64,000 nucleotides of DNA from positions 67,194 through 131,193 of the forward strand of contig JBARNH010000007.1 of assembly GCA_049802875.1 (NCBI GenBank). Reading direction: 5' to 3'. This DNA is from Thermoplasmata archaeon. GTDB lineage: Archaea > Thermoplasmatota > Thermoplasmata > Lutacidiplasmatales > UBA184. The translations under genes and the position numbers were made by a program. Within the stretch, counting starts at the first letter, position 1. Each line of letters opens with the position of its first letter. Below, one piece after another: positions 1-64,000 of this stretch. Below the pieces are notes generated by a model that worked only from the letters and a program-made list of their open reading frames with translations, made no database searches and was not told where the DNA came from.

Positions 1-19
1 CCATCGCGGCGACCGTCCG

Positions 20-1396
20 CTAGGGCGCCTCCACCGAGTACATCCGCCACTCCCCTTCCAAGCCTTTCAGGCTTCGCATCCCACGATCCGAGAACCGCAC
101 GTCAGAGCCGACGGAGAGGTCCCGGACGGTGCCGGAAACCAGGACTTCACCGTCAGCGGCCTCCCGGCTGACCCGGGCGGCGATGTGCACGGCTATGCCC
201 TGAACATCCCCATCCTTGAGGACGCACTCGCCTGTGTGGAGACCGGTGCGGATTTCCAATCCGGCCTTCCGAGCTTGGTCTCGGAGCGTGCACGCGCACC
301 GAACAGCCCGGGTTGGGCCGTCGAAGATCGCGAGGATCCCGTCGCCGGTCGTCTTTATCGTCCTGCCTTGGAAGCGGGCGGTTTCGGTGCGCGCATCCTC
401 CAGGAATCGGTTGAGCAGATCGCCCCAAGCCCGATCCCCCAGGTTGGCCGCCCGACGCGTCGACTCGACTACGTCCGTAAAGAGGACGGTGGTCAGGACG
501 CGGTCGGTCTCGGGGACGTCCGACAAGCCCCGAAGGAAATGGTGGATCTCGTCGAAGACAACCTTCGTCTGCTCGGAGGAGAGCCAGAAGAGATGGTCCT
601 GGCCGGGCGTTTCCACTAGTTGTGCACCCGGGATGTGAGCGGCCAGGTACCGTCCGTGCTCCAAGCTCACGGCTCGGTCGCCTTTGCAGTGCAGAATGAG
701 CGTCGGTACGTGCACGGCCCCGAGTACGGGCCGCACGTCGATCTCCATGTTCATCCGGGCGAGCGCCTCCCCGGACGCGGGGGAGCCACCGTTTCGCACC
801 AGTCGACCCAACCACCGCTTGAATTCGGCATCATCCATCCGACTGGGAGCAATCTCCGAAGTCAGCCGGTCGATATGGGCTGGAGACCCCCATTCCCCAC
901 GATCCCTCCGAATGGCGCTCTCCCACTGTTCTCGGGTGGGAGCCCATGGACACTCCGCTGACCAGACCCCTGTGGCGAGCCCACTCATCAGGATCAGCGC
1001 GCGAGTTCGTTCCGGATAGGTGGCGGCGAATAGTATCGCCACAGAAGCGGCGTCCCGAGCCGCGACGAGGATGGCCCGCTTGGAGTCGACCGCGTCCAGA
1101 ACTGCGCGACCGTCGTCCATGCGCTGTTCGAGAGTGGCTACGCCGACGTCTCGGTCGGACAAGCCGGTTCCCCGCTTGTCGAATACGATCAGTCGCCCGA
1201 GAGAGGCGAGGGCCTGGTGGTAGCGAGCATTCAGGGGATGGTCCCAAGCAACCTCCAGATGGTAGACGCCGCTGCGGGCGAGAAGAAAGTCAACCGGGCC
1301 AGTTCCGAGGACCTGGTAGGCGATATTGACCTCCCCACTCGTCGCGTACTTCACCTCGGGCTGTTCCATGGAAAGGGAGGCGTTCGGGACAGGCAT
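20..1396 (-). CDS. alpha/beta-hydrolase fused to class III adenylate/guanylate cyclase catalytic domain
   Basis: 458-aa ORF. The N-terminal half has an alpha/beta-hydrolase fold (VFDKRGTGLSD, HG). The C-terminal half is a CHD cyclase domain (VLFTDVVEST...KTTGDGILAIF...GLHTGECV...GIAVHIAARV). Confidence 0.75.
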   Translation of the reverse strand: MPVPNASLSMEQPEVKYATSGEVNIAYQVLGTGPVDFLLARSGVYHLEVAWDHPLNARYHQALASLGRLIVFDKRGTGLSDRDVGVATLEQRMDDGRAVLDAVDSKRAILVAARDAASVAILFAATYPERTRALILMSGLATGVWSAECPWAPTREQWESAIRRDRGEWGSPAHIDRLTSEIAPSRMDDAEFKRWLGRLVRNGGSPASGEALARMNMEIDVRPVLGAVHVPTLILHCKGDRAVSLEHGRYLAAHIPGAQLVETPGQDHLFWLSSEQTKVVFDEIHHFLRGLSDVPETDRVLTTVLFTDVVESTRRAANLGDRAWGDLLNRFLEDARTETARFQGRTIKTTGDGILAIFDGPTRAVRCACTLRDQARKAGLEIRTGLHTGECVLKDGDVQGIAVHIAARVSREAADGEVLVSGTVRDLSVGSDVRFSDRGMRSLKGLEGEWRMYSVEAP

Positions 1397-1552
1397 TCCC
1401 GACCAATTTAATTGTAGGTCGGTCTGAACTTGGTGGCGGGCGGATGCGAGGGTCCACCCATGGCCGATTCCGGAACGAAGTGGGACGCGGAGATCGGTCG
1501 GTCTGACCGTGGCTGAGCGTACGCGGGGCCGCCCCCCGACACCGAGCGTAGC

Positions 1553-2929
1553 CTATCGGGCGGGTTGGATGTTCTGGTTGACGTGGAAAAAGTTCTTCGG
1601 GTCGAACTTCTGTTTTAGCGACGCCAATCGCTTGTAGTTTTCGCCGTAGGTCGCCTTGACGCGATCCTGCCCCTCGTCCATCATCATGTTCACGTACGCT
1701 CCCCCCATAGAGAACGGGTGGAGGGCCTCCCAGTAGCCCACGGTCCAGTCCCGGATCCTGTTGGCATTCGCCGGGTCCGGGTCGACGCCGATGATCGTCT
1801 CGGCCCAGCGAGCGTCGCGGTACGCCCACGGAGTGGCGCGCTTTCCGATCTTGGACGCAGCCCCGTCAATCGGGTAGAGGTGCATCGAGGATTGCATCGT
1901 CGGGGTTTTCGAGCCGTGCTGAACGTGCTGCGCAATCGCCTCGTCGCTCAACTCCTTGACAAAGTCCGCCCGCCAGTACCACTGGTGGCCGGGAGGGTAG
2001 AGCCCGTCGAAAGCGCTCTGCAGCGCGGGGAAGGGCGCAGAGTGGAGACCCCAGAGGGCTGGCGCTCCCACTTTCCGGAACGGGGCGAGCAGCCGTTCGG
2101 CCTTCTCGAGAGAGCCGAGGTAGCACCAAACCACGCCGCACATTTTCTTCCCGTGCAGAGACTCCGGAAACGGGGGGGCGGGGGGGACTGTGAGGAAAGC
2201 AAAGAATCCGTTCAGTTCTTCGGGAGCCTTTGGGATGAACTCGCGGTAGAACCGAAGGACCTCTCCCGCCTGGTCGATCGGCCACAGGACCGGACCGGCA
2301 GCGACGGTGTCGACCGGGTGGAGACGTAACGAGAACGATGTCACGACACCGAAGTTTCCCCCACCGCCACGGACGGCCCAGAAGAGGTCGGCGTGATGGT
2401 CCGAGTCGGCCGTGACAAAGCTGCCGTCAGCCAAGACGACGTCCACCTCGAGCAGATTGTCGATCGTAAGACCATGCTTGCGCGTTAGGTGGCCGAGGCC
2501 CCCGCCAAGCGTGAGACCACCAACGCCGGTGGTCGAAATCACTCCCGCCGGCGTAGCCATTCCGAAGGCGTGTGTCGCGTGATCCACGTCCCCCCACTGA
2601 CAGCCACCGGCGGCTTGGACAGTACGAGCGGTCGGGTCCACGCGAACGCCCCGCATGAGGGAGAGGTCGATCATCAGCCCGTTGTCGACACTCGCCAGCC
2701 CGCCGCCGTTGTGGCCAGCGCCTCGCACGGCCACTTCGAGGCCGGTCTCATGCCCGAACTTGACGGCAGAGATCACGTCGGCAACATCTCGGCATCGAGC
2801 AATGACGGCGGGTCGCTTGTCAATCATGGCATTGTACAGCTTTCGCGTCTCCTCGTACTCGAGACTCGTCGGCGTGATCACGGGCCCGCGGAGGCTGCTC
2901 TGCAGGTTCGTCACTGCAGCCGGATCCAT
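1553..2929 (-). CDS. FAD-linked oxidase (PCMH/BBE-like FAD-binding oxidoreductase)
   Basis: The ORF-track ORF is 1553..3169. The likely start is the ATG at 2929 (MDPAAV...), not the upstream extension. FAD-binding PCMH motifs: AVRGAGHNGGGLA, GGLTLGGGLGHL, RGGGGNFGVVT. BBE-like C-terminus. Confidence 0.75.
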   Translation of the reverse strand: MDPAAVTNLQSSLRGPVITPTSLEYEETRKLYNAMIDKRPAVIARCRDVADVISAVKFGHETGLEVAVRGAGHNGGGLASVDNGLMIDLSLMRGVRVDPTARTVQAAGGCQWGDVDHATHAFGMATPAGVISTTGVGGLTLGGGLGHLTRKHGLTIDNLLEVDVVLADGSFVTADSDHHADLFWAVRGGGGNFGVVTSFSLRLHPVDTVAAGPVLWPIDQAGEVLRFYREFIPKAPEELNGFFAFLTVPPAPPFPESLHGKKMCGVVWCYLGSLEKAERLLAPFRKVGAPALWGLHSAPFPALQSAFDGLYPPGHQWYWRADFVKELSDEAIAQHVQHGSKTPTMQSSMHLYPIDGAASKIGKRATPWAYRDARWAETIIGVDPDPANANRIRDWTVGYWEALHPFSMGGAYVNMMMDEGQDRVKATYGENYKRLASLKQKFDPKNFFHVNQNIQPAR

Positions 2930-3224
2930 CGAGGGCCCCAAGAGCGGGAGGGGCACTTGATACCTTGGGTTACATCCGGCACTATTCGGACTCCGGAGGT
3001 TCGCGGCGCGGTGTCTGCAATGGTCATTGCACTTCAGCCCACTTTCGCCGAGAGGGGTAGACCAGTCATTGCTCTGGGTATCCTCGCAGCGGCGTCGGTC
3101 GATCGGATGCGACCTCCAGTTCGTTTGGTGTTGTCCAACTCGAGGGTTTGGTATTCTAGATGCGTTCAATTCCGAGAGCGACTCCGAAAGCGAGGATGTC
3201 GTTGGGCACGGAGGTCAACGCATC

Positions 3225-4841
3225 TTACGAGACGAATCCCAACAAGCACCGAGGATCACCTAGGGACACGGGTGATAACCCCCCTAGCCAGGGCAATGGG
3301 TGTTCGGAGTGGAGGACACACGGAAGGTAAACTAGGTCCAGGACACGCGGCGAACTAGCTCGAAGCTGAGTCGAGGCCTTCGGGTTAGTTGCCCGGACGT
3401 CGTTGACGTAGAGCTGCACGAGCCTCAACGCCTCGGCTTCCGTCGTCAACGGCGGAATGGCCTGTTGCCCAGGAATTGAGTACGACCCCACCCCCTGCAA
3501 AATCGCGGACAACCCTCCGCTCTGACTGATCTTCTGCTCCTTACCCGAAACACGACCATAGTAACCGGTGAGCGGTCGATTTCCACCGCGGGCAGAGAAG
3601 ACGTCTGTCAGGACCCGGAAGCTGCCCGCACCGGCCAGCGTGGTTACGTCGGTGGAGAAAGTGGCGGCAACGAGCAACACCTCGGGAACCTCTTTTCCCC
3701 GCTTCGTCCAGAGGACTCCGGTTTCGAAGGTATACGGAAGCTCCACGACCCAGAAGGGGACGAAAGTTCCGCCTCCGACGTTCAACAACTTAACTGCCCC
3801 TCTCCCCGACTGTGCGGCGCGAACCTCGGCTGCGCGTCGAAATATTTCCTCCTGGAATTTCAGGGACCGAAACGAAGTGGTCCAATCGCTCGGGGCGCTC
3901 CGTGAGAGCCAATCTACCACCGAGCCAAGTCTTTGGAGATACGCCAGTGGATGCGGGGGCACATTCAGAGAGTTTTCGGAGAGGTTGATCATGGAATTAA
4001 CCATCCGGATGACAGTCAGTTCCTGATCGACCGCCGTGGTCATGTACCCTAGTTCGGGGATCGATGACAAAGCTGTTCGCGCCGTTTTTAGTTCGCCCTC
4101 CGCCGCTCCGAGCAGTTTGCGGGGTAGTTCGAATTCCCGCCCTGTTACCAACTGGTCGACCGCCTTGCACTCCTCAGTAAGCCCGGCCAGCCGAGTCGAT
4201 AGGGCCGGCCAACGGCCTATGCTGGCGATTGCCTCCGAAGCCGTTGCGAGATTCTGCGAGATAAGATGAAAACGCTCGGGGTGGTTGCTCTGAGAAAGCT
4301 TCTCGACGACCAGGAGTGATTGATAGCAGGATGCCAGTCCGCTGGCTCGACGGATGAGCTCTCGAGCAGTCTCATCTACGGCCAGAGCTGAAATGGATTG
4401 TACTTTCGCATTGAAAACGGACACGGCTGCCGGGTTTTCACCCGAAGATGGGCGAAGGCTCGATATGAACGGAAGTGAGGCCAGCGGGGACGAGAGAAGT
4501 TGGAAGCAACGAAACCGGTACTGATCGCTTTCAGTGCTAAGGTGGGGCCGAATACCCGTGTTGAAGGCGGCGAGACGTGCCATTGGGTCCACATACTGCG
4601 ATCCCGAGACATCGAGACCCGGTGGAACCGTTTGTCGAACGAACGCTGTGACCTGGGCCATGAAATGGTCGAGAAATTGACGGGCATCGACGATTCTCTG
4701 CGATGTCCCGCAATAATCGCACGTTAGTATCTCTCCCTCGGAACGCGGGGAATAGGGAGCGCCGCATGCACTGCACCTTAGCCTATATTCGGAGAACATC
4801 GCGTCGGGCGCGAGCTGGCTGGTCGCTCCTACTCCCGTCAT
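3225..4841 (-). CDS. hypothetical protein with N-terminal CxxC-N13-CxxC zinc ribbon
   Basis: 538-aa ORF. The N-terminus reads CSACGAPYSPRSEGEILTCDYCGTS. No recognisable catalytic motifs. GC is lower than the surrounding DNA. It lies 33 bp downstream of ORF 4874..5968 on the same strand. Confidence 0.6.
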   Translation of the reverse strand: MTGVGATSQLAPDAMFSEYRLRCSACGAPYSPRSEGEILTCDYCGTSQRIVDARQFLDHFMAQVTAFVRQTVPPGLDVSGSQYVDPMARLAAFNTGIRPHLSTESDQYRFRCFQLLSSPLASLPFISSLRPSSGENPAAVSVFNAKVQSISALAVDETARELIRRASGLASCYQSLLVVEKLSQSNHPERFHLISQNLATASEAIASIGRWPALSTRLAGLTEECKAVDQLVTGREFELPRKLLGAAEGELKTARTALSSIPELGYMTTAVDQELTVIRMVNSMINLSENSLNVPPHPLAYLQRLGSVVDWLSRSAPSDWTTSFRSLKFQEEIFRRAAEVRAAQSGRGAVKLLNVGGGTFVPFWVVELPYTFETGVLWTKRGKEVPEVLLVAATFSTDVTTLAGAGSFRVLTDVFSARGGNRPLTGYYGRVSGKEQKISQSGGLSAILQGVGSYSIPGQQAIPPLTTEAEALRLVQLYVNDVRATNPKASTQLRASSPRVLDLVYLPCVLHSEHPLPWLGGLSPVSLGDPRCLLGFVS

Positions 4842-4873
4842 AGCTTCCTCTCTACGTACTGCAATCCCGGCCC

Positions 4874-5968
4874 CTAAGACCCCGATGCATGCTGCAATCG
4901 ATGCTCCATCGCACGCATTTCACGCATTAGCCGATCTTCAACCTGGCTCACTCGTTGAACTGCGATCCGGTCCGCCAGGTCGCCGATCGCCGAGTAGCAG
5001 CCCTTGCAGACGTAGACATACCGGCCGGACCGATCCATTGAAGGGAGTGGCGACGTGCCATGGAGGTTCAATCCAGTGGCTTCCTTGTCGACTGTGAGTG
5101 AAACGAATTGGACACCATGACCAGTCCCCTCCCTTCCGCACACCCAGCATTTGGCTTTCAACGCAAGATTGCCTGATTTGATCGCCGCACTCTGGGCGTT
5201 GTCATCGTAGCCCGCCTGCGCCCAGTACTGCTGGGCAGTTTGGAAGTGCTCGGCGGCAGTCATTGGGTCGGTGCCTTCGAGAGATTTCCCCAATACCTCG
5301 AACGACAGGGCCATCAATATCGGCGCTTGAAAATCCGCCGGAATGGCTCGATGCTCAAGAAGTTCAGGGAGGTAAAGGACCTTGTTTCCCAACTGGCGAT
5401 ATTCGTCGGCGAGGCTCTGGAGGCCCTGTGCCAAACTCTCGGGATTGCCAGACTGGGAGCGAGCCATGGCCGTCAGGCTGGCGTACCGTGCAGTCAGCTG
5501 CAATTCGTTCGCCAATTCACTAGAACTGGTCCCTCTCGCCCCAAGTTTGAGCTCAATCGTTCCGGGAATGTTTTGGAGCAGCGAAAATAGTGCCATCAGC
5601 GAGGATGGATCCGAGTTTCTCACTGCGCTCGAAAGTAGGTTGGTGTAGGCCGTCGCGACGTTGGCGTACAAGAGGTTACCCTCTCGCGAAAACTTTCGAG
5701 TTGCATCGATGAACTTCTCACTGGCCCTCGAATGATCGCCGCGTCGGGCAAGGTCGAGGCCTTGCTCCAACGTCGCAGCCCCATCCTTGATGATCGGCAC
5801 AGGCAGAGGACCGACCATAGAATCTGTCTCTTCCAGCGTATAAAAGGCACTGAAGCTCAGGTCGTATCGTTCCCTGGGCTGAATCGAGCCCCGGAGGGGT
5901 TCCTGCATCTCGGATGAAGCGGACCACTCTGCTCCCGCGCTGGTGCGGCACGGGCACGATCGGTGCAA
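4874..5968 (-). CDS. hypothetical helical protein with C-terminal CxxC-N35-CxxC zinc ribbon
   Basis: 364-aa ORF. Alternative starts are at 5908 (MQEPL) or 5818 (MVGPL). The body is alpha-helical (TPR-like); the C-terminus has CWVCG...YVCKGC followed by a charged tail. It is probably co-transcribed with 3225..4841. Confidence 0.55.
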   Translation of the reverse strand: MHRSCPCRTSAGAEWSASSEMQEPLRGSIQPRERYDLSFSAFYTLEETDSMVGPLPVPIIKDGAATLEQGLDLARRGDHSRASEKFIDATRKFSREGNLLYANVATAYTNLLSSAVRNSDPSSLMALFSLLQNIPGTIELKLGARGTSSSELANELQLTARYASLTAMARSQSGNPESLAQGLQSLADEYRQLGNKVLYLPELLEHRAIPADFQAPILMALSFEVLGKSLEGTDPMTAAEHFQTAQQYWAQAGYDDNAQSAAIKSGNLALKAKCWVCGREGTGHGVQFVSLTVDKEATGLNLHGTSPLPSMDRSGRYVYVCKGCYSAIGDLADRIAVQRVSQVEDRLMREMRAMEHRLQHASGS

Positions 5969-5982
5969 TCAACCGCGCAGCC
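5961..5982. repeat. palindromic motif copy (degenerate)
   Basis: CGGTGCAATCAACCGCGCAGCC. Confidence 0.3.
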
Positions 5983-6010
5983 AGTCCTGACGACAAGGGT
6001 CCCTCGGGTG

Positions 6011-6029
6011 GGTGCAACGGTCGTTGCAC
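6011..6029. repeat. GGTGCAA-Nx-TTGCACC family palindromic motif
   Basis: GGTGCAACGGTCGTTGCAC (N4 spacer variant), upstream of the Zn-ribbon gene pair. Confidence 0.5.
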
Positions 6030-6489
6030 GCATCTGGCTATCGCCCGCGCTGGGATCGCGTATCCGAATCCCGTTTTCGAGCGGTTAACGAGACCCTTGC
6101 TCGCCAGGTATTTATTCCGGGTAGCTCTTCGCACTGTTGGAGGGCACAGAATCGAAGTAGATGCGGGGAGGCGGGAGCTTCTCAACTGGACCCCGGGAAC
6201 GGCCCGGGTTACGCCTTGGTTGGGGCGAGAATCCGGTCTGCTAATATCAATTGTTAAAATCAACTTTGAGCCCGATTAACGGGGCGTAAAACCTGAACTA
6301 AATCTGGACCACTTCTACGTGTGCTTCTGTAAGGAAGCTTCCGAGACGATTCACTAATCGACCCTTATTCCGATAACCATCTTAGCAAACAGGGAAGACT
6401 TCGAAACACAACCGCGCCTCGACCGTCCGAGCGAGAAGGATCTCTCGACTCTAGCGTCGCCCAAGGTTCGAGCCCGAAGGAAGCAGAAT

Positions 6490-6906
6490 ATGGCGACGAG
6501 GATTGGAGAAGAGGGAGAGCGCGAGACACCGCCGCCCGAGCAGAGGGGGAGACTTCTGCGCCCAAGCACCGTAGCAGTGCTGAAACAAGCCCTTCAGCAC
6601 TACTTGGAGCACGAGCGTGACTTCGTGGACGCTTACTTCCCCGAAGTCGCGAGACGCGGATACGTGACATGGGGGGATGTGTTTGGACTGAGCGACCGAC
6701 AAGCGGATGCATGCCGCCCAATATTGTTGGAAAGCATCCGACACTTCTTGAAAGAGGATGCCAGAGAGCGGAACCGCAACGTCCACCTGTTGACCCGCGA
6801 ACCGGTCGATCCAAACTTCGTTTCTTTCCCCGCCCGAAAGGCGAAGGCTTGGACAGAGGCGCTTCGCGACCTCTGCAACGTTTTCGGGCTGGAGTGCTTG
6901 GGATAA
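6490..6906 (+). CDS. hypothetical protein
   Basis: 138-aa ORF with balanced amino-acid composition. GGAAG lies 8 nt upstream of the ATG. It is followed immediately by a perfect hairpin plus T-tract. Confidence 0.5.
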   Translation: MATRIGEEGERETPPPEQRGRLLRPSTVAVLKQALQHYLEHERDFVDAYFPEVARRGYVTWGDVFGLSDRQADACRPILLESIRHFLKEDARERNRNVHLLTREPVDPNFVSFPARKAKAWTEALRDLCNVFGLECLG

Positions 6907-6923
6907 ATCGGACGGCGGGCCAC

Positions 6924-6960
6924 GGGACCCTCCCTGAGGGAGGGTCCCATTATTTTCCCG
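6924..6960 (+). terminator. intrinsic-terminator-like hairpin (GGGACCCTCCCT-G-AGGGAGGGTCCC) followed by ATTATTTTCCC
   Basis: A perfect 12-bp inverted repeat at 6924-6948, then a T-rich tract, 18 nt after the stop of ORF 6490..6906. Confidence 0.5.
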
Positions 6961-7535
6961 CTAAATCTGTGCTCTCTCTACCCCACTGATTAAGATCTGT
7001 TGGAAGGGTTTGAACCCATGTATGTTGAATGCCTATTGCACCCAATGATCCCTCGTGTGAACTGTGCCGTGTTCCAAACGGGCCCGTTAATCACGCGGGC
7101 AACTTCGGTGGAGGGGAACTTGGGGCCAGTAGTCCTCGCACATACTCGGCTGTCCCGCTCCGACAAACGGTGGTCGAGCGTCGCCCTGACTCTATCAGGA
7201 ACTGGTAGACACTCGGCGGACACCAGTGTCAGGCTATCCGGCCAAAGACGACCCCGAATGCGTGCCCTAGCACCCCATTAAATCCAGAGCCCTAGCAACG
7301 AAGCCCTGGACGATCAATGCGACCCTGCTGGTAAAAAATGGGTAGAAGGTCACGCCGAGGGGGAAGACGGCGACACCTCCCATGTACCCGACGATGGTGG
7401 TCCGGCTCGAATCAGACCGGCCCAGGCGTTGTTCCCGATAATTGGGAAATCATCCCGGTGCCGAACGGAGGGACTTCCTATCGGAGATAGCAAGACCCGG
7501 GTCCGTGTCGTCCAGGAACCATGACGTCGCCACGG

Positions 7536-9155
7536 CTAACTTGCGTCGACCGAGACCATGCTCACGCTGTGCTGGAAGGAGTTGGTGACAAGGAGCTCTC
7601 CATTCCCATTGTCAGACGCCTCGCCATAGGAGCCGCTATCTACCGGGACGATGGCGAGGACCTGGTTCGTCGCAGCCGAGATTATACTCAGCAAGTTACC
7701 TGTCGCGAAGACGTCTCCTGTCACGCTGTCATAGGCGACCGCGAAGGGATTGGGCTCGACCGCTATGGTTGCCACCACCGTGTTCGTCACGTCCGAGATC
7801 ACGCTCAGGTTGGCTGAGCCGGCGTTCGAGACAAAGATCTCTCCCTGGCTACTGTCATACGCGACGCCGAATGGATAGTCTCCCATCGGGATAGTAGCCG
7901 CCACCTCATTCGTCGTGGCTGAGATGACGCTCACACTGTCCGAACCCGGGCTGGCTACGAAGAGCTCGCCCTTTCCACTGTCGTACGCGACGGCTACCGG
8001 TCCACTTGCCACGGCGAGGTTCGCCACCACCTGGTTGGTCGCGTCCGAAATCACGGTCACGTTGTTGCCGCTCGTGACGAACAACTCCCCATTCGCGGGG
8101 TCATACGCCACGCCCATGGGATAGGAGCCCACGGAGATCGTCGAAACCACTTTGTCCGTCAGGGCGGAGATCACCGTGACGAGGCTCGCGCCCCACTCCG
8201 TTACGAACACCTCTTATTTCGCGCTATCGTAAGCGGCGTAACTGGGAAATTCTGGGTACGGTACCGGGATCGACGTCACGACTTTGTTGGTGGTCGCGCT
8301 AATTACGGTCACCTCGTCCACGTCGCTGACCGCAACGAAGAACTCGCCCTTCGCCGGATCGTACGCAACACCGCTGGGGAGATACCCCACGGGGATACTC
8401 GTCACGACTCGGTACGCCGGCTCCCGATCGATGAAACCGGCGCGGGAGTTGGAGAACGCAAAGATCCCCAGGACGTCCGCCCGATTCTGGCCGCCGCCGT
8501 CGTGATTAGTCGAAGTTTCCGTGAAGGAGTAGGTTCCGGACGCGAGCTGCGACTCGCCAATCAGCACCCCCGACCAGGTGCCGCCGGTCCCATTTGACTC
8601 AATCACCAGCCCCGGAACGCCGCTCATAAGGATAGTGTTCTGCCCGCCACTCAGTGCGATCAGCACGACGAACGCAGACTCGGGCAAAACCAGTTTCTCG
8701 GTGAGGGTAGTGGTCGCTTGGACCGGTGGGATCGAGACCTTTGTCTTTTCCCCGTAGTACTGGAAACCGCTGACGGCAAAGCCTCCGATGGAAAATTGAG
8801 AGTCACTGGTCGTGTAGTTGTCGGAGGTCTCCTGAGTGACCGCGAGGGCCGCTGCGACGTTCCCATCCCGATCGACAGCGTTGACAAGGTCTCCAGACGA
8901 GAATCCGGTAGAGGGCTGGGTTCCCCCGTTGGCCATTCCGAACACGCTCAGCACGCCGGGGTACGCGAGCGTCTGAGAGTCCGCCCGGTTATGAACCGAG
9001 GGTCCAATGAGATGGGGAGTCGACGAGGTCGCACTGGTCAGTCCGGAGGTCGAGAGATCACGAACCGGTCCTGGGGCCGGGAGGGTGCCGGTCGACTGCG
9101 CAGACACGGACGGCAGTAGCATGACGCCGACAATCGCTACGACTGCGAGCAACAC
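7536..9155 (-). pseudogene. secreted YVTN beta-propeller repeat surface protein interrupted by an in-frame TAA (8214-8216)
   Basis: ORFs 8214..9155 (signal peptide MLLAVVAIVGVMLLPSVSA) and 7536..8210 are in the same frame, separated only by TAA-GAG-GTG. The YVTN repeat (VAYDxxxGE[LIF]FVxxxxxxxVSVISATTNxV) runs straight across the stop: AAYDSAK*EVFVTEWG. The stop sits where the conserved Gly falls. Confidence 0.55.
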
Positions 9156-9489
9156 GGCCGAATGAGCGACTCCACGTCGAGACGGGACCTTCCGCCGTCA
9201 TATCGTCACTTACATGTTCCTTTCGGACCCGAAGCGTCTCGGCGGCGGAGACGAAGTCGACCTTAATAAATCCCGTTGGCGGATCCTGTCGGCTGCGTGC
9301 TAACATGCCATGACCTCCCTTGACTATCGTCGGGCCGTCTAACGCTACCCTTGATGCTCGCCGCGGACCGAACCCACCCCGGCGTTCGAATCGGGTCGTT
9401 TCCGCCCACTGTAGGTCCGTCGCCATCGGTCGGCGCAAAGGAAGCCGGCCTAGTGTCCTTAAGGTAGGCTATCGAATACAGCAGTTCGG

Positions 9490-10593
9490 ATGCGCGCGGT
9501 CTTCGCGGCTGTCATCGCCCTAGCGTTGATCTTGTTGACCGGCTCGACGCTTGTGAGTCCGACGGCGCACGATGCTGCCAGTGTTTATACGAACATGGCC
9601 ACGGTCGCGGGTTTCTCTGGGACTGGGACGAACTCCGCTGAGCTAGACACCTACCCGCTGACCTTCACGGAGAGCGGGCTGCCATCGGGAACGAACTGGT
9701 CGGTTAGTCTCAACGATACAACACGGAGCGCGGCGTTGCCTACGATTACCATCGCGGAACCGAATGGGACCTATCAGCTCTACACTTGGGATGTAAAGGG
9801 TTACACGAGCTACTCCAACGTGACGACTCTCAAGGTCAGTGGCGCTCCGATGGACATCACGGTGTACTACACGCCGCCGCCGGCCGGCTTTTACTTTGTA
9901 ACGTTCGTTCAGACAGGGCTGTCCTTTAACGTCGTTTGGGAGGTCCAGCTTTCCGCTATCATCAACGGGACCACCGAACCTGGCGGATTCGGCCAGAATT
10001 ACTTCGGCCCGACCCATACTCCCTCCGCGCCCTACGGAGTCGAAAACGGCACATTCGCTTGGACGGCCTTCCACCCCAGCGTACCAGAGTACCCCATCCC
10101 CACGTACTTTCCGTTTCCGTCTAGTGGGACGGTGGTCGTTAACGGGTCCAGTGTGCTCATCGACCTCGCGTACCGCTACTCCTATCCGTTCTACTTCGAC
10201 GTAGAGGGACTCCCGACCACCGTCCCATTGACCCTACAGATACTCAACGAAACGACAACCGGAAGCGGCAGCGCCGAGTACCTCCTCATGATTCCGAACG
10301 GCACGTTCGAGTGGAACGCCACTGCGCCAGGGTACCAACCGCAAAACGGAACTATCTCCATTCAGGGCATGCCGGAATTCAACGTCAAGGGGATCTCCTT
10401 CGAGGCACTTCCTTCGGCGACGAACCCGCCGTGGGCATGGGTCGAGATCGGTGTGGTCATCGCGGCAATCGGCGTAGGCGCGGCAGCCTTCCTTTTGAGG
10501 TGGCGCAAGGGCGGCGGTCGAATGCGCGAGGGTCAATCTACACCAATCGCTTCTACTCCACCGCCCTCACAACAGCCGCCGTCTCCCCCGTAG
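9490..10593 (+). CDS. secreted, C-terminally membrane-anchored glycoprotein (hypothetical)
   Basis: Signal peptide MRAVFAAVIALALILLTGS. More than 10 N-x-S/T sequons. A TM helix near the C-terminus (WAWVEIGVVIAAIGVGAAAFLL) is followed by a basic and then Pro-rich tail. Confidence 0.65.
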   Translation: MRAVFAAVIALALILLTGSTLVSPTAHDAASVYTNMATVAGFSGTGTNSAELDTYPLTFTESGLPSGTNWSVSLNDTTRSAALPTITIAEPNGTYQLYTWDVKGYTSYSNVTTLKVSGAPMDITVYYTPPPAGFYFVTFVQTGLSFNVVWEVQLSAIINGTTEPGGFGQNYFGPTHTPSAPYGVENGTFAWTAFHPSVPEYPIPTYFPFPSSGTVVVNGSSVLIDLAYRYSYPFYFDVEGLPTTVPLTLQILNETTTGSGSAEYLLMIPNGTFEWNATAPGYQPQNGTISIQGMPEFNVKGISFEALPSATNPPWAWVEIGVVIAAIGVGAAAFLLRWRKGGGRMREGQSTPIASTPPPSQQPPSPP

Positions 10594-10750
10594 CGCATTG
10601 CATCAGGGCCGGGCTTTTCTGGATGAGCGCGTATCGGACCTTTTGAAAGCGCCTGCGCCTCTTCAAACCATTCACGCCCTTTCGAACGAGGCGGGGTTTA
10701 CACCCTGGGGGAGTGTCGACTGCTGTATGGGCGCACCTCGGCGGTGACTC

Positions 10751-10770
10751 GGTGCAATGAAGTTTGCAAC
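10751..10770. repeat. GGTGCAA-N6-TTGCACC family palindromic motif
   Basis: GGTGCAATGAAGTTTGCAAC. First of a tandem doublet. Confidence 0.6.
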
Positions 10771-10787
10771 TGCTAGATCCGCCGATT

Positions 10788-10807
10788 GGGTGCAAAGTGT
10801 TTGCGCC
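10788..10807. repeat. GGTGCAA-N6-TTGCACC family palindromic motif
   Basis: GGGTGCAAAGTGTTTGCGCC. Second of the doublet. Confidence 0.5.
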
Positions 10808-11242
10808 GCTTTTCGAGGACCCGATCCTCGCACTGAAGAGTTGGTCTCGCTGGTCCCAAATAGGAAGGGCGGGCTAAACGTGCCGTCGTTAACATTCTGT
10901 TCCGAACAGCGTTAATTAACGATTTCTCGTTAGTCAACTTCATCAGCTTCTTCGAGGCCTAAGAGGCGAACTTCCCCTTGGGGAATCGAAGCTGCGACCG
11001 AGACTCCGCATCGAAGGGGAAGCAGCTGTCCCCGCCGACGTGTTTGGTGGGCCTTGTGCAACGCGCCTCGCGCCAAAGACCTGCCCAGGAGCGCCCCCGT
11101 CGACGTGAATCCCTCGCAAAGCGTCCGACCTAATCGCAGTTGGGAGTTCCGCCTCTGAAGCGCGGCCAACAACGGGATCATCAAGGGGGCATCGTTCATT
11201 TGCTTACCTAAGCTTATGTAAGGAAACTATTGTGTCCCCACC

Positions 11243-12367
11243 GTGCAGCCCTACGATCCACAACGTCCGGCGAGCCCCGGGACGTTTGCCGGACGTCACG
11301 AACTGTTGGAGTTCGCCGGCAATGCTCTGCGGGTCGCCGCGACACTTCATCGCGGGAGCGCGATTCTGCTTTACGGGTACCGGGGGAGTGGTAAGACCTC
11401 GGCCCTCCGAAAGATTCAATCCATTGTTAGAGACACTACCCCACACGGCGTTGTTATTGAAGTTCCACTCCGTGTGCCTAGCACAGAAGCGATGCTGGTC
11501 CACAGCATCGCCGAGATGGTACGTCGCGAAGTGACGTCCCAGGAAAAACTCACAAGCCGGATGAAGAAAGCGCTCGGAAACCTGAGCGCGGTAACGGTTC
11601 TGGGGAGCGGGATCGAGCGAACGAAACCACTACCCTTCACGCCCTCCACACTCCTCACAGTGTGGAAGGACGCACTCCTTGCACTCGGGGATCTGCCCCT
11701 TTTGGCAATCAGCATCGACGACGCCGAGCTTCTCAAGGCCGGCGAAATTGGGATTCTCAAGACGATGGTTGAAACAGACTCTCCAGTGCCGATTCTGATG
11801 GTGGTTGCTGGTGGACCTGAGCTCATCGAGAAACTCTCTCTTCGCGAAGCGTCACCAATCCTTCGGTCGTTCTCGGGTGCAGTCTTTGACATCGGCCAGT
11901 TCTCGGAGGTGGAAACTCTGGAGGCCCTGGAAGCCCCCGTTAAACAGATCAAGGGGACCGGACGGTGGGACGCCTCGGCGGTTAAGGCGATTCACCATCT
12001 GACACACGGATACCCCTACCTGGTGCAATGCTTCGCGGCGGCGGCATATCAAGACAGTCGACGCATCAAGGGTGAAGACGTTCAACGGGCGATCCCTGGA
12101 GCCATGCAACTGGCTTCGAGCTGGCTCGAACGCGAGCTTCCGGAAGCCTCAGACGAAGACATCAGGGCATTCGCCAAAATCGCCACTTCAGGCAAAGTCG
12201 AGTTTCGAAGTTCCGACGCCATCCGGATGGGCATCAATCACATCTATCTCTCAAGGCTCACTACTCAAGGAGTCCTCAAGCGGCTGGCCCGGGGTCATTA
12301 CGAGCTTCGAATGGCGCCCGCGATCGCATACTTTCACGCGCTGAGGCGAGGGCTAAGCGCAGTCTGA
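11243..12367 (+). CDS. AAA+ ATPase of the archaeal-ATPase (Arch_ATPase-like) family with C-terminal winged-helix-like region
   Basis: Walker A YGYRGSGKTSAL. Walker B LLAISIDDAEL. Overall architecture resembles orphan archaeal ATPases. An AT-rich region lies upstream. Confidence 0.65.
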   Translation: MQPYDPQRPASPGTFAGRHELLEFAGNALRVAATLHRGSAILLYGYRGSGKTSALRKIQSIVRDTTPHGVVIEVPLRVPSTEAMLVHSIAEMVRREVTSQEKLTSRMKKALGNLSAVTVLGSGIERTKPLPFTPSTLLTVWKDALLALGDLPLLAISIDDAELLKAGEIGILKTMVETDSPVPILMVVAGGPELIEKLSLREASPILRSFSGAVFDIGQFSEVETLEALEAPVKQIKGTGRWDASAVKAIHHLTHGYPYLVQCFAAAAYQDSRRIKGEDVQRAIPGAMQLASSWLERELPEASDEDIRAFAKIATSGKVEFRSSDAIRMGINHIYLSRLTTQGVLKRLARGHYELRMAPAIAYFHALRRGLSAV

Positions 12368-12537
12368 GTCACTGTAGGCGGTAGCTTCGAAGCGGCCAAG
12401 ACCAGAGCTTGAGTGGGCATGCGGCCGCCTAACCGATTGTTAGGAAAGATTAGGTAAGGAAATGTTGGACTTGCCCGTCGACCCCCGTCCTAGCTTCGGC
12501 GTTTGAGGGATGGCTCGTGGGCACTCAAAGCGAGAGT

Positions 12538-12559
12538 GGGTGCAATGAAGCTTGCACCC
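12538..12559. repeat. GGTGCAA-N6-TTGCACC family palindromic motif
   Basis: GGGTGCAATGAAGCTTGCACCC. Between convergent genes. Confidence 0.65.
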
Positions 12560-12633
12560 ACTCCGAATCTGCTGACTCGTTGCGAGGCTGCATCAGGCGT
12601 TCGGAAAGGGGTCCCTTTCGTGTGGGCGTGAGG

Positions 12634-13146
12634 TCACAACGTTGGTGCCGAGTAACTGTAACTCAGGCTTCCACTGACGGTCACCACCGAGAAGGGGCAG
12701 GGCACTACGGGTGAGTTTGCCATAATCTCCAGACAGAAGACGTAGATCGACGCCGTGGAATCGACTCCGAATCTTCCCGCCTGGCCCCCATAGGTCAATC
12801 CATGGTAGAGCGTTGCCCGAGTTGAGTTGTTGGTGGAGTTGTAGACTGTCAGGTACGTCGGATTGCCGTTCGGCACGTACCAGGTGAAGCTGTAAATCCC
12901 GGTTTGGTAGAAGACCGTACCTTGACAGGAAGGCGCGGAAGTGTTCGAGGGAATCGTAATGAGGATCACGTAGTCTGCGGTCGCCGGGTGCGAGACAGGG
13001 ACGATGAAAAGAAATCCCAAGACCGATCCGATGACGACCCCAACCGCGATCGCGTAAGTCCATCTGGGTCGTTTGGGGGGCCGTCGCCACCAACCCCCCG
13101 GCGCACCTTGATGAGAGTCCTCCATCGTTGGGCAGGGTAAGGACAC
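12634..13146 (-). CDS. hypothetical membrane-anchored extracellular protein
   Basis: 170-aa ORF with an N-terminal TM segment (YAIAVGVVIGSVLGFLFIV) and N-x-S/T sequons. The overlapping alternative frame 12593..13168 is less protein-like. Confidence 0.45.
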   Translation of the reverse strand: MSLPCPTMEDSHQGAPGGWWRRPPKRPRWTYAIAVGVVIGSVLGFLFIVPVSHPATADYVILITIPSNTSAPSCQGTVFYQTGIYSFTWYVPNGNPTYLTVYNSTNNSTRATLYHGLTYGGQAGRFGVDSTASIYVFCLEIMANSPVVPCPFSVVTVSGSLSYSYSAPTL

Positions 13147-13267
13147 AGACCCGCTTGGCGTCTTGCATTAAATGGGCTGGTTTCCGAATGGATGGTCCTC
13201 GTCACGGAGCATCGAACCGGTTTGTAACGAGCGAATTGCGTAATGGGAAGCTCGTTCGGGTTGAGGT

Positions 13268-13289
13268 GGGTGCAATAGCACTAACACCC
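13268..13289. repeat. palindromic motif copy (degenerate 3' half)
   Basis: GGGTGCAATAGCACTAACACCC. Confidence 0.4.
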
Positions 13290-13570
13290 ATCACTCAGCA
13301 TTAGGTGTAATCGAGCCTGCGGCCAAAACTCTGATTCGCGCGAGAAGCCATTCTCGGGAGCGGAGTGCGGCAGACCGCCAACCCAGCGTTGACAATCCGC
13401 GTAAATTCCATTCGTTTCGTTCGGGAATCTGATTGGCGCCTCTGACCGCGTATTCGGCCACACACCCCCGCGCCAGAGTTGTGACGCGGATCAGAAGCAT
13501 GGCCGCCACAACCGACCGCTGCGTTCTAATAATATGAAACCGCATCAATGCGCATCATCCGGGCTTCCAT

Positions 13571-15301
13571 GTGGCTCCCTCGCGTCCCCTAGCCAGCGAC
13601 CCAGCTCGCCATCTCGGCCGGTTCGGGACTGGTACAAAGTTCGCCGCGATCGCTTTCACCTTGCTGCTGATTGTAGTCGGAGCGTGGTGGGGGCTCAGCG
13701 AACGCCCTTCGGCGGGAGCTGGTGGCCAGCCCGTCGGCCCTCCCGCCGCCGCATCTCCGCCCGAAATCAAGCGCTTCCTTTGGGCACCCTCCAGCTTCGA
13801 GGTCAACAATACAACCAAGGGAGTGGTCACCACATCAGCGGGTCAGGGGCCCTACTCGTACGTTTGGTATGGCCTGCCCGACCCGTGTACGTCCCAGAAT
13901 TCATCCAATCTCTCTTGCGCCCCTTCCGTCGCCGGGACCTACAATGTGACGGTCACCGTGAGCAACGTGGCGGGATTCGCGTCAGATTCCGCCGCAATGA
14001 CTGTCAGCCCCTCCTCCCGTAACGTAACGCCGCCGCGTCCCAGTGGGCTGAATGTGACGTTGGTTAGTGGCAGGGAGATCGACGCAGCGGGTCAATCCTA
14101 TTTCGGGGTGGTGGCCCAAACGAACTGCTACAACTGTATCGCGGGGGCGGACGGACTCTATCTGAACGAGACCCCCTACGATGACATTCGGTACGGGCAG
14201 GGGGGCGATTCCTGTGACGTGGTCAACAATTCGTTCTACCAGAACGGAATCGTCGTGGGCCACTGTCCCTTTTCCATCAGCGCCCTCAAGCAATGGTGCT
14301 ACTCCACCACCCCCCACTGCAACTGGTATGTCGGAATGCCGGCCGAGATCAACAACCCGGGTTACGCGGGGTACGAAGCCAAGTGGCTGGTGGATACCAT
14401 GGGTTTTCCTCCCACGTACTGGTCGATCGGGAACGAACCTGAGAGCTATACGAACTGGAACTGTGCTTGGACCACGTGGGCGACCTGCAAGGGTACTCCC
14501 ACCGCGGAACAATGGGCGACGGAGGTCCTAGCGTACTCGCAAGCAATCCGGGCGGTCGTTCCCTCTGCGAAGATCATCGGCATCCAGGCGGTCGGTTCGT
14601 ACTCCACTTTCATTCCAACGCTCGCGGCGTCGCCCGCGGCGAAGTATCTGTACGCCATCGCTTTTCACGATTATCCGCCCCCGGCGGGAAGTAGCGAGAC
14701 CGACTACCTCTCCTCAATCACCGGCCAATACGCGCTGACCAACGAGGTGCAGGAGGTCCGGGCGGGGATCACCGCAGTGAATGCCTCGATGGCGAACCTG
14801 CCCATCTTCGTGGGTGAGTTCAACGGCGGGCCGTGTCCCATCCCTTCTCCCTTTGACCAAGGTTTCCCGGACGTTCTGCTGTACATGGGAACGGTGATCC
14901 AGGGGCTCCAGGCCAATCTGTCCGAGCTCGACTACTTTGCCTTGGCGAATGACGGTTTCTCGTTGGTGGGCACGAATTTCACTCCTTATCCCACCGGAAC
15001 GTGGATGACGGAGATGCACGGAGTTCGGTACGGTGACGCATACGACTACACCATCACCGGGGATGTGCCCGACGTCTGGTCGATCGAGTGGCGGGATGGA
15101 ACAAACGAGACTTTGATGGTGGTCAATGCCAACACGTCCGAACAATTGTCGCTCAGTGTCGGCACGAATTTCACCGAGGGATCCTTGGGCCACACGGTCT
15201 TCTGGAACGGGACCACCAGTGAACCGGAGGTGTCCGCTCTGCCGCTCCCGCAATACTACGCCGTTCCCCCAGAGTCCATTCTTCTAGTGGAGAACTACTG
15301 A
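13571..15301 (+). CDS. membrane-anchored extracellular glycoside-hydrolase-like protein (clan GH-A-like TIM barrel)
   Basis: GTG start. N-terminal signal anchor FAAIAFTLLLIVVGAWWGL. A PKD/Ig-like segment. WSIGNEPE (acid/base NEP motif) and FVGEFNGG (nucleophile GE[FY]). Many N-glycosylation sequons. Confidence 0.55.
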   Translation: MAPSRPLASDPARHLGRFGTGTKFAAIAFTLLLIVVGAWWGLSERPSAGAGGQPVGPPAAASPPEIKRFLWAPSSFEVNNTTKGVVTTSAGQGPYSYVWYGLPDPCTSQNSSNLSCAPSVAGTYNVTVTVSNVAGFASDSAAMTVSPSSRNVTPPRPSGLNVTLVSGREIDAAGQSYFGVVAQTNCYNCIAGADGLYLNETPYDDIRYGQGGDSCDVVNNSFYQNGIVVGHCPFSISALKQWCYSTTPHCNWYVGMPAEINNPGYAGYEAKWLVDTMGFPPTYWSIGNEPESYTNWNCAWTTWATCKGTPTAEQWATEVLAYSQAIRAVVPSAKIIGIQAVGSYSTFIPTLAASPAAKYLYAIAFHDYPPPAGSSETDYLSSITGQYALTNEVQEVRAGITAVNASMANLPIFVGEFNGGPCPIPSPFDQGFPDVLLYMGTVIQGLQANLSELDYFALANDGFSLVGTNFTPYPTGTWMTEMHGVRYGDAYDYTITGDVPDVWSIEWRDGTNETLMVVNANTSEQLSLSVGTNFTEGSLGHTVFWNGTTSEPEVSALPLPQYYAVPPESILLVENY

Positions 15302-15437
15302 TCCCACACGTAGCTCCTCTCGCGAACAATGCGCATAGTGGTCAGCGCGCGACGAATTCAACTTCCGAACTGCACCAATCCTCCGTTCGAAGGTTAAGTG
15401 GTGCATCACCTACAAGTTGGATTTCCGCGCATACCTT

Positions 15438-15459
15438 GGGTGCAAAGCCGCTTGCAACC
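15438..15459. repeat. GGTGCAA-N6-TTGCACC family palindromic motif
   Basis: GGGTGCAAAGCCGCTTGCAACC. First of a tandem doublet. Confidence 0.6.
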
Positions 15460-15475
15460 ACTCACCACGCCGGCT

Positions 15476-15497
15476 GGGTGCAATAGTACTTGCTCCC
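15476..15497. repeat. GGTGCAA-N6-TTGCACC family palindromic motif
   Basis: GGGTGCAATAGTACTTGCTCCC. Second of the doublet. Confidence 0.55.
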
Positions 15498-15590
15498 ACC
15501 AGCGAGGGGATGCCAGGATATGGGGGGAGTTCACGACCACTTAGCGGAATGCCAAGGTTGGTCTCGACTGCCCAGAGACTCAGTGCGAAG

Positions 15591-16313
15591 TCATGCTGGT
15601 TCAATCGAACTGACAGGAATGCAACTCTGGACCATGTTGGCGAAACGCGACCAGCGAGAGAGGTTTGTCCGGCTTTCAGGGCTGCCTTGAAGCAATCTCG
15701 ATAACGTGTCGACATACGTCTTCCGATCGTTGACGCGACTCAGCACCAACTTGAACTTCCTCAGAGCAACTGACTGGAGGAACCGGCCGAACAGCTCACG
15801 GACCTCTCCTAGATTGACTTCCTGACTCATGATGCCGAAGAGATCGGTGAGGTCGTGGGGGCGTCCGGCTAGGAGCTTCGTCGCCCACAGCCCTTCCAAG
15901 CGCACCACATCCACCTGACTGCTTAGGGGCCCGGAGAGAAGCTCGAGGCGAACGGACCGTGGGCTACGAAGCAGCCAATCTCCGGGGATGGTCACGCCCG
16001 AGTCTCTGTCGCGCACCCCGCCTATCATCAGGTCTAGCGTGATCGCCCGATATTCCCATCGTTGAACCTCGAGGCTGGCTCTCCCTTGGTGGAAAACACG
16101 ATGCCCCGGGGCCAACAGTAGGTGGTGAGATTTTAGCCAGTCGGCCCAATCAACCCTACTCCGTTCGGAGACGACGACGTCGACATCAACCGAGTACCGT
16201 GGGGTGCCGTAGGCGGCGACCGCGTAGCCACCCACAACCACGCCATCGAGCTCCGTCGGCCAAGCCTCGAGCAGCCTGGCTACCTGGAGCTCACGCTGAT
16301 CCGCGTCGATCAT
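15591..16313 (-). CDS. abiEii: AbiEii-like nucleotidyltransferase (type IV toxin-antitoxin toxin candidate)
   Basis: The ORF-track ORF is 15591..16454. The likely start is the ATG at 16313 (MIDADQ...). It has the pol-beta NTase motif GG-x13-DVDV (VVGGYAVAAYGTPRYSVDVDVVV). It overlaps the upstream wHTH gene by 23 nt. Confidence 0.55.
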   Translation of the reverse strand: MIDADQRELQVARLLEAWPTELDGVVVGGYAVAAYGTPRYSVDVDVVVSERSRVDWADWLKSHHLLLAPGHRVFHQGRASLEVQRWEYRAITLDLMIGGVRDRDSGVTIPGDWLLRSPRSVRLELLSGPLSSQVDVVRLEGLWATKLLAGRPHDLTDLFGIMSQEVNLGEVRELFGRFLQSVALRKFKLVLSRVNDRKTYVDTLSRLLQGSPESRTNLSRWSRFANMVQSCIPVSSIEPA

Positions 16314-16875
16314 GCACGAGTTCCGCAGCGTTCGCGAAGATGGCGGGGTGCGCACGTATGAGCTCCAACACGTCGGATCTCGGAATGACGGGCTCCCCGG
16401 CGTGAAACGCCACCTTGACTTCCTCGAGAGGCACGAGCTCGATCCGCGGTCCAATTCGTCGCCTCGACCGTCGCGAAAGTCCCTTTGCGCGCAAGTAACG
16501 GTCCCAGCGCTCCAATGAAGTCGCCGGAACCGCGAGCGTGTAAACGCGAACGAAGACGGAAGGCGACGTTCGGTATCGTCCGCCGGTCCACACCTCGACC
16601 GCGTTCGCTCCCGCCCAGGCCTTCGTCCCCGGACCCCTCAGGAGGGTTTCCCGGATGCGTCGCCACTCGAACCGCCTGAGATCTGGCCGCTCCGTTGGGC
16701 CAAGCCGACGGTACCGCCCTCTCCCGACACGTGCGATGTGCCCGCGCGCCTTCAGTTCGCTGAGCACCTTGCCTGCACGGGGATTGGCCACGCGACTCGC
16801 GAAGTCTCGCACAGTGAATTCTGAGATCCCGTACAGATGGTCAATGGCATCGACGTACGCGGTCGCCATGGTCAC
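16291..16875 (-). CDS. abiEi: AbiEi-like winged-helix antitoxin/transcriptional regulator
   Basis: 194 aa with an N-terminal wHTH (FTVRDFASRV..GKVLSELKARGHIARVGRGRY). GTG start at 16875 (ATG at 16869). It sits directly upstream of the NTase gene with overlapping ends. Confidence 0.55.
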   Translation of the reverse strand: MTMATAYVDAIDHLYGISEFTVRDFASRVANPRAGKVLSELKARGHIARVGRGRYRRLGPTERPDLRRFEWRRIRETLLRGPGTKAWAGANAVEVWTGGRYRTSPSVFVRVYTLAVPATSLERWDRYLRAKGLSRRSRRRIGPRIELVPLEEVKVAFHAGEPVIPRSDVLELIRAHPAIFANAAELVHDRRGSA

Positions 16876-16879
16876 TTAT

Positions 16880-16915
16880 TATCGGAACTATTATTTAATA
16901 ATTGTTATCATTGGG
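16880..16915 (-). promoter_or_regulatory. AT-rich TATA-like promoter element for abiEi-abiEii
   Basis: TTATTATCGGAACTATTATTTAATAATTGTTATCA lies immediately upstream of the minus-strand start codon, in an otherwise ~65% GC background. Confidence 0.45.
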
Positions 16916-17023
16916 AGGTCGATTTCTCGCCGGAGGCTGCGCCACGCGATAGCCGAAGTCGAGACGCTCCGATGAGGGCGGCTCACGGGTCGGAAAGGTG
17001 CAACGCCCATTGCGCCCGGGTCT

Positions 17024-17632
17024 CTACTTTCGACGCGAGGTTCCGGCCCTGCCTCGGGATAAGTTCCAGGGAAAAGAACGTTCGGGTTGGTCTCTAGAGG
17101 ACAGACGAGACGCCGCCGTCTCGATCGCTAACTGAGCCGAAGCCACCGAGCCAGAGAAGCGGGGCGCTCGAGCGCTTGCACTCCACATTGCCCAGCTTTC
17201 TGCTTCGAGCGCGTGCGCGCCGGAGCTGGTATGCACAGACCGGGTGACGACCAACAACCGCTGTTCGAGAGCACGTAGAGCGGGTCGGAACCCTTGAGAT
17301 CTCGCCCCAAAGTTGGCTGGCAGGTGGTCGCTCCGTAAGGTTCCATCGCGATCGATTCGGGCCAAGAGTTGTTGTGCAACGACACTGAGTCCGGCCATCT
17401 GCCAGGATGTCCGAGCTTCTCCTACTCTAACTAGCGCCGGCCAGAGTCGCCGATGGACCATTGTGAGCTTTCTGTTCCAGATCCGCAGGACTAGAACGTC
17501 GGGATCGGCCTCGAGAGCCTCAGCCACCTGATAGATCAACCGTCCGGTCGGATGCCCCCACCACGACCCGGAGACGGGCGCGCCCACGACTATCGAGACG
17601 AGAGATGGAACGGTCGAATCCGAAACAGGCAT
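17024..17632 (-). CDS. hypothetical protein
   Basis: The ORF-track ORF is 17024..17875. The start at 17632 (MPVSDS...) is preferred. The longer version overlaps the SRPBCC gene and contains a palindromic-motif half-site at 17756-17780. Confidence 0.4.
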   Translation of the reverse strand: MPVSDSTVPSLVSIVVGAPVSGSWWGHPTGRLIYQVAEALEADPDVLVLRIWNRKLTMVHRRLWPALVRVGEARTSWQMAGLSVVAQQLLARIDRDGTLRSDHLPANFGARSQGFRPALRALEQRLLVVTRSVHTSSGAHALEAESWAMWSASARAPRFSGSVASAQLAIETAASRLSSRDQPERSFPWNLSRGRAGTSRRK

Positions 17633-17813
17633 CAGGCCAATTCTGCGGAGTTCCTTCTTGACACGAGATTGGGCCTGTTGGACGTCACTTGCGACCACAC
17701 CCTCGGAATCGTCGCCTAAGAGATGAAAGATTGGACTCAGATACTTTCGTTCAGGTAGGTGTAACGAGTCTTGCACCCACAACGAAGAGCGGGTGGCGAG
17801 GTGAGCTGAGTAC

Positions 17814-18323
17814 TCACTTGGATCGCTTGGCACTCGATATTGGACGAGCAGGCTGCTTCGTCTTGCCCTTGTCATTCGCGGTAGTGCGGGTTTTGCCTTG
17901 CTTGGAAATCAGTACCCGCAGAGGTCCTTTCACGTAGTATCCCCAAGCGCTCGAACAATCTCCGTAACATTCGACGTCAGGGACCAGGCCGACGTGCGTG
18001 AAACGGAGCTCGGTCTTGTCGCCCTTCTTCGCAATCTCGAAAGTGATCTTGCTCCCGTTCCATTCCGTTTGGTCCTTAACGAAACTGAGCTTGCTGTCTA
18101 GGACCAGCCAGACAACTTTCTTCCCGGGAACGAACTCCGTGATCCTTTGTTTGGTGTAGTGGAGATCCTTGAACTGATATGTCCACACTGCGCCGAGCTT
18201 GTCGGTTGCACCTTTCGCCCCTGGTTCTCCTGTCCACCACCCGCGAACGTCATTGATGGCGCTGAAAACCTCTTCCGGGGTTCGACTCACGGTGTAGGCG
18301 ACACTGAAGTTTGGGCCGCTCAT
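17814..18323 (-). CDS. SRPBCC-family protein (AHSA1/Aha1-like domain)
   Basis: 169 aa: FSVAYTVSRTPEEVFSAINDVRGWW...ITFEIAKKGDKTELRFTH. Typical Aha1-domain pattern. Confidence 0.7.
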   Translation of the reverse strand: MSGPNFSVAYTVSRTPEEVFSAINDVRGWWTGEPGAKGATDKLGAVWTYQFKDLHYTKQRITEFVPGKKVVWLVLDSKLSFVKDQTEWNGSKITFEIAKKGDKTELRFTHVGLVPDVECYGDCSSAWGYYVKGPLRVLISKQGKTRTTANDKGKTKQPARPISSAKRSK

Positions 18324-18382
18324 GGTCTTCCTCCCTATCGCAACTGCAACTTCCGCTCTAGAATAAACTTGACTCGATTATC

Positions 18383-18403
18383 GTTGCAACGCTACTTGCA
18401 CTC
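18383..18403. repeat. GGTGCAA-N6-TTGCACC family palindromic motif
   Basis: GTTGCAACGCTACTTGCACTC. Confidence 0.55.
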
Positions 18404-18456
18404 TCCCGGCGCTCCCTCCCTCTAAGAGAGACGGAGGCCCGAGTCCCCGTGTCGAA

Positions 18457-18858
18457 CTACGCGAAGACTCGGACCGCCCCGTTGGAGACCTCGATTGGAA
18501 GTGGAGTGAGCGGACGACACTCCGTTCGAGCAAAGATCGGCGCCATCGATGCCATCCGTTCCAGAAACTCGGGGGGGAGCTTGTCCATCCCCGCCATCGC
18601 CAAGACCGGTTGCCCACGGACCTCACCGGTGCGCGCATCAAAGACTGCACTGTGTTGGGCGCATTTCACGACTCCGCTCTTGAACGTGCCGAGATCCAGA
18701 GGGGCGTTCATGTGGCCGCAGCGATTCACAAACGCGTGCAGTTCGCCCGACTGATTTAGCACGAGGACGTCTTCACCGCCGGCGCGCCCGTGGGTCATTT
18801 CTCCAGGCTTCAGGGACTTCGCTTCGTTGATTTCGTACCAGGCTTGCACGGAGGTCAC
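18457..18858 (-). CDS. Rieske [2Fe-2S] domain protein
   Basis: CGHMNAPL...CAQHSAVF (CxH-x17-CxxH). GTG start at 18858, chosen by alignment with the paralog 36901..37299 (WYEINEAKSLKPGEM vs WYKAADAKELPQGSM). Confidence 0.7.
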   Translation of the reverse strand: MTSVQAWYEINEAKSLKPGEMTHGRAGGEDVLVLNQSGELHAFVNRCGHMNAPLDLGTFKSGVVKCAQHSAVFDARTGEVRGQPVLAMAGMDKLPPEFLERMASMAPIFARTECRPLTPLPIEVSNGAVRVFA

Positions 18859-18946
18859 CGCTGCAGACCAGTTAATGCTCCTACTTAAAGTTTGAAATAT
18901 AAAGTGCAGCAATCCTTTTGAACCCCTCGCTGATGCGCCCGACTCG

Positions 18947-19270
18947 ATGGTCGGGTCGAGATCGGAGTCCAAGGCTCCCCACTGCGATTTCGAGGCGACG
19001 TTCCGGCTGCTGGGTCAGAAGCACGTCCTCACCATTCTTTGGGCATTGGTGCAAAAGAGTCCCCAGAGGTTCAATGAGCTCCGGGAGAGCGTCGGGGCTA
19101 ACACGGCCACCGTTACGATTCGACTCAGACAGATGCAGAGTCTTGGGCTGGTCCAACGCGCGGTGATCCGCGTGGTCCCGCGTCGTGTGGAGTATCGACT
19201 CACCCCGATGGGGAGTGACCTCGTGCGGATCTTCCGCCCGATCGTCGAATGGCGGGAGAAGTACTCATGA
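18947..19270 (+). CDS. HxlR-family transcriptional regulator
   Basis: CDFEATFRLLGQKHVLTILWAL...YRLTPMG. The stop overlaps the MFS start (ATGA at 19267-19270). Confidence 0.7.
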   Translation: MVGSRSESKAPHCDFEATFRLLGQKHVLTILWALVQKSPQRFNELRESVGANTATVTIRLRQMQSLGLVQRAVIRVVPRRVEYRLTPMGSDLVRIFRPIVEWREKYS

Positions 19271-20790
19271 CGAAGGTTACCGACGAGTCGCCCGCGACCC
19301 CGACCATCAGCTTCGAGCTTGTGGTCACAATTGGAATCCTCCTCGCCCTCCTCATGGGAGCACTCGACCAATTCGTGGCCCTCACGGCGCTGCCGACCAT
19401 ACTCGCGCAATTTGGTCAGCTGAACGGCGGCACGTTCGTGATCAGCGCCTATGTCATCGCCTCCACGACGGCCATCCCAATCTTTGCCAAGCTCTCCGAC
19501 CTCTGGAGCCGACGCAATGTTTTCCTGGGCGGACTCGTCGTATTCATCATAGGCTCCATCTTCTCGGGACTGAGCCAGAACCTTCCCGAACTCATTCTCT
19601 TCCGAGCTGTACAGGGGTTCGGCAGCGGCGGCTTCTTCCCCGTTGGAATTGCGATCGTAGCGGTCGTATTCCCGCCGGAGACTCGTTCGAGGATCGTCGG
19701 CGCCCTCTCGGGGGTCTTCGGGATCGCGGTCGTAGCAGGACCACTCATTGGGAGCGCGATCGTTGACTACACGACCTGGCGTTGGGTGTTCTACGTGAAC
19801 ATCCCCATCGGGATCGTGGGATTCATACTGATCGCGACGACCCTTGGTCCGCTACGCCCGGAGCTGGTTCGAAAATTCGACGTCGTCGGGGCGGGACTGT
19901 TGACCGCTTGGGTCGCAGCCATCATGTTCCCCCTCTATCAAATCGTGGACGCCGGCTGGGGATGGGCGGACCCGCGGGTACTCGTTCTGCTCGGCTTGGG
20001 GGCGGTTCTCGTCGTTGCCTTCGTCCTCTGGGAGCTCCGGCAGAACAACCCGCTGGTCCCGCTGCGGCTCCTGGCTCGTCGCGTGATGGCGGCGGGTGGG
20101 GGTGCGACCTACTTCATCGGGATGGTCTTCTTTCCGGTCGCGACGTTCCTTTCGCTGGTGGTCGGTCTCGCCCTCGCTCCCGGCAACCCGAACATCGTCC
20201 GGGACATCCTCTACTATCTAGTAATCCCGCTCGTGGTCGGTGCCGCTTTCGGAGGACAGCTCCTGACCAAATTGTCGTACCGGGCGGTCGCCATCACGGG
20301 TCTCGTGATTGGGATCATCGGAATGGCGAGCCTTACTACCCTTTCCACGAGCACACCAATCTGGATCTTGGTCTTCCTTTTCATCCCCGTCGGAGGGGTG
20401 GTGCTTCCGTTAGTCCCCCTCGGTTTCGGGATCGGGATGACCTTCCCGGTCTTCCTGCTCGCCGCCCAGAATCAGGTCGGCACGGCCGATGTCGGGGAAG
20501 CGGGCGGGTTCATTCAGTTCCTCCAATCGCTAGGGGGCGCGGTCGGACTCTCGGTGCTCGCATCGTATCAAGCCACTCGGCTCGCCGCTCTCGGCCCTTC
20601 GCCGAGCTCGCTCCTCACGTCCTACGACCAGACTTTCGCTGTCATGACGGGCCTACTGGTCGTGGCGCTCCTATTCGTCCTGTTCTTGACGGGTCACATT
20701 CCCAAGGCGGTTCCCAAGCCACTCACCGCTGATTCGGCACCGGCCCATGAAGCGGTGGAATCGGCGCCCGCTCCCGTTCCGCTCCCCTGA
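19267..20790 (+). CDS. MFS transporter (DHA2-like, ~14 TM)
   Basis: Many TM helices. MFS motifs FAKLSDLWSRRNVFLGG and GFGSGGFFPVG. Translationally coupled to the hxlR-like gene. Confidence 0.8.
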   Translation: MTKVTDESPATPTISFELVVTIGILLALLMGALDQFVALTALPTILAQFGQLNGGTFVISAYVIASTTAIPIFAKLSDLWSRRNVFLGGLVVFIIGSIFSGLSQNLPELILFRAVQGFGSGGFFPVGIAIVAVVFPPETRSRIVGALSGVFGIAVVAGPLIGSAIVDYTTWRWVFYVNIPIGIVGFILIATTLGPLRPELVRKFDVVGAGLLTAWVAAIMFPLYQIVDAGWGWADPRVLVLLGLGAVLVVAFVLWELRQNNPLVPLRLLARRVMAAGGGATYFIGMVFFPVATFLSLVVGLALAPGNPNIVRDILYYLVIPLVVGAAFGGQLLTKLSYRAVAITGLVIGIIGMASLTTLSTSTPIWILVFLFIPVGGVVLPLVPLGFGIGMTFPVFLLAAQNQVGTADVGEAGGFIQFLQSLGGAVGLSVLASYQATRLAALGPSPSSLLTSYDQTFAVMTGLLVVALLFVLFLTGHIPKAVPKPLTADSAPAHEAVESAPAPVPLP

Positions 20791-20796
20791 TAGAGT

Positions 20797-20818
20797 AGGT
20801 GCGATCTGACTCGCACCT
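20797..20818. repeat. palindromic motif variant (TGCGA..TCGCA)
   Basis: AGGTGCGATCTGACTCGCACCT, 7 nt after the MFS stop. Confidence 0.5.
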
Positions 20819-20863
20819 CGCGGTGCCGAACCGGTAGTTGGAGGAGTCTCGAAACCACGAGAC

Positions 20864-22828
20864 TTACTTCGGAGCCTGAACGGGTCGGCCGTACGTCGAC
20901 ATGAGCTCCACGAATCTTCGGTCCCTCCTCGCCCCCGCGAACAGGGGGGACATGCGGAGCCGAGCGGCCTGCATCGTATGCGCTTTCGCCGTGGCAAACA
21001 TGACCTCGAAGAAACGGTCGAGATCGCCCAGTGCAAAGAAGATGAACCCGACCGACGATTGGCGCGCGTACCCCTCGCGAGAAGTTTCCTGAAGCCTCTC
21101 GATCATCTTCATGGCCGTCGGACGATCCCCCCGCAGCGCCGACAGCCACCCGCGGCAGAGGAGGGCGAGGTCGCTCGATGGAGCGAGTCGTTCCAACTCC
21201 TTCACCATCAGTTCCGCCTGATCGAAATCTCCCTTCAACATGTAGTACTCGACCATTCCACGGTGGGAATCCAGCGGGGCCTGCTCCATCGTCTTCCTCC
21301 AGTGGGCCAGAGCCTCCTCCAGCCGACCCGAGAAGAAGTAGGCGTTCCCCAGGGATCGGATCGTCTGCGGCGAAAGAGGGTCCAGCCGGTACGCCTCCTC
21401 GCTCTCGGTGGCGTACGCCTCCGCGATTGCGAGGGATCCCGCCAGCGCTGACAATATGATATGCGCCTGAGCCAAGTTGGGATTCAACTCGAGCGCCTTT
21501 CGCACTTCGCGGTCGAGGATGTCGGCCGGCTCGTCGGCCATGAATGCGATCTCGGCCCGTAGCGCATGAGCTTCAGCCAGATACGGCTCAATTGCTATCG
21601 CCTTCTCGGTTGCCGCCCGACCGAGATTGCAGGCGTCGAGCCATGACATAAAATCCTCCCTTCCGAGCTCGATGTACGCACGTGCCGTGCCCGCATAGGC
21701 TCGCGCAAACGTCGGGTCGGTCTGAAGTGCCTTTTTGAAGAATTCGAGAGAACGACGCAACGAATCCTCGTCGGTCCTCCACATTAGCGCCTGGCCCTGA
21801 AGGTAGAGAAGGTAGGCTTCCGTTTCAGTGGGTTTCGCGAGCTCGTGAATCGGGCTCCTCTCCCTCTTCAACCCTCCAGGGAGGGCAGTGGAGACCTTCG
21901 TTGCGATGTCTCCTTGCACAGCGAAGATGTCGTCGAGGTCGTCGTCGTACTTCGCCGTCCAAATATGTTCTTGGGAATCCACGTCGATTACCTGGACCGT
22001 CACACGGATTCGGTTTGCGGATCTGCGAACGCTTCCCTCCACGACCGTCCCAACCCCGAGCTCCTTTCCGATCATGGCTACGGACTTCTCTGTCTTCTTG
22101 TAGCCGATGACCGACGTCCGAGCGATCACCTTCAGGCCCGGCACGAGAGAGAGACTCGCAATCAGTTCCTCGGTGAGCCCATCGGCGAAATATTCGTCCG
22201 AGGGGTCAGGGCTAATGTTAGCGAACGGAAGGACTGCGAGACGGCTTTTGTCGGCGGAACGCGACTCGTCAACGACTTGTTCGCTGTTGTTGTTTATCCA
22301 GGGAAAAAGCACCCGATAGACGTCGACCGGAACTTCGATCCCCTTCAACGCTTTCGGCGGAAGCTTCTCGAACCTGTCAGCAACCTTGGATCGAACCTGA
22401 TCGTAGATGGCGCTGGAAACGCACACTCCACCGGGCTCGGCAAGGGGTTCGATTCGGGCTGCGATGTTCACTGCATCTCCGAGGATGTCGCCCCCGTTTT
22501 GGACCACGTCCCCTAGATGGACTCCGATTCGAATTCGGATGGGTGTCTGACCACCTTCGGAATTCCGGTCGTTTATCCGGCGCTGGATGTTCACCGCGCA
22601 TTGAACGGCCTTAAGCGCGCTGTCGAATTCCACGAGGAAGCCGTCACCCGTCGACTTGATTTCTCGACCCTGGTGGAGTGCGAGCAGTGGTCGAAGCAAT
22701 TCAGCCTGCTGGCGCAACACATCTAGGGTACGACCTTCGTTCGCCTGGGTGGACGCCGTGAACCCAACAGTGTCGGTGAACATGACGGCGGCGAGGCGGC
22801 GGCCCTGTTCCACGAACGTCGGAAGCAC
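20864..22828 (-). CDS. class III adenylate/guanylate cyclase with C-terminal TPR-repeat region
   Basis: N-terminal CHD domain (AVMFTDTVGFT...KSTGDGFLVEF...GVHLGDVV...AVNIAARIE), followed by ~400 aa of TPR-like helical repeats. Confidence 0.75.
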   Translation of the reverse strand: MLPTFVEQGRRLAAVMFTDTVGFTASTQANEGRTLDVLRQQAELLRPLLALHQGREIKSTGDGFLVEFDSALKAVQCAVNIQRRINDRNSEGGQTPIRIRIGVHLGDVVQNGGDILGDAVNIAARIEPLAEPGGVCVSSAIYDQVRSKVADRFEKLPPKALKGIEVPVDVYRVLFPWINNNSEQVVDESRSADKSRLAVLPFANISPDPSDEYFADGLTEELIASLSLVPGLKVIARTSVIGYKKTEKSVAMIGKELGVGTVVEGSVRRSANRIRVTVQVIDVDSQEHIWTAKYDDDLDDIFAVQGDIATKVSTALPGGLKRERSPIHELAKPTETEAYLLYLQGQALMWRTDEDSLRRSLEFFKKALQTDPTFARAYAGTARAYIELGREDFMSWLDACNLGRAATEKAIAIEPYLAEAHALRAEIAFMADEPADILDREVRKALELNPNLAQAHIILSALAGSLAIAEAYATESEEAYRLDPLSPQTIRSLGNAYFFSGRLEEALAHWRKTMEQAPLDSHRGMVEYYMLKGDFDQAELMVKELERLAPSSDLALLCRGWLSALRGDRPTAMKMIERLQETSREGYARQSSVGFIFFALGDLDRFFEVMFATAKAHTMQAARLRMSPLFAGARRDRRFVELMSTYGRPVQAPK

Positions 22829-22894
22829 CCGGCCCCTTAAACCTGCGTGCGAGAGATCGACCTGGGTCTGACCACCTCTTTATTCGCGAGCGCA

Positions 22895-22915
22895 GTTGTA
22901 AGGGTACTTGCACCC
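22895..22915. repeat. GGTGCAA-N6-TTGCACC family palindromic motif
   Basis: GTTGTAAGGGTACTTGCACCC. Confidence 0.5.
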
Positions 22916-22929
22916 CCGGACTCCTTTGA

Positions 22930-23418
22930 TTATTTCAGTTTCGAGACTCTGCTCCAGATCACCTCGGCGGCGACTTGGCGACCGCCGGCGAGAACGGATT
23001 TTGTCTTCATATTGAGCCGATCCCCGATGAGCACGTAGGGACGCTCCTCGTCCTGACCGACCCAGTTTGGAAACAGAGAGGTCTTGATGTGAATGAGGAG
23101 CCGATCGCCTCGGTGCTCCCACGTACCCGAGTACGCGGAGTATCCCTGCATCGCCCCGGCCTTTTCAACTAAGGTTGACCCAAACACGTCACCCGAGGGA
23201 AAGGAGGGTCTGCGGGGATCCATCACCTGAAGTGAGAAGTAACCGTCCGCTGAAATTACCATTAGCCCGGCAGGGTTGGGACCGAAGGGCTGGATGGTTT
23301 GGCCAGATTCGCTGCGAAACTCGACGGAGACTAACGCCCAGATCCCCACCACCGAATCCGGCATCCCGCTCGGAAGGGGTCCAGCTGAATAAGGCATCTT
23401 CGAGCCGGCGACTGGCAA
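22930..23418 (-). CDS. lipocalin-like domain protein (hypothetical)
   Basis: 162 aa with a G-x-W-x-L-V-S...DGY pattern (VVGIWALVSVEF...ISADGYFSLQV), as in lipocalin-like (PF13924-type) proteins. Confidence 0.5.
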   Translation of the reverse strand: MPVAGSKMPYSAGPLPSGMPDSVVGIWALVSVEFRSESGQTIQPFGPNPAGLMVISADGYFSLQVMDPRRPSFPSGDVFGSTLVEKAGAMQGYSAYSGTWEHRGDRLLIHIKTSLFPNWVGQDEERPYVLIGDRLNMKTKSVLAGGRQVAAEVIWSRVSKLK

Positions 23419-23541
23419 GAGGTGATGGGTGGCTGAGCGCGGAACCGCTTTCAGCAGTGTCCGGCCCCAAATTCATCTCACCATGTTCGCCCTTACGATC
23501 CATACGCTCCGTTCGTCGAGGGCAGAGTCGACGCGACAGGT

Positions 23542-23561
23542 GGGTGCAATCGACATTGCAC
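23542..23561. repeat. GGTGCAA-N6-TTGCACC family palindromic motif
   Basis: GGGTGCAATCGACATTGCAC. Confidence 0.65.
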
Positions 23562-23620
23562 GGAGAAGGGCAAGCAGCCTGCGTGGTCGACGCGTTTTTG
23601 GCGGTCGTGCGAGCCGACGC

Positions 23621-24001
23621 TTAGACTTTCGGAATCGGGGAGGAGAACCACCATTCGTTCTCCCACTTGTCCTTCACGCCACCCCTCCGGAGACCGTCGG
23701 GGGAGTCGATCGGCGGACGTACCTGTGTAGCTCCCGCGTCCAGGGCGCGACGGTGGGCCGCGTCAGAGTCCTGCACATAGAGATGAAGCATCGCGGGGAA
23801 CGGGCTCCGGCCCTGCGGTGCTTCACCGACCATTACGAATCCATCCTCGATCTGTATCTCGGCATGAGCGATTCGACCGTCACGGTCAGCCTCCTTGAAT
23901 GACAATTTACCGCCGATTGCTTTCTCGATGAACGCAATCAAGCCAGGGGCGTCTCGGGCCAGAATGTAGGGGGCGAGTTTCGGAGTCAGGATCGGTTCCA
24001 T
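23621..24001 (-). CDS. VOC-family (glyoxalase/bleomycin-resistance, PhnB-like) protein
   Basis: 126 aa: LAPYILARDAPGLIAFIEKAIGG...HAEIQIEDGFVMVGEA, a typical PhnB-like VOC pattern. Confidence 0.65.
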   Translation of the reverse strand: MEPILTPKLAPYILARDAPGLIAFIEKAIGGKLSFKEADRDGRIAHAEIQIEDGFVMVGEAPQGRSPFPAMLHLYVQDSDAAHRRALDAGATQVRPPIDSPDGLRRGGVKDKWENEWWFSSPIPKV

Positions 24002-24339
24002 GACGCACGGAGGCTGAGGCGGGTTTTATGTCTACCCTTGTCGGGAGACAAGCCAAGACCGGCTCAGAAGGATCCCTTTGCCGGCGGGCGTGTGCTCTTT
24101 GATTACTTGACCTTCTTCTAACGGGGGGGTTGAGTAAGGACCTGTATATCGCCGCCGGGTTGAGCTAGCCGAATGTCACGTTAGTACAACGCATCGCGGA
24201 CCCGGCTGGCCCCAGTCGACGCTGTACCCAAGCTGGGTGAAACCGCGATCGCGTCCCCGGGGGGCCCTCTCTCCGAGCCCGTTTCAGCCAACGGCCCAGA
24301 TGCCCCGATAGCAGACTGCGGACACACATATGTCATCGC

Positions 24340-24347
24340 TTATATAT
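24340..24347 (+). promoter_or_regulatory. TATA-box-like element (TTATATAT) upstream of the arsR-like gene
   Basis: An AT-rich octamer ~25-35 bp upstream of candidate start codons (GTG 24369 or ATG 24384). This is archaeal-type spacing. Confidence 0.45.
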
Positions 24348-24383
24348 TATTCAACATATGCCTCGATCGTGCCCACTCCGGGA

Positions 24384-24722
24384 ATGGCCTTCGAGGTCCT
24401 GTCAGATCCGACACGACTCCGTATTGTTGAACAGCTCCGGTGCGGCGAGCGGTCGGTAGGCACTCTCGTCTCTACGCTCTCCGTCTGCCAACCCGGGATC
24501 TCGCGCCACCTTCGGATTCTTCACGACCGCGGATTCGTTCGAGTCCGCGCCGACGGCCAGCGACGACTGTACTCCTTGCGGCCGCAACCTTTCCGGGATA
24601 TCGATCGGTGGATGAACGACTATCGCGACCTCGTTGAGGACCGCTTGGATCGGCTCGAGCAGCTGGTCGAATCTGACCGGTCGAAATCACACTCCCCTAA
24701 GCGAGAACCGCGGAGGGGCTGA
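24384..24722 (+). CDS. ArsR/SmtB-family transcriptional regulator
   Basis: FEVLSDPTRLRIVEQLRCGERSVGTLVSTLSVCQPGISRHLRILHDRGFV (HTH ArsR). Alternative starts at 24330 or 24369. Confidence 0.75.
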   Translation: MAFEVLSDPTRLRIVEQLRCGERSVGTLVSTLSVCQPGISRHLRILHDRGFVRVRADGQRRLYSLRPQPFRDIDRWMNDYRDLVEDRLDRLEQLVESDRSKSHSPKREPRRG

Positions 24723-24725
24723 ACG

Positions 24726-25253
24726 ATGTCAGCAGCCAGTAGTGACCGCAGACGCCCCCATGAGCCGATCACGTTCTCCCGTCCCAGCCCGGTGGACAGG
24801 GAAGTGACCCGGGTATTCCGAGCTCCGATCGAACGAGTTTTTCACCTGTTCACGGACCCCGCGACACTCCCCTACGTGATGGCGCCAGACCATCGCGCGG
24901 TCACGATCGAGCAGCTCGAGTTTCGTAAGGGAGGAAAGTACTCAATCCGGGTCATGCAAACCGATGGTTCGTCGATACGGGTCCACGGGGAGTACCGGGA
25001 AGTGGACCCTCCCCGCCGAGTAGTCAACACATTCGAGGTTGACACGTTGCCCGGCTTTTCGGCGTTAGAGACCGATGAGTTCGAGCCGGTGGGCGATTTC
25101 ACCCGCCTGACCGTCCGGTGGAAGTACCAGCGACCGGAAGACGTGGCCAAGATGGCCGGCCCCTCGCTGGAACGGGCAGTCACCACAATGTGGGAGACCG
25201 TTGACGACCTCCTCGAGAATGGGCTGCCGACGGCGACCCCTACCGAGGCGTGA
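24726..25253 (+). CDS. SRPBCC-family protein (AHSA1-like), partner of ArsR
   Basis: 175 aa. Its start is 3 nt after the arsR stop. The ArsR-Aha1-domain gene pair is a common arrangement. Confidence 0.7.
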   Translation: MSAASSDRRRPHEPITFSRPSPVDREVTRVFRAPIERVFHLFTDPATLPYVMAPDHRAVTIEQLEFRKGGKYSIRVMQTDGSSIRVHGEYREVDPPRRVVNTFEVDTLPGFSALETDEFEPVGDFTRLTVRWKYQRPEDVAKMAGPSLERAVTTMWETVDDLLENGLPTATPTEA

Positions 25254-25263
25254 GGGAAGGTCC

Positions 25264-25887
25264 ATGACGCGAAAGATCACCGCGAATCTCTTCATGAGCA
25301 TCGACGGCCGCGGCGGGTTCCCCGACTACATTGGCTCCGCCCGACCACCGAGTGATCCCAACGAGCTCACCGACCTCTGGCGGGAGTTCTGGTTCAAGCG
25401 GTTTGACGATGTGACCACGGTCATCATGGGCCGACGGTCCTTTCTGGGCCACCGAAAGGTCTGGAGCGAAAGGGCTCGGAAGAAGGGCGACCCTCAGTAC
25501 ATGTGGGATTACTCGCGCTACATGGACAGGGTCGAGAAGATTTGCCTGTCAAATCGCTTGAAGTCGACGGACTGGGAGAACACCCGGATCATGAAGGGTG
25601 ACCTTTCCGAGATCGTTGCGAAGCTGAAGCGCGAGAAGGGCGGGAACATCATCGCGGAGGGGGGCCCGCGGCTCATCCAGGAGTTCATGCGGCATCAGTT
25701 GGCCGACGATTACTGGATGGTCGTGCAGCCGGTGGTCTGGGGCCAGGGTCCCCAGTACTGGGGTGCCATGAAGAAACAGCTCACCCTCAAGCTCCTCTGG
25801 TCGAAGGTCCTGGAGGACGGAGAATTGATCCTCCACTACGAGACGGTCCGAAAGAAACTGACGAAGCGGGACCTCGAGGGGGCGTAG
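25264..25887 (+). CDS. dihydrofolate-reductase-family protein (RibD C-terminal domain-like)
   Basis: MTRKITANLFMSIDGRGGF...GRRSF...GGNIIAEGGPRLIQEF. The ORF-track ORF starts at 25201; the ATG at 25264 is preferred. Confidence 0.7.
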   Translation: MTRKITANLFMSIDGRGGFPDYIGSARPPSDPNELTDLWREFWFKRFDDVTTVIMGRRSFLGHRKVWSERARKKGDPQYMWDYSRYMDRVEKICLSNRLKSTDWENTRIMKGDLSEIVAKLKREKGGNIIAEGGPRLIQEFMRHQLADDYWMVVQPVVWGQGPQYWGAMKKQLTLKLLWSKVLEDGELILHYETVRKKLTKRDLEGA

Positions 25888-25933
25888 GCACCGCACTCGC
25901 ACTGAACCTGCTTTGGCAGTCGCTGGCCTGTGC

Positions 25934-25955
25934 GGGTGCAACTGACATTTCACCC
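25934..25955. repeat. GGTGCAA-N6-TTGCACC family palindromic motif
   Basis: GGGTGCAACTGACATTTCACCC, plus a half-site GATTGCACGG at 25971. Confidence 0.55.
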
Positions 25956-26142
25956 ACAGGTTCCAATGGAGATTGCACGGGCCCCAGGAGAAATCATCCG
26001 CTGCCTGGCACAGTAGAGAAACGACTATTCCGGTGCCATCCAGCCGTCGGCCGGGAGTAAGCGGTCGGTCTCGAAAACTCGGGCTACGGCGATAGGACGC
26101 CGTGTAACCCTTCACTAGCGTTGGTCCCAGAATGCCACAGGC

Positions 26143-26700
26143 TTGAGGGTGTACGAGAGAATACGCGAGTTGATCCGCTCCGAAGGAAATGTGCCCGACG
26201 CCACCGAATCACGTACACGCACGGTTCTATGGCAGGACCCGGCACGGTTTGAAGAGCCAATCCGGAGACTCAGCGGCATCGAGTTCATGCGCGCATTCCT
26301 CGCGGGTGGCCTGCCTCCACCCCCGTTCATGCAACTTCTCGGAGTCCGGATCGTATCGGTAGAACCCTCGTCCGTTGCATTCGAGTTCGATCCTGCCGAG
26401 TACATGTACAGCCCACTGGGAAAGGTCCATGGTGGGATTATCACGCTGCTCCTGGACACCGCGATGGGATGTTCGTTTCACACTACCCTCCCGGCTGCGA
26501 GCGGGTACACCACACTCGAGCTGAAATGCAACTTCCTGAGGGCGGTAACCGTCAAAGTTGGTGCGCTACGTGCCGAAGGGCGCGTGATTCACGCGGGCAC
26601 GCGAGTGGCCACAGCAGAGGCTCGACTCGTGGACTCGCGACAGCGATCATATGCGCACGCCACCTCAACATTGTTGGTTCTTGGTCCGGACTCAAGGTGA
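26143..26700 (+). CDS. PaaI/hotdog-fold thioesterase family protein
   Basis: PLGKVHGGIITLLLDTAMGCSFHT...LELKCNFLRAV...AEGRVIHAGTRVATAEARL. It has a paralog at 35538..36047. Confidence 0.7.
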   Translation: MRVYERIRELIRSEGNVPDATESRTRTVLWQDPARFEEPIRRLSGIEFMRAFLAGGLPPPPFMQLLGVRIVSVEPSSVAFEFDPAEYMYSPLGKVHGGIITLLLDTAMGCSFHTTLPAASGYTTLELKCNFLRAVTVKVGALRAEGRVIHAGTRVATAEARLVDSRQRSYAHATSTLLVLGPDSR

Positions 26701-26727
26701 ACTAGACCTAGATCCGACTACTGGGCT

Positions 26728-26748
26728 GAGTGCTACGCGACTCGCACC
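26728..26748. repeat. palindromic motif variant (TGCTA..TCGCA)
   Basis: GAGTGCTACGCGACTCGCACC. Confidence 0.4.
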
Positions 26749-26787
26749 TTATGCTTCCACCCTAGGGCGGACTACTGCGCGCCCCAC

Positions 26788-27066
26788 TTAGTGCGGTGGT
26801 GCCGAAGGTGATGCGGCCTGTTGCTCCCCCGCCTTCGCCTGCTTCGGGAAGTATCGGTAGACGAGGTAGGCGAGGATGGCAACATAGAGGATCACACCTC
26901 CCACTATGGCGAGCGCCACGTTTTCCCAGACACGGGAGGTCCCGACGTCTTGAAGGTATCCAAGCAGTCCGGACAGGACTATGGTAAAGACGAGCCCAAG
27001 ACTAATCTGAAGCGCGCCGGGACGACGCCGATAGAAAACGGCCGAGATTAGCCCTGGCAGGATCAT
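26788..27066 (-). CDS. small membrane protein (2 TM), hypothetical
   Basis: 92 aa with two hydrophobic helices. Confidence 0.4.
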   Translation of the reverse strand: MILPGLISAVFYRRRPGALQISLGLVFTIVLSGLLGYLQDVGTSRVWENVALAIVGGVILYVAILAYLVYRYFPKQAKAGEQQAASPSAPPH

Positions 27067-27250
27067 TGGTCACCGCAGTCCCCGCCGACTACTAAACGAG
27101 CTTGGGCCAAGATTAGAACGATGTGGGCACCCGGAAAACTACGGCTGCCCGTTACGATGGTGGGTGGGTGCATCGCCCCTCCTGCCCGACGAGGGAACGG
27201 AAGAGTCGCTACCTGAGGGATGGAAGGCACCCGCGATAAAGCCACGAAGG

Positions 27251-28846
27251 TCAGCGCGCAAACCGGCTGAAAAAGCTCTCAGGCTTCCAGGAGGGCCGAT
27301 CGTCCGAGTCCGCGACCTTCAAGACGAGCTTGCGCTGCAGGTCAATGAATCGCGCGACCGCCGCTGAATCGACGGGCTGTTTCGCGTCATCCGCCGGGCT
27401 GTGATACCGGACCAACGTCCACTCGTGCGCGAGCTTTTCCTCGGGGGACCCTGGGGAGTATCCGATTCCCGGAAACAGCGCCGGGACTCCCCGCTTGATG
27501 AAGTTGTACTGATCACTTCGGATGAACAGCACGCGGTCGGGGTCGTACGAGGGGTGAACCTCGACCCCCGCCTCGGCGGCGAGTGCTCGAATATCGTCAC
27601 CGAGAGTTGACTCCTCCACCCCGAGCACTTCAAGCGCCCGCATCGGGAAGTTCGACCAAACTCCGTCGATGTTGACATTGGCGACCAGAGGCCCCGACAC
27701 CGTAGGGTGCGCGGCGAAGTACTCGGAACCGAGGAGATGCTTCTCTTCCCCCGTCAGCGCGAGGAAAAGGGTGGACCGTCGAGGGCTAGCACCCGAGTCG
27801 TGGATCGTCCGAGCGATCTCGAGTATCGAAGCCACTCCCGAGGCGTTGTCGATTGCACCGTGGTAGACTGGGTCGCCATTGACCGGGGTGCCGATGCCCA
27901 AGTGGTCGAGGTGCGCGCTGACGACAACGTATTCGTTCCTCAGCTGAGGGTCGCTCCCCGGCAATACTCCCACGACATTGTGGCACTTCGCTGTTCCTTC
28001 GGTAAATCCAACTCGCACCCGGATCCGGATGGCCAGCGGAAACCGTGGCAAGGGTGCCTTCGTGCCGAGCCCTGCCGCGATTTCCTGCCACGTGTGCCCA
28101 CTACCGTCGAACAGGGTTCCGGCCGAATCGGGATTGAAATTAATCACCACCGACAGAGGTCGGTATCCCTCGGGACCCGAGTCACTCAATTCCATTACCG
28201 GCATCAAGAGGCCCGAGACTAACCGCGGCCACGGTAGCTCGGGGATTGTAGGATTGAGAATCCTGACAAGCCCGATCGCGCCAGCCCTTCGCAGCGCGTT
28301 GGAGCGTTCCTCCGGGGATGAAAAGTGCGCCTTGATGGCGGCAGGCATGTCGGTGGGCCCACCGCTGACGAAGACCGCGAGCTTCCCATGGAGGTCGAAT
28401 CCCGAGAGATCATCGTAGTTGAGGTCAGGGACGGAGAGGCCGTATCCAACGAAGACAGCCTCGGCCTCGCACTGTTCAGCAGTCGCCGAGGTCACGACGT
28501 GACAGGCATCTTGCCCAAGAGCAACGGTGTGGACCTTTCCACCCCGTACGAACTCGAGTGAGCTGCGAGCCGGGTCGAGCTGCCTGACCAGAAAATCCAT
28601 CGATTGCAAAAACCCACGCGTCCCCGCGGGTTGCAGACCGGACGCACGGAACTGCTGGATCACGTAGTCGGCCGCGCGTGCGTAACCTTGGCTTCCGGTT
28701 TCGCGTCCCTCCATGCGGTCGTCCGCGAGCACCTCGACATGTGACCACCACCGTCGCCCGAGGGCATCCCAATCCGGGTCGCCCGAAGCTCCCGTCGGCG
28801 GCGCAATCGCGGCGAGCGAAGCCAGTACAACCGAGTTCCGCAACAT
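27251..28846 (-). CDS. M28-family Zn aminopeptidase with PA domain, secreted
   Basis: Signal peptide MLRNSVVLASLAAIAPPTGASG. M28 motifs VVVSAHLDHLGIG, HGAIDNASGVA, LALTGEEKHLLGSEYF. Confidence 0.75.
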   Translation of the reverse strand: MLRNSVVLASLAAIAPPTGASGDPDWDALGRRWWSHVEVLADDRMEGRETGSQGYARAADYVIQQFRASGLQPAGTRGFLQSMDFLVRQLDPARSSLEFVRGGKVHTVALGQDACHVVTSATAEQCEAEAVFVGYGLSVPDLNYDDLSGFDLHGKLAVFVSGGPTDMPAAIKAHFSSPEERSNALRRAGAIGLVRILNPTIPELPWPRLVSGLLMPVMELSDSGPEGYRPLSVVINFNPDSAGTLFDGSGHTWQEIAAGLGTKAPLPRFPLAIRIRVRVGFTEGTAKCHNVVGVLPGSDPQLRNEYVVVSAHLDHLGIGTPVNGDPVYHGAIDNASGVASILEIARTIHDSGASPRRSTLFLALTGEEKHLLGSEYFAAHPTVSGPLVANVNIDGVWSNFPMRALEVLGVEESTLGDDIRALAAEAGVEVHPSYDPDRVLFIRSDQYNFIKRGVPALFPGIGYSPGSPEEKLAHEWTLVRYHSPADDAKQPVDSAAVARFIDLQRKLVLKVADSDDRPSWKPESFFSRFAR

Positions 28847-29005
28847 TGTCAGATATCCCCGAGATTTGCCCTCAGGTCACGCGCCTCGTGGCGGTGGGAG
28901 AGAACGTCCTACACAAAAGACCCGCCCACGGATCTCGGAGCGCACCCGACCTGCAGGTTCCCGAGATCCAGGAGGTGAGACAAGTCGACGGATGGAACCA
29001 CGCCG

Positions 29006-29027
29006 CACTCGGTGTGGGGTCAACTGA
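29006..29027. repeat. GGTGCAA-N6-TTGCACC family palindromic motif
   Basis: GGGGTCAACTGACATTGCACCC. Confidence 0.55.
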
Positions 29028-29103
29028 CATTGCACCCTTCTGTGGCGGGCAGTAGACAGGACTTAAGTGACCCACCACTAGCGGCGCGCCGAAGGTTCGG
29101 AAC

Positions 29104-30234
29104 GTGGGATACCGACCGGTCTCCTACAGCCACATCGTAGTTGGCGCGGGAGCCGTGGGGGCTTCGTCGGCCTACCACCTCTCGAACGACCAAGGTCGAA
29201 CGCTCGTGCTAGAGCGGTTCGAGGAGAACCATGCATTCGGATCCTCCCATGGCCGAACCAGAATCCTTCGTACTGCGTACGCCGAGGGTTCCTCCTACGT
29301 TCCCCTTGTCTTACGGGCTCGCAATCTCTGGAACGGTCTCGGCGAGGCTGCCGGTGTGGAGATCTTTCGACCGACCGGAGCGATCCTGGCTGGTCGTTCG
29401 GATTCCATCCCGCTCAGCCAAGCCCGTGCCAGCGCGCGACATTGGAAACTTCCCCATGAGGTGATGGATTCTGACGCGTCTCGGAGGCGTTTTCCAGCCT
29501 TCCGGTTTGGTACGGGCGATCGGGTGTTGTGGGATCCGAAAGGCGGTGTCCTGTTCCCCGAGAGGGCCATCAGCGCCTTTCGCCGGATCGCACATGACCG
29601 CGGTGTGGTCTTCCGGTGGAACTCGCCAGTCACCGGATGGGAACCTCGTTCGGACGGACGCATCCTGGTCCGCACCGCTTCTCGAGAGTATCTCACCGAC
29701 AAACTCGTCCTCTCGGCGGGCGCCTGGATGTCGTCCTTGGTCCGAAATCTCCGCCTCCCGCTGATCGTCGAGCAGCAGACTGTCTACTGGTTCCGGCCGG
29801 GGGAGGGAAGGCCGGAGTCGTTCCGGGGGATGCCCGCCTTCGTTTGGTACGTCCCTCAGGGCGGCTATTACTACGGACTTCCGGATGTGGGGGACGGAGT
29901 GAAGATCGGTGGTAACCGTGGCCAAATCGTCCGAAACCTCAATCGGCGGCCTCCGTCGGCGGCCAGGGAACTGCGCTCGATTCGAGCGTTTCGAGCGAGG
30001 CGCCTCCCCGGATTGGCTTCGAATCCGGATCGGCACGTGACTTGCTTGTACACGAACACCCCCGACAAGAACTTCATCGTCGACTTCCACCCGGATTCCC
30101 ACAGTGTCGTCGTCGTGAGCGCGTGCTCCGGACACGGCTTCAAGTTCGCGAGCGTGATGGGAGAACTGGTGGCCCGAGGGGTAACGACGGGCAAGCTTTC
30201 GTCGCTTCTTGCGCCGTTCCGTCTCCGAAACTAA
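29104..30234 (+). CDS. FAD-dependent monomeric sarcosine oxidase / N-methyltryptophan oxidase (MSOX/SolA family)
   Basis: GTG start. Dinucleotide-binding motif IVVGAGAVGASSAYHL. C-terminal SACSGHGFKF (covalent-FAD Cys motif). Confidence 0.75.
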   Translation: MGYRPVSYSHIVVGAGAVGASSAYHLSNDQGRTLVLERFEENHAFGSSHGRTRILRTAYAEGSSYVPLVLRARNLWNGLGEAAGVEIFRPTGAILAGRSDSIPLSQARASARHWKLPHEVMDSDASRRRFPAFRFGTGDRVLWDPKGGVLFPERAISAFRRIAHDRGVVFRWNSPVTGWEPRSDGRILVRTASREYLTDKLVLSAGAWMSSLVRNLRLPLIVEQQTVYWFRPGEGRPESFRGMPAFVWYVPQGGYYYGLPDVGDGVKIGGNRGQIVRNLNRRPPSAARELRSIRAFRARRLPGLASNPDRHVTCLYTNTPDKNFIVDFHPDSHSVVVVSACSGHGFKFASVMGELVARGVTTGKLSSLLAPFRLRN

Positions 30235-30287
30235 CCCCGACCAGCAGTAGGAGCAAACCAGTCCGATCGATTGTTACGAAGACTGGC

Positions 30288-30309
30288 GGCTGCAACGCGT
30301 CTTGCGCCC
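30288..30309. repeat. GGTGCAA-N6-TTGCACC family palindromic motif
   Basis: GGCTGCAACGCGTCTTGCGCCC. Confidence 0.5.
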
Positions 30310-30318
30310 ACTAAGAGC

Positions 30319-30858
30319 CTACGCGACGCGGGTCCGGTTTTCCAGCTGCTCAGAAGACCAATCCTCATAGACGTAGATCCGGCGAGGGAAGTAGGCTTCA
30401 ACCTCCTCCACGCCCTCATTCTCTCGAATAAGTCGATCTGAGTCCTCGACCTCTCCGGGCGAAGTCAGCTGCAAAAAGACGGAGAGGAGCCGGACCGCCT
30501 TGGGCCCCGCGTCGGGGCGACCGCTCTGATCCTCGAGCAGAATGTAGGACGAGAAGCTACTCTCCAATCGACCCAGGATTCGCTGGGAGTCTGTCTTCGG
30601 GCCGAGCAAGACGAGGAAGCGAACCACGCTCGCCCCTTGATACCGCGTGAAGTCGAGTCGAGGGACGGACCAGACGGCACAGTCCCGCACGAGAGAGTTG
30701 TAGCGCCGGGCGAAGGTCTTCGCCGTGATGCCAGTCTTCCGCGCGCACTCCGCGATGGACGTTGTCGGATGCCCATGGAGGATTTCGAGAATCCGCCAGT
30801 CGAGTCGGGACGGCGCAACCGTCGTCGAGGGACAGCGAAAGAGGAGGCACGGGTCCAT
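30319..30858 (-). CDS. Lrp/AsnC-family transcriptional regulator
   Basis: HTH asnC-type (LDWRILEILHGHPTTSIAECARKTGITAKTFARRY) followed by a RAM-like domain. ATG at 30858 preferred over the ORF-track start at 30954. Confidence 0.6.
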   Translation of the reverse strand: MDPCLLFRCPSTTVAPSRLDWRILEILHGHPTTSIAECARKTGITAKTFARRYNSLVRDCAVWSVPRLDFTRYQGASVVRFLVLLGPKTDSQRILGRLESSFSSYILLEDQSGRPDAGPKAVRLLSVFLQLTSPGEVEDSDRLIRENEGVEEVEAYFPRRIYVYEDWSSEQLENRTRVA

Positions 30859-30884
30859 CTCGGCGACCCCCGGTAACCTGCGAG

Positions 30885-31265
30885 TCAGACCCGAGCATCG
30901 TTGCAGGCCGCGGTCGGACTGGAAAACAAACATGACCGCAACCCAAGGACCCACTTGATCAACCGCAAACGCGGCTCCTTCGACGAGAGCAAATCCCGGA
31001 AAAATCGCTCCTTCGCTCGAGAGTCTGCAATCCTAACACTTCCGCCCGCGAGTCCGGCGCCGAAGAGGGTGGGGTTGGGCACCACTGAATAGCCCAACAG
31101 AAATCCGTTTCGCTGCCAGGAGCGAAGTCGGCTCCAGACAGTGGTCGGGTCCAATCGTAATCGGCGGGCCACTTCCCGCGTGGAAATTCGGGGGTCAAGG
31201 CTACCCCACCACATCACTCGCCCTCGGGAAGTCTCCCGAAGAATCTTCAGATCGAGAGAGTCCAC
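30885..31265 (-). CDS. Lrp/AsnC-like HTH regulator (short)
   Basis: LDLKILRETSRG...RISTREVARRLRLDPTTVWSRLRSWQRNGFLLGY. In tandem with the previous gene. Confidence 0.5.
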   Translation of the reverse strand: MDSLDLKILRETSRGRVMWWGSLDPRISTREVARRLRLDPTTVWSRLRSWQRNGFLLGYSVVPNPTLFGAGLAGGSVRIADSRAKERFFRDLLSSKEPRLRLIKWVLGLRSCLFSSPTAACNDARV

Positions 31266-31417
31266 GGACCCGACAACGCTTCCCTCCCAGAAAAGCGTCG
31301 GTGGTTCCGGTTTGTTGGAATTTCCTCGACAAACCAGAAGGAGGAGTCGGGAACGCGACCGTCCGTTGAGGGATTCGGAACGTCGAACTAACTTCTCACA
31401 TGCGGTGATTCACTCCG

Positions 31418-31899
31418 ATGTCAGCGACCACTGCCCCCACAAACCTGGTGCCCGCCAAAGAGCCGAATAGTCGAGCGGCCGGTTCTCCGAGCTCAAGTGA
31501 GGAGAACATGGAGATCGCACGACGGTTGATCGAGCAGGGGTTCAAACGCGGCAACCTGCAGGTGTTGGACGAAATCCTCGACCCAGCGTTTGTAGAGCAT
31601 CAAACGATCGCCCCCGGGGTTCCGCCCACGCGGGGTGCTGTCGCTGCGATCATCCAGTCTCTGAAAAACGGATTCCCGGACATTCACCTTTCGATCGAGG
31701 AGATCGACGCGGTCGGAGACCGGGTCTGGATGCGGATCCGAGCTACCGGCACGAACAAGGGTCCCTTCATGGGGAATCCGCCCACCGGCCGCCCAATGAC
31801 GATCACGGTGTTCGACCTGGTCCGTTGAGAAATCGCCGAATCGTGGAACACTGGGGAGTGCCTGACCACGGAGCCCTCGCGGTCCAGCTCGGCTGGTAG
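31418..31899 (+). pseudogene. SnoaL-like ester cyclase with -1 frameshift near 31826
   Basis: ORF 31418..31828 ends ...ITVFDLVR*. The hallmark C-terminus of this family (RIVEHWGVPDHGALAVQLGW) is encoded in the -1 frame at 31828..31899. A single-base indel (or base-calling error) restores the full protein. Confidence 0.55.
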
Positions 31900-31968
31900 C
31901 GGTCCGCGATTTCAGAGGAGAATCTCCGGGGGCCATTCGAGGGATTCGATTCGCCCGCCCCGTCACAT

Positions 31969-31990
31969 GAGTGCAACGCTGCATGCACCC
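31969..31990. repeat. GGTGCAA-N6-TTGCACC family palindromic motif
   Basis: GAGTGCAACGCTGCATGCACCC. Confidence 0.5.
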
Positions 31991-32033
31991 AGACCCCAGC
32001 TGGTCGCTACGGGACCTCAGGTGCTGGACTCGA

Positions 32034-32723
32034 CTATGTGGGTGGCTTCGACTCCTTGGGTGGAAGTCCGCCCTTCGCGAGGCTTTCGTTCAATTGCCGT
32101 AGGCGCCGCGGAACCAGCACTGCTAGGGCGACCACGCCGGCTGCGATTGCGATGATTGCCCCCATGAACACTATCACGAGGATGAGGCCGATCGTGAGGA
32201 AGCCGCTAGGAATCAACGAACTGAGGCTGTTGTTTCCGTTGTTGGAATTGTTCCCGTTTCCGTTCCCACTCCCGTTGCTACCAGATTCGACGTTCAGGGT
32301 CGCCGTTTGAGATGCCTTTGTGGCAGGGGTCGAGCTATCGACCACCTCGAGTTGAATGGAGTAAGATCCCGTCGAGGTCGGGGTGCATTGAAAGGTGAAT
32401 GTGGTCGACGATGACATCACCGGGTTGTTCGAGGGAGAACAATCGGGCGGGGTGTTGTTGAACCAGAGGTAGTAAGGCGCCGTTCCTCCCGACAAGCCGA
32501 CCGTCCCGGTGACTTGCGTCCCGGGGTTTGCGTTCGAGGGCTGGAAGGAAAACTGTGAGATCGTGACCGAGCCGCTCGCGAGTTCAAGTCCGCCCGAGGG
32601 TCCTGAGACGCGGGGGGCTCCCGCGGAATACGCCGCCAGGGTGGCTAGCAGGATCAGCAAGGTTGCGGCGATTGCGAATCGTCCACCTCGCAACGAGAAC
32701 GGGCTGTCTCGGTCGTGGCGCAT
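32034..32723 (-). CDS. secreted surface protein with C-terminal TM anchor (hypothetical)
   Basis: Signal peptide, an Ig-like beta-rich region, an Asn/Ser/Gly low-complexity linker (SGSNGSGNGNGNNSNNGNNS), a TM helix, then a basic tail. Confidence 0.6.
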   Translation of the reverse strand: MRHDRDSPFSLRGGRFAIAATLLILLATLAAYSAGAPRVSGPSGGLELASGSVTISQFSFQPSNANPGTQVTGTVGLSGGTAPYYLWFNNTPPDCSPSNNPVMSSSTTFTFQCTPTSTGSYSIQLEVVDSSTPATKASQTATLNVESGSNGSGNGNGNNSNNGNNSLSSLIPSGFLTIGLILVIVFMGAIIAIAAGVVALAVLVPRRLRQLNESLAKGGLPPKESKPPT

Positions 32724-33030
32724 CGTGTGAGCATGCGAGGGGACTGTTCTTCAAGGTATGCTTGCGCCGGATGCACGGTTCGATCGGGCCAAGGCAGCTT
32801 GCGTGTTCGGACCGACCCGCTACTCAATTTTGGTTCCAATTATACATGCACTCAGGCTCCAGCGGATCGAATGCGCTTCGGAAGGACGCGGTCGGTACCC
32901 GGCCGGGGCGCAAGGACCGCCAGCCCGCGAACGCACTCTGCCCCCTCCCACCGGTTTCGTCCAGCGGCGCATGATCCGAGTGCGGGGGGGCGTCCGTCGA
33001 CCCGTCTCCGCCGCTGGTGGCTCGGGAGGG

Positions 33031-34944
33031 TTAGCCCGTTTCTCCCAGCGCCTTATCGAGATTTACCGCGGCGCTGATGAGGGCGAGGTGTGTGAATGCT
33101 TGCGGGAAGTTGCCCAGCGACTCGCCCGCCGGGCCGAGCTCCTCGGCGTAGAGGCCGAGTCGACTCGCGTAACCCAGTACCTTCTCGAACATGAGCCGGG
33201 CCTCGTCTAGCCGGCCCGCCCGGGTGAGGGCCTCGACGAGCCAGAAGCTGCACAGGCTGAACGTGCCTTCTCGACCTGGGAGACCATCGGAGGTCTCGTC
33301 GAGGCTGTACCGGCGAACGAGGCTGTCGGACACCAGCTCCGCCCGGATCGCTTCGATTGTCGCCGTCATCCGGGGGTCCTTCGCCGAGACAAAGAAGACC
33401 AGGGGCATGAGGAGGGCGCTCGCGTCCAACGCGCTACCCCCGTAGCACTGGACGAAGGAACCGCGCTTTTTGTCCCAGCCTTTGCGCATGATCCGCTCAT
33501 AGATCTCGTCGCGGGTCGCCCGCCAATTCTCTAGGTCCGCCGGGAACCCCCGCTTCTCGGCGATCCGGATGGCCCGGTCGAAAGCGACCCAGCACATCAT
33601 GTTCGAGTAGACGAATTGGCGCGGCTTGCCTCGGACCTCCCAGATACCGCGGTCCGGCCGCTGCCAGTTCTCGGTGAGCCAGTCAAGGATCCGACGCAGG
33701 CTGGTCCAGAGGTCGTGCGAGATTGGGACGCCGTGCTTGTTGTAGAGGTAGACGGCATCTAAGAGCGCGCCGTAGATTTCCAACTGTAGCTGGTCGACCG
33801 CCGCGTTGCCGATCCGGACCGGCCGGGACCCGAGGTACCCCTCGAGGTGATCAAGGACCTCCTCGGGGAGGTCATGGCCACCGCGGATCCGATAGACCGG
33901 GCGAAGGGAACCGTCGGGCTCAAGATCTGAGGTCCGGGCGAGCAGCCAATCCATGAACGCGCGAACTTCGTCGATATACCCTAGACGCAAGAATGCGTAG
34001 AGGGTGAACGCCGCGTCCCGGATCCACGTATACCGGTAGTCCCAGTTCCGGGCGCCTCCGATGACCTCGGGAAGTCCGAGGGTCGGTGCGGCGACAATCG
34101 CCCCCGTAGGCTCGTACGTGAGCAACTTGAGTACGAGAGCGGAGCGGTTCACCATCTCGCGCCAGCGACCGCGGTAGGTCGAACCAGCGCTCCAACCGCG
34201 CCAGAAGCGCATCGTTTCCTGGAGCGCGTCCTTCATCTGTTCCTCACCGACGGCCGGGAGTCGGCGGCTCCGCGAGGTCGAGAGAGCCCGAAGAAGGAAC
34301 CACGTTGAGTCGCCTTCCGCCAGCGCGAACCTTCCGATCGCCGCGTGTCCCCTGACCGTGAGCGGCACCTTCGTGGCGAGCCCGAGTCGGAGCGAGCGGC
34401 CCTCGAAGACGGCTCCCCCGGGACGGAGCCGGGGCTCGGGAATCTCCCGGGCGTAGTCGAAGGCGGGATCGCACGTCAACTCGAAGTCGACTTTCCCGCG
34501 AACCACTGCCACACGACGGACCAGACAGTCCGCGGGCACCCGTTCGCGCACCACCGCGAGCGGCATGAAATCCGTCACCTCGGCAACGCCTTTTTGACTG
34601 AGGAAGCGGCTGATGAGGACGTTGGTCTCCGGTAAGTAGAGCTGCTTTCGGGTCGACACCTCAGTCGGGCTGATCTGGAAACGGCCTCCCTTGTCTCGGT
34701 CGAGGAGGGCCGCGAACACGCTCGGGGAATCGAAATTCGGGAAGCAGAACCAGTCCACGGAGCCATCCATCCCCACGAGTGCGACGGTCCGTAGGTTCCC
34801 GATGACCCCGTAGTCACTGAGCGGTTTGTACCGGACCTGCCCGGGGAGCGCCGGAACTCGCGGGGCCCGTCTCGCCCGTCGTCCCGGAACCCGAGGCGGG
34901 TTCCGTGCGCCTTCGACGCTGACAGCCTTTGCGTGATTGGTCAT
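33031..34944 (-). CDS. glycoside hydrolase family 15 (glucoamylase/glucodextranase-like) with N-terminal beta-sandwich domain
   Basis: YKPLSDYGVIGNLRTVALVGMDGSVDWFCFPNFDSPSVFAALLD (GH15 N-domain). NWDYRYTWIRDAAFTLYA (catalytic region). The ATG at 34944 is preferred over the ORF-track start at 34983. Confidence 0.8.
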   Translation of the reverse strand: MTNHAKAVSVEGARNPPRVPGRRARRAPRVPALPGQVRYKPLSDYGVIGNLRTVALVGMDGSVDWFCFPNFDSPSVFAALLDRDKGGRFQISPTEVSTRKQLYLPETNVLISRFLSQKGVAEVTDFMPLAVVRERVPADCLVRRVAVVRGKVDFELTCDPAFDYAREIPEPRLRPGGAVFEGRSLRLGLATKVPLTVRGHAAIGRFALAEGDSTWFLLRALSTSRSRRLPAVGEEQMKDALQETMRFWRGWSAGSTYRGRWREMVNRSALVLKLLTYEPTGAIVAAPTLGLPEVIGGARNWDYRYTWIRDAAFTLYAFLRLGYIDEVRAFMDWLLARTSDLEPDGSLRPVYRIRGGHDLPEEVLDHLEGYLGSRPVRIGNAAVDQLQLEIYGALLDAVYLYNKHGVPISHDLWTSLRRILDWLTENWQRPDRGIWEVRGKPRQFVYSNMMCWVAFDRAIRIAEKRGFPADLENWRATRDEIYERIMRKGWDKKRGSFVQCYGGSALDASALLMPLVFFVSAKDPRMTATIEAIRAELVSDSLVRRYSLDETSDGLPGREGTFSLCSFWLVEALTRAGRLDEARLMFEKVLGYASRLGLYAEELGPAGESLGNFPQAFTHLALISAAVNLDKALGETG

Positions 34945-35272
34945 GGAGCGCCCCGCGAGGGAGCCTCCGACACGCACTGTCACAATTGAGTTTTATTCCT
35001 CCGGTCACGACCATCTCGGCACGATGGGCGGGAACTAGCCGCTGACTCTGCGGCGAACATCATCGCAGCGAGGAGATGCGACAGGGCCACGGCTATGCGA
35101 AAATTTGAGCTAGATTAGGATCAAGGCAACTCCCCCGCAGAGTACGCGCGGGTCCGGGTCGAATCTGCCCACTTTCCAACGGGCTCGCACCCCCTCGATT
35201 GCTCAGATGTCTTTCTTACCGGGGCTTATCAGATGGCCCCCCGGCCAGTGCGGAGCTTTACTCTCGGAACGT

Positions 35273-35292
35273 AGGTGCAATACTACTTGCAC
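35273..35292. repeat. GGTGCAA-N6-TTGCACC family palindromic motif
   Basis: AGGTGCAATACTACTTGCAC. Confidence 0.65.
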
Positions 35293-35537
35293 ATTGAAGG
35301 TGAAGATGGGGCAAGCCGCAACTGAGACTACGCCCGGGGGGGCACTTTCACAGGGATTTGAAGCCGAGACGAGCGAGGCTGCAGCCGACATTACACCCGC
35401 CAACCGACGAGCTCCGGCACCAGTGATCCGCTTCACGGGGTAGCCGACCTGCGTGAAACTTCGGTGAGAGCGTTTGGGAGAAGCCAAGGCTTGATGCTTG
35501 AGGATCCCCATACCGAGCTGACAATCCGGGGGGGACC

Positions 35538-36047
35538 ATGGGAAGCGGTTTGGACCCACGAACACGGACGACTTCGTGGCAGGACCCAGCACAGTTTGAG
35601 GGCCCAATCCGGAAACTGAGCGGAATCGATTTCATGCGTGCGTTTCTCACCGGCGAATTGCCTCCACCCCCGTTCGTGCAATTACTCGGAATCCGGATCG
35701 TTTCGGTGGAGCCTTCCTCGGTCGCCTTCGAGTTCGATCCCGCTGAGTATATGTACAGTCCGTTAGGGAACGTGCATGGAGGAATCGTCACAGTGTTGCT
35801 TGACACTGCGATGGGGTGTTCGTTTCACACAACCCTACCCGCTGGGACAGGCTACACGACGCTCGAGCTCAAAGTCAACTTCGTGAGATCGATGACCGCA
35901 AAGGTGGGCACACTGCGTGCCGAAGGCCACGTCATTCACTCCGGATCTCGCGTTGCCACCTTAGAGGCTCGCCTGCTGGATAGCGGACAGCGGTTGTACG
36001 CCCACGCGACCTCGACTGTGATGATTCTCCAACCAAGCTCGCCCTGA
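35538..36047 (+). CDS. PaaI/hotdog-fold thioesterase family protein (paralog of 26143..26700)
   Basis: About 80% identical at protein and DNA level to 26143..26700: PLGNVHGGIVTVLLDTAMGCSFHTTLPAGTGYTTLELKVNF. Confidence 0.7.
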   Translation: MGSGLDPRTRTTSWQDPAQFEGPIRKLSGIDFMRAFLTGELPPPPFVQLLGIRIVSVEPSSVAFEFDPAEYMYSPLGNVHGGIVTVLLDTAMGCSFHTTLPAGTGYTTLELKVNFVRSMTAKVGTLRAEGHVIHSGSRVATLEARLLDSGQRLYAHATSTVMILQPSSP

Positions 36048-36263
36048 GTTCGTGACCGCGCATCCCGGCCGCTCTCTGCCATGAAGACTCATCGGGGCAA
36101 ATGGTGCGAGCCGGGATTTCGGATAATCGTACCCAGCGTGTGTGGAACGTGCCTACAGCGAGATTGAGTATGATCGCGCCTTCGCCCGCGACCACTGGGT
36201 GATTAGTGGGTGCAAGGCTAGTTGAGCCCAGTGCCCAAGTTGACCGAAGTCAGCCAATGAAAA

Positions 36264-36629
36264 CTATCCCGGAACTAGAGTGATGGCTTCTTCCGGGCAG
36301 GCGGCAACGCAGAGTCCGCATGCCCTACAATCTTCGGCCAGGGGGGTACGGGCTGTCTTCCGCTCGTGACTTCGAGCCTTCAATCGGCCCACGAATCCGA
36401 GGGCACCATATTCCGATTCCGTCAGGGTACCGAGCTCGAACACCGAGTACGGGCACACTTGCACGCACTCTTCTTTCCCTTCACACTTCTCCCGGTTTAC
36501 GAATGGAACGAATCGGCCGGGAGGGGCGAGACATTTTTCCCCCGTTCGACGCTGGCTGACGGCAGCCGCCCGAGCTTTTGCGGGGTCTCGAGATCCCTTC
36601 GGTAGCCCGAGTTCCCCGTCTGCAGTCAT
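36264..36629 (-). CDS. 4Fe-4S ferredoxin-type protein
   Basis: CEGKEECVQVCP and CRACGLCVAACP cluster motifs. Divergent from the Rieske gene at 36901. Confidence 0.6.
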   Translation of the reverse strand: MTADGELGLPKGSRDPAKARAAAVSQRRTGEKCLAPPGRFVPFVNREKCEGKEECVQVCPYSVFELGTLTESEYGALGFVGRLKARSHERKTARTPLAEDCRACGLCVAACPEEAITLVPG

Positions 36630-36754
36630 CTTCGCAGTTGTGGAAGGGCACCGCCCACTTTAGCGCTTGAGGCCGCGGGTGAAATCGCGCCCCTCCTTCA
36701 CCTAGAAAAGCCACGCCGCCTCGGGGGTCGGAAACACTTTCCACCGACCCAAAG

Positions 36755-36778
36755 TGGTTGCAATCAACATTGCAGCCA
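36755..36778. repeat. GGTGCAA-N6-TTGCACC family palindromic motif
   Basis: TGGTTGCAATCAACATTGCAGCCA. Between the divergent ferredoxin and Rieske genes. Confidence 0.6.
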
Positions 36779-36900
36779 CATCCGGGGGGTCAGGGGCGGT
36801 CGAAATGAAACCTGCGATACTGCGGCGATTACTCGACGGTTAGCAGGTGCAGTCGCCGTCGCTAACCCGTTAACCGCCCTCGCACGCATTCCGCCGTGAG

Positions 36901-37299
36901 GTGGTCGAGATGACTGGCTGGTACAAGGCTGCGGACGCGAAGGAGTTGCCGCAGGGTTCGATGAAGGGCTTTGAGGTAGGGGACGCGAAGGTCCTCTTGG
37001 TGCATGGCCCGTCAGGGATTCGGGCTTTCGAGGATCGATGCGGGCACATGTCCGCCCCGCTCAGTCTCGGCGTATTCAAGAGCGGGGTGATCAAGTGCGC
37101 TCTTCACTCAGCGGTATTCGGCGCGGAGACCGGTCAAGTGCGTGGCCAGCCCGTCATGCACGCGCCCTCCGGCAACCTACCGCCCGAATTCATGGAGGCG
37201 ATGGCCAAGATGGGGCAAATCATGGGCCAGATCCGATGCGAGACGATACGGCCCTACCCGGTCGCCGTCGAGAACGGCGAAGTGATGGTCTTCGTCTGA
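36901..37299 (+). CDS. Rieske [2Fe-2S] domain protein (paralog of 18457..18858)
   Basis: CGHMSAPL...CALHSAVF. 132 aa. Confidence 0.7.
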   Translation: MVEMTGWYKAADAKELPQGSMKGFEVGDAKVLLVHGPSGIRAFEDRCGHMSAPLSLGVFKSGVIKCALHSAVFGAETGQVRGQPVMHAPSGNLPPEFMEAMAKMGQIMGQIRCETIRPYPVAVENGEVMVFV

Positions 37300-37377
37300 G
37301 AGATTCTGGTGGTCCGGGCTCAGCGGACCGGTTCGCGGCCGCTCGGTGTAATCGACGTTTGGACGAGAGCCCCTACG

Positions 37378-37403
37378 GGGGTGCAAGGTTGCTCACGCTT
37401 ACC
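37378..37403. repeat. palindromic motif copy (degenerate)
   Basis: GGGTGCAAGGTTGCTCACGCTTACCC. Confidence 0.35.
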
Positions 37404-37443
37404 CACGTGACCACCCTCTGGAGAAGTGTGTTTTTTGGAACTC

Positions 37444-37956
37444 CTAACTTCGAAGAAGCCTCTCTGTATCACGAATCTGACCCAAGTAAACCGCCCGGTC
37501 CTCGCGGTCCAACGACAGAGCTGCTAGATGCTGCCGGGCCTTTCGAAGATACTCTCTCCCCGACTTAGGGTCATCGGCCACCGCATAGGCCCGAGCAATT
37601 GCCTCGTAGGCCGAGCACAGAATCTCCGACAAATCGTTCTTTTCGCACGTCGCGAGACAGGACTTTGCGAATCGGAGGGACAGGTCGGGCTGACCAAGCG
37701 AGGCGTATGCTCGGGAGATCTGCCTATCCCCGACGGCCTGGTTCTCGGGGGTCCCAACGATCCCCCAGTGATATCGAGAAGCGTGCACCAGGTTCAGGAG
37801 CCGACTCCGATCATCGCCGATCAGAACTCGCTTCTCCAAGTACGCGCACGCCTCATTGAAGCAGCGGGCTGCGGTCTTTCGGTGAAATTCACGTTCGCCC
37901 CTTGGAGGCGCCATTGACCTCGGAAGGGTACGAGGACTCGAAAAGGTTGGCTTCAA
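37444..37956 (-). CDS. hypothetical helical protein
   Basis: 170-aa ORF, alpha-helical and TPR-like. Alternative start MAPPRGE. Confidence 0.4.
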   Translation of the reverse strand: MKPTFSSPRTLPRSMAPPRGEREFHRKTAARCFNEACAYLEKRVLIGDDRSRLLNLVHASRYHWGIVGTPENQAVGDRQISRAYASLGQPDLSLRFAKSCLATCEKNDLSEILCSAYEAIARAYAVADDPKSGREYLRKARQHLAALSLDREDRAVYLGQIRDTERLLRS

Positions 37957-38047
37957 CGGACGGGTTTCCGGTCAGATGATGCTCGGGACGACCCCTCGAA
38001 CCGATTTGTATCAAGGGGGTTGTGTGAGGCGAGGCTTGTTGCACCGA

Positions 38048-39049
38048 CTATCGGGAGGCCTCGACTCTCTTCAACACGGTGAGCGCTTTGAGAGTGATCC
38101 ACTTGCTGGGCTTACCCGGCCCCTCGATTATGAGCGGCTTGACGCCCTTCTGATACTGTGCGGCCTTCGGCCCCGAAACGTCCGGATGGATGCGGTCCAT
38201 CCACCAGGTGCCGTCTCGTCGCCGCTTTTCCTTAAGGATCTCGAGTGCCGGCCGAAGTCGTCGGTCCCCCGCGAAGCCGAGCTGCGTGAGCACGTCGAGG
38301 CCGACCAGGATGTCGTAGTAATAGTGGTTAGGATAGTGCAGCCTCAGCCAGGGGGGATAGGGTCTGCCCTCCTTGAAGAGCCGCCTTTCGAGATAGAACT
38401 CCGCACCCTTCGCGGCCGCCTCCTCCATCTTGGCTGAGCGCTTGGACTTCGGTAGCGACGCGAAGGCGGCGAGGGGTTCCCAGACGTCCAAGGTGCCGAG
38501 CGTATCTTGAGAGCAATTCCAGCCACCGTCTTTTCGCTGGTCCTCTACCATCCAATCAAAGAGCTTCCGAATTCGACCATCGTCGGCGTACCCGAACCGT
38601 GTCATCGTCCGGGCAGTGTTCCCGACCACGCACATCTCTTCGTAGAAAAAATTGAACGGGGAGCTGAGGCGCAGTTTGTACTTGAACAGAAGCTCGGCGA
38701 CCTTCTTAATCTGCGGATTGGTCGCGTCGAGACCGAAGTCTGAAAGGACCAGCGCTCGCCAATTCGTGGAGTGGTACTTCGGATAGTAGAGGAAGTCGAT
38801 CCACTCCTTGAGATTCCTCGGCTCGCGACGTTCCCAAAATCCCTTCGGCCCCTGTTGACGAAGCTGTTCGGCCGCCCATCCGGCGCGGGCAATCATTGAC
38901 TTGGCATCCTTGACTTCGGAATCGTCCACCCGACGATCGAGAAGGTTGAGAAGCGCGTGATAACGGACGGCCGGCTGATACGGTTCGATCAGCCAGTCGA
39001 GTACTTTCTTGTCGCGCTCGCGGGATTCCGAAGGCGGTCTCGAGCCCAT
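38048..39049 (-). CDS. hypothetical protein (possible alpha/alpha-toroid repeat fold)
   Basis: 333 aa. Recurring aromatic/Gly-Trp motifs (RKDGGWNC, RRRDGTWWMD). No firm family assignment. Confidence 0.5.
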   Translation of the reverse strand: MGSRPPSESRERDKKVLDWLIEPYQPAVRYHALLNLLDRRVDDSEVKDAKSMIARAGWAAEQLRQQGPKGFWERREPRNLKEWIDFLYYPKYHSTNWRALVLSDFGLDATNPQIKKVAELLFKYKLRLSSPFNFFYEEMCVVGNTARTMTRFGYADDGRIRKLFDWMVEDQRKDGGWNCSQDTLGTLDVWEPLAAFASLPKSKRSAKMEEAAAKGAEFYLERRLFKEGRPYPPWLRLHYPNHYYYDILVGLDVLTQLGFAGDRRLRPALEILKEKRRRDGTWWMDRIHPDVSGPKAAQYQKGVKPLIIEGPGKPSKWITLKALTVLKRVEASR

Positions 39050-39156
39050 GGTCGAGTGGATCCAACGTTGTCAGGCGCCGGTCGGTATATGTCCGCTGCT
39101 GAAGGTTGATTAATCGGTCCCCACCAGCCTGAGCTCACTGGTCAGTCCGAAACGGG

Positions 39157-39178
39157 TGGTGCAACGCAGCTTGCACAC
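39157..39178. repeat. GGTGCAA-N6-TTGCACC family palindromic motif
   Basis: TGGTGCAACGCAGCTTGCACAC. Confidence 0.65.
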
Positions 39179-39233
39179 GCGAACCCGAGGATGCGGGGCA
39201 CTGATCTCGTGCTCAACGCCTCTGACTCGGAGT

Positions 39234-39255
39234 AGGTGCAATCTCCATCGCACTC
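39234..39255. repeat. GGTGCAA-N6-TTGCACC family palindromic motif
   Basis: AGGTGCAATCTCCATCGCACTC. Second copy within 80 bp. Confidence 0.5.
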
Positions 39256-39742
39256 ACTCGACCCCACCAGCGGTAGCCCGACCGGTCGCCCTCCGATGAC
39301 CCGAATCTGTCCGGGTGGGTTCCATTCGAGAGAGGAACTCCTTGAAGATCCGAATATCAGTCTCCGACCAGCCGTTGAACAGACCCAACCCGCTGCGTAG
39401 GACATGAGCGTGGGTCTGAATGTGCCGGTGCCGTCCGTGCGCCGTGGCCTTGACGTGTACCACCCGGCGGTCCTTCAGATCTCGTTGACGCTTCACGAAC
39501 CCCTCCTTTTCGAGCTGGTCCACGAGTCCGGTGACATGCGCAGAACTGACGCCGAGAAACTCGGCGAGCTCGGTCTGCGTCACGCCCCCCCGCTGCAGCG
39601 CGGCGTGGAGTGCCATGTGATGGAGCAGCGGAATGTTACCGATCCTGAATGATGCACCGAAGGAGGCCCGCGCCTGCGTCATCACCCGGCGCATCTGGCC
39701 GACGGTCTCCTCGATGAGTTGGGTGCGTTCCTCGGTCGACAT
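39254..39742 (-). CDS. MarR-family transcriptional regulator
   Basis: LLHHMALHAALQRGGVTQTELAEFLGVSSAHVTGLVDQLEKEGFVKRQRDLKDRRVVHV. Confidence 0.75.
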   Translation of the reverse strand: MSTEERTQLIEETVGQMRRVMTQARASFGASFRIGNIPLLHHMALHAALQRGGVTQTELAEFLGVSSAHVTGLVDQLEKEGFVKRQRDLKDRRVVHVKATAHGRHRHIQTHAHVLRSGLGLFNGWSETDIRIFKEFLSRMEPTRTDSGHRRATGRATAGGVE

Positions 39743-39816
39743 CGGCGCAGAGACCCATCCCCTATCTTCCTCAAGAAGGTTGTCCAGTCAACCATTCACT
39801 AGAAAATGATTTAATA

Positions 39817-40932
39817 GTGAACGATTATGCACTTCCCATGGCCGCCGCGCTGCCCGCGACTCAAAGCTCCTCACTGACCCATACCAGAGCTTCTGGTTCT
39901 CGACCGATCATCGAGGTCCGTGACCTCGTCAAAGTCTATGGAGCGGGTCGCGGCTTCGCGACTGCCCAATCGGTCCGGGCGGTGGACGGAATCAGTTTCT
40001 CGATTGCCGAGGGGGAGTTCTTCGGGTTTCTCGGACCGAACGGTTCGGGTAAGACCACGACTATCAAGATCGTCACCACACTCCTGGGCCGCACGAGCGG
40101 CTCCGTGTCGGTCGCTGGATTTGACCTCGACCGAGACGGTCCCACCATCCGACAGCGGATCGGCTACGCCGGTCAGTCGATCGGGGTGGATGGCGATCTC
40201 ACGGGGCGAGAGAACCTCACCTTGATGGGCCATCTCTACCATCTGCCCCGCGACCTGATCAAAGAACGCGTCAACGAACTCCTCAACGTTCTCCAGCTAA
40301 CGGAGGCGGCGGATCGACCAGCGTACACCTATTCGGGCGGGATGCGACGTCGGCTCGACCTAGGTTCCGGTCTCGTCCACCGACCGAAAATCCTCTTCCT
40401 GGACGAACCGACGACCGGGCTCGACCCCCAGACCCGCAACGCGGTCTGGGAGTACCTGCGGCGCGTCCATCGGGAGGACGGCGTGACCGTGTTCCTTACC
40501 ACTCAGTACATGGAGGAGGCCGATCAACTGTGCGAGCGAGTCGCCATCATCGATCACGGCCGCATCGTCGCGGGCGGGACTCCGGCCGAACTGAAGGCCG
40601 ATATCGGGGCGGACAGCGTGACGATCCGCCTCCCCCAGGACGAGAAGTTCGAGCTCCACCGAACCCAGGCGCTCGAGGTCGTTAGTTCGGTGGCCGGGGT
40701 TGCGGATGTTGCACCCTCCGAACAGGGGGTCACCGTTCATGCGCACAACGGCGGCGCGACACTCGTGGAGATTCTCCGCCTGCTCGAAGCGCGGCACATC
40801 CCCGTCAAGGAGGTCGCGGTCTCGCCGCCCACTCTCGACCAGGTCTTCCTCAAGCACACCGGCCGGGAGATGCGAGTCGAGGAAGTCAAACCGATGACAC
40901 GGCCCGGTATGCCGCGGCGGGGAGGACGGTAG
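39817..40932 (+). CDS. ABC transporter ATP-binding protein (ABC-2/DrrA-like exporter)
   Basis: Walker A GPNGSGKTT. Signature YSGGMRRRL. Walker B ILFLDEPTTGLD. An AT-rich promoter (AAAATGATTTAATAGTGAA) lies just upstream. Confidence 0.8.
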   Translation: MNDYALPMAAALPATQSSSLTHTRASGSRPIIEVRDLVKVYGAGRGFATAQSVRAVDGISFSIAEGEFFGFLGPNGSGKTTTIKIVTTLLGRTSGSVSVAGFDLDRDGPTIRQRIGYAGQSIGVDGDLTGRENLTLMGHLYHLPRDLIKERVNELLNVLQLTEAADRPAYTYSGGMRRRLDLGSGLVHRPKILFLDEPTTGLDPQTRNAVWEYLRRVHREDGVTVFLTTQYMEEADQLCERVAIIDHGRIVAGGTPAELKADIGADSVTIRLPQDEKFELHRTQALEVVSSVAGVADVAPSEQGVTVHAHNGGATLVEILRLLEARHIPVKEVAVSPPTLDQVFLKHTGREMRVEEVKPMTRPGMPRRGGR

Positions 40933-40933
40933 C

Positions 40934-41800
40934 GTGGCGACCGAGACGGGCCATGGTCAGGACTTTGTTTCGATCTCGGTCCCCACGACCGGTCTTGCCA
41001 ATCTGTTCTCCGACATCGGATGGGTCTGCTACCGGAGCCTCCGCAAGCTGAGCCGAAATCCGTTCCTTCTGATGTTCACCCTCATCATGCCCCTCATCTG
41101 GCTGGGATTGTTCAGCCAGACGTTCGGCACGTTGTTCGCACGGGGGGCCTCGCTCCCGGGCGGCGCCCCACTTCCCTACGACTACATCGCGGTCCTACTG
41201 CCCGGCATTGCGGTTTTGACGGCCATCCAAGCCGCCTCCCAGTCCGGGTTTGGCATGGTTACGGACATCGAAACCGGGTTCATGGACAAGTTCTTCGTGG
41301 CCCCGATTCATCGTGCGTCGGTCCTGATCGGCAAACTACTCGCTGACGGACTGCGGATGGCCGCTCAGGCCGGCATCGTACTCCTGATCGCCTACATCTT
41401 CACTCTGGCGTTCGGATGGAGGATCCCATTTGCCACGGGCCTGCCGGGTGACCTGATGATCGCCGCGTTGGCCGCCTTGTTTGGGGTGGCCTTCTCCGGG
41501 CTATCGAATTCGGTGGCATTGTTCACCAAGAGCACCGAATCGACGATGATGGTGAGTTTCACGCTGACGTTCCCGCTGCTCTTCCTGTCCACGGCGATGG
41601 TACCGATCAACCTCCTGCCGAGCTGGGTCCAGACCTTCTCCACGTACAATCCGGTGAGCTACGTCGCCACCGCCTCGCGCTCGATGATCCTGACCGGATT
41701 CAACTGGTTCGAGATCGGCCAGGCATTCCTCGCCATCGCGATCGTCGGATTCCTGCTCAACTTGCTCGCGGTCATCGCCTTCCGGCGTCAGGGCCGTTGA
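40934..41800 (+). CDS. ABC-2 type transporter permease
   Basis: 288 aa with 6 TM segments. Its start is 2 nt after the ATPase stop. Confidence 0.75.
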   Translation: MATETGHGQDFVSISVPTTGLANLFSDIGWVCYRSLRKLSRNPFLLMFTLIMPLIWLGLFSQTFGTLFARGASLPGGAPLPYDYIAVLLPGIAVLTAIQAASQSGFGMVTDIETGFMDKFFVAPIHRASVLIGKLLADGLRMAAQAGIVLLIAYIFTLAFGWRIPFATGLPGDLMIAALAALFGVAFSGLSNSVALFTKSTESTMMVSFTLTFPLLFLSTAMVPINLLPSWVQTFSTYNPVSYVATASRSMILTGFNWFEIGQAFLAIAIVGFLLNLLAVIAFRRQGR

Positions 41801-42008
41801 TTCCGGCCCAGAGGACCTCCCGAGCCCCGCTGCGAGCAATCACCGACCCACCCACTCGCCTGACCCCCTCCGGAAAAGGGTCAGTTGTGGAGGGATTACG
41901 CCCGGGCGAGGTCGATGCGCCTCTTGACCTCCGTCCATCCCTGTTCAGCGGTCGAGGAGGTCGTCGGGAGAGGGGGCGTCCGGCCTCGGCTGAACCGATA
42001 CGAAGGAC

Positions 42009-42500
42009 CTAGCGCAGCTCTCTCTGCAACCTATCGAAAGTCTGTCCCCATCCACCCTGGAACCCCTCTTCGAGGGATCCGACGCCCCCTGGGAAAGAGC
42101 CCGTTGCGAGAACTTTCACAAGGACAGTCACTCGCGTCCTCTTGGGGCTGAGCTTCCCGAAAGTCACCGTTTGAAGCGCCTCGAAAGGGACGGTGCCCTC
42201 CCCGGGTGTTGTGGCGCTCCTGAATACCAGAAGTTCTGGAACGACAATCTCCACAATGGTCCCAGCCGTTTCGAAGGTGATCCCCTCGGTGTTTCGGTCA
42301 TGAATTCTTATCGCACCTCCGGGCCTCGGATCCAACTCGAAGACGAGAGTGACGGCGCCCTCGGGGCCCCAAAACTTCGCTGCTTTCTTTGGGTCGGTGA
42401 ACATATTGAAGACCGACTCCCGCGGGAAGTCGAAGTCCCTCGATATCTTCACGGCGCTACGCTCTCCGTCCGTTGATTCCTTCCTCCACTTTTGGTTCAT
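42009..42500 (-). CDS. SRPBCC-family protein (AHSA1-like), partner of ArsR
   Basis: 163 aa. It overlaps the arsR stop by 4 nt. Second ArsR-Aha1 pair in the window. Confidence 0.7.
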   Translation of the reverse strand: MNQKWRKESTDGERSAVKISRDFDFPRESVFNMFTDPKKAAKFWGPEGAVTLVFELDPRPGGAIRIHDRNTEGITFETAGTIVEIVVPELLVFRSATTPGEGTVPFEALQTVTFGKLSPKRTRVTVLVKVLATGSFPGGVGSLEEGFQGGWGQTFDRLQRELR

Positions 42501-42805
42501 ACTGTTTCCTCTTTGAGCGTCTTCTCACGCCGGTCGAGCCTGCTGTTCCACCTCTTGGCCATATCGGCAGCCCACACTTGGATTTGGTTCACTGACTGCG
42601 GATTGAACGCGTACAGCCTTCGCTGGGCTCGCTTCTCCATATGAATCACGTTCGCCTCCCTGAGCACTCTGAGGTGTTGCGAAATCGCCTGCGGAGTCAC
42701 GTCGAACTCGTCGCAGATCTGGGACGCGCTGAGCCTGCCCCTCTGGGCAAGAATCTCCACTACTCTGCGCCTGCGCGGTTCTGCCAGGACAGAGAAGGCG
42801 TCCAT
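42497..42805 (-). CDS. ArsR-family transcriptional regulator
   Basis: FSVLAEPRRRRVVEILAQRGRLSASQICDEFDVTPQAISQHLRVLREANVI. An AT-rich promoter region lies at 42806-42860. Confidence 0.75.
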   Translation of the reverse strand: MDAFSVLAEPRRRRVVEILAQRGRLSASQICDEFDVTPQAISQHLRVLREANVIHMEKRAQRRLYAFNPQSVNQIQVWAADMAKRWNSRLDRREKTLKEETV

Positions 42806-43006
42806 AGCAGAGTGATAAAGTAACCACTTAATAAAGTTGTCACTTTAGTTAAATGGCATGAATAACTCCTACTCTTCCCGACCAGCACCTATTCCGGGAA
42901 GTGAGCGCTCCGCCGAGCAGAGCCGAGAGGGTTGCGCGAGCCGATCGGCTGATTCCCGCGGGTCGGTGATTCCACTCTCATAGCCCCACCGGGCAGCGTT
43001 CGGCTC

Positions 43007-44161
43007 CTATCCGCCGAGTCGGGCTCCCTCAGCCAGAGCCTTGAGCTTGCGAAGCCCGACCGCGTGGGTTACATTTTGGAACGCGGCGAACGTCTCGAAA
43101 CCGCAATCGGTCCCTCCCCAGGCGTTCGAGTGACCCACGGCCGCACCGAGGTGCTCGAGCCTCAGTCGGATGGTATCCGGAGTCTCGACGATGGGGGTCT
43201 TTACGTCCACGACGCCCCCGACGAAGGCGAGATTGTTGGGCCAGCCATGGTCCTTGACATATTTCGCTAAGGTGCGAACGTCCCCCTCGTGGTGAGGGTT
43301 CGCCAGCTCGCCGACGACGGCGGAAACCTTCAGACGAGCGATCTCGGGTAGGACCCGACTGAAGTCGGCGTCCGTCATGTGGGACGCGGTGTAGTTTCCG
43401 TAGCAGTAGTGCACGCGAATCCGCTCCTTGGGGAGTCCCTTGATCGCCTCGTTGATGGCATCCACGTGGTGCGGGAGTGCCGAGTAGAAGTCCATCCCCC
43501 AATCCGTGGCAGTCTGTTTCCCCATGGCGAGGTCCGGCGCGTCGATCTGCAACGTGATTCCGGGGACATTCAGGATCGCCTCATACTCGTGACGCAGCTC
43601 CTGAGTCAGGGCTCGGAGGTAGCTCAGATGGTCCGGGTACACCGCGGTGTTGTTCGGATAGAAGATCGTGATGACACCGGGCGAGGCCGACGGCTGAAAG
43701 ACGCTCGGCGCTCCCTCTTCCTTCGCGATCCGAACCGCGTCTCGAGCTTCGCGTGCGGCCCGCTCGCCCCCGGTATAGCGGAGGGGTGCCACGATCTTCG
43801 GCAGCGCGAAGACCGATGCCATTGCGCCCATCTGCGCCGCCATGGCCGGATTCGATTCGACGAACTCGGCGATCATCTCGGGGCTCATTTGCATAGGGAT
43901 CCGTTCGGTGGGGGAGAATCCCTCGAAACGGTTCGGCAGGTAGCTCGTATAGCCGGCGAGCCGTTGCTCGCCGTTCGACACTTGATCAAGGCCGATTTCC
44001 GAGCCCATCGGATGGAGTTGGTCGCGAATCGCCCCCCGTTCCGCCTCCAGATACGCCTGCTCGTGGTCTGTTGACAATTCCCCGGTGGGGCTCTGCGCCA
44101 GCAGTCCAATCAGGTCCTTCGACCGGAACCAGCTCCCCGTCATCGTTGTACGATACGCCAT
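43007..44161 (-). CDS. cobalamin-independent methionine synthase (MetE C-terminal domain / UROD-like) family protein
   Basis: 384 aa. RVHYCYGNY and GTDCGFE motifs, typical of the MetE-like Zn-binding catalytic domain. Confidence 0.55.
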   Translation of the reverse strand: MAYRTTMTGSWFRSKDLIGLLAQSPTGELSTDHEQAYLEAERGAIRDQLHPMGSEIGLDQVSNGEQRLAGYTSYLPNRFEGFSPTERIPMQMSPEMIAEFVESNPAMAAQMGAMASVFALPKIVAPLRYTGGERAAREARDAVRIAKEEGAPSVFQPSASPGVITIFYPNNTAVYPDHLSYLRALTQELRHEYEAILNVPGITLQIDAPDLAMGKQTATDWGMDFYSALPHHVDAINEAIKGLPKERIRVHYCYGNYTASHMTDADFSRVLPEIARLKVSAVVGELANPHHEGDVRTLAKYVKDHGWPNNLAFVGGVVDVKTPIVETPDTIRLRLEHLGAAVGHSNAWGGTDCGFETFAAFQNVTHAVGLRKLKALAEGARLGG

Positions 44162-44294
44162 ACGTCTCGAACCCGAGACCGGGAGGCGAGAAGGGTCTAA
44201 AGCGCCTTTGAATCTGGCCGCTCTTGCATGGAGTGAAACTAGTCACCTCCCGATGTAATTCTGCGCGGGTGTTCGGTAGAAGCCGGGAAGGAGG

Positions 44295-44316
44295 AGGTGC
44301 AATTGCCCTTGCACAC
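44295..44316. repeat. GGTGCAA-N6-TTGCACC family palindromic motif
   Basis: AGGTGCAATTGCCCTTGCACAC. Confidence 0.65.
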
Positions 44317-44514
44317 ACTCCCGGTGAGATCCTCCGCCGTTTCGCCGGACCCTTCATTCAAACGCGGTAGGTCCTGACATCGGAGTCTCTGCCACGAGTT
44401 TTTGCCCGGCACCGATCCGGTAAACGCTATTCTCGGGAGTAAACCGACTAACCGGCGCGCCGAATCGTTTAGATAGACCTTCCTTGGCTATACGACGGGG
44501 GTTCGGCCTCTAGT

Positions 44515-46803
44515 TTGCCCCCACACCGGATGAAACACCGTAGCCGTATTGTGCCACTGCTATCAGTAATCCTCGCCTGTGCGGCGTTAGTCCTGGCTTC
44601 CCTCTTGATCATGCCCACGTTCATTGGTGACAATACGGGCGCCGCGGCGCCCGAAGGTCACGCCGGCGGGCCGCTTTCACCAGCCATCAAGCAAGGGGCC
44701 AGTGTTGCTGCGGCGTGCGACGACGATACGACCTGCACGACGGGTGCCATTACGAATGTGGACGCAGGGGACACCCTGGTTGTGGTAGTGACGGAATTCA
44801 CCACCTCGCGAGGGGCCCCTTCCACGGTAGAGGAAGTGACTGCTGGCGGTGACCACGCTCTCGCTCTTCTCGGGTCCACCCCCTGCATCACGGGCAGCGG
44901 TCATGGAGTGACCGCCATCTATGGGCTAGCCAACGTCGCGGCGCAAACATCGATAACATTCACGGTCAATTACACTTCGGCCTCGTACTACACCATCCAT
45001 GGCCTCGACGTAGAGGGGGCAGCGGCCGCTCCGTTCGAGACCGCGGGCACGGGCGTCTGCTCGAGCGCTGCTGGCACGACGGGTGCTTCGAGTGTGTCCA
45101 CCACCGTGCCGGACGATTTGGTCATCCTGGGTGTGGAGGTCAGGGCTTCGACGACCTTTGCTGAGAGCGGCGGTGACACACTCGTGACTCAGGCTGCAAC
45201 CACCGGGGCGGACCTGGATTCCGGAGCGATGCTCGACGAGACCGACGCTTCCACAGGATCGATATCCCTCGCGGCGACCTTCACGAGTGCGTCCTGGTCG
45301 TCGATCGCGGTGGCACTGAAGACCTCGCCCCTCGTGTCCGGAACGGTCACCCCGTCCACCGCGGCCATTGACGCTGGTGAATCCATAGGCCTGGAAACGA
45401 CCGCAGCCACGGGTGGAACTCCTCCCATCACGTACCAGTGGTACGCCGCTACGTCGACCAGTAGTTGCAGCTCCGGGACATTGATTGGCGGCGCGACCGG
45501 TCTATCCTACTCCACTCCGGCGCTGTCGATCGGGAGCTACTACTACTGTGTCTGGGCTACGGACAACAGCACGCCAACCAACGAAGTCGCCTATTCCAAC
45601 GTCGCAAACGTCAGTGTTGACCCAGCCCTCGCGGTCACGATTACCCCCAACGCTCCCACCATTGCCGGCGGACAGACGGTGCAGTTGACTGCCAACCCGT
45701 CGGGAGGCACCGGAGCGGACAGTTACGCCTGGTATTCGGGGACCGCCTGCTCGGGCACGGTACTATCCACTTCCCAGGTCTACACGACCCCCGCATTGAC
45801 AGCCACGACGACGTTCTGTGTGTCGGTTACGGACAGTTCGTACACTCCATCGACCGCGTCGGCCAACGACACAGTGACCGTGGCGGCGCCCTCCTCACCG
45901 CTCACGGTCACGATCGCTCCGGCGACTCCCTCCATCGATTCAGGTCAATCCGTAGTACTCACCGCCAACCCTTCGGGAGGCACCGCGCCTTACACTTACG
46001 CGTGGTACTCGGGAGGCGCGTGCTCCGGTAGCCAACTGGCGAGCACACCAGCCTACACAACCCCAGCCCTCACGGCGACCACCGCCTACTGTGTGGCAGC
46101 GACGGACAGCGAGACCTCGCCGGTCACTGCGACGGCCGTGGCTACGGTCACGGTGAGCGCGTCGCCACTCTCGGTGACGATCACTCCCAGCGCCCCCACG
46201 ATCGATAACGGGCAGACGGTGAGCCTGACCGCCAACCCCTCGGGAGGCACCGGCGCGGACACGTACGCATGGTACTCGGGAGGCAGCTGCGCAGGTTCCG
46301 TATTGGCCGTCACCAAGGACTACACGACACCCACGCTCGCGGCCAACACAACGTACTGTGTCGCCGCCACCGACAGCGCATACCTGCCGGTCACTGCGAC
46401 GGCCCGCGCCACGGTGACGGTGGCCGCCGCGGCGTCAGTTCCGCCGACCACTCCGCCCCCGTCGGGATCATCGGCGACGCTGCCTTCGTACGTGTATCCG
46501 GTGGTCGGAGTTCTAATCGCGGCTTTGCTCGCAGCGCTCTTACTCGCGCTTTTGGCCCGCCGTGGTAGGAAAGTGAAATTCTTGGAGATAGGGCTCCCGG
46601 AGAATACCCTATGGTCCGTGACGCTGAAGGAAGCGGCCCTGAGCTCGACGAGCTCGAGCATCACCTTTAGCGCATCGAAGGGTGAGCATCCGTACGTCGT
46701 AAAACCTGTAGCCGGTTACGTCCCGTCCCCCGCGTCGGGGACCGTGAAGGTGGGTAAGGATCCGGCCGAAGTGAAGGTCACCTTTACGCCGCTCCCCCCA
46801 TAG
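44515..46803 (+). CDS. large surface protein with four tandem ~90-aa Ig/PKD-like repeats, a TM helix and a short cytoplasmic tail
   Basis: N-terminal signal anchor. Repeats share LTANPSGGTxxxYxWYSGxxCSGxxLxxTxxYTTPALTATTxYCVxxTDS. A TM helix (VVGVLIAALLAALLLALLA) is followed by a ~85-aa tail. Confidence 0.75.
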   Translation: MPPHRMKHRSRIVPLLSVILACAALVLASLLIMPTFIGDNTGAAAPEGHAGGPLSPAIKQGASVAAACDDDTTCTTGAITNVDAGDTLVVVVTEFTTSRGAPSTVEEVTAGGDHALALLGSTPCITGSGHGVTAIYGLANVAAQTSITFTVNYTSASYYTIHGLDVEGAAAAPFETAGTGVCSSAAGTTGASSVSTTVPDDLVILGVEVRASTTFAESGGDTLVTQAATTGADLDSGAMLDETDASTGSISLAATFTSASWSSIAVALKTSPLVSGTVTPSTAAIDAGESIGLETTAATGGTPPITYQWYAATSTSSCSSGTLIGGATGLSYSTPALSIGSYYYCVWATDNSTPTNEVAYSNVANVSVDPALAVTITPNAPTIAGGQTVQLTANPSGGTGADSYAWYSGTACSGTVLSTSQVYTTPALTATTTFCVSVTDSSYTPSTASANDTVTVAAPSSPLTVTIAPATPSIDSGQSVVLTANPSGGTAPYTYAWYSGGACSGSQLASTPAYTTPALTATTAYCVAATDSETSPVTATAVATVTVSASPLSVTITPSAPTIDNGQTVSLTANPSGGTGADTYAWYSGGSCAGSVLAVTKDYTTPTLAANTTYCVAATDSAYLPVTATARATVTVAAAASVPPTTPPPSGSSATLPSYVYPVVGVLIAALLAALLLALLARRGRKVKFLEIGLPENTLWSVTLKEAALSSTSSSITFSASKGEHPYVVKPVAGYVPSPASGTVKVGKDPAEVKVTFTPLPP
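45340..46440 (+). repeat. intragenic tandem DNA repeats (~270 bp unit x4) encoding the Ig-like modules
   Basis: Near-identical segments such as CCAACCC(G/T/C)TCGGGAGGCACCG...TACGC(C/G/A)TGGTA(T/C)TCGGG occur at ~45700, ~45962 and ~46232. Confidence 0.6.
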
Positions 46804-46869
46804 CTTTCTCGGCGCTCGAGACCCTCGATTGGCCGGTGCCGGAACAGTGTACGCCCGGGAAGGTAACCG

Positions 46870-47157
46870 CTATCGGGAGGCGGTCCAAACTACCGCACCG
46901 AGTCCGGTGGCCTCACATAGTCCAATCGCAAACAAGAACGGTGCGAAGGAGTCCGGGATAATCGGCATGGAGTTCAGGTAGGAGTAGACTGTGAGGGCGC
47001 TCTGCACCACAAACGCCGCCGCGAAGATGAGTAGGGCAAGTCCGAAGCCGGTCTGGGTATGCGTATACAGTCGTCGGTAGAGCGCGAAAAGGACGGCGGC
47101 GAGAGCGATGCTGATCACGCCCAGAACGACGCTTGCCTCCATGAGAAGGTCGCTCAT
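46870..47157 (-). CDS. small membrane protein (3 TM), hypothetical
   Basis: 95-aa hydrophobic ORF whose start overlaps the stop of the upstream wHTH gene. Confidence 0.5.
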   Translation of the reverse strand: MSDLLMEASVVLGVISIALAAVLFALYRRLYTHTQTGFGLALLIFAAAFVVQSALTVYSYLNSMPIIPDSFAPFLFAIGLCEATGLGAVVWTASR

Positions 47158-47507
47158 CGGAAACCCATCGCGCCGGCGTGAGAGTGGGCTCTCCCAGGAA
47201 TAGGGCCCGATCCGGGTCGCCGGGCGGTCAAAAGCTGTCTCAAATCTTGGAAGTTCTCCGAAAGGTAGGGGGAGAGTTCGTACGGAGCTGCGTATGCGTC
47301 TCCGACCGGACGGGCGACGGTCCCATGCCGCTCGAGCAATAGGAGGTGGTGGCGTACGGTTCGGTAGTCGAGTCCGAGCGACGACGAGAGCTGGTGCGCG
47401 TTAGCGGGGGACCGTTCGAGCCGCTCGAGGATCCGGAGGCGGTTCGGTCCGCCTCGGGTACCACAAAGAAGGTACCACATGAGCGAGCGGAAGCCCGGAC
47501 TCATCAT
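47154..47507 (-). CDS. winged-helix (ArsR-like) DNA-binding protein
   Basis: PNRLRILERLERSPANAHQLSSSLGLDYRTVRHHLLLLERHG. Start uncertain (ORF-track 47543). Confidence 0.5.
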   Translation of the reverse strand: MMSPGFRSLMWYLLCGTRGGPNRLRILERLERSPANAHQLSSSLGLDYRTVRHHLLLLERHGTVARPVGDAYAAPYELSPYLSENFQDLRQLLTARRPGSGPIPGRAHSHAGAMGFR

Positions 47508-47578
47508 GTCTCGCGAACGAGGGACCCTCCCTTTATCAACCAAACCCCCGGGTCGACTCCCTCCGCCGCACCGCCTGG

Positions 47579-48721
47579 CTAGAACGCGGCAAGGCCTTCC
47601 GCGGTCGCTGGGAGCGCAAAGGCAGCGTACTCGAGGGTCAGGGTGCCGCCCGACCCGATCGCGAACGATTCGATCTCTCCAGCGCCCGCGTCATAGACGA
47701 ACAGGAACTGGCCGTGCGATCCGCCCACGGCGAGGTCGGTGTCCGCAGCTCCGGTCGACGCGGCCACCGGCTCGAGCAGGGTCAACCCGCCGTTAGAGGC
47801 CACTCCGTAAGTTGAGATCGAGTTGCTGTGGGCGTTCGAGGTGAATGCGATCTGGCCGCGATCGGTCGTGGCGACCCAGCACGGAGCGAGCTGCCCATCC
47901 GAAACCGCGCCGCTCACCACGTTCAGAGCCCCGGACGGTGCGACGGCGTACGAGGAGAGGGCCCCTGGCCCTGCGTCACTCACGATTAGACTGCCCGCTG
48001 CTCCGAAGGTAAACCCGTACGGAGTCGCGCCATTCGAGGGGGTCACGATTGGGCCGCGAGCGTACCCTTGGGAACCCACCCTGTAAGTGTCTAGGACGCT
48101 CGTGTTCTTTTCGGAGACTACGAGGACCGAACCCGAGGGGTTGAAGGCGATCTCCGCGGGGGCGGTGGAGGCGCTGGTGCTCAGGGCGCGGCTCGATCCG
48201 GGCAGCGGAAAGAGAATTCCGTGGTCGCCAAGGAAAAACCCGAAGATATTGCCGGCGACGGCCGACGTGCCTGCGTTGAGGACATAGACGATCGAACCGT
48301 GCACAGCGACGCTTACGGGAAGGATTCCGTGAGAGCTCACCCGGTCCACGAAGGTCAGCAGAGGCCCGCCGCCGCCCAGCGAGTTTACATGGAAAACGGT
48401 GACCGCGTTGCTGCCGGCGTCCACGACAAGGAGCCAGTGACGGTCGGAGGTCAATGCGAGCGATCCGGAGTCGGCGAGACTCACTCCCGTTCCCAACCCG
48501 TGAGTGCTGAATTGGCCAGCGGGGATGAGCGACCCGCCGGGGCCAACCTCGTAGGCCACCACCGCGTTGCCGTCCGGACTGTTCGTCGCCGTGAACACAG
48601 CTCCCTGCGCCCACTTTCCTGTGTCGGGACCCACCGCCGGGTGTGCGAAGGCACTGCTCGACAGCACCAGCAGAAGCACGGCAGCGATCGGCAGAGCCCA
48701 CAACATTCTCATTCGCGTCAT
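47579..48721 (-). CDS. secreted lactonase-like 7-bladed beta-propeller protein
   Basis: Signal peptide MTRMRMLWALPIAAVLLLVLSSSAFA. Repeated ...SPDG/ G..LYV.NAGS.. blades resembling the 6-phosphogluconolactonase-like family. Confidence 0.6.
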   Translation of the reverse strand: MTRMRMLWALPIAAVLLLVLSSSAFAHPAVGPDTGKWAQGAVFTATNSPDGNAVVAYEVGPGGSLIPAGQFSTHGLGTGVSLADSGSLALTSDRHWLLVVDAGSNAVTVFHVNSLGGGGPLLTFVDRVSSHGILPVSVAVHGSIVYVLNAGTSAVAGNIFGFFLGDHGILFPLPGSSRALSTSASTAPAEIAFNPSGSVLVVSEKNTSVLDTYRVGSQGYARGPIVTPSNGATPYGFTFGAAGSLIVSDAGPGALSSYAVAPSGALNVVSGAVSDGQLAPCWVATTDRGQIAFTSNAHSNSISTYGVASNGGLTLLEPVAASTGAADTDLAVGGSHGQFLFVYDAGAGEIESFAIGSGGTLTLEYAAFALPATAEGLAAF

Positions 48722-48937
48722 CGGAACCGCAGACGGGCTTGGCCCCGATAATGAGAGAGCAGTTTCGCACCACAACCTGGCCCTAAGCCCGCCCGAATTC
48801 AGCACTAACCGGGTGCTCTGGGCAGAAGGGGGAATTCCAGCACGTCACAGTCCGGCGCTCTATGCACCGTTCGCCCCAGTCGCTCGAGGCTCCATCACAC
48901 GGAGAGGCGGGCTCGCCGGCATCCTCTCGGGTAACGG

Positions 48938-49567
48938 CTACTGAATCGACCAGTAGTGGTGCTGCGCGGTGTTGCCAGTTATCCGTTGGAGCGCGACCGC
49001 GTGATCGAGGACCAGGTGCGCGAAAAATCGTCCGTGTTCGTCGGCCTCCGGCGGGTCATGGGCGAAATAAAATCCGTCGTTCTCCAGCGCCTCCCAGAGC
49101 AGTTCCGGCGTGAGCGGGTGGTCCAGTGTGTGGTCTCGAGCGACGACTACCGCCACGTCGAGGGCACGCCCAATCGGATCCGAGTACTCCTTGTGGAGCA
49201 GCTGCACGGCCCCGGTGATTTCGCAGAACGCTATTAACCCGCCACCCCGGGCAGGAGTCGGGGTTAGGGGAGACCTACGGTGGACAAGGCCGCCCCCGCC
49301 TCGTTGCAATGTTGAGTTCAGCCGGTCTTCGGCGCTGGCTGCGAGAGTTCTCTCGCGAGGGCGGCGGAGAACTGTGCCCAGAGGTGAGAATCCTCGCGCT
49401 TGAGTTCCTGCGCTCGACGCTGAATCGATGTTCGATTCGGCCGACCCTTGAGGAGTTCCACCTGGTTCCCGGTGAAGTGCAGAGTGGAGGCAGTGGGCCC
49501 GCGGGCGGTCAGCTGGTAGAGGAACTGCGAGTACTTGGCGGGGCCGGCAACGTGAGTTGACGTCCAC
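48938..49567 (-). CDS. hypothetical protein (uncertain gene model)
   Basis: 209-aa ORF, but its N-terminal 250 nt overlap the better-supported SRPBCC gene (49318..49821) in another frame. Only the C-terminal ~100 aa look protein-like. Confidence 0.3.
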   Translation of the reverse strand: MDVNSRCRPRQVLAVPLPADRPRAHCLHSALHREPGGTPQGSAESNIDSASSAGTQARGFSPLGTVLRRPRERTLAASAEDRLNSTLQRGGGGLVHRRSPLTPTPARGGGLIAFCEITGAVQLLHKEYSDPIGRALDVAVVVARDHTLDHPLTPELLWEALENDGFYFAHDPPEADEHGRFFAHLVLDHAVALQRITGNTAQHHYWSIQ

Positions 49568-49821
49568 ATCCAGCGGTCCGGAAATAGGTGGACTAACTTC
49601 ACTTTCACCGTCCGTGCCCCCTGCCGAGAGTCGAACGGATCATCGTCGAATGAATCGGTAAGAAGGATGAGGTCATCTGTCAGCTTTTCGACCTTGCGGC
49701 GGCCCTTGACGTCCGAAAGGTCGAAATCATTCGAACGGTAGTCGGTGGCCCAGCGATATGCGTGCGGCCGCGACGCCGCCAATTCGGTGGCGAAGTGGTA
49801 CGTCAGTCGCTGGAAAGGCAT
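49318..49821 (-). CDS. SRPBCC-family (polyketide cyclase/dehydrase-like) protein
   Basis: C-terminal 167 aa of the 418-aa ORF 49318..50574, starting at MPFQRLTYHF. The N-terminal part of that long ORF is antisense to the DinB-like gene and judged spurious. Confidence 0.5.
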   Translation of the reverse strand: MPFQRLTYHFATELAASRPHAYRWATDYRSNDFDLSDVKGRRKVEKLTDDLILLTDSFDDDPFDSRQGARTVKVKLVHLFPDRWMWTSTHVAGPAKYSQFLYQLTARGPTASTLHFTGNQVELLKGRPNRTSIQRRAQELKREDSHLWAQFSAALARELSQPAPKTG

Positions 49822-50034
49822 GATGAGGCGGTGAGCGGGTGAGGGGGGATAAACTCGGCGAGAACGCGACGGGCTGAATGACCGAAAGGATCGGGCATCG
49901 GTGGCCGTCCGTCCAGAGCGAGCCTCGTTTACCGGATCCGAGCCGGTTCCAGTTCGGAGGGGAGAGTATCCCGGGAATGCGCGCGGGGTCGGCGCTTGAG
50001 AGCTTATTTGTCGAAACGGGATGGACGCGCGTCT

Positions 50035-50640
50035 ATGGTCACAACGATCGATCTCATGGACTTCGTCCACGAACTGAGGGAGGATTTTTTCGAACGTGCG
50101 GCAAAGCTCGGCTGGAAGGAGTTCTCCAAGGACCGAGGCGTCAGCATGCACTCCTTTCGCAACGTCTTTCTCCACCTGGCCTACGTGGAAGAGCAACACG
50201 TCACCGAATTCTGCGAGGGGAGACCGACACCTTGGATGCCCGAAGTGATGAGGATCCCCCGGGACCGATACCTCACGATCGCTTCGGTCCGGAAGCGGCT
50301 CCGAGAAGTTCGAGCGATGGGAGATCAACGGTTCAAGAGATGGAACAGTCCCGAAGAGCTGGAGAAGCCCGCTGTTTGGGTCGCCGCCGAGAAGTACCCC
50401 CTGCGCTTGTCCCGGGACTCCGCCCTCGCGCAGTGTTTGACTGAGCACTTGCTGCACCTTGGCGAAGTGGAGGCCATGCTCTGGCAGTTGGATGTGGAGC
50501 CACCCACGACGTTCTGGATCGATCGAAGAGTTCTCCTTGGGAAGTGGCCTCCTCCCAAGTCGGCCCTCTTCCAAGGTCGCATCCTACCGAGACGACGAGC
50601 CGTACGCCGCTCGGTGAAGGGAGCGAAACGTCGTCGTTAA
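50035..50640 (+). CDS. DinB/YfiT-like metal-dependent four-helix-bundle protein
   Basis: MHSFRNVFLHLAYVEEQH...LTEHLLHLGEVEAMLWQ (His-rich DinB motifs). ORF-track start 49996. Confidence 0.6.
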   Translation: MVTTIDLMDFVHELREDFFERAAKLGWKEFSKDRGVSMHSFRNVFLHLAYVEEQHVTEFCEGRPTPWMPEVMRIPRDRYLTIASVRKRLREVRAMGDQRFKRWNSPEELEKPAVWVAAEKYPLRLSRDSALAQCLTEHLLHLGEVEAMLWQLDVEPPTTFWIDRRVLLGKWPPPKSALFQGRILPRRRAVRRSVKGAKRRR

Positions 50641-50880
50641 ACGACTTCGCAAGATCCTTTTTCGGTCCTCGCCCGGCGAAAACCACACCGCCGTCTCTTG
50701 ACTCCCCCGAGACGAGGTACCATCGACCCCCCGAGTTCTGGGGGCAAATGCGATTGTGCCTACCGCATGAGAGAGGTTTCGCCGATCTCAGAGTCCCCTT
50801 GGACTGCCGGCGCAAGCGATCTCGGCCGCCTTCGGTTGACAGACTGCACCCGGTTTCAAGCCTTCACCGGTGGAAGCGAC

Positions 50881-51762
50881 TCAAAAGTGGGAAACGAGCC
50901 ACTCGTGAACCTCCGGGATCCTTCTGACGAACAGCGAGATGTGACCCTCCCCCGGTTCCAGGTGGACGTCCGCACCGGGGAGATGGTCGGCCAGCCACCT
51001 CGCGTGCGAAAGTGGAACAAGTTGATCGTCCGTCCCATGCCAGAGCTGAACGGGGACTTTGATCGAGCTGAGCTCGAATCCCCATGGCTTGATATCGGAG
51101 AGACTGTCGTCGATGAAGCCATCGGGTCCCTGCGATAGCCCGTCTTGCATCTGGGCGTGGGCGAACGAGAGAAGCTCGGGAGTGAGAACTGCCCGATCAA
51201 CGTCGGGCGAGGAGTCGAAGAGAGACTCGTTTAGACGTTCCTGAGAAATTTCTCTCATTTCCTTGACCTCCTCGGCCAATTTACGCTTCCATGCATCGGG
51301 ATCGTAGCTGAACAATTGAAATCCGGCGACAGCGGTTTCGGCAACGCCGGCGAACCAGTCGAGTCCGTCCGCGGCATATGGCGCGACCGCTCCCAGGCTC
51401 GCGACAGCGACCAAGCGATCCGGGAGGAGTGCCGCGCACGCAAGGGCGTACGACGCTCCCTTGGAGTGACCCCACAGGGCGAACCGGTCGACCCCCAAAC
51501 TATCGGCGATCGCCCGAACGTCCGATGCCTCGTCAGCAACGATTCGGCCAGGTCTTGCCGTCGATCCCCCGTAGCCCGCGGGGTCAAAACTGATCAGGCG
51601 GATTCCTCGTCGAGCGGCATCGGCGACGTGCTGCGCGTAAAGCAGTTTTGAACCAGGGCAGGTGTGGAGAACGAAAACCGGCGGGCCACGTGGGTCCCCA
51701 CTCTCGTTAATCCTGAGGGTTCGTCCGTCCGCCAGGGCGATGTCCTTCGCTGACTGAGGCAT
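50881..51762 (-). CDS. alpha/beta hydrolase
   Basis: VFVLHTCPGS, nucleophile elbow WGHSKGA (GxSxG), acid/His region GEGHISLFV. Confidence 0.75.
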   Translation of the reverse strand: MPQSAKDIALADGRTLRINESGDPRGPPVFVLHTCPGSKLLYAQHVADAARRGIRLISFDPAGYGGSTARPGRIVADEASDVRAIADSLGVDRFALWGHSKGASYALACAALLPDRLVAVASLGAVAPYAADGLDWFAGVAETAVAGFQLFSYDPDAWKRKLAEEVKEMREISQERLNESLFDSSPDVDRAVLTPELLSFAHAQMQDGLSQGPDGFIDDSLSDIKPWGFELSSIKVPVQLWHGTDDQLVPLSHARWLADHLPGADVHLEPGEGHISLFVRRIPEVHEWLVSHF

Positions 51763-51916
51763 TGGATATCACGGGAGAGATAGGTCGGAACCCGCGATAA
51801 TACTCCCGTTGCAATCAACCACTGACCGGCCCGCACCTCAGTTGCTAGTGGCAGAATTCGGCAGTGGGACAATCCACAATAGTATCACAGACTATCCCCC
51901 CTTCCGGCTGCGCTTC

Positions 51917-53152
51917 TCACGCACGCCTCACCGTAGTTTGGCCAGTAGACTTGGTTCTACCCGAACTTTTGGCCTGCAGATTCGTCGACACGGCCCCGAC
52001 CTCGCGGAAGACACGGAGAGTGTTGGCGCCCAGTATCTTGCGGCAGTCCTCTGCGGAGTAGCCACGTTCCAACAGGACCTCGGTGATTTTGGGGAGGTCG
52101 GCGGACGAGTCGAGGGCCTTCGGCAACTGGCCGCTTACGCCGTCAAAGTCGGATCCGAGTCCGACATGGTCGACGCCTCCCACCTTGGCAATGTGGTCGA
52201 TCTGGTCGATGAGCGCGGAAAGCGGTGGACGGGGAATCTTGTCCATAAGACGACGCCGAATCCGTTCTTTGTCGGCGTGGGTGAACTCGCGACCCGCCTT
52301 CGCGGCCTTCCGCTTGGCAGCCGTGTCTGCTCGTTCCACTTCGGTCTCTCGCGATTTCCAAGCGTCCCGATAGGCTTGGGAGACAAAACCGGAGAAGAAG
52401 TTGACCTGAACCACGCCGCCTTTCGAGTCGGGCCGGCCTGAGCGGGCTACGGTACGTATCATGTCGTCGGTCATGTTGCGGGGGTGGTCGCATAGAGCGC
52501 GCGCCCCGGAGTGGGAGGCGATCACGGGGGCGTGGCTCGTCGCCACCGCGCGGTAGAACGTGCGGTCGGCGACGTGCGAGATATCCACCATCATTCCCAG
52601 ACGGTTCATCTCGCGGACCACATCCTCCCCAAATTCGGTAAGTCCGTTCCTGGTGTGCAGGACGGTCTTGTTGTCGATGTCGCCGGAGGAGTCGGCCCAG
52701 TCGTTAGAATTGGACCATGTGAGTGTCATGTAGCGCACACCGAGGTCGTAGTACTGCCGGAGCAGGCCGAGCGAGTTTTCGATCGAGTGACCGCCTTCGA
52801 TGCCCATCAAGGCAGCGAATTTGTGTTCCCGATGGGCGGTCTCGATGCCCTCGGGACTGGCTTCAAAGACAACTTGGTCGGAATGTTTGGCCACTTGGAG
52901 CCGGACGGAATCGATCAGCTCCAGCGTGCGCCGCGCGTACTGTCCCTTGTAGAGCGCGGGTTCCACCCAGATCGAGAAAAACTCCGCGCCTAGGTTGCCC
53001 TTGCGAATGGAATCGAGGTTGAGTTGTCCCCCCTCCAAAGGGTTCGCGAGGTCGAAGTGCTCGTCCAAGAATCGCTGTGTCGTGTCGGCATGGGTGTCGA
53101 CAACGATGGCGGATTTGTGTACCTGGGCCGCGGTAAGGAGTTTCTGGGTCAT
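51917..53152 (-). CDS. membrane dipeptidase (peptidase family M19)
   Basis: AIVVDTHADT...GIEGGHSIENSLGLLRQYYDLGVRYMTLTWSNSN, typical renal-dipeptidase-family motifs. Confidence 0.8.
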   Translation of the reverse strand: MTQKLLTAAQVHKSAIVVDTHADTTQRFLDEHFDLANPLEGGQLNLDSIRKGNLGAEFFSIWVEPALYKGQYARRTLELIDSVRLQVAKHSDQVVFEASPEGIETAHREHKFAALMGIEGGHSIENSLGLLRQYYDLGVRYMTLTWSNSNDWADSSGDIDNKTVLHTRNGLTEFGEDVVREMNRLGMMVDISHVADRTFYRAVATSHAPVIASHSGARALCDHPRNMTDDMIRTVARSGRPDSKGGVVQVNFFSGFVSQAYRDAWKSRETEVERADTAAKRKAAKAGREFTHADKERIRRRLMDKIPRPPLSALIDQIDHIAKVGGVDHVGLGSDFDGVSGQLPKALDSSADLPKITEVLLERGYSAEDCRKILGANTLRVFREVGAVSTNLQAKSSGRTKSTGQTTVRRA

Positions 53153-53251
53153 GTCGGGGGCAGTTGATTCGGAGACAAAAGTGGGCGGGCGAGCAGCAGG
53201 ATAGTGATGGAGACACTCCGTTCAGATAGCTCCGGTTCCCCCAGTCAGGTT

Positions 53252-53272
53252 GGTTGCGATGGACATTGCACC
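53252..53272. repeat. GGTGCAA-N6-TTGCACC family palindromic motif
   Basis: GGTTGCGATGGACATTGCACC. Confidence 0.55.
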
Positions 53273-53363
53273 TGCGTTCCCCTTCTCGGGTGTCGCCCTG
53301 AGTGATCCACGGGACCATCAACGATCCTCTTGTTAGGAAGGCGGGCGCCAGGTCACCAATTGG

Positions 53364-53378
53364 TTAGATATAACCTAA
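53364..53378 (+). promoter_or_regulatory. imperfect palindrome TTAGATATAACCTAA resembling a DtxR/IdeR-type operator
   Basis: Similar to the TTAGGTTAGCCTAACCTAA consensus. It lies just upstream of the TATA element of the metalloregulator gene. Confidence 0.4.
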
Positions 53379-53391
53379 TAATTAGGGTCAC

Positions 53392-53399
53392 ATATATAT
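53392..53399 (+). promoter_or_regulatory. TATA box (ATATATAT) ~24 bp upstream of the ATG at 53423 (leaderless mRNA predicted)
   Basis: A sharp AT-rich octamer in GC-rich context with no Shine-Dalgarno. This is archaeal-type geometry. Confidence 0.5.
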
Positions 53400-53422
53400 G
53401 CGACCGGAGCGTGACCACTCCC

Positions 53423-53854
53423 ATGGAGCCGCTCCAGAGACTGACTCGCCGACAACTCGACACCCTCCAGACGATCGGAGCGAAGGAGTCGCCCGAACGA
53501 GGAGTGGCACTCAAACTGGTTGCGGCATCACTCCACCTCAGCGCGCCCTCGGCTCTGGGCCACATGACGCCACTTGAGCAGCTCGGGTTGGTCGAGCGCC
53601 ATCGCGGCAAGAGCCGCCTGACAAACAAGGGCCGAAACACCTTGCTCGAGTACGAGCGACATCACAGAGTCGCAGAGAGCCTGTTCGGTAGTCTCGGCCT
53701 TTCTCCTTCGGAGACCTGTGCCGCCGCCCGGGAGATCGATCTCGCAATCACGCACCGCACCGTCGAGGAGGTCTGTCGGGCGCAGGCGCACCCGTCCACC
53801 TGTCCTCACGGGCAGCCGATCGCTGCGTGTTCGACCGAACGGGGAGCTCGCTGA
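53423..53854 (+). CDS. DtxR/MntR-family metal-dependent transcriptional regulator
   Basis: LTRRQLDTLQTI...GVALKLVAASLHLSAPSALGHMTPLEQLGLVERHRGKS..LTNKGRNTLLEYERHHRVAESLF. Confidence 0.75.
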   Translation: MEPLQRLTRRQLDTLQTIGAKESPERGVALKLVAASLHLSAPSALGHMTPLEQLGLVERHRGKSRLTNKGRNTLLEYERHHRVAESLFGSLGLSPSETCAAAREIDLAITHRTVEEVCRAQAHPSTCPHGQPIAACSTERGAR

Positions 53855-53856
53855 GA

Positions 53857-55068
53857 ATGGCGGGGGAGGCTCCGGAGTCACCACCCGACCCCTCGGCTTC
53901 CGACTTGTCCGTAGGGCAGCCGGCGTCCCCGACATCGCCCGGTGTTCGGGCTTCCCGCAAACCCCCTCGGACGGGAAGGTCGACGTTGGCGATCGCCGCC
54001 ATCGTGGCGGTGGTCATCATTCTCGTGGGGGGCGCGGTCGCCTATGAAGTAGTGACCAGCAAGGCCGCAGGCAACCCCTGTGCTGCCTTCACGCCCCAGC
54101 AGCTCGGAGCGAACGCCACCCCGGGTCAAGTCTCGGGGAACACGACCCCGAACTACGCGCAGGCCACCTCGTTGACCAACGGACCCCTTGCCACGGTGTC
54201 CGTGGGGCAGACAATCCAGGTGGTCGCGGGGGAAAACTTCTGGGGTAGTCTTGTCAGCCAGATGGGCGGAAACCTGACGAACGTGCTGAGCATCGTGAGC
54301 GACCCGAACGCGGACCCCCACGAATACGAGGCGAACGCCTCGGACGCGGCCGCGATCACTCACGCGAATTTCGTGATCGTCAACGGCGTCGGCTACGACG
54401 ACTGGGCCCTCCAACTGATTGGAGCGGCGGACAGTCCCGGTCAGGAAGTGTTGAATGTAGGTACACTGAACGGCGTCTTCGTCACGGGAGGGATCGTCAC
54501 GGGCAACCCCCACCAGTGGTACAACCCGCTCTACGTGAACCACACTCTGTTGGCGATGTACTCCGACCTTGTCGCCCTTCAGCCGGCCTCGAAAGCGATC
54601 TTCCAGCAGAACTTCGCGAACATCAACTCCTCCGCGGGCGGGGGGGCCGGGGGGGTTTCGATCGATCAGCTCTACGCCCGCGCCAACCAGATCCGGGACG
54701 ATTTCGCCGGCACGGTCGTGGTCTCGACGGAGAGCATCTTCGTCTATCTCGCCAACTACACGGGGCTCGACCTGATCGCGCCCCCAGAGTTCATGGAGGC
54801 CATCGCGGAAGGGAACGACCCGCCGGCGTCCAGCGTAGCCTTGTTCGAGTGTCAGCTCGAGAGCGGTTACGTGAAGGTGCTGGTGTACAACATTCAGACG
54901 GTGACCCCCATCACGACCACAGTCGAGGGAATCGCCGGGGTGAACAACGTGACGGTCACCTACGTGAGCGAGACCATCCAGCCCCCGGACACGAGCTTCC
55001 AGGATTGGATGTACGGGGAGTACAACTCCCTCATCAACGCGCTCAACTCCGAACAGCTGGGGAAATGA
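53857..55068 (+). CDS. metal (Zn/Mn) ABC transporter substrate-binding protein (ZnuA/TroA-like, cluster A-I)
   Basis: N-terminal TM anchor (TLAIAAIVAVVIILVGGAVAY). The ...DPHEYE... metal-binding region is typical of TroA-like SBPs. The start immediately follows the regulator's stop. Confidence 0.7.
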   Translation: MAGEAPESPPDPSASDLSVGQPASPTSPGVRASRKPPRTGRSTLAIAAIVAVVIILVGGAVAYEVVTSKAAGNPCAAFTPQQLGANATPGQVSGNTTPNYAQATSLTNGPLATVSVGQTIQVVAGENFWGSLVSQMGGNLTNVLSIVSDPNADPHEYEANASDAAAITHANFVIVNGVGYDDWALQLIGAADSPGQEVLNVGTLNGVFVTGGIVTGNPHQWYNPLYVNHTLLAMYSDLVALQPASKAIFQQNFANINSSAGGGAGGVSIDQLYARANQIRDDFAGTVVVSTESIFVYLANYTGLDLIAPPEFMEAIAEGNDPPASSVALFECQLESGYVKVLVYNIQTVTPITTTVEGIAGVNNVTVTYVSETIQPPDTSFQDWMYGEYNSLINALNSEQLGK

Positions 55069-55074
55069 CGGCCG

Positions 55075-55959
55075 GTGGACGCTGACCTCCCCCACCCACC
55101 GGTGTTCCAGTCGACGGCGAGCCGTCTCGCCCGATCCGGTCCGCCGGCGATCCGGGCCGAACGCCTCGAAGTACGGTACCGGAACAAGCTCGTGTGGAAG
55201 GACGCTACGTTCGATGTCCAGCCCGGCGAGTTCGTCGCGGTCATCGGCCCCAATGGGGCGGGCAAGACGACGCTCTTCCGCATGCTGCTCGGACTCCACT
55301 GGCCGTCGAGCGGGCACCTTTCCGTCTTCGGCTCCCCTCCCCGCCGGGGCAACTACCGGATCGGCTACGTCCCGCAACGGCACACGATCGACCGAGAGAC
55401 GCACCTCGAGTGCGACAAACTCGTCCGCCTGGGCTACCCGGGGACCCGATGGGGGCCGGGGAAGCGCTGGGCCCCTTTGCAGTGGGGTCCCCGATTCCGA
55501 TTGGGGGCGGAGCGCGAGGCGGCGGCCCGAGCGCTCGAGGATGTTGGGGCTTCCGACCTCGGCTCCAAATCGCTGGGCGCGCTCTCCGGCGGGGAGTTGC
55601 AGCGGATCTTCCTGGCCGAGGCGCTGGTGGGGAGCCCCGACATGCTGTTGCTCGACGAGCCGCTCTCTAACCTCGACCTTCGCCGGAGCCGGGAGTTGGT
55701 CGAGACGATCCACGGGTTGGTCGTCTCTCGCGGGGTGACGACCCTCCTCGTCGCCCACGACATCAATCCGATGATCAAGTGCCTCGACAAGGTGATCTAC
55801 ATCGCCAACGGCCACGTCGCGGTGGGAGCCCCGGACGACGTCCTCTCTTCGGAGCGGCTCTCGGCGCTTTACGGGGTCCACGTCGAAGTGCTGCACGATT
55901 CCCGGGGCAACCTGGTGATCGTGGGCGGAGAGGACGAACGCGGGGAGGAAGGGGCATGA
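55075..55959 (+). CDS. metal ABC transporter ATP-binding protein (ZnuC-like)
   Basis: GTG start. Walker A GPNGAGKTT. Signature LSGGELQRI. Walker B MLLLDEPLSNLD. Confidence 0.8.
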   Translation: MDADLPHPPVFQSTASRLARSGPPAIRAERLEVRYRNKLVWKDATFDVQPGEFVAVIGPNGAGKTTLFRMLLGLHWPSSGHLSVFGSPPRRGNYRIGYVPQRHTIDRETHLECDKLVRLGYPGTRWGPGKRWAPLQWGPRFRLGAEREAAARALEDVGASDLGSKSLGALSGGELQRIFLAEALVGSPDMLLLDEPLSNLDLRRSRELVETIHGLVVSRGVTTLLVAHDINPMIKCLDKVIYIANGHVAVGAPDDVLSSERLSALYGVHVEVLHDSRGNLVIVGGEDERGEEGA

Positions 55960-57449
55960 GCGGGGGCTGGAGCGGCATTCCCTGGAGCTGGAACTTCATC
56001 ACCGACGTGCGGACCCTCTGGTCGTACGAGTTCATGCGCAATGCGGTGGAGGCCGGAACGATCATCGCGATCATGGCCGGCATCATCGGCTACTTTGTCG
56101 TCCTGCGCCGTTCGTCCTTCGCCAGTCATGCCCTCGGCCACACGGGATTCTCGGGAGCGGCCGCCGCCGTCCTGGTCGGAGCCCAGCCGGTCTTCGGTCT
56201 CTTGATCTTCACCATCGCGGCGGCGAGTGGCATGGCCGTCCTGGGCACCCGTACGTCGAGCCGGGATGTCGAGATCGGGACGGTGCTCGCCTTCTCCCTG
56301 GGACTCGGATTGCTGTTTCTCAGCCTCTATCAGGGGTACGCCCAGGAGGCGTACTCGATCCTCTTTGGGGAGGTGCTGGGCATCAGCACCGCCGAAGTGG
56401 CCTTCACGTTCTGGAGCTGCTTGGGGGTCCTCGCGATCCTGGCGCTGATCTACCGCCCGCTACTGTTCGCGTCGCTTGACGAAGATGTCGCGGAGGCGAA
56501 GGGATTGCCCCTGGTCGGGCTCAACCTCGCGTTCCTGATTCTCCTCGCGGTGACGATCTCGTTCGCGGTCCAGATCATCGGTGTTCTGCTCATCTTTGCG
56601 CTGACGGTCACACCCGCCGCCATCGCAGTGCGCTTGACCAAACGGGCCCTGTGGGCGGTGGTGGTCTCCATCCTCGTGGCCGTGACCTCCGTCTGGGGGG
56701 GGTTGTTCGTCGCGCTTTGGACGAACTATCCCGCGAGTTTCTTCATCGTGGGCATCGTCTTCGTCGAGTACGTGTGCATCCGGGGCGTCGGCGTGCTCCG
56801 GGAAACGGCCCTCCTGCAAGCGGTCGATGCGTCCGAGCGGGAGGGAGTGCGATCGCTCCGGGACGCTTCGCTCACCGCGTCCATCTCCCAGGGGTTGTTC
56901 CTCGGTGGCGCTGCCTTCCTGACGGTGAGCCTGCTTGCGTACCCGGGGGCAGCGTGGAACCCCGCCGGCCTCTACGCGCACGCGGTCTGGGCGATTCTCT
57001 GCCTCGCATCAGGAGCGATCGTCGGGACGGCCTCCTTTCTCCTCTACTTCTCGGGGTTTCGAAAGATGGCCACCTCCTCCCGAGAGTTCACCCCTCCCGC
57101 CTTCCTGACTCTCGTAGGACTTCTGGGGTTTGCCCTGACTGCCGGGGGGCTCGGGCTCTATCTCTCGGGGGTAGCCCTCACCGCGACCTCCTACGGCCTC
57201 GCTCCAGTGGCGGTCCTGTTCGGCGCTCCGCTGCTCTTCCTGGGGGTGATCCTCTCCGTGGTGGGCCTCTTCGGCCAGGCGATGGGCAGCTGGCGCGCAG
57301 GATTCAGGTACCAGGACGGCACGCTGCGGGCCGGCGCGATTCTCATGATCCTCCCGGCGGTCGGACACGGGGTCTCCTACGTTGGTTACCGTCGAGCGCT
57401 CGCTCGCGAACCGAGCCTCGCCGCGCCTCCTTTGAGCGCATCCGCCTGA
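55956..57449 (+). CDS. ABC-3 family (ZnuB-like) permease with ~200-aa C-terminal multi-TM extension
   Basis: ATGA overlap with the ZnuC-like stop. The N-terminal ~280 aa match ABC-3 permeases. The C-terminal part adds about 5 more predicted helices. Confidence 0.7.
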   Translation: MSGGWSGIPWSWNFITDVRTLWSYEFMRNAVEAGTIIAIMAGIIGYFVVLRRSSFASHALGHTGFSGAAAAVLVGAQPVFGLLIFTIAAASGMAVLGTRTSSRDVEIGTVLAFSLGLGLLFLSLYQGYAQEAYSILFGEVLGISTAEVAFTFWSCLGVLAILALIYRPLLFASLDEDVAEAKGLPLVGLNLAFLILLAVTISFAVQIIGVLLIFALTVTPAAIAVRLTKRALWAVVVSILVAVTSVWGGLFVALWTNYPASFFIVGIVFVEYVCIRGVGVLRETALLQAVDASEREGVRSLRDASLTASISQGLFLGGAAFLTVSLLAYPGAAWNPAGLYAHAVWAILCLASGAIVGTASFLLYFSGFRKMATSSREFTPPAFLTLVGLLGFALTAGGLGLYLSGVALTATSYGLAPVAVLFGAPLLFLGVILSVVGLFGQAMGSWRAGFRYQDGTLRAGAILMILPAVGHGVSYVGYRRALAREPSLAAPPLSASA

Positions 57450-57638
57450 CATCCGGAGCCGGACTCGCTCCACACTCCCTACCCACATTCCCGACCCACC
57501 CGAACGACCTTGTTCGAGTTTGCGCTGCCACTTAGGGTGAAGCTGACCGTAGATTCGATGACCGCAAGCCGATAGGGCACCCCAACCGGTGTGCGGTGGG
57601 AAGTGGTTGTCTCTGCCCTCGGACGTCGGTCGAGGGGC

Positions 57639-58091
57639 CTACGCCGCGCTCCCCAGCGGTTTGGAGGGGGATTCCCCGGACGCCGAAGCCATCGCCATCT
57701 CGGGGCTTTCGACGATCTGGTCGATCTGCTGGATGACTCCCTTTTCGACGTGGGTCGTCCAGAGCATCTCAGGGACATCGACGGCGAGGAAAAGACCCGA
57801 GATGAGGATCACTTCGACCGCGGTGACCGCAAGGTTCTGGACGAACTTGCCGATCCCGACGCGGATCGAGAAGTCGCTCGGCTGCCCCGTGATCAGGATC
57901 GTGAATGCGCGGTCGGCGCTGATGATGTCCCGGAGGATACCCGCCTTTTGGGCTTGAATCACAGTTCCGCTCGAGTCCGACTTCGACTGAACCTTGTACC
58001 CTTGGCTCTGAAGCTTCTGGGCGATCGCCTGTCCGAGTGCGCCGAGGTCCTTGTTCTTTCCCTGGTAGTGCTGCGTCTTCTCTGCGACCAT
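57639..58091 (-). CDS. hypothetical protein (one TM segment)
   Basis: 150-aa ORF, Gln/Lys-rich, with an internal hydrophobic helix. Confidence 0.45.
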   Translation of the reverse strand: MVAEKTQHYQGKNKDLGALGQAIAQKLQSQGYKVQSKSDSSGTVIQAQKAGILRDIISADRAFTILITGQPSDFSIRVGIGKFVQNLAVTAVEVILISGLFLAVDVPEMLWTTHVEKGVIQQIDQIVESPEMAMASASGESPSKPLGSAA

Positions 58092-58308
58092 GTAGTCACC
58101 TTACCGGTTTCTACTCGCCGGGGGATATCTCTCGTAGCTGTCAGACGAGTGACGGCGTAACCGGTCGGTAAGGTTCCCTGCGCCGCCCCCCGAGAGTCGA
58201 ACGGAGAACGGTGGGCATCCCCGCCAATCGGACAAACCTGGGGCCGGACTGAAGTCTGCATCTCCATCGGACACGGAGGATCCTCTTTCCGGAGAGGGTC
58301 AGCTACGT

Positions 58309-58330
58309 GGGTGCACGTACCATCGCACCC
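58309..58330. repeat. palindromic motif variant (TGCAC..TCGCA)
   Basis: GGGTGCACGTACCATCGCACCC. Confidence 0.4.
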
Positions 58331-58446
58331 ACGCGAGATCTCGTCCAACCATACTCGGTAGCTCCGCGTGTACCTGGTGAGCAACTCACGGTGCCCTGGC
58401 CAATCCTAATACGACCCCAGGAGCTTTTCGTCGTCGCGAATCCTCG

Positions 58447-58968
58447 ATGAAAGAGATGGTTGTTTGCACCCGCCAAACCTTCGAGTGCCCGGCGAGGACA
58501 ATCTGGTCGTTGATGTGCAATTCGCAGATGGACGACTCAACTTCGCTGCTTTTCAAGTTAGGCGTTCCGCAACCTGTGCAGTGCCGCGTCGCCGACGGCC
58601 GCCCGGGGGTCGGCAGCGAGCGAGAGTGCATCTCGGACCAAGGAGTGGTTCATCAGCGGATCCTGGTTTGGGAGCCCGACACGTGCCTATCATTCCGGAT
58701 GGAGAGCACGGATATGTCGTTCGGCCGACACATCCGCGACCTCGTCGATACGTTCGATCTCCGGGCGACACCCCGTGGAGTCGAGGTAACTCGAACGACC
58801 CAGATCCGGACCCAAGGGCTCTTCCAAGTTCTGACGAGATTCGCCCTCTACTTCAGTTTGAAGAAGGTACACCGCTACGTTTTTCAGAACTGGAAACGGC
58901 TCGCCGCAAGCGGAGCGCCTTCGCCGCCTTCCCTCGAAAGCGGGTCGTCGTCTGCCCTGACCCCTTGA
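58447..58968 (+). CDS. SRPBCC-like hypothetical protein
   Basis: 173 aa with a polyketide-cyclase-like N-terminus (ECPARTIWSLMCNSQ). Weak. Confidence 0.4.
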   Translation: MKEMVVCTRQTFECPARTIWSLMCNSQMDDSTSLLFKLGVPQPVQCRVADGRPGVGSERECISDQGVVHQRILVWEPDTCLSFRMESTDMSFGRHIRDLVDTFDLRATPRGVEVTRTTQIRTQGLFQVLTRFALYFSLKKVHRYVFQNWKRLAASGAPSPPSLESGSSSALTP

Positions 58969-59082
58969 GGCGCAGTTGCATCCAAGTAGGACACTGCAGC
59001 TCCAGTTGTGCTCTATCCTCGACGACTCGCTCCGACCTGGCCAGCGCACGGCTCCGGCCGTACCGATGGTGTGTGCACTCGA

Positions 59083-59538
59083 TCACCGGACGACAGCAGC
59101 GATCGGCAGGGCACGGAGAAAATCGTCGATGGCGGGCGCCGGACCCGGAATTCGCCAGAACATCGTGCCCTCGCTCCCGGGACGGAGAGGCATTGCCCCA
59201 AGCGCGGTGGTGCGGCTTCCGTCCGACCGTGCCTTGATGGCCAGGTCGCAGACGTCCGGATCTGGGGAGAGGCCGTGCTCCTTGCCCACATGGACCGCGA
59301 TCGTCGCGGAGTTGTCGAATTCCCACGCGGGCGCCTCGGTTCCGGCCACCCATGGGCCGTTCAGGACTCGAGTCCGAGGAAGGGTGGGTATCGCCCCCTT
59401 CCAGGCCATGTAGACGCGTTTACTCGGAAGGAACTGGTGCGGACCGGTCCACGGGACCAGGATTCGCTGGTCAGTGAACGCAATCCGGACCGGGCCGTAG
59501 CCTAGGGTGACTTCGAACGCCGTAGGAATATCCCCCAA
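59083..59538 (-). CDS. hypothetical protein
   Basis: 151-aa ORF, and the only protein-like frame in a 770-bp gap. Confidence 0.35.
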   Translation of the reverse strand: MGDIPTAFEVTLGYGPVRIAFTDQRILVPWTGPHQFLPSKRVYMAWKGAIPTLPRTRVLNGPWVAGTEAPAWEFDNSATIAVHVGKEHGLSPDPDVCDLAIKARSDGSRTTALGAMPLRPGSEGTMFWRIPGPAPAIDDFLRALPIAAVVR

Positions 59539-59690
59539 CAGGAGCTCTGGTACTGTGAAGGACGGCTCAGCCGAGAGAACTAGGGGAGAACCTCAGGCCT
59601 CGCAGAACGCCGCTCCCGAGGTCGATAGAGCACCGCACCGTGGACAATTGGGGGTCACGACCTCGGAGAAGTCTCGAGGACTAAAGGAGT

Positions 59691-59710
59691 AGGTGCAAGG
59701 CCGATTGCAC
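59691..59710. repeat. GGTGCAA-N6-TTGCACC family palindromic motif
   Basis: AGGTGCAAGGCCGATTGCAC. Confidence 0.65.
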
Positions 59711-59740
59711 AGAGAGCCGTCGCGGCACCGGAGAGTTTGG

Positions 59741-60193
59741 TTAGGCGGACTTCCCGCTTCCGCCAGTCGCTCCGAGTGCAGCAATCTGGGCACGCGCCGC
59801 CTGCGCGATGTCAGAGCCGGTGTTCGCGTGGCCATTGATCCCCCAACCTCCTTCCGGGGATTCATAGATCAGTACCCACGTTCGCTCCGCGAGCGACGGA
59901 TCGGCTGCCGCCTTCGCGATGATCGCCGTTAGCTCAGCGACCACTCCGAGTTGCTTCTCGCGGTCCAGAACGCCAACCGGTGTCAACACTTGGACTCGCA
60001 CGTAGTTACTGTCCCCATCAACGTTCGATATTGAATCCGCGGGGAGGTCGTGCACGAAGGCCGCCGTGTTCTTCCGGAAGAGTGGGAGCGGGGGGACCTT
60101 CTCCCACTTCATCACCGCGGCCGCGAGATCCTTCGCGAGCGTGAGCCGGTCGGCGAATGTCCCGGTCTTCGCGTACACATCAATCATCGGCAT
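59741..60193 (-). CDS. tautomerase-family protein (tandem 4-OT-like domains)
   Basis: Begins MPMIDVYAKTG (Pro1 after Met removal). About 150 aa. Divergent from the TetR gene. Confidence 0.55.
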   Translation of the reverse strand: MPMIDVYAKTGTFADRLTLAKDLAAAVMKWEKVPPLPLFRKNTAAFVHDLPADSISNVDGDSNYVRVQVLTPVGVLDREKQLGVVAELTAIIAKAAADPSLAERTWVLIYESPEGGWGINGHANTGSDIAQAARAQIAALGATGGSGKSA

Positions 60194-60301
60194 GGGTCGA
60201 ATCAAGCATTATGATGGTCATCATATAATGGTTGGCCAAGGGCGTCGGGTGAAACCGAATGCGGTGGCTTAACAAACCCTGAAGCGCCTCCGCGAAGCGA
60301 A

Positions 60302-60889
60302 ATGGCTAGGGATAGTAGAGATCGGATGGTGGTGACTGCGGCGTCGCTCCTTGGATCCCGTGGGGCCGGGGGCGTCTCTCTGACCGACATCTTGGAGGGT
60401 AGCAAGGCACCTCGTGGGTCGATCTATCACCATTTCCCCGGCGGGAAACGCGAACTCGTCGAGGATGCGATGCGATGGACCTCGGAACAGGTACTGGGTT
60501 ACCAGCGCAGATGCACCGGCCGCACGCCGGCCGACGTGTTGGAACACTTCGTCGACTTTTTCCGCCAATCGATGATCTCGTCGGGGTGTGCGGCAGGATG
60601 CCCGGTGGCGGGCGTCATCCTCGATACTTACGGGTCGAAAGGGAGCCTCAAGCAAGCGGGTCGCGCGAGTTTTCGAGCGTGGGTCACGCTTCTCGCGAAA
60701 CAGCTCGAAGCAGCCGGAACTCCCCGTGGGAAAGCGCCTGATCTTGCCGCGATGGCGTTGGCGTCGGTCGAGGGGGCATTGATCCTCTGCCGGGCGGAGG
60801 GCAACATTCGTCCTCTGGAGCTTGTCGCGGAACAGCTTCGCTTCTTGGCCCGCCGGTTCAGCACCACCCGTCCCTTGAGATCGCACTAG
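60302..60889 (+). CDS. TetR/AcrR-family transcriptional regulator
   Basis: MVVTAASLLGSRGAGGVSLTDILEGSKAPRGSIYHHFPGGKRELV (TetR HTH). Confidence 0.75.
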   Translation: MARDSRDRMVVTAASLLGSRGAGGVSLTDILEGSKAPRGSIYHHFPGGKRELVEDAMRWTSEQVLGYQRRCTGRTPADVLEHFVDFFRQSMISSGCAAGCPVAGVILDTYGSKGSLKQAGRASFRAWVTLLAKQLEAAGTPRGKAPDLAAMALASVEGALILCRAEGNIRPLELVAEQLRFLARRFSTTRPLRSH

Positions 60890-60950
60890 CAATGCGCTGG
60901 GCGACGGTGAACATGCTTAGACCAACCTCTGACCCCGTTTCAGGACCCCG

Positions 60951-61871
60951 GTGAGCCGTTATATCAAGGGATTCCGACGAAGGGACATGCCGAACACACC
61001 TCGATATGCGGTGGTGACCAGCGCAACCCGCGGGGCGGGAAAGGCCGTCGCTATCGAGCTTGGGGGAGCGGGTTGGACGATCGCAGTGACCGGCAGAAGC
61101 ACCCGCGAGACTCCCAGCCGGGAAGGGATCGGGGGCACCCTTGAGGACACGGCAACGGCGGTCGAGCATGCGGGGGGAAGATGCCTGCCCACCCGATGCG
61201 ACCTCTCCCGCGAAGAAGACTTGACGACGTTGACAGAGAAGGTGAAGAGAGAATTCCCGACGCTTGACCTCCTCGTGAACTGCGCCTGGGGAGGTTACGA
61301 GGAACACGACCTCGAAAATTTCGTTCGACCGTTCTGGGAGCAGCCGACTCATCATTGAGATCGGATGTTCAATTCTGGAGTCCGTCTCACACTTCGGACT
61401 TCGGCCCGTCTCACCCCACTCCTGATGCCTAACCGCCGTGGTTGCATCTTCAATATTGTGGCCTGGTTGGAGGGAGAGTACCTGGGAAACCTCTACTACG
61501 ACACGGCAAAGTCCGCCATTATCCGAATGACTGAGGGGATGGCAAAGGAGCTCCGTCCCTACGGGGTTGCGGCCATCGCGTTGGTTCCCGGGTTCATGCG
61601 CACGGAACGCGTCACGGCATCGCATGCCGTGCATCCCTTCGACCTCAGCTCGACGGAATCGCCCTCGTATCTTGGGAGAGCCGTGGCGGCGCTGGCCAGC
61701 GACCCAGATATCCTCGCAAAATCCGGCCAGCTCCTTTACGTGGGGAATCTGGCGAAAGTCTACGGGTTCACCGACATCGACGGGACTCAGCCGCCCGTAT
61801 TCCGACCCGGCGATTTGGAACGTGCCTACGGAGAATCGCAATCGGGCGAGCCCCCGTCAGATCCTCCCTGA
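60951..61871 (+). pseudogene. short-chain dehydrogenase/reductase (SDR) interrupted by in-frame TGA at 61356-61358
   Basis: ORFs 60951..61358 (TGxxxGxG: VVTSATRGAGKAVA) and 61365..61871 (YDTAKSAI = YxxxK) are in the same frame. The junction reads ...EQPTHH*DRMFNSGV, where the SDR consensus has Trp (E.WDRVF.VN). This fits a TGG to TGA change. Confidence 0.6.
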
Positions 61872-62092
61872 GCGCGAGCGCGCTCACCCAGGCAAGCCGT
61901 GAGGGCCACCGAAGGTGCAGCCCCAATTACGCGCCCGACTTCCCATTGGAAGAGAGGATTCCGGTAACCCACGTCAAGAAGCTTGTGAACGCGATCAGAG
62001 GCCCATGAGCGGACTGGCATGAGACAGCGGTCGCCAGTACCCCTGGGGGTACAGTATTACTCCCCGTAGCCGTTCCGTCGTGGGATTCAGGG

Positions 62093-62386
62093 ATGGCGAC
62101 GTACGCGCTTTTCGAGGTCGATTGGCACGATCAGAATATGGCCAAGGAGTATCGGGAGAAGTTCGGACCGGTTCTCGATAAATATCGGGGCAAGACCCTC
62201 TGCGCCGGCCCGCCTCAGGTGATCGAAGGGAGCTGGAATCCGGCGAGAGTGGTCATACTCGAGTTTCCGACCACCGACGACTTTCGCACCTGGTATGCCT
62301 CTCCGGAGTATGCGCCCGTGCTCAAACTTCGTAAGGAAGGCGCGACCACCAAGACGGTGGTGGTCGTCGAAGGGCCGACTCGCTAA
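62093..62386 (+). CDS. DUF1330-family protein
   Basis: 97 aa: YALFEVDWHDQNMAKEYREKFGPVLDKYRGK...VVILEFPTTDDFRTWYASPEY. Confidence 0.7.
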   Translation: MATYALFEVDWHDQNMAKEYREKFGPVLDKYRGKTLCAGPPQVIEGSWNPARVVILEFPTTDDFRTWYASPEYAPVLKLRKEGATTKTVVVVEGPTR

Positions 62387-62522
62387 CCGGCCCGGAACGG
62401 TCCCCGACCTGTCCGCCGCTGTTGCGGCTTCCGTGAGCGCTTCCTAAGAGCCGCCCCTCCTTCGCCAATCGCGAACAATGCCGGCTCCGAGGAGGCGAGC
62501 GGGGGCGCGTCGCCCGACCGGT

Positions 62523-63188
62523 ATGCCTGCATCGGCCCGTGCTTTCTGGACTCGATTATACGCGGAGATCCCTACTCAAGGCCTCCCGTGGGCCAACACG
62601 GGTCCGTTCCCGCCACTGGTTCGAGCGGTGGAGAACGGCTGGTTGAGTACGCCAGGTCCCGTGCTCGATGTTGGGTGTGGAGTCGGCACGAACACCCTCT
62701 GGCTCGCCAGTCAGGGTTTCCAAGCGACCGGGATTGATATCGCCCCCGGGGCGGTCGCGGCGGCGGTATCGAATCGGGGGGCGACACTTCGGAATCCAAA
62801 TTTCTTGGAGGATGACGTGCTCGTCAGTTCTCTACCCACGGCGAAATTCCGATCTGCGGTTGACGTGGGATGTTTCCAGACCCTTCCCCCGCGTACGCGA
62901 AGGGCGTTTTCGGCCGGCCTTGCCCGCCTGCTCTCACCGGGAGCGCCCTATCTTCTCTTTTGGGTCGCCCGAGAGGAGACGGGACCATGGGGTCCTCCCC
63001 ACCGCCTGTCGGTCGGCGAGGTCGTCGACACCTTCGAGTCGTTGTTCCTCGTCGAGCAGGTCGAGTATCGACCCCGCACCGTTCGCCTCACGCGCCAACT
63101 GATGCGGTCGGCTCGCCCCCTGGCGACTCTCTCCGGATACACCGCCCGACTCGTGCGCCGGCGCGCTCCCCAACCTCCGGCCAAATGA
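62523..63188 (+). CDS. class I SAM-dependent methyltransferase
   Basis: Motif I VLDVGCGVGTNTLWLA. Acidic post-I motif GIDIAP. ORF-track start 62478. Confidence 0.65.
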   Translation: MPASARAFWTRLYAEIPTQGLPWANTGPFPPLVRAVENGWLSTPGPVLDVGCGVGTNTLWLASQGFQATGIDIAPGAVAAAVSNRGATLRNPNFLEDDVLVSSLPTAKFRSAVDVGCFQTLPPRTRRAFSAGLARLLSPGAPYLLFWVAREETGPWGPPHRLSVGEVVDTFESLFLVEQVEYRPRTVRLTRQLMRSARPLATLSGYTARLVRRRAPQPPAK

Positions 63189-63681
63189 CCTGATTTTGGC
63201 GTGATCGAGCGTGATCGAACGAACACCGGATCTTGGGTTAGGCCAGGTTCATCGCCTTCCGAACTGATCCAGATCTCGGATCCCTTCCTAGTTGGGGGAC
63301 CTGATTCGATCGGATTTCCGACGGGATCGACTGGCGCCCGCTGCTGGGGGTTTAGGAAGGTACGTGACGTCAAATGTCGGGTTCAATGGTCGCGGTTTCC
63401 CATCCGCTGCGTCAGCGCGAGGGTTCCACTTCGAGGTACGACGCCGACGCTCCCGTGATTCGAGCTCAAGCCTCGAAGAGGAAATGAGCCGTCGACGGGG
63501 CGCTGGCGCACCCCGGACCTGGTGATCAACCGTTTTGGGGTGAAACGTACGCGGCCGCCCGACTCCGGTGCTCGAGGATTCGACCCTGGTGTCACCCGAG
63601 CCCCGGCGCGGATCCCCTCTAGAGTGTGACGACGACCCTTCCCAGGGCGCGGCCCTGAATCGAATGGATTTCGGGTGGAAA

Positions 63682-63702
63682 GGGTGCAACCGACATTGCA
63701 CC
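63682..63702. repeat. GGTGCAA-N6-TTGCACC family palindromic motif
   Basis: GGGTGCAACCGACATTGCACC. Confidence 0.65.
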
Positions 63703-63770
63703 TCCCGAAGTAGCGGGGCGAGTGAGCCCTTGCAGAACCGCTTAATCCCGAAGTGAGGTCCGATGTTCCG

Positions 63771-64000
63771 ATGAGTGACGTCAACCCCGCGATGGCCGCC
63801 GTGTTCCAAAGGTTCATCGAGGCGTGGAATCTCCGCGATCCCGCGGAGCGTCGCCGAGTACTCGAAGAAACGTGCGCACCTGAGATCGAGATATCGAGCC
63901 CGTACGGTCACTATCGAGGTATCGACAAACAATTCGATGAAATCTCTCAGTTTCGAAAGCAGTTCCCTGAGGGTCATTGCGTCAGCCGGATCGTCTCTCA
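63771..64000 (+). CDS. partial CDS (5' end), NTF2/SnoaL-like small protein, runs off window
   Basis: ATG at 63771 preceded by GAGGT. MSDVNPAMAAVFQRFIEAWNLRDPAERRRVLEETCAPEIEI... Confidence 0.4.
   Translation, partial: MSDVNPAMAAVFQRFIEAWNLRDPAERRRVLEETCAPEIEISSPYGHYRGIDKQFDEISQFRKQFPEGHCVSRIVS

Follow-up and report, generated by a model that had tools for sequence, protein, structure and literature searches.

The disrupted YVTN gene

Within the window, by which we mean the whole 64,000-nucleotide (64-kb) stretch of DNA analysed, the sequence and its ORF list define a 1620-nt span on the minus strand that is a single reading frame with a lone internal stop at codon 314. The features of this span, including the domains predicted for the undisrupted protein, are the following.

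8214..9155, minus strand: ORF1, 313 aa, from GTG 9155 to TAA 8216..8214; hydrophobic N-terminus (LLAVVAIVGVMLLPSVSA), all-beta N-domain, blade 1 and strands 1-2 of blade 2
8214..8216, minus strand: internal TAA stop, codon 314; a sister strain has CAA (Gln)
7536..8210, minus strand: ORF2, 224 aa, from GTG 8210 to TAG 7538..7536; last two strands of blade 2 and blades 3-7, without an export signal of its own
8451..9014, minus strand: predicted N-terminal all-beta domain, residues ~48-235, 13 strands, pLDDT ~60-85, conserved in the family
7551..8411, minus strand: predicted seven-bladed YVTN propeller of the undisrupted protein, residues 249-535, 28 strands, pLDDT mostly >90

Read on the minus strand, the junction is ...CCC AGT TAC GCC GCT TAC GAT AGC GCG AAA TAA GAG GTG TTC GTA ACG..., in which the TAA is followed by GAG (8213..8211) and then by GTG (8210..8208). 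A sequence-only reading of this DNA had written these codons exactly so, and its two claims about them, that an in-frame TAA splits a YVTN beta-propeller gene and that a GTG restart lies 3 nt past it, were both borne out. Joined, ORF1 and ORF2 make a protein of 539 aa whose hydrophobic N-terminus is followed by an all-beta N-domain and by exactly seven YVTN blades, and in this joined sequence the seven repeat units, each with the motif A-Y-D-x-x-x-G-E, remain in register across the stop. The stop stands at the G position of repeat unit 2, which is Gly in the other six blades. The earlier proposal that it had replaced an invariant Gly was therefore right about the repeat position but wrong about the codon, as the intact sister allele has CAA (Gln); Gln already occupied the G position of blade 2 before the stop arose, with CAA as the ancestral codon. 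The protein P0001 is 100% identical to ORF1, and no paralogue of the YVTN gene was found within the 64-kb window.

Family membership and predicted structure

Against the NCBIfam profiles, ORF2 matched TIGR02276 in four stretches (130 bits, E=2.2e-38; the cut-off is 27.85 bits), and the same profile matched residues 273-300 of ORF1 at 25.8 bits, just below the cut-off. It is thus through ORF2 that the gene shows the several tandem repeats of about 40 residues, above the cut-off, that define the family. The YncE equivalog profile NF052280 scored only 47.7 bits vs a cut-off of 400, which places the gene outside that equivalog.

A homologue search with the joined sequence, carrying an X at the stop, returned many YVTN proteins, named in their sources as YVTN or YncE family proteins of Thermoplasmata MAGs. 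The best full-length matches were 553-588 aa long, with 43-56% identity over 97-100% of the query, and the E-values of unsplit full-length homologues ranged from 1e-156 to 1e-109. All 15 of the aligned homologues were uninterrupted, the alignment passing straight across codon 314, where at least 90% of them have Gly, and the ORF2 part could be aligned with them up to their C-termini. Because the joined sequence matches unsplit homologues over nearly its full length, we regard the TAA as a stop in a once-continuous gene and not as a chance arrangement of two frames; an in-frame stop within a sequence that is continuous in 15 homologues is what a pseudogene is expected to show. The nearest genomes are Thermoplasmata MAGs from soil and peat (Microflora Danica, SMAG and SPRUCE isolates), some of which have two members of the family.

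The structure of the intact allele's protein was predicted by AlphaFold2 with 18 homologues. In the model, residues 1-44 form a disordered N-terminus, and the N-domain is joined by a short linker to the propeller, which for the intact allele has the complete seven-bladed fold. Residue 314 falls in a turn of blade 2, the one that connects its strand 2 (304-310) to its strand 3 (315-320); on this model the TAA allele of the window is unable to form the propeller fold. The best Foldseek match in the PDB was 1L0Q_A (E=5.5e-19, rmsd 1.5 A, 31% identity), with E. coli YncE next. For the all-beta N-domain of ~190 residues there was no match in Pfam, and we found nothing specific to this N-domain/propeller family in the archaeal YVTN literature. 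The N-domain is modular in Thermoplasmata: it is combined here with a YVTN propeller and in L007 (3941..5359) with an unrelated C-terminal domain, and in L009 (3866..4939) nothing further than a C-terminal membrane helix follows it.

Lesions upstream of the start codon

The region upstream of ORF1 holds the remains of an older start, with the following features.

9213..9215, minus strand: ancestral start ATG of the family, in frame with ORF1, 20 codons upstream of GTG 9155
9210..9212, minus strand: in-frame TAA at ancestral codon 2, common to all strains seen
9198..9200, minus strand: in-frame TGA at ancestral codon 6, common to all strains seen

The ATG (9215..9213) aligns without gaps with the start Met of seven homologues (P0002, P0003, P0005, P0008, P0009, P0014 and P0016), and also with that of the homologue on L004. 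The homologues begin with M and about ten residues, followed by S-R-R-G-[IV]-x-x-S and then by a hydrophobic segment. That segment, LLAVVAIVGVMLLPSVSA-QS, is present in ORF1, and the part corresponding to the homologues' basic n-region lies upstream of the only usable start, behind the two stops. There, after the TGA, the 14 codons upstream of GTG 9155 encode RRKVPSRRGVAHSA in frame, with no start codon among them; this stretch still matches the basic n-region of the family's signal peptides (SRRGVAHSAVLLAVVAI here vs SRRGITHSTLLLAVVAI in P0002). With two stops after the family ATG, GTG 9155 is therefore the only possible start, and the basic n-region has been lost. A TATA-like sequence, TTTATTAA, can be made out by direct reading at 9270..9263, about 50 nt upstream of the old ATG.

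The two 5' stops are the same in the contigs L001, L002 and L003 as in the window, with no mismatch between 9329 and 8734. As they occur in every strain seen, the gene must have been damaged before the TAA at codon 314 arose. Relative to its family, the gene thus has three in-frame stops, two of them fixed in the strains seen and one polymorphic, and the TAA at ancestral codon 2 and the TGA at ancestral codon 6 provide the further lesions by which a pseudogene is recognized. The term incipient pseudogene, proposed earlier for this locus, fits these observations, but the reading that proposed it had missed both the TAA at 9212..9210 and the TGA at 9200..9198.

Strain polymorphism at codon 314

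Clustering of ORF1 at 90% identity gave three members: ORF1's own product of 313 aa, which three Logan contigs encode; an NCBI protein of 302 aa ('Thermoplasmata archaeon') with three MAG accessions, which is the same sequence from a later ATG; and an undisrupted Logan protein of 539 aa that has Gln at codon 314. This intact allele lies on L001 (run SRR28060913), whose DNA is 99.7% identical to the window over 9336..7035. At window position 8216, L001 has C where the window has T, which on the coding strand is a C-to-T transition that turns CAA into TAA. Three Logan contigs carry the TAA allele: L002 (SRR28023494), without any difference from the window; L003 (SRR28041785), with 11 other differences from it and with a variant at 7272 in common with the CAA strain L001; and one more besides these. 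In total, the TAA allele occurs in three of the four Logan runs and in three NCBI MAG protein records, and the Logan runs that carry it may belong to one common study or site. A search for the exact junction pattern, with N at the variable base, gave no match in JGI metagenome contigs or GTDB species genomes, and exact look-ups of the ORF2 protein, with V or M as its first residue, gave none either.

These data bear directly on whether the stop is an error of sequencing or assembly, with C as the true base and CAA as the true codon, as the sequence-only reading had allowed. In favour of an error, a CAA version does exist at the same site in another assembly (L001), but that contig differs from the window at three other in-gene sites and lacks the 4-kb segment downstream of the gene, and so comes from a different strain and is not a corrected copy. 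Assemblies of three separate Logan runs have the T, as do the three NCBI records; since L003 has it despite its 11 other differences and comes from another run, L003 represents a separate haplotype and was not assembled from the same data. Recurrence of the T in independent assemblies, one of them a separate haplotype, excludes a sequencing error for practical purposes, and we consider an error at this base extremely unlikely. The other suggestion of the same reading, a genuine nonsense mutation, is upheld by the intact CAA allele of L001 and by the TAA recurring in several runs; its proposed check by comparison of orthologues likewise came out in favour, both through the homologues unsplit across codon 314 and through the near-identical strain with an intact gene. 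The reads with GGA or GAA that it had named as refuting the mutation were aimed at the wrong codon, the sense allele being CAA. Being reproducible in independent data and accompanied by an intact allele in a close relative, the CAA-to-TAA change is, on the sequences compared, evidently a real nonsense mutation that segregates in a natural population.

Neighbourhood of the gene

Between the YVTN gene and a gene for a BBE-type FAD oxidase, directly downstream of the former, lies a segment of 4002 bp (3033..7034) that is present in the window and in L002 and absent from L001; the contig of L003 ends exactly at 7035. At its two edges stands a 7-bp direct repeat (plus strand ATTGCAC; 3026..3032 and 7028..7034). 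The segment occurs once in the window, and its GC content is 57.4% vs 61.4% elsewhere. Its ORFs include two large ones with Cys-X2-Cys pairs (3225..4841, minus strand, 538 aa; 4874..5908, minus strand, 344 aa) as well as two small ones; none had a match in Pfam, PHROGs, PADLOC or plasmid records, and terminal inverted repeats were not found in the segment. It could be either the insertion of an uncharacterised mobile element with a target-site duplication or, conversely, a sequence removed from L001 by a microhomology-mediated deletion.

Elsewhere in the window, two clusters of strain differences were seen: four synonymous changes within 10 bp (356..365) in a gene with a guanylate-cyclase domain, between L001 and the window, and five changes within 11 bp (12598..12608) in an intergenic region, between L003 and the window. 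Both resemble small tracts of recombination or repair more than they do separate point mutations. Upstream of the YVTN gene, at a distance of two genes, the plus-strand ORF 11243..12367 encodes an AAA_16/AAA_22 ATPase with a C-terminal winged-helix segment of the AbiEi type, the latter matched in PADLOC over a short stretch only (E=7e-6); its product may be a regulator or a defence-related protein. Downstream of the ZnuA gene (53827..55068), the plus-strand ORF 55671..57449 encodes an ABC-3 (ZnuB-like) permease with an in-frame C-terminal DUF973 region, a possible fusion. A six-frame scan of the window for long stop-free stretches with one stop between them also produced other candidates for split genes, all of which were rejected as shadow frames or unrelated neighbouring genes.

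Constraint on the gene

Between the window and the CAA strain, all four in-gene differences change the protein (S141L, I199T, Q314stop and L380I), where 74% of changes would be expected to do so under neutrality, an excess that rests on these four changes only. In the neighbouring genes, one of the six differences between the same strains is protein-changing, and four of the five synonymous ones lie within 10 bp of each other and may represent a single event. Small as the numbers are, the pattern in the YVTN gene fits relaxed or diversifying selection. From GTG 9155 onwards, the CAA strain has an open frame of 539 codons with a normal GC3 (0.74-0.78), and for this reason the gene may have been functional from its GTG start until very recently, in which case to call it decaying could be an overstatement.

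Alternative explanations for the internal stop

If a reassigned code, a suppressor tRNA or programmed read-through allowed TAA to be decoded as Gln, the full-length protein would still be made. The sister strain's sense codon, CAA, does specify Gln, the amino acid for which reassigned TAA or TAG codons stand in some eukaryotes and phages. Stop usage in the window speaks against such recoding. On a rough GC3-based map, genes end in TGA (27), TAG (19) and TAA (11), so that TAA terminates about 11 of the 57 roughly predicted genes. Among these are the genes for a GH15 glycosidase and a DAO oxidoreductase, in both of which the Pfam domain has run to its end a few residues ahead of the stop; the C-terminal domain is equally complete in the ZnuA, M28 and M19 genes, which stop at TGA, and in the BBE oxidase gene, which stops at TAG. 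In-frame stops interrupt no other gene in the 64-kb window, and TAA is thus neither unused as a terminator nor found in frame in many genes, as a reassigned codon would be. At its 5' end, the YVTN gene itself contains two more in-frame stops, a TGA and a TAA, which is more than any single recoding mechanism would explain. No tRNA genes and no Rfam matches were found in the 64-kb window. With all three stop codons ending conserved genes normally, the earlier view that TAA is not recoded here proved correct, and we consider the chance of recoding practically nil. We also consider it very unlikely that the locus is a functional split gene, in which translation terminates at the TAA and re-initiates at GTG 8210 to give two cooperating polypeptides, another possibility raised by the sequence-only reading. 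The GTG is only 3 nt past the stop, and other gene pairs of the window also have stop and start close together or overlapping (at 24722/24726 and 40932/40934, for instance), which makes coupled translation plausible in this organism. There is, however, no Shine-Dalgarno-like motif at a usable distance, the GAGGTG at the junction including the GTG itself, and the break falls, in the predicted structure, between strands 2 and 3 of blade 2 and not between domains. None of the 15 aligned homologues is split, and an unsplit sister at 99.7% DNA identity makes the split too recent to have been shaped by selection. Moreover, the sole hydrophobic N-terminus is on ORF1, which would leave the two halves in different compartments: the C-terminal piece, with its 5.5 blades and no export signal, could not come together again with an N-terminal piece that is secreted.

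An adaptive truncation, in which the nonsense allele is favoured since an exposed propeller (a virus receptor or an adhesin, say) is lost and a secreted N-domain that works alone is kept, is in our judgement unlikely. The N-domain does behave as an autonomous module, to judge from its occurrence with a membrane helix in L009 and with an unrelated domain in L007; the TAA allele is the one present in three of the four Logan runs and in three MAG proteins; and a set of in-gene differences that all change the protein is also expected from diversifying selection. Against this, the N-terminal lesions weaken the export of any product, the 1.5 orphan blades left on the truncated protein would probably misfold, and the case for selection rests on few assemblies, which possibly do not come from independent populations. 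There is only a slim chance that selection keeps the TAA allele frequent, for instance through escape from a virus or predator that recognizes the propeller, and leaves a useful, secreted, stand-alone N-domain. If it did, the locus would capture a modular loss of domains as it happens in a family of archaeal surface proteins, one whose N-domain also occurs alone, as in L009.

Comparison with known systems

The gene resembles those of the archaeal S-layer YVTN proteins (TIGR02276; 1L0Q, a fragment of the Methanosarcina mazei S-layer) in that its repeats of ~42 residues match TIGR02276, that it has an N-terminal hydrophobic export segment, putative here, and that its predicted seven-bladed propeller superposes on 1L0Q_A at the rmsd and identity given above. 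Unlike in 1L0Q, where PKD domains follow the propeller, the propeller here is C-terminal and follows the all-beta domain, and unlike the genes of those S-layer proteins, this one is disrupted by three in-frame stops. With the YncE-family propellers (NF052280; 3VGZ, 3VH0) it shares the fold (Foldseek E ~1e-17, target TM-score 0.79), and NCBI labels homologues of this gene 'YncE family protein', but the identity is just 17%, the profile score is far from that of an equivalog, and E. coli YncE is without the extra N-terminal domain present here. The closest parallel is with ordinary prokaryotic pseudogenes that arise by point nonsense mutation and segregate among strains: a single transition makes the stop, a sister strain at 99.7% identity retains the intact allele, additional lesions occur in the gene, and the strain differences are mostly protein-changing. 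Nothing about the locus is materially unlike such pseudogenes, the only unusual detail being that the stop falls at the most conserved position of the repeat.

Interpretation

Taken together, these results very probably reflect a nonsense mutation, CAA (Gln314) to TAA, that segregates in a single-copy and already damaged gene of an uncultured Thermoplasmata archaeon from soil or peat. Under this nonsense-mutation explanation, the undisrupted gene would have encoded an exported protein with an N-terminal signal or anchor, the conserved all-beta N-domain and the seven-bladed YVTN propeller. The first damage would have been the two stops after the family ATG, which would have moved the start to GTG 9155 and removed the basic n-region, and the TAA at codon 314 would be the most recent event in the decay of a surface-protein gene that is dispensable and whose family has further members in related genomes. 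What the TAA allele produces would keep at most the N-domain and 1.5 blades and would form no closed propeller. We infer that the YVTN gene is under relaxed selection, and ORF2 probably gives no useful product.

The finding adds nothing new on genetic codes or translation. For annotation, it means that ORF1 and ORF2 should be merged into one disrupted gene (a pseudogene) instead of standing as two hypothetical proteins, and that ORF1 needs a flag marking its start as secondary. More generally, it offers a clean and checkable case in which in-frame stops in MAGs can be true strain polymorphisms and not assembly errors. The event itself is ordinary and of a known kind: point mutations are eroding a surface-protein gene, and the strains compared show it at a stage when the stop is still polymorphic.

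Follow-up and report, generated by a model that had tools for sequence, protein, structure and literature searches.

Organization of the locus

The minus strand of a 64-kb stretch of DNA from a Thermoplasmata archaeon (here referred to as the window) carries two genes that overlap. They encode a putative 192-amino-acid (aa) regulatory protein and, immediately downstream, a 240-aa nucleotidyltransferase (NTase), referred to below as the antitoxin and the toxin (Table 1). An initial annotation of this DNA had described a 194-aa winged helix-turn-helix (wHTH) protein followed, with a 23-nucleotide (nt) overlap, by a protein carrying the signature GG-x13-DVDV, and all of these features are found in the sequence. 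The length of 194 aa corresponds to an open reading frame (ORF) that opens at an alternative GTG at 16875 (16291-16875, minus strand). The ATG at 16869, from which the protein is 192 aa long, is the start used in an identical database protein and by the gene callers, and 23 related promoters all align without gaps when they are anchored on this ATG.

Table 1. Coordinates of the two genes and associated features in the window
Feature	Position	Strand	Description
Antitoxin/regulator gene	16291..16869	-	192 aa from the ATG at 16869
Toxin gene	15591..16313	-	723 nt, 240 aa; DUF1814/AbiEii-superfamily nucleotidyltransferase, probably of the short MenT1-like branch
Gene overlap (antitoxin end/toxin start)	16291..16313	-	23 nt
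Toxin motifs I/II	16176..16235	-	Translates to VGGYAVAAYGTPRYSVDVDV, GG-x13-DVDV
Toxin motifs III/IV	15843..15878	-	K146-LLAG-R151-PH-D154-LT-D157
AT-rich block	16872..16913		80% A+T; contains the TATA box and the box region
TATA box TTAAATA	16892..16898	-	-29..-23 from the A of the ATG, center at -26
TATA-to-ATG region	16870..16891	-	Conserved TTCCG box at 16883-16887 (-18..-14) and conserved G at -4; putative operator bound by the wHTH
Hairpin doublet	15440..15495		Hairpins at 15440-15457 and 15478-15495
Further palindrome copy, GTGCAACGCCCATTGCGC	16998..17015		9 nt beyond the stop codon that ends the upstream minus-strand ORF (17024-17875)

The pair is maintained as a unit in related genomes. 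The antitoxin gene lies directly upstream of, and in the same orientation as, a DUF1814 gene in all 27 Thermoplasmata loci with upstream room, and every one of the 25 intact related Thermoplasmata loci has the overlap (4 to 47 nt; median, 14 nt). Translational coupling across the 23-nt overlap is the probable route to toxin synthesis in the window. In 24 of 25 loci, the antitoxin is better conserved than the toxin, which, judged by type II systems, is unusual for a toxin-antitoxin pair and speaks against identifying the genes as one. The neighbors of the pair are not syntenic across genomes, two paralogous pairs lie 8 kb apart on one contig, and decayed copies are present at three loci (L026, L027, and L029). 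The subgroup comprises 167 cluster representatives (E ≤ 1e-10) among 1.84 billion. The 29 closest genome matches are all Thermoplasmatota metagenome-assembled genomes; 27 of these are labeled Thermoplasmata, one "Methanobacteriota" (L012), and one "Thermoplasmatota" (L015). At a locus from a member of the Nitrososphaerota (L036), the partner protein gave no significant match to either family profile.

The downstream gene encodes a DUF1814 nucleotidyltransferase

The initial annotation had proposed a profile search of the downstream protein against PF08843 (AbiEii), and this search gave 27.2 bits (E = 4.6e-6), above the Pfam gathering score of 22.5, with a match that spans toxin residues 25 to 213 and profile positions 16 to 229 of 238. 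Most toxin homologues carry a precomputed PF08843 match, and their NCBI name is "nucleotidyl transferase AbiEii/AbiGii toxin family protein." With the PADLOC AbiEii models, the toxin gave only a marginal match (E = 0.011), and searches of the toxin, its partner, and the upstream ORF against NCBIfam gave no matches.

Motifs I and II of AbiEii take the form hG[G/S]-x(13-15)-DhD with an Arg four residues ahead of the first Asp (G49, G50, R63, D67, and D69) (PMC3985639). The toxin sequence V27-G28-G29-x13-D43-V-D45, together with R39, fits these DUF1814 motifs. In full, the segment reads V27-GG-YAVAAYGTP-R39-Y-S41-V-D43-V-D45-V and supplies the metal-binding Asp pair (D43 and D45), the conserved Arg (R39), and a Ser (S41) at the position of the MenT1 phospho-acceptor T39, to which MenT3 S78 and AbiEii T65 correspond in the literature. 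Among 46 homologues, no variation occurs at G28, G29, R39, or S41 or at the motif III and IV residues K146, A149, R151, D154, and D157, and conservation of D43 and D45 is 90% or higher. Motif III (K146-L-L-A-G-R151) fits KLxAaxxR, in which a Lys with hydrophobic surroundings precedes an Arg, with a K-to-R spacing shorter than that of AbiEii. Motif IV (H153-D154-L-T-D157) fits the +DxxD pentad that contains D192 in AbiEii. Its family consensus is QDLTD; the DxxD is invariant, H or Q occupies the "+" position (compare PQDRSD in MenT1), and the invariant R151 lies two residues upstream. All four AbiEii motifs are therefore present in the toxin. Beyond them lies a C-terminal helical region, an extra ~45 aa, with invariant Y200, D202, S205, R206, G210, and W221.

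Comparisons with solved structures place the toxin more precisely. When a toxin-family profile was searched against PDB sequences, MenT1 (8an4) was the sole match (E = 4.8e-8), and none of the AbiEii, MenT3, or MenT4 chains was matched at E ≤ 10. With an AlphaFold2 (AF2) model of the toxin (pLDDT of 94) as the Foldseek query, MenT1 entries filled the top five places (E = 2e-8), and ANT(2'')-Ia, LnuA, and TM1012 were further significant fold neighbors. In the alignment with MenT1, S41 corresponds to T39 (the Thr of the MenT1 sequence RFTRDVD), D43 to D41, K146 to K137, D154 to D149, and D157 to D152. Because MenT1 is both the only PDB sequence match and the top fold match, the toxin probably belongs to the short MenT1-like branch of DUF1814 rather than to the branch of AbiEii, MenT3, and MenT4. 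MenT1 has been assigned to COG4849 (bioRxiv 10.64898/2026.01.19.700257), and the evidence leans against membership of the toxin in the COG2253 branch that holds the other three. The earlier description of the toxin as AbiEii-like stands at the level of the DUF1814 superfamily and probably gives way to MenT1-like at the level of the branch.

The fold neighbors ANT(2'')-Ia, LnuA, and TM1012 are also what might be expected if the locus were no toxin-antitoxin system but a transcription factor merely co-transcribed with a benign minimal NTase. The NTase might, for example, act on small molecules or antibiotics, as ANT(2'')/Lnu do, or have a housekeeping role in RNA modification. The Pfam score of the toxin is barely over threshold, second-tier relatives fall near it (with side matches to DUF6036, NTP_transf_5, and the ANT(2'') family), and the neighboring genes are ordinary, all of which agree with such an enzyme. 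We nevertheless consider it very unlikely, given that the DUF1814-specific motifs III and IV (KLLAGR and DxxD) and the R-x-S-x-D-x-D signature are invariant and that the invariant motifs align with MenT1 residues needed for toxicity. The NTase is, moreover, strictly paired and overlapping with an AbiEi-type partner, and the pair has the multicopy, patchy distribution, decayed copies, and varying genomic context typical of toxin-antitoxin modules. An MNT-HEPN or other minimal-NTase system was also considered and rejected, as a HEPN partner is absent.

The upstream gene encodes an AbiEi-type two-domain protein

The antitoxin consists of an N-terminal wHTH of the AbiEi_4 type (residues ~1 to 56) and a C-terminal alpha/beta domain with an NTase-like fold that lacks the catalytic Asp residues. 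A second profile check that had been proposed, against AbiEi models, had a split outcome: the antitoxin alone scored 16.4 bits against the AbiEi_4 wHTH model, below the Pfam gathering score of 25, while at the family level the model was matched by 52 of 53 members (E ≤ 0.1; best E = 1.2e-8). The PADLOC AbiEi model matched the antitoxin with an E value of 7.4e-5. In the AF2 model, the wHTH elements (H5-12, E17-19, H20-27, H32-41, E45-49, and E52-55) follow the AbiEi_4 topology H1-S1-H2-t-H3-S2-W-S3. An antitoxin profile gave no significant match to PDB sequences, so structure comparison was needed; the best PDB matches in Foldseek were AbiEi (6y8q) and Rv2827c (1zel). Two antitoxin homologues carry the JGI label [quoted passage not shown] Taken with the PF08843 score and with the gene order and overlap kept in every intact locus, these matches uphold the initial view of an AbiE-like pair, and the partner proteins, mostly labeled "hypothetical," can be named AbiEi-type antitoxins in annotation.

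A comparison of the antitoxin C-terminal domain with the toxin sequence gave a weak signal (hhalign P = 8.7e-4; probability, 17 to 23%). We hypothesize on this basis that the domain may be homologous to the toxin by sequence.

A position-locked TATA box and a candidate operator

The promoter of the pair coincides with an AT-rich block that is the sole 40-nt stretch in the 64-kb window to reach 80% A+T, against a window average of 39%. Within it, the exact heptamer TTAAATA occurs only once in the window on both strands, and each of its bases is present in the same register in 22 to 24 of 24 aligned promoters. This position-locked TATA box supports the view of the initial annotation that the pair has its own AT-rich promoter, which we take to be a strong one. 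The distance of the TATA box from the ATG suggests that transcription probably starts at or next to the start codon, which would yield a leaderless mRNA.

The TTCCG box between the TATA box and the ATG is kept in 20 to 23 of the 24 promoters. In more distant loci, TTCCG is the left half of the palindrome ATATTCCG-N7-CGGAATAT, which covers the start site and is directly adjacent to the ATG. At this place, the window and the five relatives closest to it have TCCGAT-N6-GTG, with no clear right arm. AbiEi autoregulates through inverted repeats (PMC3985639, PMC7319586); within the clade of the window, the aligned promoters show only the left TTCCG box and no evident inverted repeat of the expected kind. 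We also considered as an operator a 13-bp palindrome, ATTATT-A-AATAAT, that lies over the TATA box. This candidate was rejected because relatives do not conserve it and because TATA boxes are inherently quasi-palindromic. A bacterial-type promoter and terminator scan, a kind of scan that is inapplicable to an archaeon, gave no match.

Hairpins at gene ends

The initial annotation had listed a downstream palindromic doublet as a flank of the pair. The doublet (copies at 15437-15461 and 15475-15499, each with a GTGCAA-N6-TTGCA(C) hairpin) lies where the toxin gene (stop at 15591) and a gene for a PKD-domain protein (stop at 15301) converge, and the RNA of a 76-nt stretch that contains it has a predicted folding energy of -26 to -31 kcal/mol. 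The exact palindrome GTGCAA-N4-9-TTGCAC occurs 8 times in the window, compared with 0 expected. Allowing at most one mismatch in each arm brings the number of copies in the 64 kb to 24, most of them just past stop codons; one of these sits between the upstream ORF and the promoter of the pair (Table 1). Palindrome density in related loci tracks the host lineage rather than the pair. The doublet is thus present and no chance event, but it consists of copies of a genome-wide gene-end palindrome and was rejected as a component of the module. It probably delimits the transcription unit on its 3' side. tRNA and Rfam scans that covered the full window gave no matches, and a permissive Rfam scan of 15200-17200 returned a chance lncRNA match alone (E = 0.53), so the intergenic hairpins do not belong to a known RNA family.

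The pair in its genomic neighborhood

We next consider the claim that the 11- to 17-kb region is associated with defense or the mobilome, which would make the pair one component of a larger defense island or mobile element. Two neighbors are suggestive in this respect: an AAA_16 ATPase of 374 aa (11243-12367) whose C-terminal part is an AbiEi_4-type wHTH and a cyclase-TPR protein (20864-22828) with a weak match to Pycsar cyclases, homologues of which lie within 4 kb of the pair at two related loci (L005 and L018). That the neighbors of the pair vary between genomes would also suit a mobile setting. The scans of the surroundings, however, speak against it. PADLOC found no defense-system match in nine flanking ORFs (4.9 to 22.8 kb) except the wHTH and cyclase domains, PHROGs found no phage match in eight flanking ORFs (3.2 to 17.9 kb), and integrase and transposase domains were absent from Pfam scans of the neighbors. 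The adjoining genes encode ordinary proteins (a PKD-domain secreted protein and SRPBCC/AHSA1, Rieske, HxlR, and MFS proteins), G+C content is flat across 11 to 19 kb (0.57 to 0.62), and neither tRNA genes nor flanking direct repeats were found. In the 4-kb flanks of related loci, no window neighbor other than the cyclase accompanies the pair. We regard an island of this kind as very unlikely, and the regional claim is left unsupported; for annotation, a lone AbiE-like pair is a poor flag for a defense island in its surroundings. The upstream ORF (17024-17875, minus strand) was rejected as a third component, having no family match and no homologue beside any related pair.

These data point to a self-contained two-gene operon of the DUF1814/AbiEi type, belonging to the AbiE and MenAT superfamily of toxin-antitoxin systems, a reading to which we give a probability of roughly three in four. 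The module may serve in abortive infection or have some other function connected with stress or stability.

Proposed mechanism

Toxicity, a tRNA target, phosphorylation, and repression in this subgroup are inferred by analogy with characterized relatives. MenT1 and MenT3 extend tRNA acceptor ends (PMC10435456, PMC11541572). Antitoxin-induced auto-phosphorylation has been described at MenT1 T39 and MenT3 S78 (PMC11375011) and at AbiEii T65 (bioRxiv 10.64898/2026.01.19.700257). AbiEi binds AbiEii, and a 2026 preprint reclassified AbiE from type IV to type VII on the ground of antitoxin-induced toxin auto-phosphorylation (bioRxiv 10.64898/2026.01.19.700257), so that the "type IV" label of the initial annotation has been overtaken. 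By analogy with MenT1, MenT3, and AbiEii, the 240-aa protein would add nucleotides to tRNA 3' ends and thereby block translation and growth, and the 192-aa protein would bind it through the C-terminal domain. Following type VII logic, the bound antitoxin would induce the toxin to auto-phosphorylate Ser41, two residues ahead of the first catalytic Asp, and so switch it off. The wHTH would bind the TTCCG-containing region from the TATA box to the start codon and repress the operon.

The mode of neutralization cannot simply be transferred from any one model, because MenA1 has no wHTH and MenT4 is not phosphorylated by its own AbiEi-type partner (bioRxiv 10.64898/2026.01.19.700257). The same two proteins might instead act by sequestration or occlusion, as in type II systems, or, as first modeled for AbiE under type IV, with no stable complex being formed; in either case, phosphorylation of Ser41 would be inessential. 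The toxin is nearest to MenT1, and for MenAT1 sequestration alone is enough in vivo and T39 is inessential for antitoxicity (PMC11375011); MenT1 T39A can be neutralized by MenA1 through sequestration. However, Ser41 is invariant in the 46 homologues even though MenT1 and AbiEii do not need the equivalent residue for NTase activity (PMC11375011; bioRxiv 10.64898/2026.01.19.700257), which fits a regulatory role. In addition, AbiEii T65A and MenT3 S78A are not neutralizable by their own AbiEi-type antitoxins (bioRxiv 10.64898/2026.01.19.700257), and the partner here is of that type. We consider neutralization by a route other than Ser41 rather unlikely, and we would give induced auto-phosphorylation of Ser41 about an even chance.

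A more specific reading, which we put forward tentatively and hold to be less likely than not, is that this small, largely Thermoplasmata subgroup represents an uncharacterized cross-pairing of a compact MenT1-like (COG4849-type) tRNA nucleotidyltransferase with an AbiEi-type (COG5340-like) two-domain antitoxin. The C-terminal domain of the antitoxin would be a catalytically dead paralogue of the toxin NTase fold and would neutralize the toxin via Ser41 auto-phosphorylation, and the wHTH would occupy the transcription start of a leaderless archaeal promoter and so repress it. If this holds, the module would rank as the first type VII DUF1814 system in archaea, and its antitoxin would have arisen through duplication of the toxin.

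Comparison with known systems

The AbiEi-AbiEii systems of Streptococcus agalactiae and Lactococcus lactis (COG5340 plus COG2253/DUF1814) have the same bicistronic order, with the regulator followed by the NTase. The antitoxin matches AbiEi in size (~195 aa), in its wHTH of the AbiEi_4 (DUF4095) type, and in having ANT(2'') and LnuA as structural neighbors of the C-terminal domain. The toxin shares with AbiEii motifs I to IV and a Ser/Thr two residues ahead of the first catalytic Asp, and, as in AbiE, a promoter-proximal repeat may be available for autoregulation. In contrast to AbiEii, the toxin is ~50 aa shorter and is nearer to MenT1 than to any solved COG2253 member. The host is also an archaeon, and the predicted promoter is archaeal, with a TATA box and a probably leaderless transcript, whereas that of AbiE is a sigma-70 promoter with two 23-bp inverted repeats.

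MenA1-MenT1 of Mycobacterium tuberculosis (Rv0078B-Rv0078A) contains the closest solved relative of the toxin. Both toxins are compact NTases, and the MenT1 residues that have been tested (T39, D41, K137, and D152) are conserved here as S41, D43, K146, and D157; the C-terminal helical region sets the present toxin apart. MenA1 is small, helical, and devoid of a wHTH; it binds a pair of toxins asymmetrically and is not autoregulatory (bioRxiv 10.64898/2026.01.19.700257; PMC10435456), unlike the 192-aa, two-domain AbiEi-type partner found here. In that respect, the pair resembles MenA3-MenT3 (Rv1044-Rv1045) and MenA4-MenT4 (Rv2827c-Rv2826c), in which an AbiEi-type (COG5340) two-domain antitoxin is likewise encoded upstream of a DUF1814 toxin. 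MenA4 is among the top fold matches of the antitoxin, with a C-terminal domain 55 aa longer than that of AbiEi (PMC7319586), and the MenT3 phospho-acceptor S78 corresponds to S41. MenT3 and MenT4 themselves are larger COG2253 proteins that the toxin profile missed.

Among archaea, PygAT of Pyrococcus yayanosii is likewise a DUF1814 toxin-antitoxin module, a likeness drawn from its description. It is an experimentally functional archaeal example whose neutralization mechanism is not known (PMC11375011). DUF1814/AbiE modules are among the few abortive-infection-type systems common in archaea, where PADLOC surveys have catalogued AbiE systems, and a survey found that Thermoplasmatota retain AbiE (PMC12988326). 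The module described here is an ordinary member of this catalogued family and does not overturn current understanding. To our knowledge, mechanistic work on DUF1814/AbiE modules has all been bacterial. This locus is a compact, well-defined archaeal representative with testable predictions (a Ser41 phospho-switch, catalysis by D43, D45, and K146, and a TTCCG operator over a leaderless start), and it lets one ask whether auto-phosphorylation and tRNA 3'-end extension hold outside bacteria.

The toxin is a MenT1-like DUF1814 nucleotidyltransferase

The initial annotation described two overlapping genes as an AbiE-type toxin-antitoxin pair. That core assignment held, while three additions to it (the type IV label, a downstream hairpin doublet as part of the module, and defense-related surroundings) did not. 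Against Pfam PF08843, the 240-aa product of the downstream gene scored 27.2 bits (curated cutoff, 22.5), which places it in AbiEii/DUF1814, and the GG-x13-DVDV signature of nucleotidyltransferases (NTases) was recovered by translation as VGGYAVAAYGTPRYSVDVDV. PADLOC AbiEii models matched marginally (E 0.011), and an NCBIfam search gave no match. Homologs (33-67% identity) were found in metagenomes and in MAGs of Thermoplasmata, and several bear the NCBI label "nucleotidyl transferase AbiEii/AbiGii toxin family protein." Across 46 aligned homologs, G28, G29, R39, S41, K146, A149, R151, D154, and D157 are invariant, as is a C-terminal set (D202, L204, S205, G210, and W221), and conservation reaches at least 90% at D43, D45, and D94. 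These residues span all four AbiEii motifs of Dy et al. (hG[GS]x13-15DhD with an upstream Arg, KLxAaxxR, and +DxxD; PMC3985639), with KLLAGR and HDLTD as the versions of KLxAaxxR and +DxxD found here.

Among solved structures, the toxin-family profile matched only the Mycobacterium tuberculosis toxin MenT1 (Rv0078A, 8an4; E 4.8e-8); MenT3, MenT4, and AbiEii chains were absent from the matches even at E 10. The alignment equates S41, D43, K146, D154, and D157 with MenT1 T39, D41, K137, D149, and D152 in the published numbering (PDB chain numbering is one lower). The five best PDB matches of the toxin AlphaFold model (pLDDT 94) were all MenT1 entries, the T39-phosphorylated form among them, followed by TM1012, ANT(2'')-Ia, and LnuA. 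Searching 1.84 billion cluster representatives with HMMER recovered 1254 relatives at E <= 1e-3 but just 167 at E <= 1e-10; full-length matches are mostly 225-245 aa, and second-tier relatives score around the PF08843 threshold. A 2026 AbiE preprint assigns MenT1 to COG4849 and AbiEii, MenT3, and MenT4 to COG2253 (bioRxiv 10.64898/2026.01.19.700257). From these scores, matches, and counts, the toxin subgroup is therefore a small and compact branch at the periphery of DUF1814, and MenT1 is its closest solved relative.

The closest bacterial relative found is a MenT1-sized 176-aa NTase of Neomoorella stamsii (locus L031, 3986-4516, plus strand; GGYAVAAYGAPRYTADVD ... KLIAGGQKDLWD). No upstream same-strand ORF of at least 60 aa was found there; this toxin-like gene either stands alone or has a very small unannotated partner.

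The partner resembles AbiEi

Alone, the partner scored 16.4 bits against the Pfam AbiEi_4 winged helix-turn-helix (wHTH), below the cutoff of 25, and E 7e-5 against PADLOC AbiEi. AbiEi_4 matched 52 of 53 partner homologs at E <= 0.1 (best E, 1.2e-8), and JGI names two homologs COG5340. In the AF2 model (pLDDT 90.9), a wHTH with the topology published for AbiEi forms the N terminus and precedes an alpha/beta domain. The first four Foldseek ranks for the full-length protein went to AbiEi (6y8q) and the MenT4 antitoxin Rv2827c (1zel), with weak E-values and a TM of ~0.3; this low global TM is plausible because the AbiEi and Rv2827c crystal structures themselves differ in domain orientation by 65 degrees (PMC7319586).

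The C-terminal domain is predicted by the model to be an NTase-like fold, and DxD is absent from its invariant residues in the family alignment. In a profile-profile comparison, partner residues 87-139 aligned to toxin residues 28-73, the motif I helix-strand-helix (P ~1e-3; probability, 17-23%), a weak match that does no more than hint at common ancestry. At a Nitrososphaerota MAG locus (L036), a distant 270-aa toxin relative (3833-4645, plus strand) is overlapped upstream by a 316-aa ORF (2955-3905, plus strand) with a wHTH-like N terminus and a C-terminal part, VGGSYAAYQYHRYSAPGSVDISV, that carries a toxin-like motif I/II minus the second Asp. Such a layout suggests that an antitoxin may have arisen from a toxin paralog; searched as a single sequence, the ORF stayed below significance against the profiles (E 0.1-0.2).

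The pair behaves as a module

The wHTH and NTase genes, which lie on the minus strand, overlap by 23 nt, as initially described. An identical partner protein in a public collection has 192 aa, and the same locus in a Thermoplasmata MAG contig (GCA_049800175.1) and in Logan contigs has genes of 192 and 240 aa, again with a 23-nt overlap. Because database copies are called as a 192-aa gene, the partner likely starts at the ATG at 16869.

Features of the pair and its surroundings (window positions)
Feature	Position	Strand	Description
ATPase	11243-12367	+	374 aa, AAA_16/AAA_22, C-terminal AbiEi_4-type wHTH
PKD-domain protein	13571-15301
Hairpin doublet	15440-15457, 15478-15495
Toxin ORF	15591-16313	-	723 nt, 240 aa
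NTase signature	16176-16235	-	GG-x13-DVDV
Partner ORF	16291-16875	-	194 aa from GTG
AT-rich block	16872-16913		80% A+T
Hairpin	16998-17015		9 nt past stop of ORF upstream of pair
ORF directly upstream of pair	17024-17875	-	283 aa
Hairpin	17759-17776		38 nt past stop of AHSA1-like gene
Cyclase-TPR protein	20864-22828	-	654 aa, class III nucleotide cyclase + TPR
Other hairpin examples	6012-6029, 12540-12557, 18384-18401, 20799-20816, 39159-39176, 39236-39253, 59693-59710
Other neighbors			AHSA1/SRPBCC, Rieske, HxlR, MFS proteins

Scanning 185,579 species genomes yielded 42 loci, the closest 29 of which all lie in Thermoplasmatota MAGs (27 labeled Thermoplasmata). The partner gene is immediately upstream of the toxin gene wherever there is room (27/27), and the two share 4-47 nt in every one of the 25 intact loci. 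Two loci (L003 and L005) are paralogous pairs ~8 kb apart on one contig (JAKIWV010000002.1). Three others are apparently decayed: the antitoxin match is split in L026 and the toxin match in L027, and L029 retains the 3' third of the toxin gene (last ~100 codons) with the antitoxin absent. Apart from the cyclase-TPR protein, the window neighbors do not recur within 4 kb of the pair elsewhere. Such pairing, overlap, paralogous and split copies, and changing neighbors are typical of toxin-antitoxin modules. Oddly, sequence conservation is higher in the antitoxin than in the toxin at 24 of the 25 related loci (L001 to L025 against 15591-16869; 80% versus 65% identity in L001), the opposite of the usual pattern in type II systems.

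Placement of the 11-17 kb region among defense- or mobilome-associated DNA found no support: G+C is flat around the pair, the window scan gave no tRNA genes, and PADLOC (nine flanking ORFs, 4.9-22.8 kb) and PHROGs (eight, 3.2-17.9 kb) returned nothing besides a wHTH and a weak cyclase match. The wHTH, in the ATPase (28 bits; cutoff, 25; best PADLOC AbiEi model E 7e-6, residues ~305-360), places another AbiEi-type DNA-binding domain, in a different architecture, 4 kb from the pair; this ATPase was not found beside the pair in the other genomes examined. The cyclase-TPR protein matched the PADLOC Pycsar cyclase model in its cyclase domain only (E 4e-9). Homologs with 38-44% identity lie within ~2 kb of the pair at L005 (6429-8213) and L018 (571-2385), which may be coincidence or loose association. 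The 283-aa ORF had no match in Pfam, NCBIfam, PADLOC, or PHROGs and no homolog at related loci; because a gene-end hairpin falls within the 5' region of the annotation, the true gene is probably shorter than called.

The doublet noted downstream of the pair exists, at the point where the toxin and PKD-domain genes converge. A role in the module was rejected, since its motif, (GTGG)GTGCAA-N6-TTGCAC(CCAC), occurs in 24 copies across the window (<=1 mismatch per arm; 8 exact matches against 0 expected), and related Thermoplasmata loci carry it either at 0.5-0.9 per kb or not at all, depending on the MAG and irrespective of the pair. Seventeen copies fall in the ~15% of the window that is noncoding, most of these 1-160 nt past a stop codon; copies stand behind the genes for the Rieske and AHSA1-like proteins and behind the ORF upstream of the pair. 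Rfam gave no family match in whole-window and local scans. The motif is a host gene-end element, with the look of a terminator-like or REP-like hairpin specific to the lineage, and the doublet plausibly bounds the pair's transcription unit.

A probably leaderless promoter and a candidate operator

The AT-rich block noted upstream of the pair is the sole 40-nt stretch at its A+T level in the window, and the proposed promoter with a TATA-like element was supported by a gap-free alignment of 24 promoters anchored on the start codon. TTAAATA is position locked at -29 to -23 (20-24 promoters per position) and occurs once as an exact heptamer in the 64-kb window; TTCCG follows at -18 to -14 (C/C/G in 20-23 promoters), with G at -4 in 21. 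The box is centered 26 nt upstream of the ATG, a spacing that in archaeal promoters implies transcription starting at or beside the ATG; the mRNA would then be leaderless. At loci farther removed, TTCCG forms the left arm of a palindromic element, ATATTCCG-N7-CGGAATAT, spanning the start site, a classic position for archaeal repressors. The window, like its five closest relatives, has TCCGAT-N6-GTG in place of the palindrome, and the TTCCG region is therefore a candidate operator at this locus.

Proposed mechanism and relation to known systems

By homology with MenT1 and MenT3 (PMC10435456, PMC11541572) and AbiEii (bioRxiv 10.64898/2026.01.19.700257), the toxin would extend tRNA 3' ends and so block translation. 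As in MenAT1 and MenAT3 (PMC11375011) and AbiE (bioRxiv 10.64898/2026.01.19.700257), the partner C-terminal domain would bind the toxin and trigger its autophosphorylation at the invariant Ser41; the main mechanistic rival is neutralization by sequestration alone. Along with triggering autophosphorylation, the partner would repress the pair's promoter through its wHTH (PMC3985639, PMC7319586).

According to surveys, AbiE is retained in Thermoplasmatota (PMC12988326). The pair belongs to this known kind and is modestly interesting for its twist: it joins a MenT1-like toxin to an AbiEi-type partner, under an archaeal promoter that is probably leaderless.

Follow-up and report, generated by a model that had tools for sequence, protein, structure and literature searches.

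Two open reading frames that lie end to end in the genome of an uncultured archaeon of the Thermoplasmata raise the question of whether a conserved gene has been lost, has been divided into two working parts, is read through its stop codon, or has been recorded wrongly. The window, by which we mean the whole stretch of 64,000 nucleotides that was analysed, carries these frames on its forward strand at 60951-61358 (135 aa) and 61365-61871 (168 aa), in the same frame and with a TGA plus two codons between them. Over 61335-61382 the DNA reads TTC TGG GAG CAG CCG ACT CAT CAT TGA GAT CGG ATG TTC AAT TCT GGA. The premature TGA (61356-61358, forward strand) occupies the codon of Trp136, residues being counted from the GTG at 60951 (codon 24 is 61020-61022), and differs from TGG by a G-to-A transition at 61358, a base that is G in the sibling contigs L001/L038, L036 and L040.

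The two frames are halves of a single SDR gene (60987..61871, forward strand) of DHRS1-like type, disrupted by the premature stop. When TGA was translated as Trp, the 294-aa product gave one Pfam adh_short match (PF00106; residues 7-210, model positions 2-188 of 195), scoring 86.9 bits against a gathering cutoff of 26.6 (E = 1.6e-24), and an adh_short_C2 match as well, so that both families extend across the stop. Since one continuous adh_short match runs over the junction, the preliminary description was correct in recognizing an SDR gene interrupted by an in-frame TGA and in assigning the two ORFs to one enzyme. With Trp in place of the stop, the product shares 99% identity with the intact protein P0001 (306 aa) of a sibling assembly and with the 294-aa gene call. 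The best NCBIfam model was NF006159 (PRK08303), at 223.4 bits and under its cutoff of 364.

The N-terminal fragment (60951..61355, forward strand) covers the Rossmann fold from strand beta1 to strand beta4, with the cofactor-binding motif T-S-A-T-R-G-A-G and with N-C-A-W-G-G, and it contains neither the catalytic Tyr nor the catalytic Lys. The C-terminal ORF (61365..61871, forward strand) begins at the codon of Met139, holds the Y183-x-x-x-K187 pair and ends at the natural TGA stop (61869-61871). Both Y183 and K187 are invariant among the SDR homologues, in agreement with the YxxxK dyad that had been read in the downstream half. A TGxxxGxG cofactor motif had been read in the upstream half; the stretch in fact has Ser in place of the first Gly. 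No uninterrupted frame in the window encodes both halves of the fold, while the sibling alleles L001, L036 and L040 each have one.

Gene callers also use the GTG at 60951 as the start, as did the preliminary description. The true start is, however, likely to be the ATG at 60987 (294 aa), where the orthologues begin at the equivalent position. A predicted promoter element, the TATA-like box TTATAT (60959..60964, forward strand), lies about 26 nt upstream of this ATG, and boxes reading TTAAT, TTTAT or TTATG are equally far from the starts at the orthologous loci L002-L006. This positional conservation supports ATG 60987 over GTG 60951. Moreover, the spacing suggests that the SDR gene may have its own promoter and give rise to a leaderless mRNA. 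Directly upstream lies a gene for a TetR-family regulator with an LmrA/YxaF-like C-terminal domain (60302..60889, forward strand; Pfam TetR_N and TetR_C_13_2), which neighbours the SDR gene in all sibling contigs.

Thousands of relatives were retrieved from 5.8 billion proteins, and of those with a named source the closest come from MAGs labelled Thermoplasmata archaeon. In an alignment of the best 120 of these thousands, Trp occupies position 136 in 120 of 120 sequences, and Met139, encoded by the ATG at 61365, is equally invariant (120/120). At the DNA level, all six Thermoplasmata orthologues (71-73% identity) and one bacterial homologue (48% identity) have TGG at codon 136, so that the comparison gave the same codon for each close orthologue. 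In more distant SDRs this position is occupied by G, Y or F. The Trp that had been described as conserved in classical SDRs in general is therefore specific in its invariance to the DHRS1-like subfamily.

The best PDB sequence matches of the protein are 7bsx, a bacterial SDR (E = 2e-48), and 2qq5, human DHRS1 (E = 1e-31), both DHRS1-like classical SDRs, and human DHRS1 has Trp at the aligned site too (F-W-E-T-P-A-S-M-W-D). Shared with this group are the YxxxK and NxAxGG motifs, together with a C-terminal Y-G-F-T-D extension held in common with 7bsx. Unlike its relatives, the protein has Ser for the first Gly of TGxxxGxG (G24S in T23-S-A-T-R-G-A-G30; codon 61020-61022), and the window copy is shortened by the stop. 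The substitution is present in every allele of the species, the intact ones included, whereas the Gly is kept in 117 of 118 aligned relatives. When the intact allele was modelled with AlphaFold2, it gave a Rossmann fold (pLDDT 91.5) with strands at residues 19-22, 43-48, 77-82 and 107-110. Strand beta4 and a lower-confidence loop are followed in this model by helix 133-157, which starts just before Met139 and has Trp136 in its first turn.

A neighbouring gene encodes a DUF1330 protein, and contigs with exactly this protein sequence led to seven other assemblies of the same species, six from SRA runs and the seventh an NCBI MAG. Their DNA is 99.6-100% identical to that of the window, and all alignments are free of gaps. 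Logan contig L001 (SRR27973877) aligns with window positions 59721-64000 over 4280 bp without gaps at 99.77% identity; one of its ten differences is G for A at 61358, which yields TGG and the intact 306-aa protein P0001. A same-species allele with G at this base and an intact protein confirms that a single transition turned TGG into TGA. The TGG allele occurs in three of the seven assemblies, with an intact gene of 294 or 306 aa: L036/L043 (SRR28060913), L038, which is the same contig as L001, and L040/L046 (SRR28024218). The TGA allele occurs in the other four, namely L034/L044 (SRR28061557), L035/L042 (GCA_049583385.1), L037/L045 (SRR28023494, 100% identical to the window) and L039 (SRR28041785), and hence in five of eight when the window is counted. 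The carriers beyond the window comprise three per-run Logan assemblies, from separate SRA runs, and one NCBI MAG. In the corresponding protein cluster the 168-aa fragment was found on three contigs and the 135-aa fragment on one plus two; the intact proteins are of 306, 306 and 294 aa.

Together with the window, the TGA carriers form four nested haplotypes, from L039 to L044, to L042, to the window with L045, which differ at 61966, 61192 and 61221. Such nesting indicates an inherited stop allele that later gained further mutations, a pattern that error would not give. The mutation, its direction and its recurrence in separate assemblies were thus observed directly: the stop results from a real and heritable G-to-A transition for which the natural population is polymorphic. 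Two NCBI MAGs, GCA_049583385.1 and GCA_049800175.1, match the window almost, though not quite, base for base. The NCBI annotation of GCA_049583385.1 has no protein at the SDR locus, which would be consistent with a pseudogene call. An exact 32-mer had no match in the JGI metagenomes. Elsewhere in the same contigs, the TGA-type and TGG-type haplotypes show three base differences within four bases at 63352-63355 (TTTAGG versus TCCACG), where gene callers disagree, giving either a 238-aa minus-strand ORF or none and then a SnoaL_2 gene from 63771.

The polymorphisms themselves bear on how strongly the gene is maintained. Over the eight assemblies the SDR gene has four, all of them protein-changing (I81T, M91L, W136stop and P281S) and none synonymous, while 13 flanking genes have 6 protein-changing and 11 synonymous ones; a one-sided Fisher test of this contrast, in which the SDR gene contributes just four polymorphisms, gives p = 0.035. 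Two of the changes arose later than the stop. Ile81 to Thr (61192, forward strand) occurred within the TGA lineage and introduced a residue found in none of the 120 homologues, and Met91 to Leu (61221, forward strand) marks the haplotype of the window and L045. P281S (61791) is found in the two rearranged TGG strains with an otherwise 'intact' gene, L036/L043 and L040/L046, at a position where 116 of 120 relatives have Pro. The allele of SRR27973877 is the only one without any unusual change besides G24S. Taken together, these data suggest that the SDR gene may be under relaxed constraint in this Thermoplasmata species.

We also considered whether selection had been relaxed before the stop arose. 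In 103 conserved columns the intact allele shows 3 deviations, a number equal to the median for the family, and is otherwise a typical member, so that earlier decay, if any, was limited to G24S. The SDR gene of the TGA allele contains no second lesion, be it a frameshift or a further stop; either the allele is very young, or it is still somewhat constrained. A generally decaying genome was rejected as an explanation, as the same-frame neighbouring ORFs that were checked are separate genes (for instance an ArsR plus AHSA1 pair). No other split gene was found among the same-frame neighbouring ORFs checked by Pfam, in a crude scan for in-frame stops between long open stretches that is noisy in GC-rich DNA. 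The window holds two such pairs of ArsR/HTH and AHSA1 (SRPBCC) genes, at 24330-25253 (forward strand) and 42009-42805 (reverse strand). It further encodes an AAA ATPase with an AbiEi_4 antitoxin-like C-terminal domain (11243-12367, forward strand) and, a few kb away, a weakly matching AbiEii toxin-like nucleotidyltransferase (15591-16454, reverse strand).

The rearrangement in the two strains with P281S is an observation in its own right and involves a palindromic repeat. The palindrome GTGCAA-N6-TTGCAC occurs in the window in 8 exact copies (0 expected) and in 32 copies with at most two mismatches (1.4 expected), with an extended consensus of about GTGGGTGCAA-N6-TTGCACCCAC. The exact copies lie at 6012, 12540, 23544, 35275, 39159, 44297, 59693 and 63684, and 24 more have one or two mismatches. 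Copies are intergenic in 29 of 32 cases, though about 78% of the window is coding. With its conserved arms and free loop, the element resembles REP elements or a putative protein-binding site; it had no Rfam match. Three copies were found in 6.9 kb of a related MAG locus (L002), and almost none in the bacterial loci. In the contigs from SRR28060913 and SRR28024218 (L036/L043 and L040/L046), window positions 44297-44914, in reverse complement, are fused to the sequence that starts at 59693, and the breakpoints lie inside the palindrome copies at 44297-44314 and 59693-59710. The arrangement is what one would expect had the approximately 15.4 kb between two copies of the palindrome been inverted. 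Near the breakpoints, at about 59721, contigs from SRR28023494 and SRR27973877 break off, as does another SRR28023494 contig at about 44336; the second junction of the approximately 15-kb rearrangement was searched for and not recovered. The repeat and the rearrangement are more unusual than the SDR nonsense allele.

For the SDR gene, we conclude with a probability of roughly 0.86 that the window carries an ordinary, recent nonsense allele, null or strongly hypomorphic, and hence a young unitary pseudogene of a DHRS1-like SDR. A strong hypomorph is the most that is expected, should UGA now and then be read as Trp. The G-to-A change in the last base of the Trp136 codon (61358) creates a premature UGA, and translation would end after residue 135. 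The resulting N-terminal piece would contain the cofactor-binding half of the Rossmann fold and neither the catalytic Tyr nor Lys, while the catalytic half would at best be made separately and at a low level. Loss of enzyme activity is what the separation of the cofactor-binding and catalytic halves, as delimited by Pfam and the AlphaFold2 model, would lead one to expect.

The SDR allele resembles segregating nonsense alleles and unitary pseudogenes of prokaryotes in its single-base stop at a conserved codon, in the intact alleles and orthologues that exist alongside it, in showing no recoding signal, and in the signs of relaxed constraint. Nothing essential sets it apart; the allele is common in the small set of assemblies that could be compared (5/8, with the window) and has as yet acquired no second lesion.

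Among the alternatives, we regard it as unlikely that the TGA allele is not null and that low-level reading of UGA136 by tRNA-Trp, or reinitiation at Met139, leaves sufficient activity for it to persist as a tolerated or regulated variant. Activity retained in either way would also explain a second, independent hit at the same codon. A scan of the JGI metagenome contigs for F-W-[D/E]-Q-P-x3-TGA-[D/E]-x-M-F returned at least one contig, JAABUQ010044522.1 (L049, 3673 bp), which at 3283-3321 encodes ...FWEQPIER*DSMF... (the asterisk marking the stop) in an SDR that is 41.7% identical and otherwise intact to the contig end. The TGA of L049 is probably a coincidental pseudogene or an error. With TGG to TGA among the easiest one-step nonsense mutations, this single occurrence probably equals the chance expectation, the size of the family in metagenomes (thousands) being an estimate.

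A functional split gene, in which translation would stop at the UGA and restart at Met139 to give an active two-piece SDR without residues 136-138, is very unlikely. In Haloferax volcanii, reinitiation is 40-60% efficient at a distance of 13-14 nt and is abolished by about 22 nt (PMC10666635). With 6 nt between stop and ATG, the SDR locus is within this range, so that some C-terminal fragment could be made. Also in keeping with a split are the position of the break at the very start of helix 133-157, after the lower-confidence loop of the model, the survival of the TGA allele through at least three later substitutions, and the hit at the same codon in the distant homologue L049. Against these points, a split would remove the invariant Trp136 (120/120), and the coexistence of intact alleles argues that it is no fixed arrangement. 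Moreover, the gene gained two substitutions after the stop, both nonsynonymous, and I81T introduced a residue absent from 120 relatives. A promoter or ribosome-binding site before ATG 61365 had been raised as a sign of a split gene; no Shine-Dalgarno-like or TATA-like element precedes this ATG, which is the family-invariant Met139 and hence not a newly evolved start that was selected as such. With stop and next ATG just 6 nt apart on a single mRNA, the locus does resemble translationally coupled gene pairs (Huber et al. 2019 and 2023). In natural coupled pairs, on the other hand, the genes encode distinct subunits and most often share 4 or 1 nt, whereas the SDR 'pair' is an accident beside a conserved internal Met.

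Similarly improbable is recoding or read-through, by which UGA136 would be read as Trp, through near-cognate tRNA-Trp or a suppressor tRNA, or as selenocysteine, to give a full-length enzyme. TGG to TGA is, from what is known in bacteria, the one nonsense change whose natural read-through restores the wild-type protein, and the independent TGA at the Trp136 codon of L049 could be taken to point the same way. The reading of UGA by tRNA-Trp is established from bacteria and carried over to archaea by analogy only, and a single same-codon TGA among the probably thousands of metagenome family members, itself an estimate, is no more than chance would give. TGA is, by direct observation, in normal use as a stop here. 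It is the commonest stop in the window and ends 32 of the 63 long ORFs, about half; of ten TGA-terminated proteins that were scanned, eight match Pfam families, and in several of these eight (with M28, M19, ABC2_membrane and Abhydrolase_1 domains) the model is matched to its end before the TGA. The earlier statement that TGA is not generally read as Trp here is thus upheld, and general reassignment of TGA (tables 4 and 25) is ruled out by stop usage and by the Pfam domains that are complete before TGA.

Selenoprotein sites align with Cys in homologues. As in selenoprotein genes and TGA-reassigned codes, the TGA of the SDR gene lies in frame within a conserved enzyme domain; unlike in these systems, the homologous residue is Trp, no SECIS was detected, TGA is the main stop, and strains of the same species have TGG. 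An Rfam search of 59500-63000 (E ≤ 1) gave no SECIS or other match except a chance-level snoU82P on the opposite strand (E = 0.31), and the whole window gave none at gathering scores. No tRNA gene was found in the window. Nor is there significant RNA structure in the 101 nt that surround the stop, since 17 of 200 shuffled versions fold equally well (z = -1.55). Selenocysteine is therefore ruled out by Trp, rather than Cys or Sec, in 120 of 120 homologues and by the want of a SECIS or a significant local fold.

Scarcely credible, finally, is a sequencing or assembly error that hides a true G at 61358 and an intact gene: a near-identical contig does carry TGG, and the variable base lies directly 5' of GATC, as does the SNP at 63228, which raised the idea of methylation-linked base-calling error, but TGA recurs in four other assemblies and, with the window, on four haplotypes that differ at neighbouring sites, neither random nor systematic error (the methylation-linked kind included, which is hereby ruled out) would track a nested haplotype genealogy across separate assemblies, and gap-free alignments at 99.6-100% identity between assemblies indicate that these are not noisy long-read assemblies.

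For annotation, the two ORFs should accordingly be recorded as one pseudogene or one disrupted allele of a DHRS1-like SDR, and neither as two genes nor as a case of recoding. The finding has little importance beyond annotation and opens no long-standing question. It does provide a clean case in which independent assemblies prove a nonsense allele genuine, one that segregates within a natural population of an uncultured archaeon, and as such it may be of interest for the study of gene loss in natural populations.
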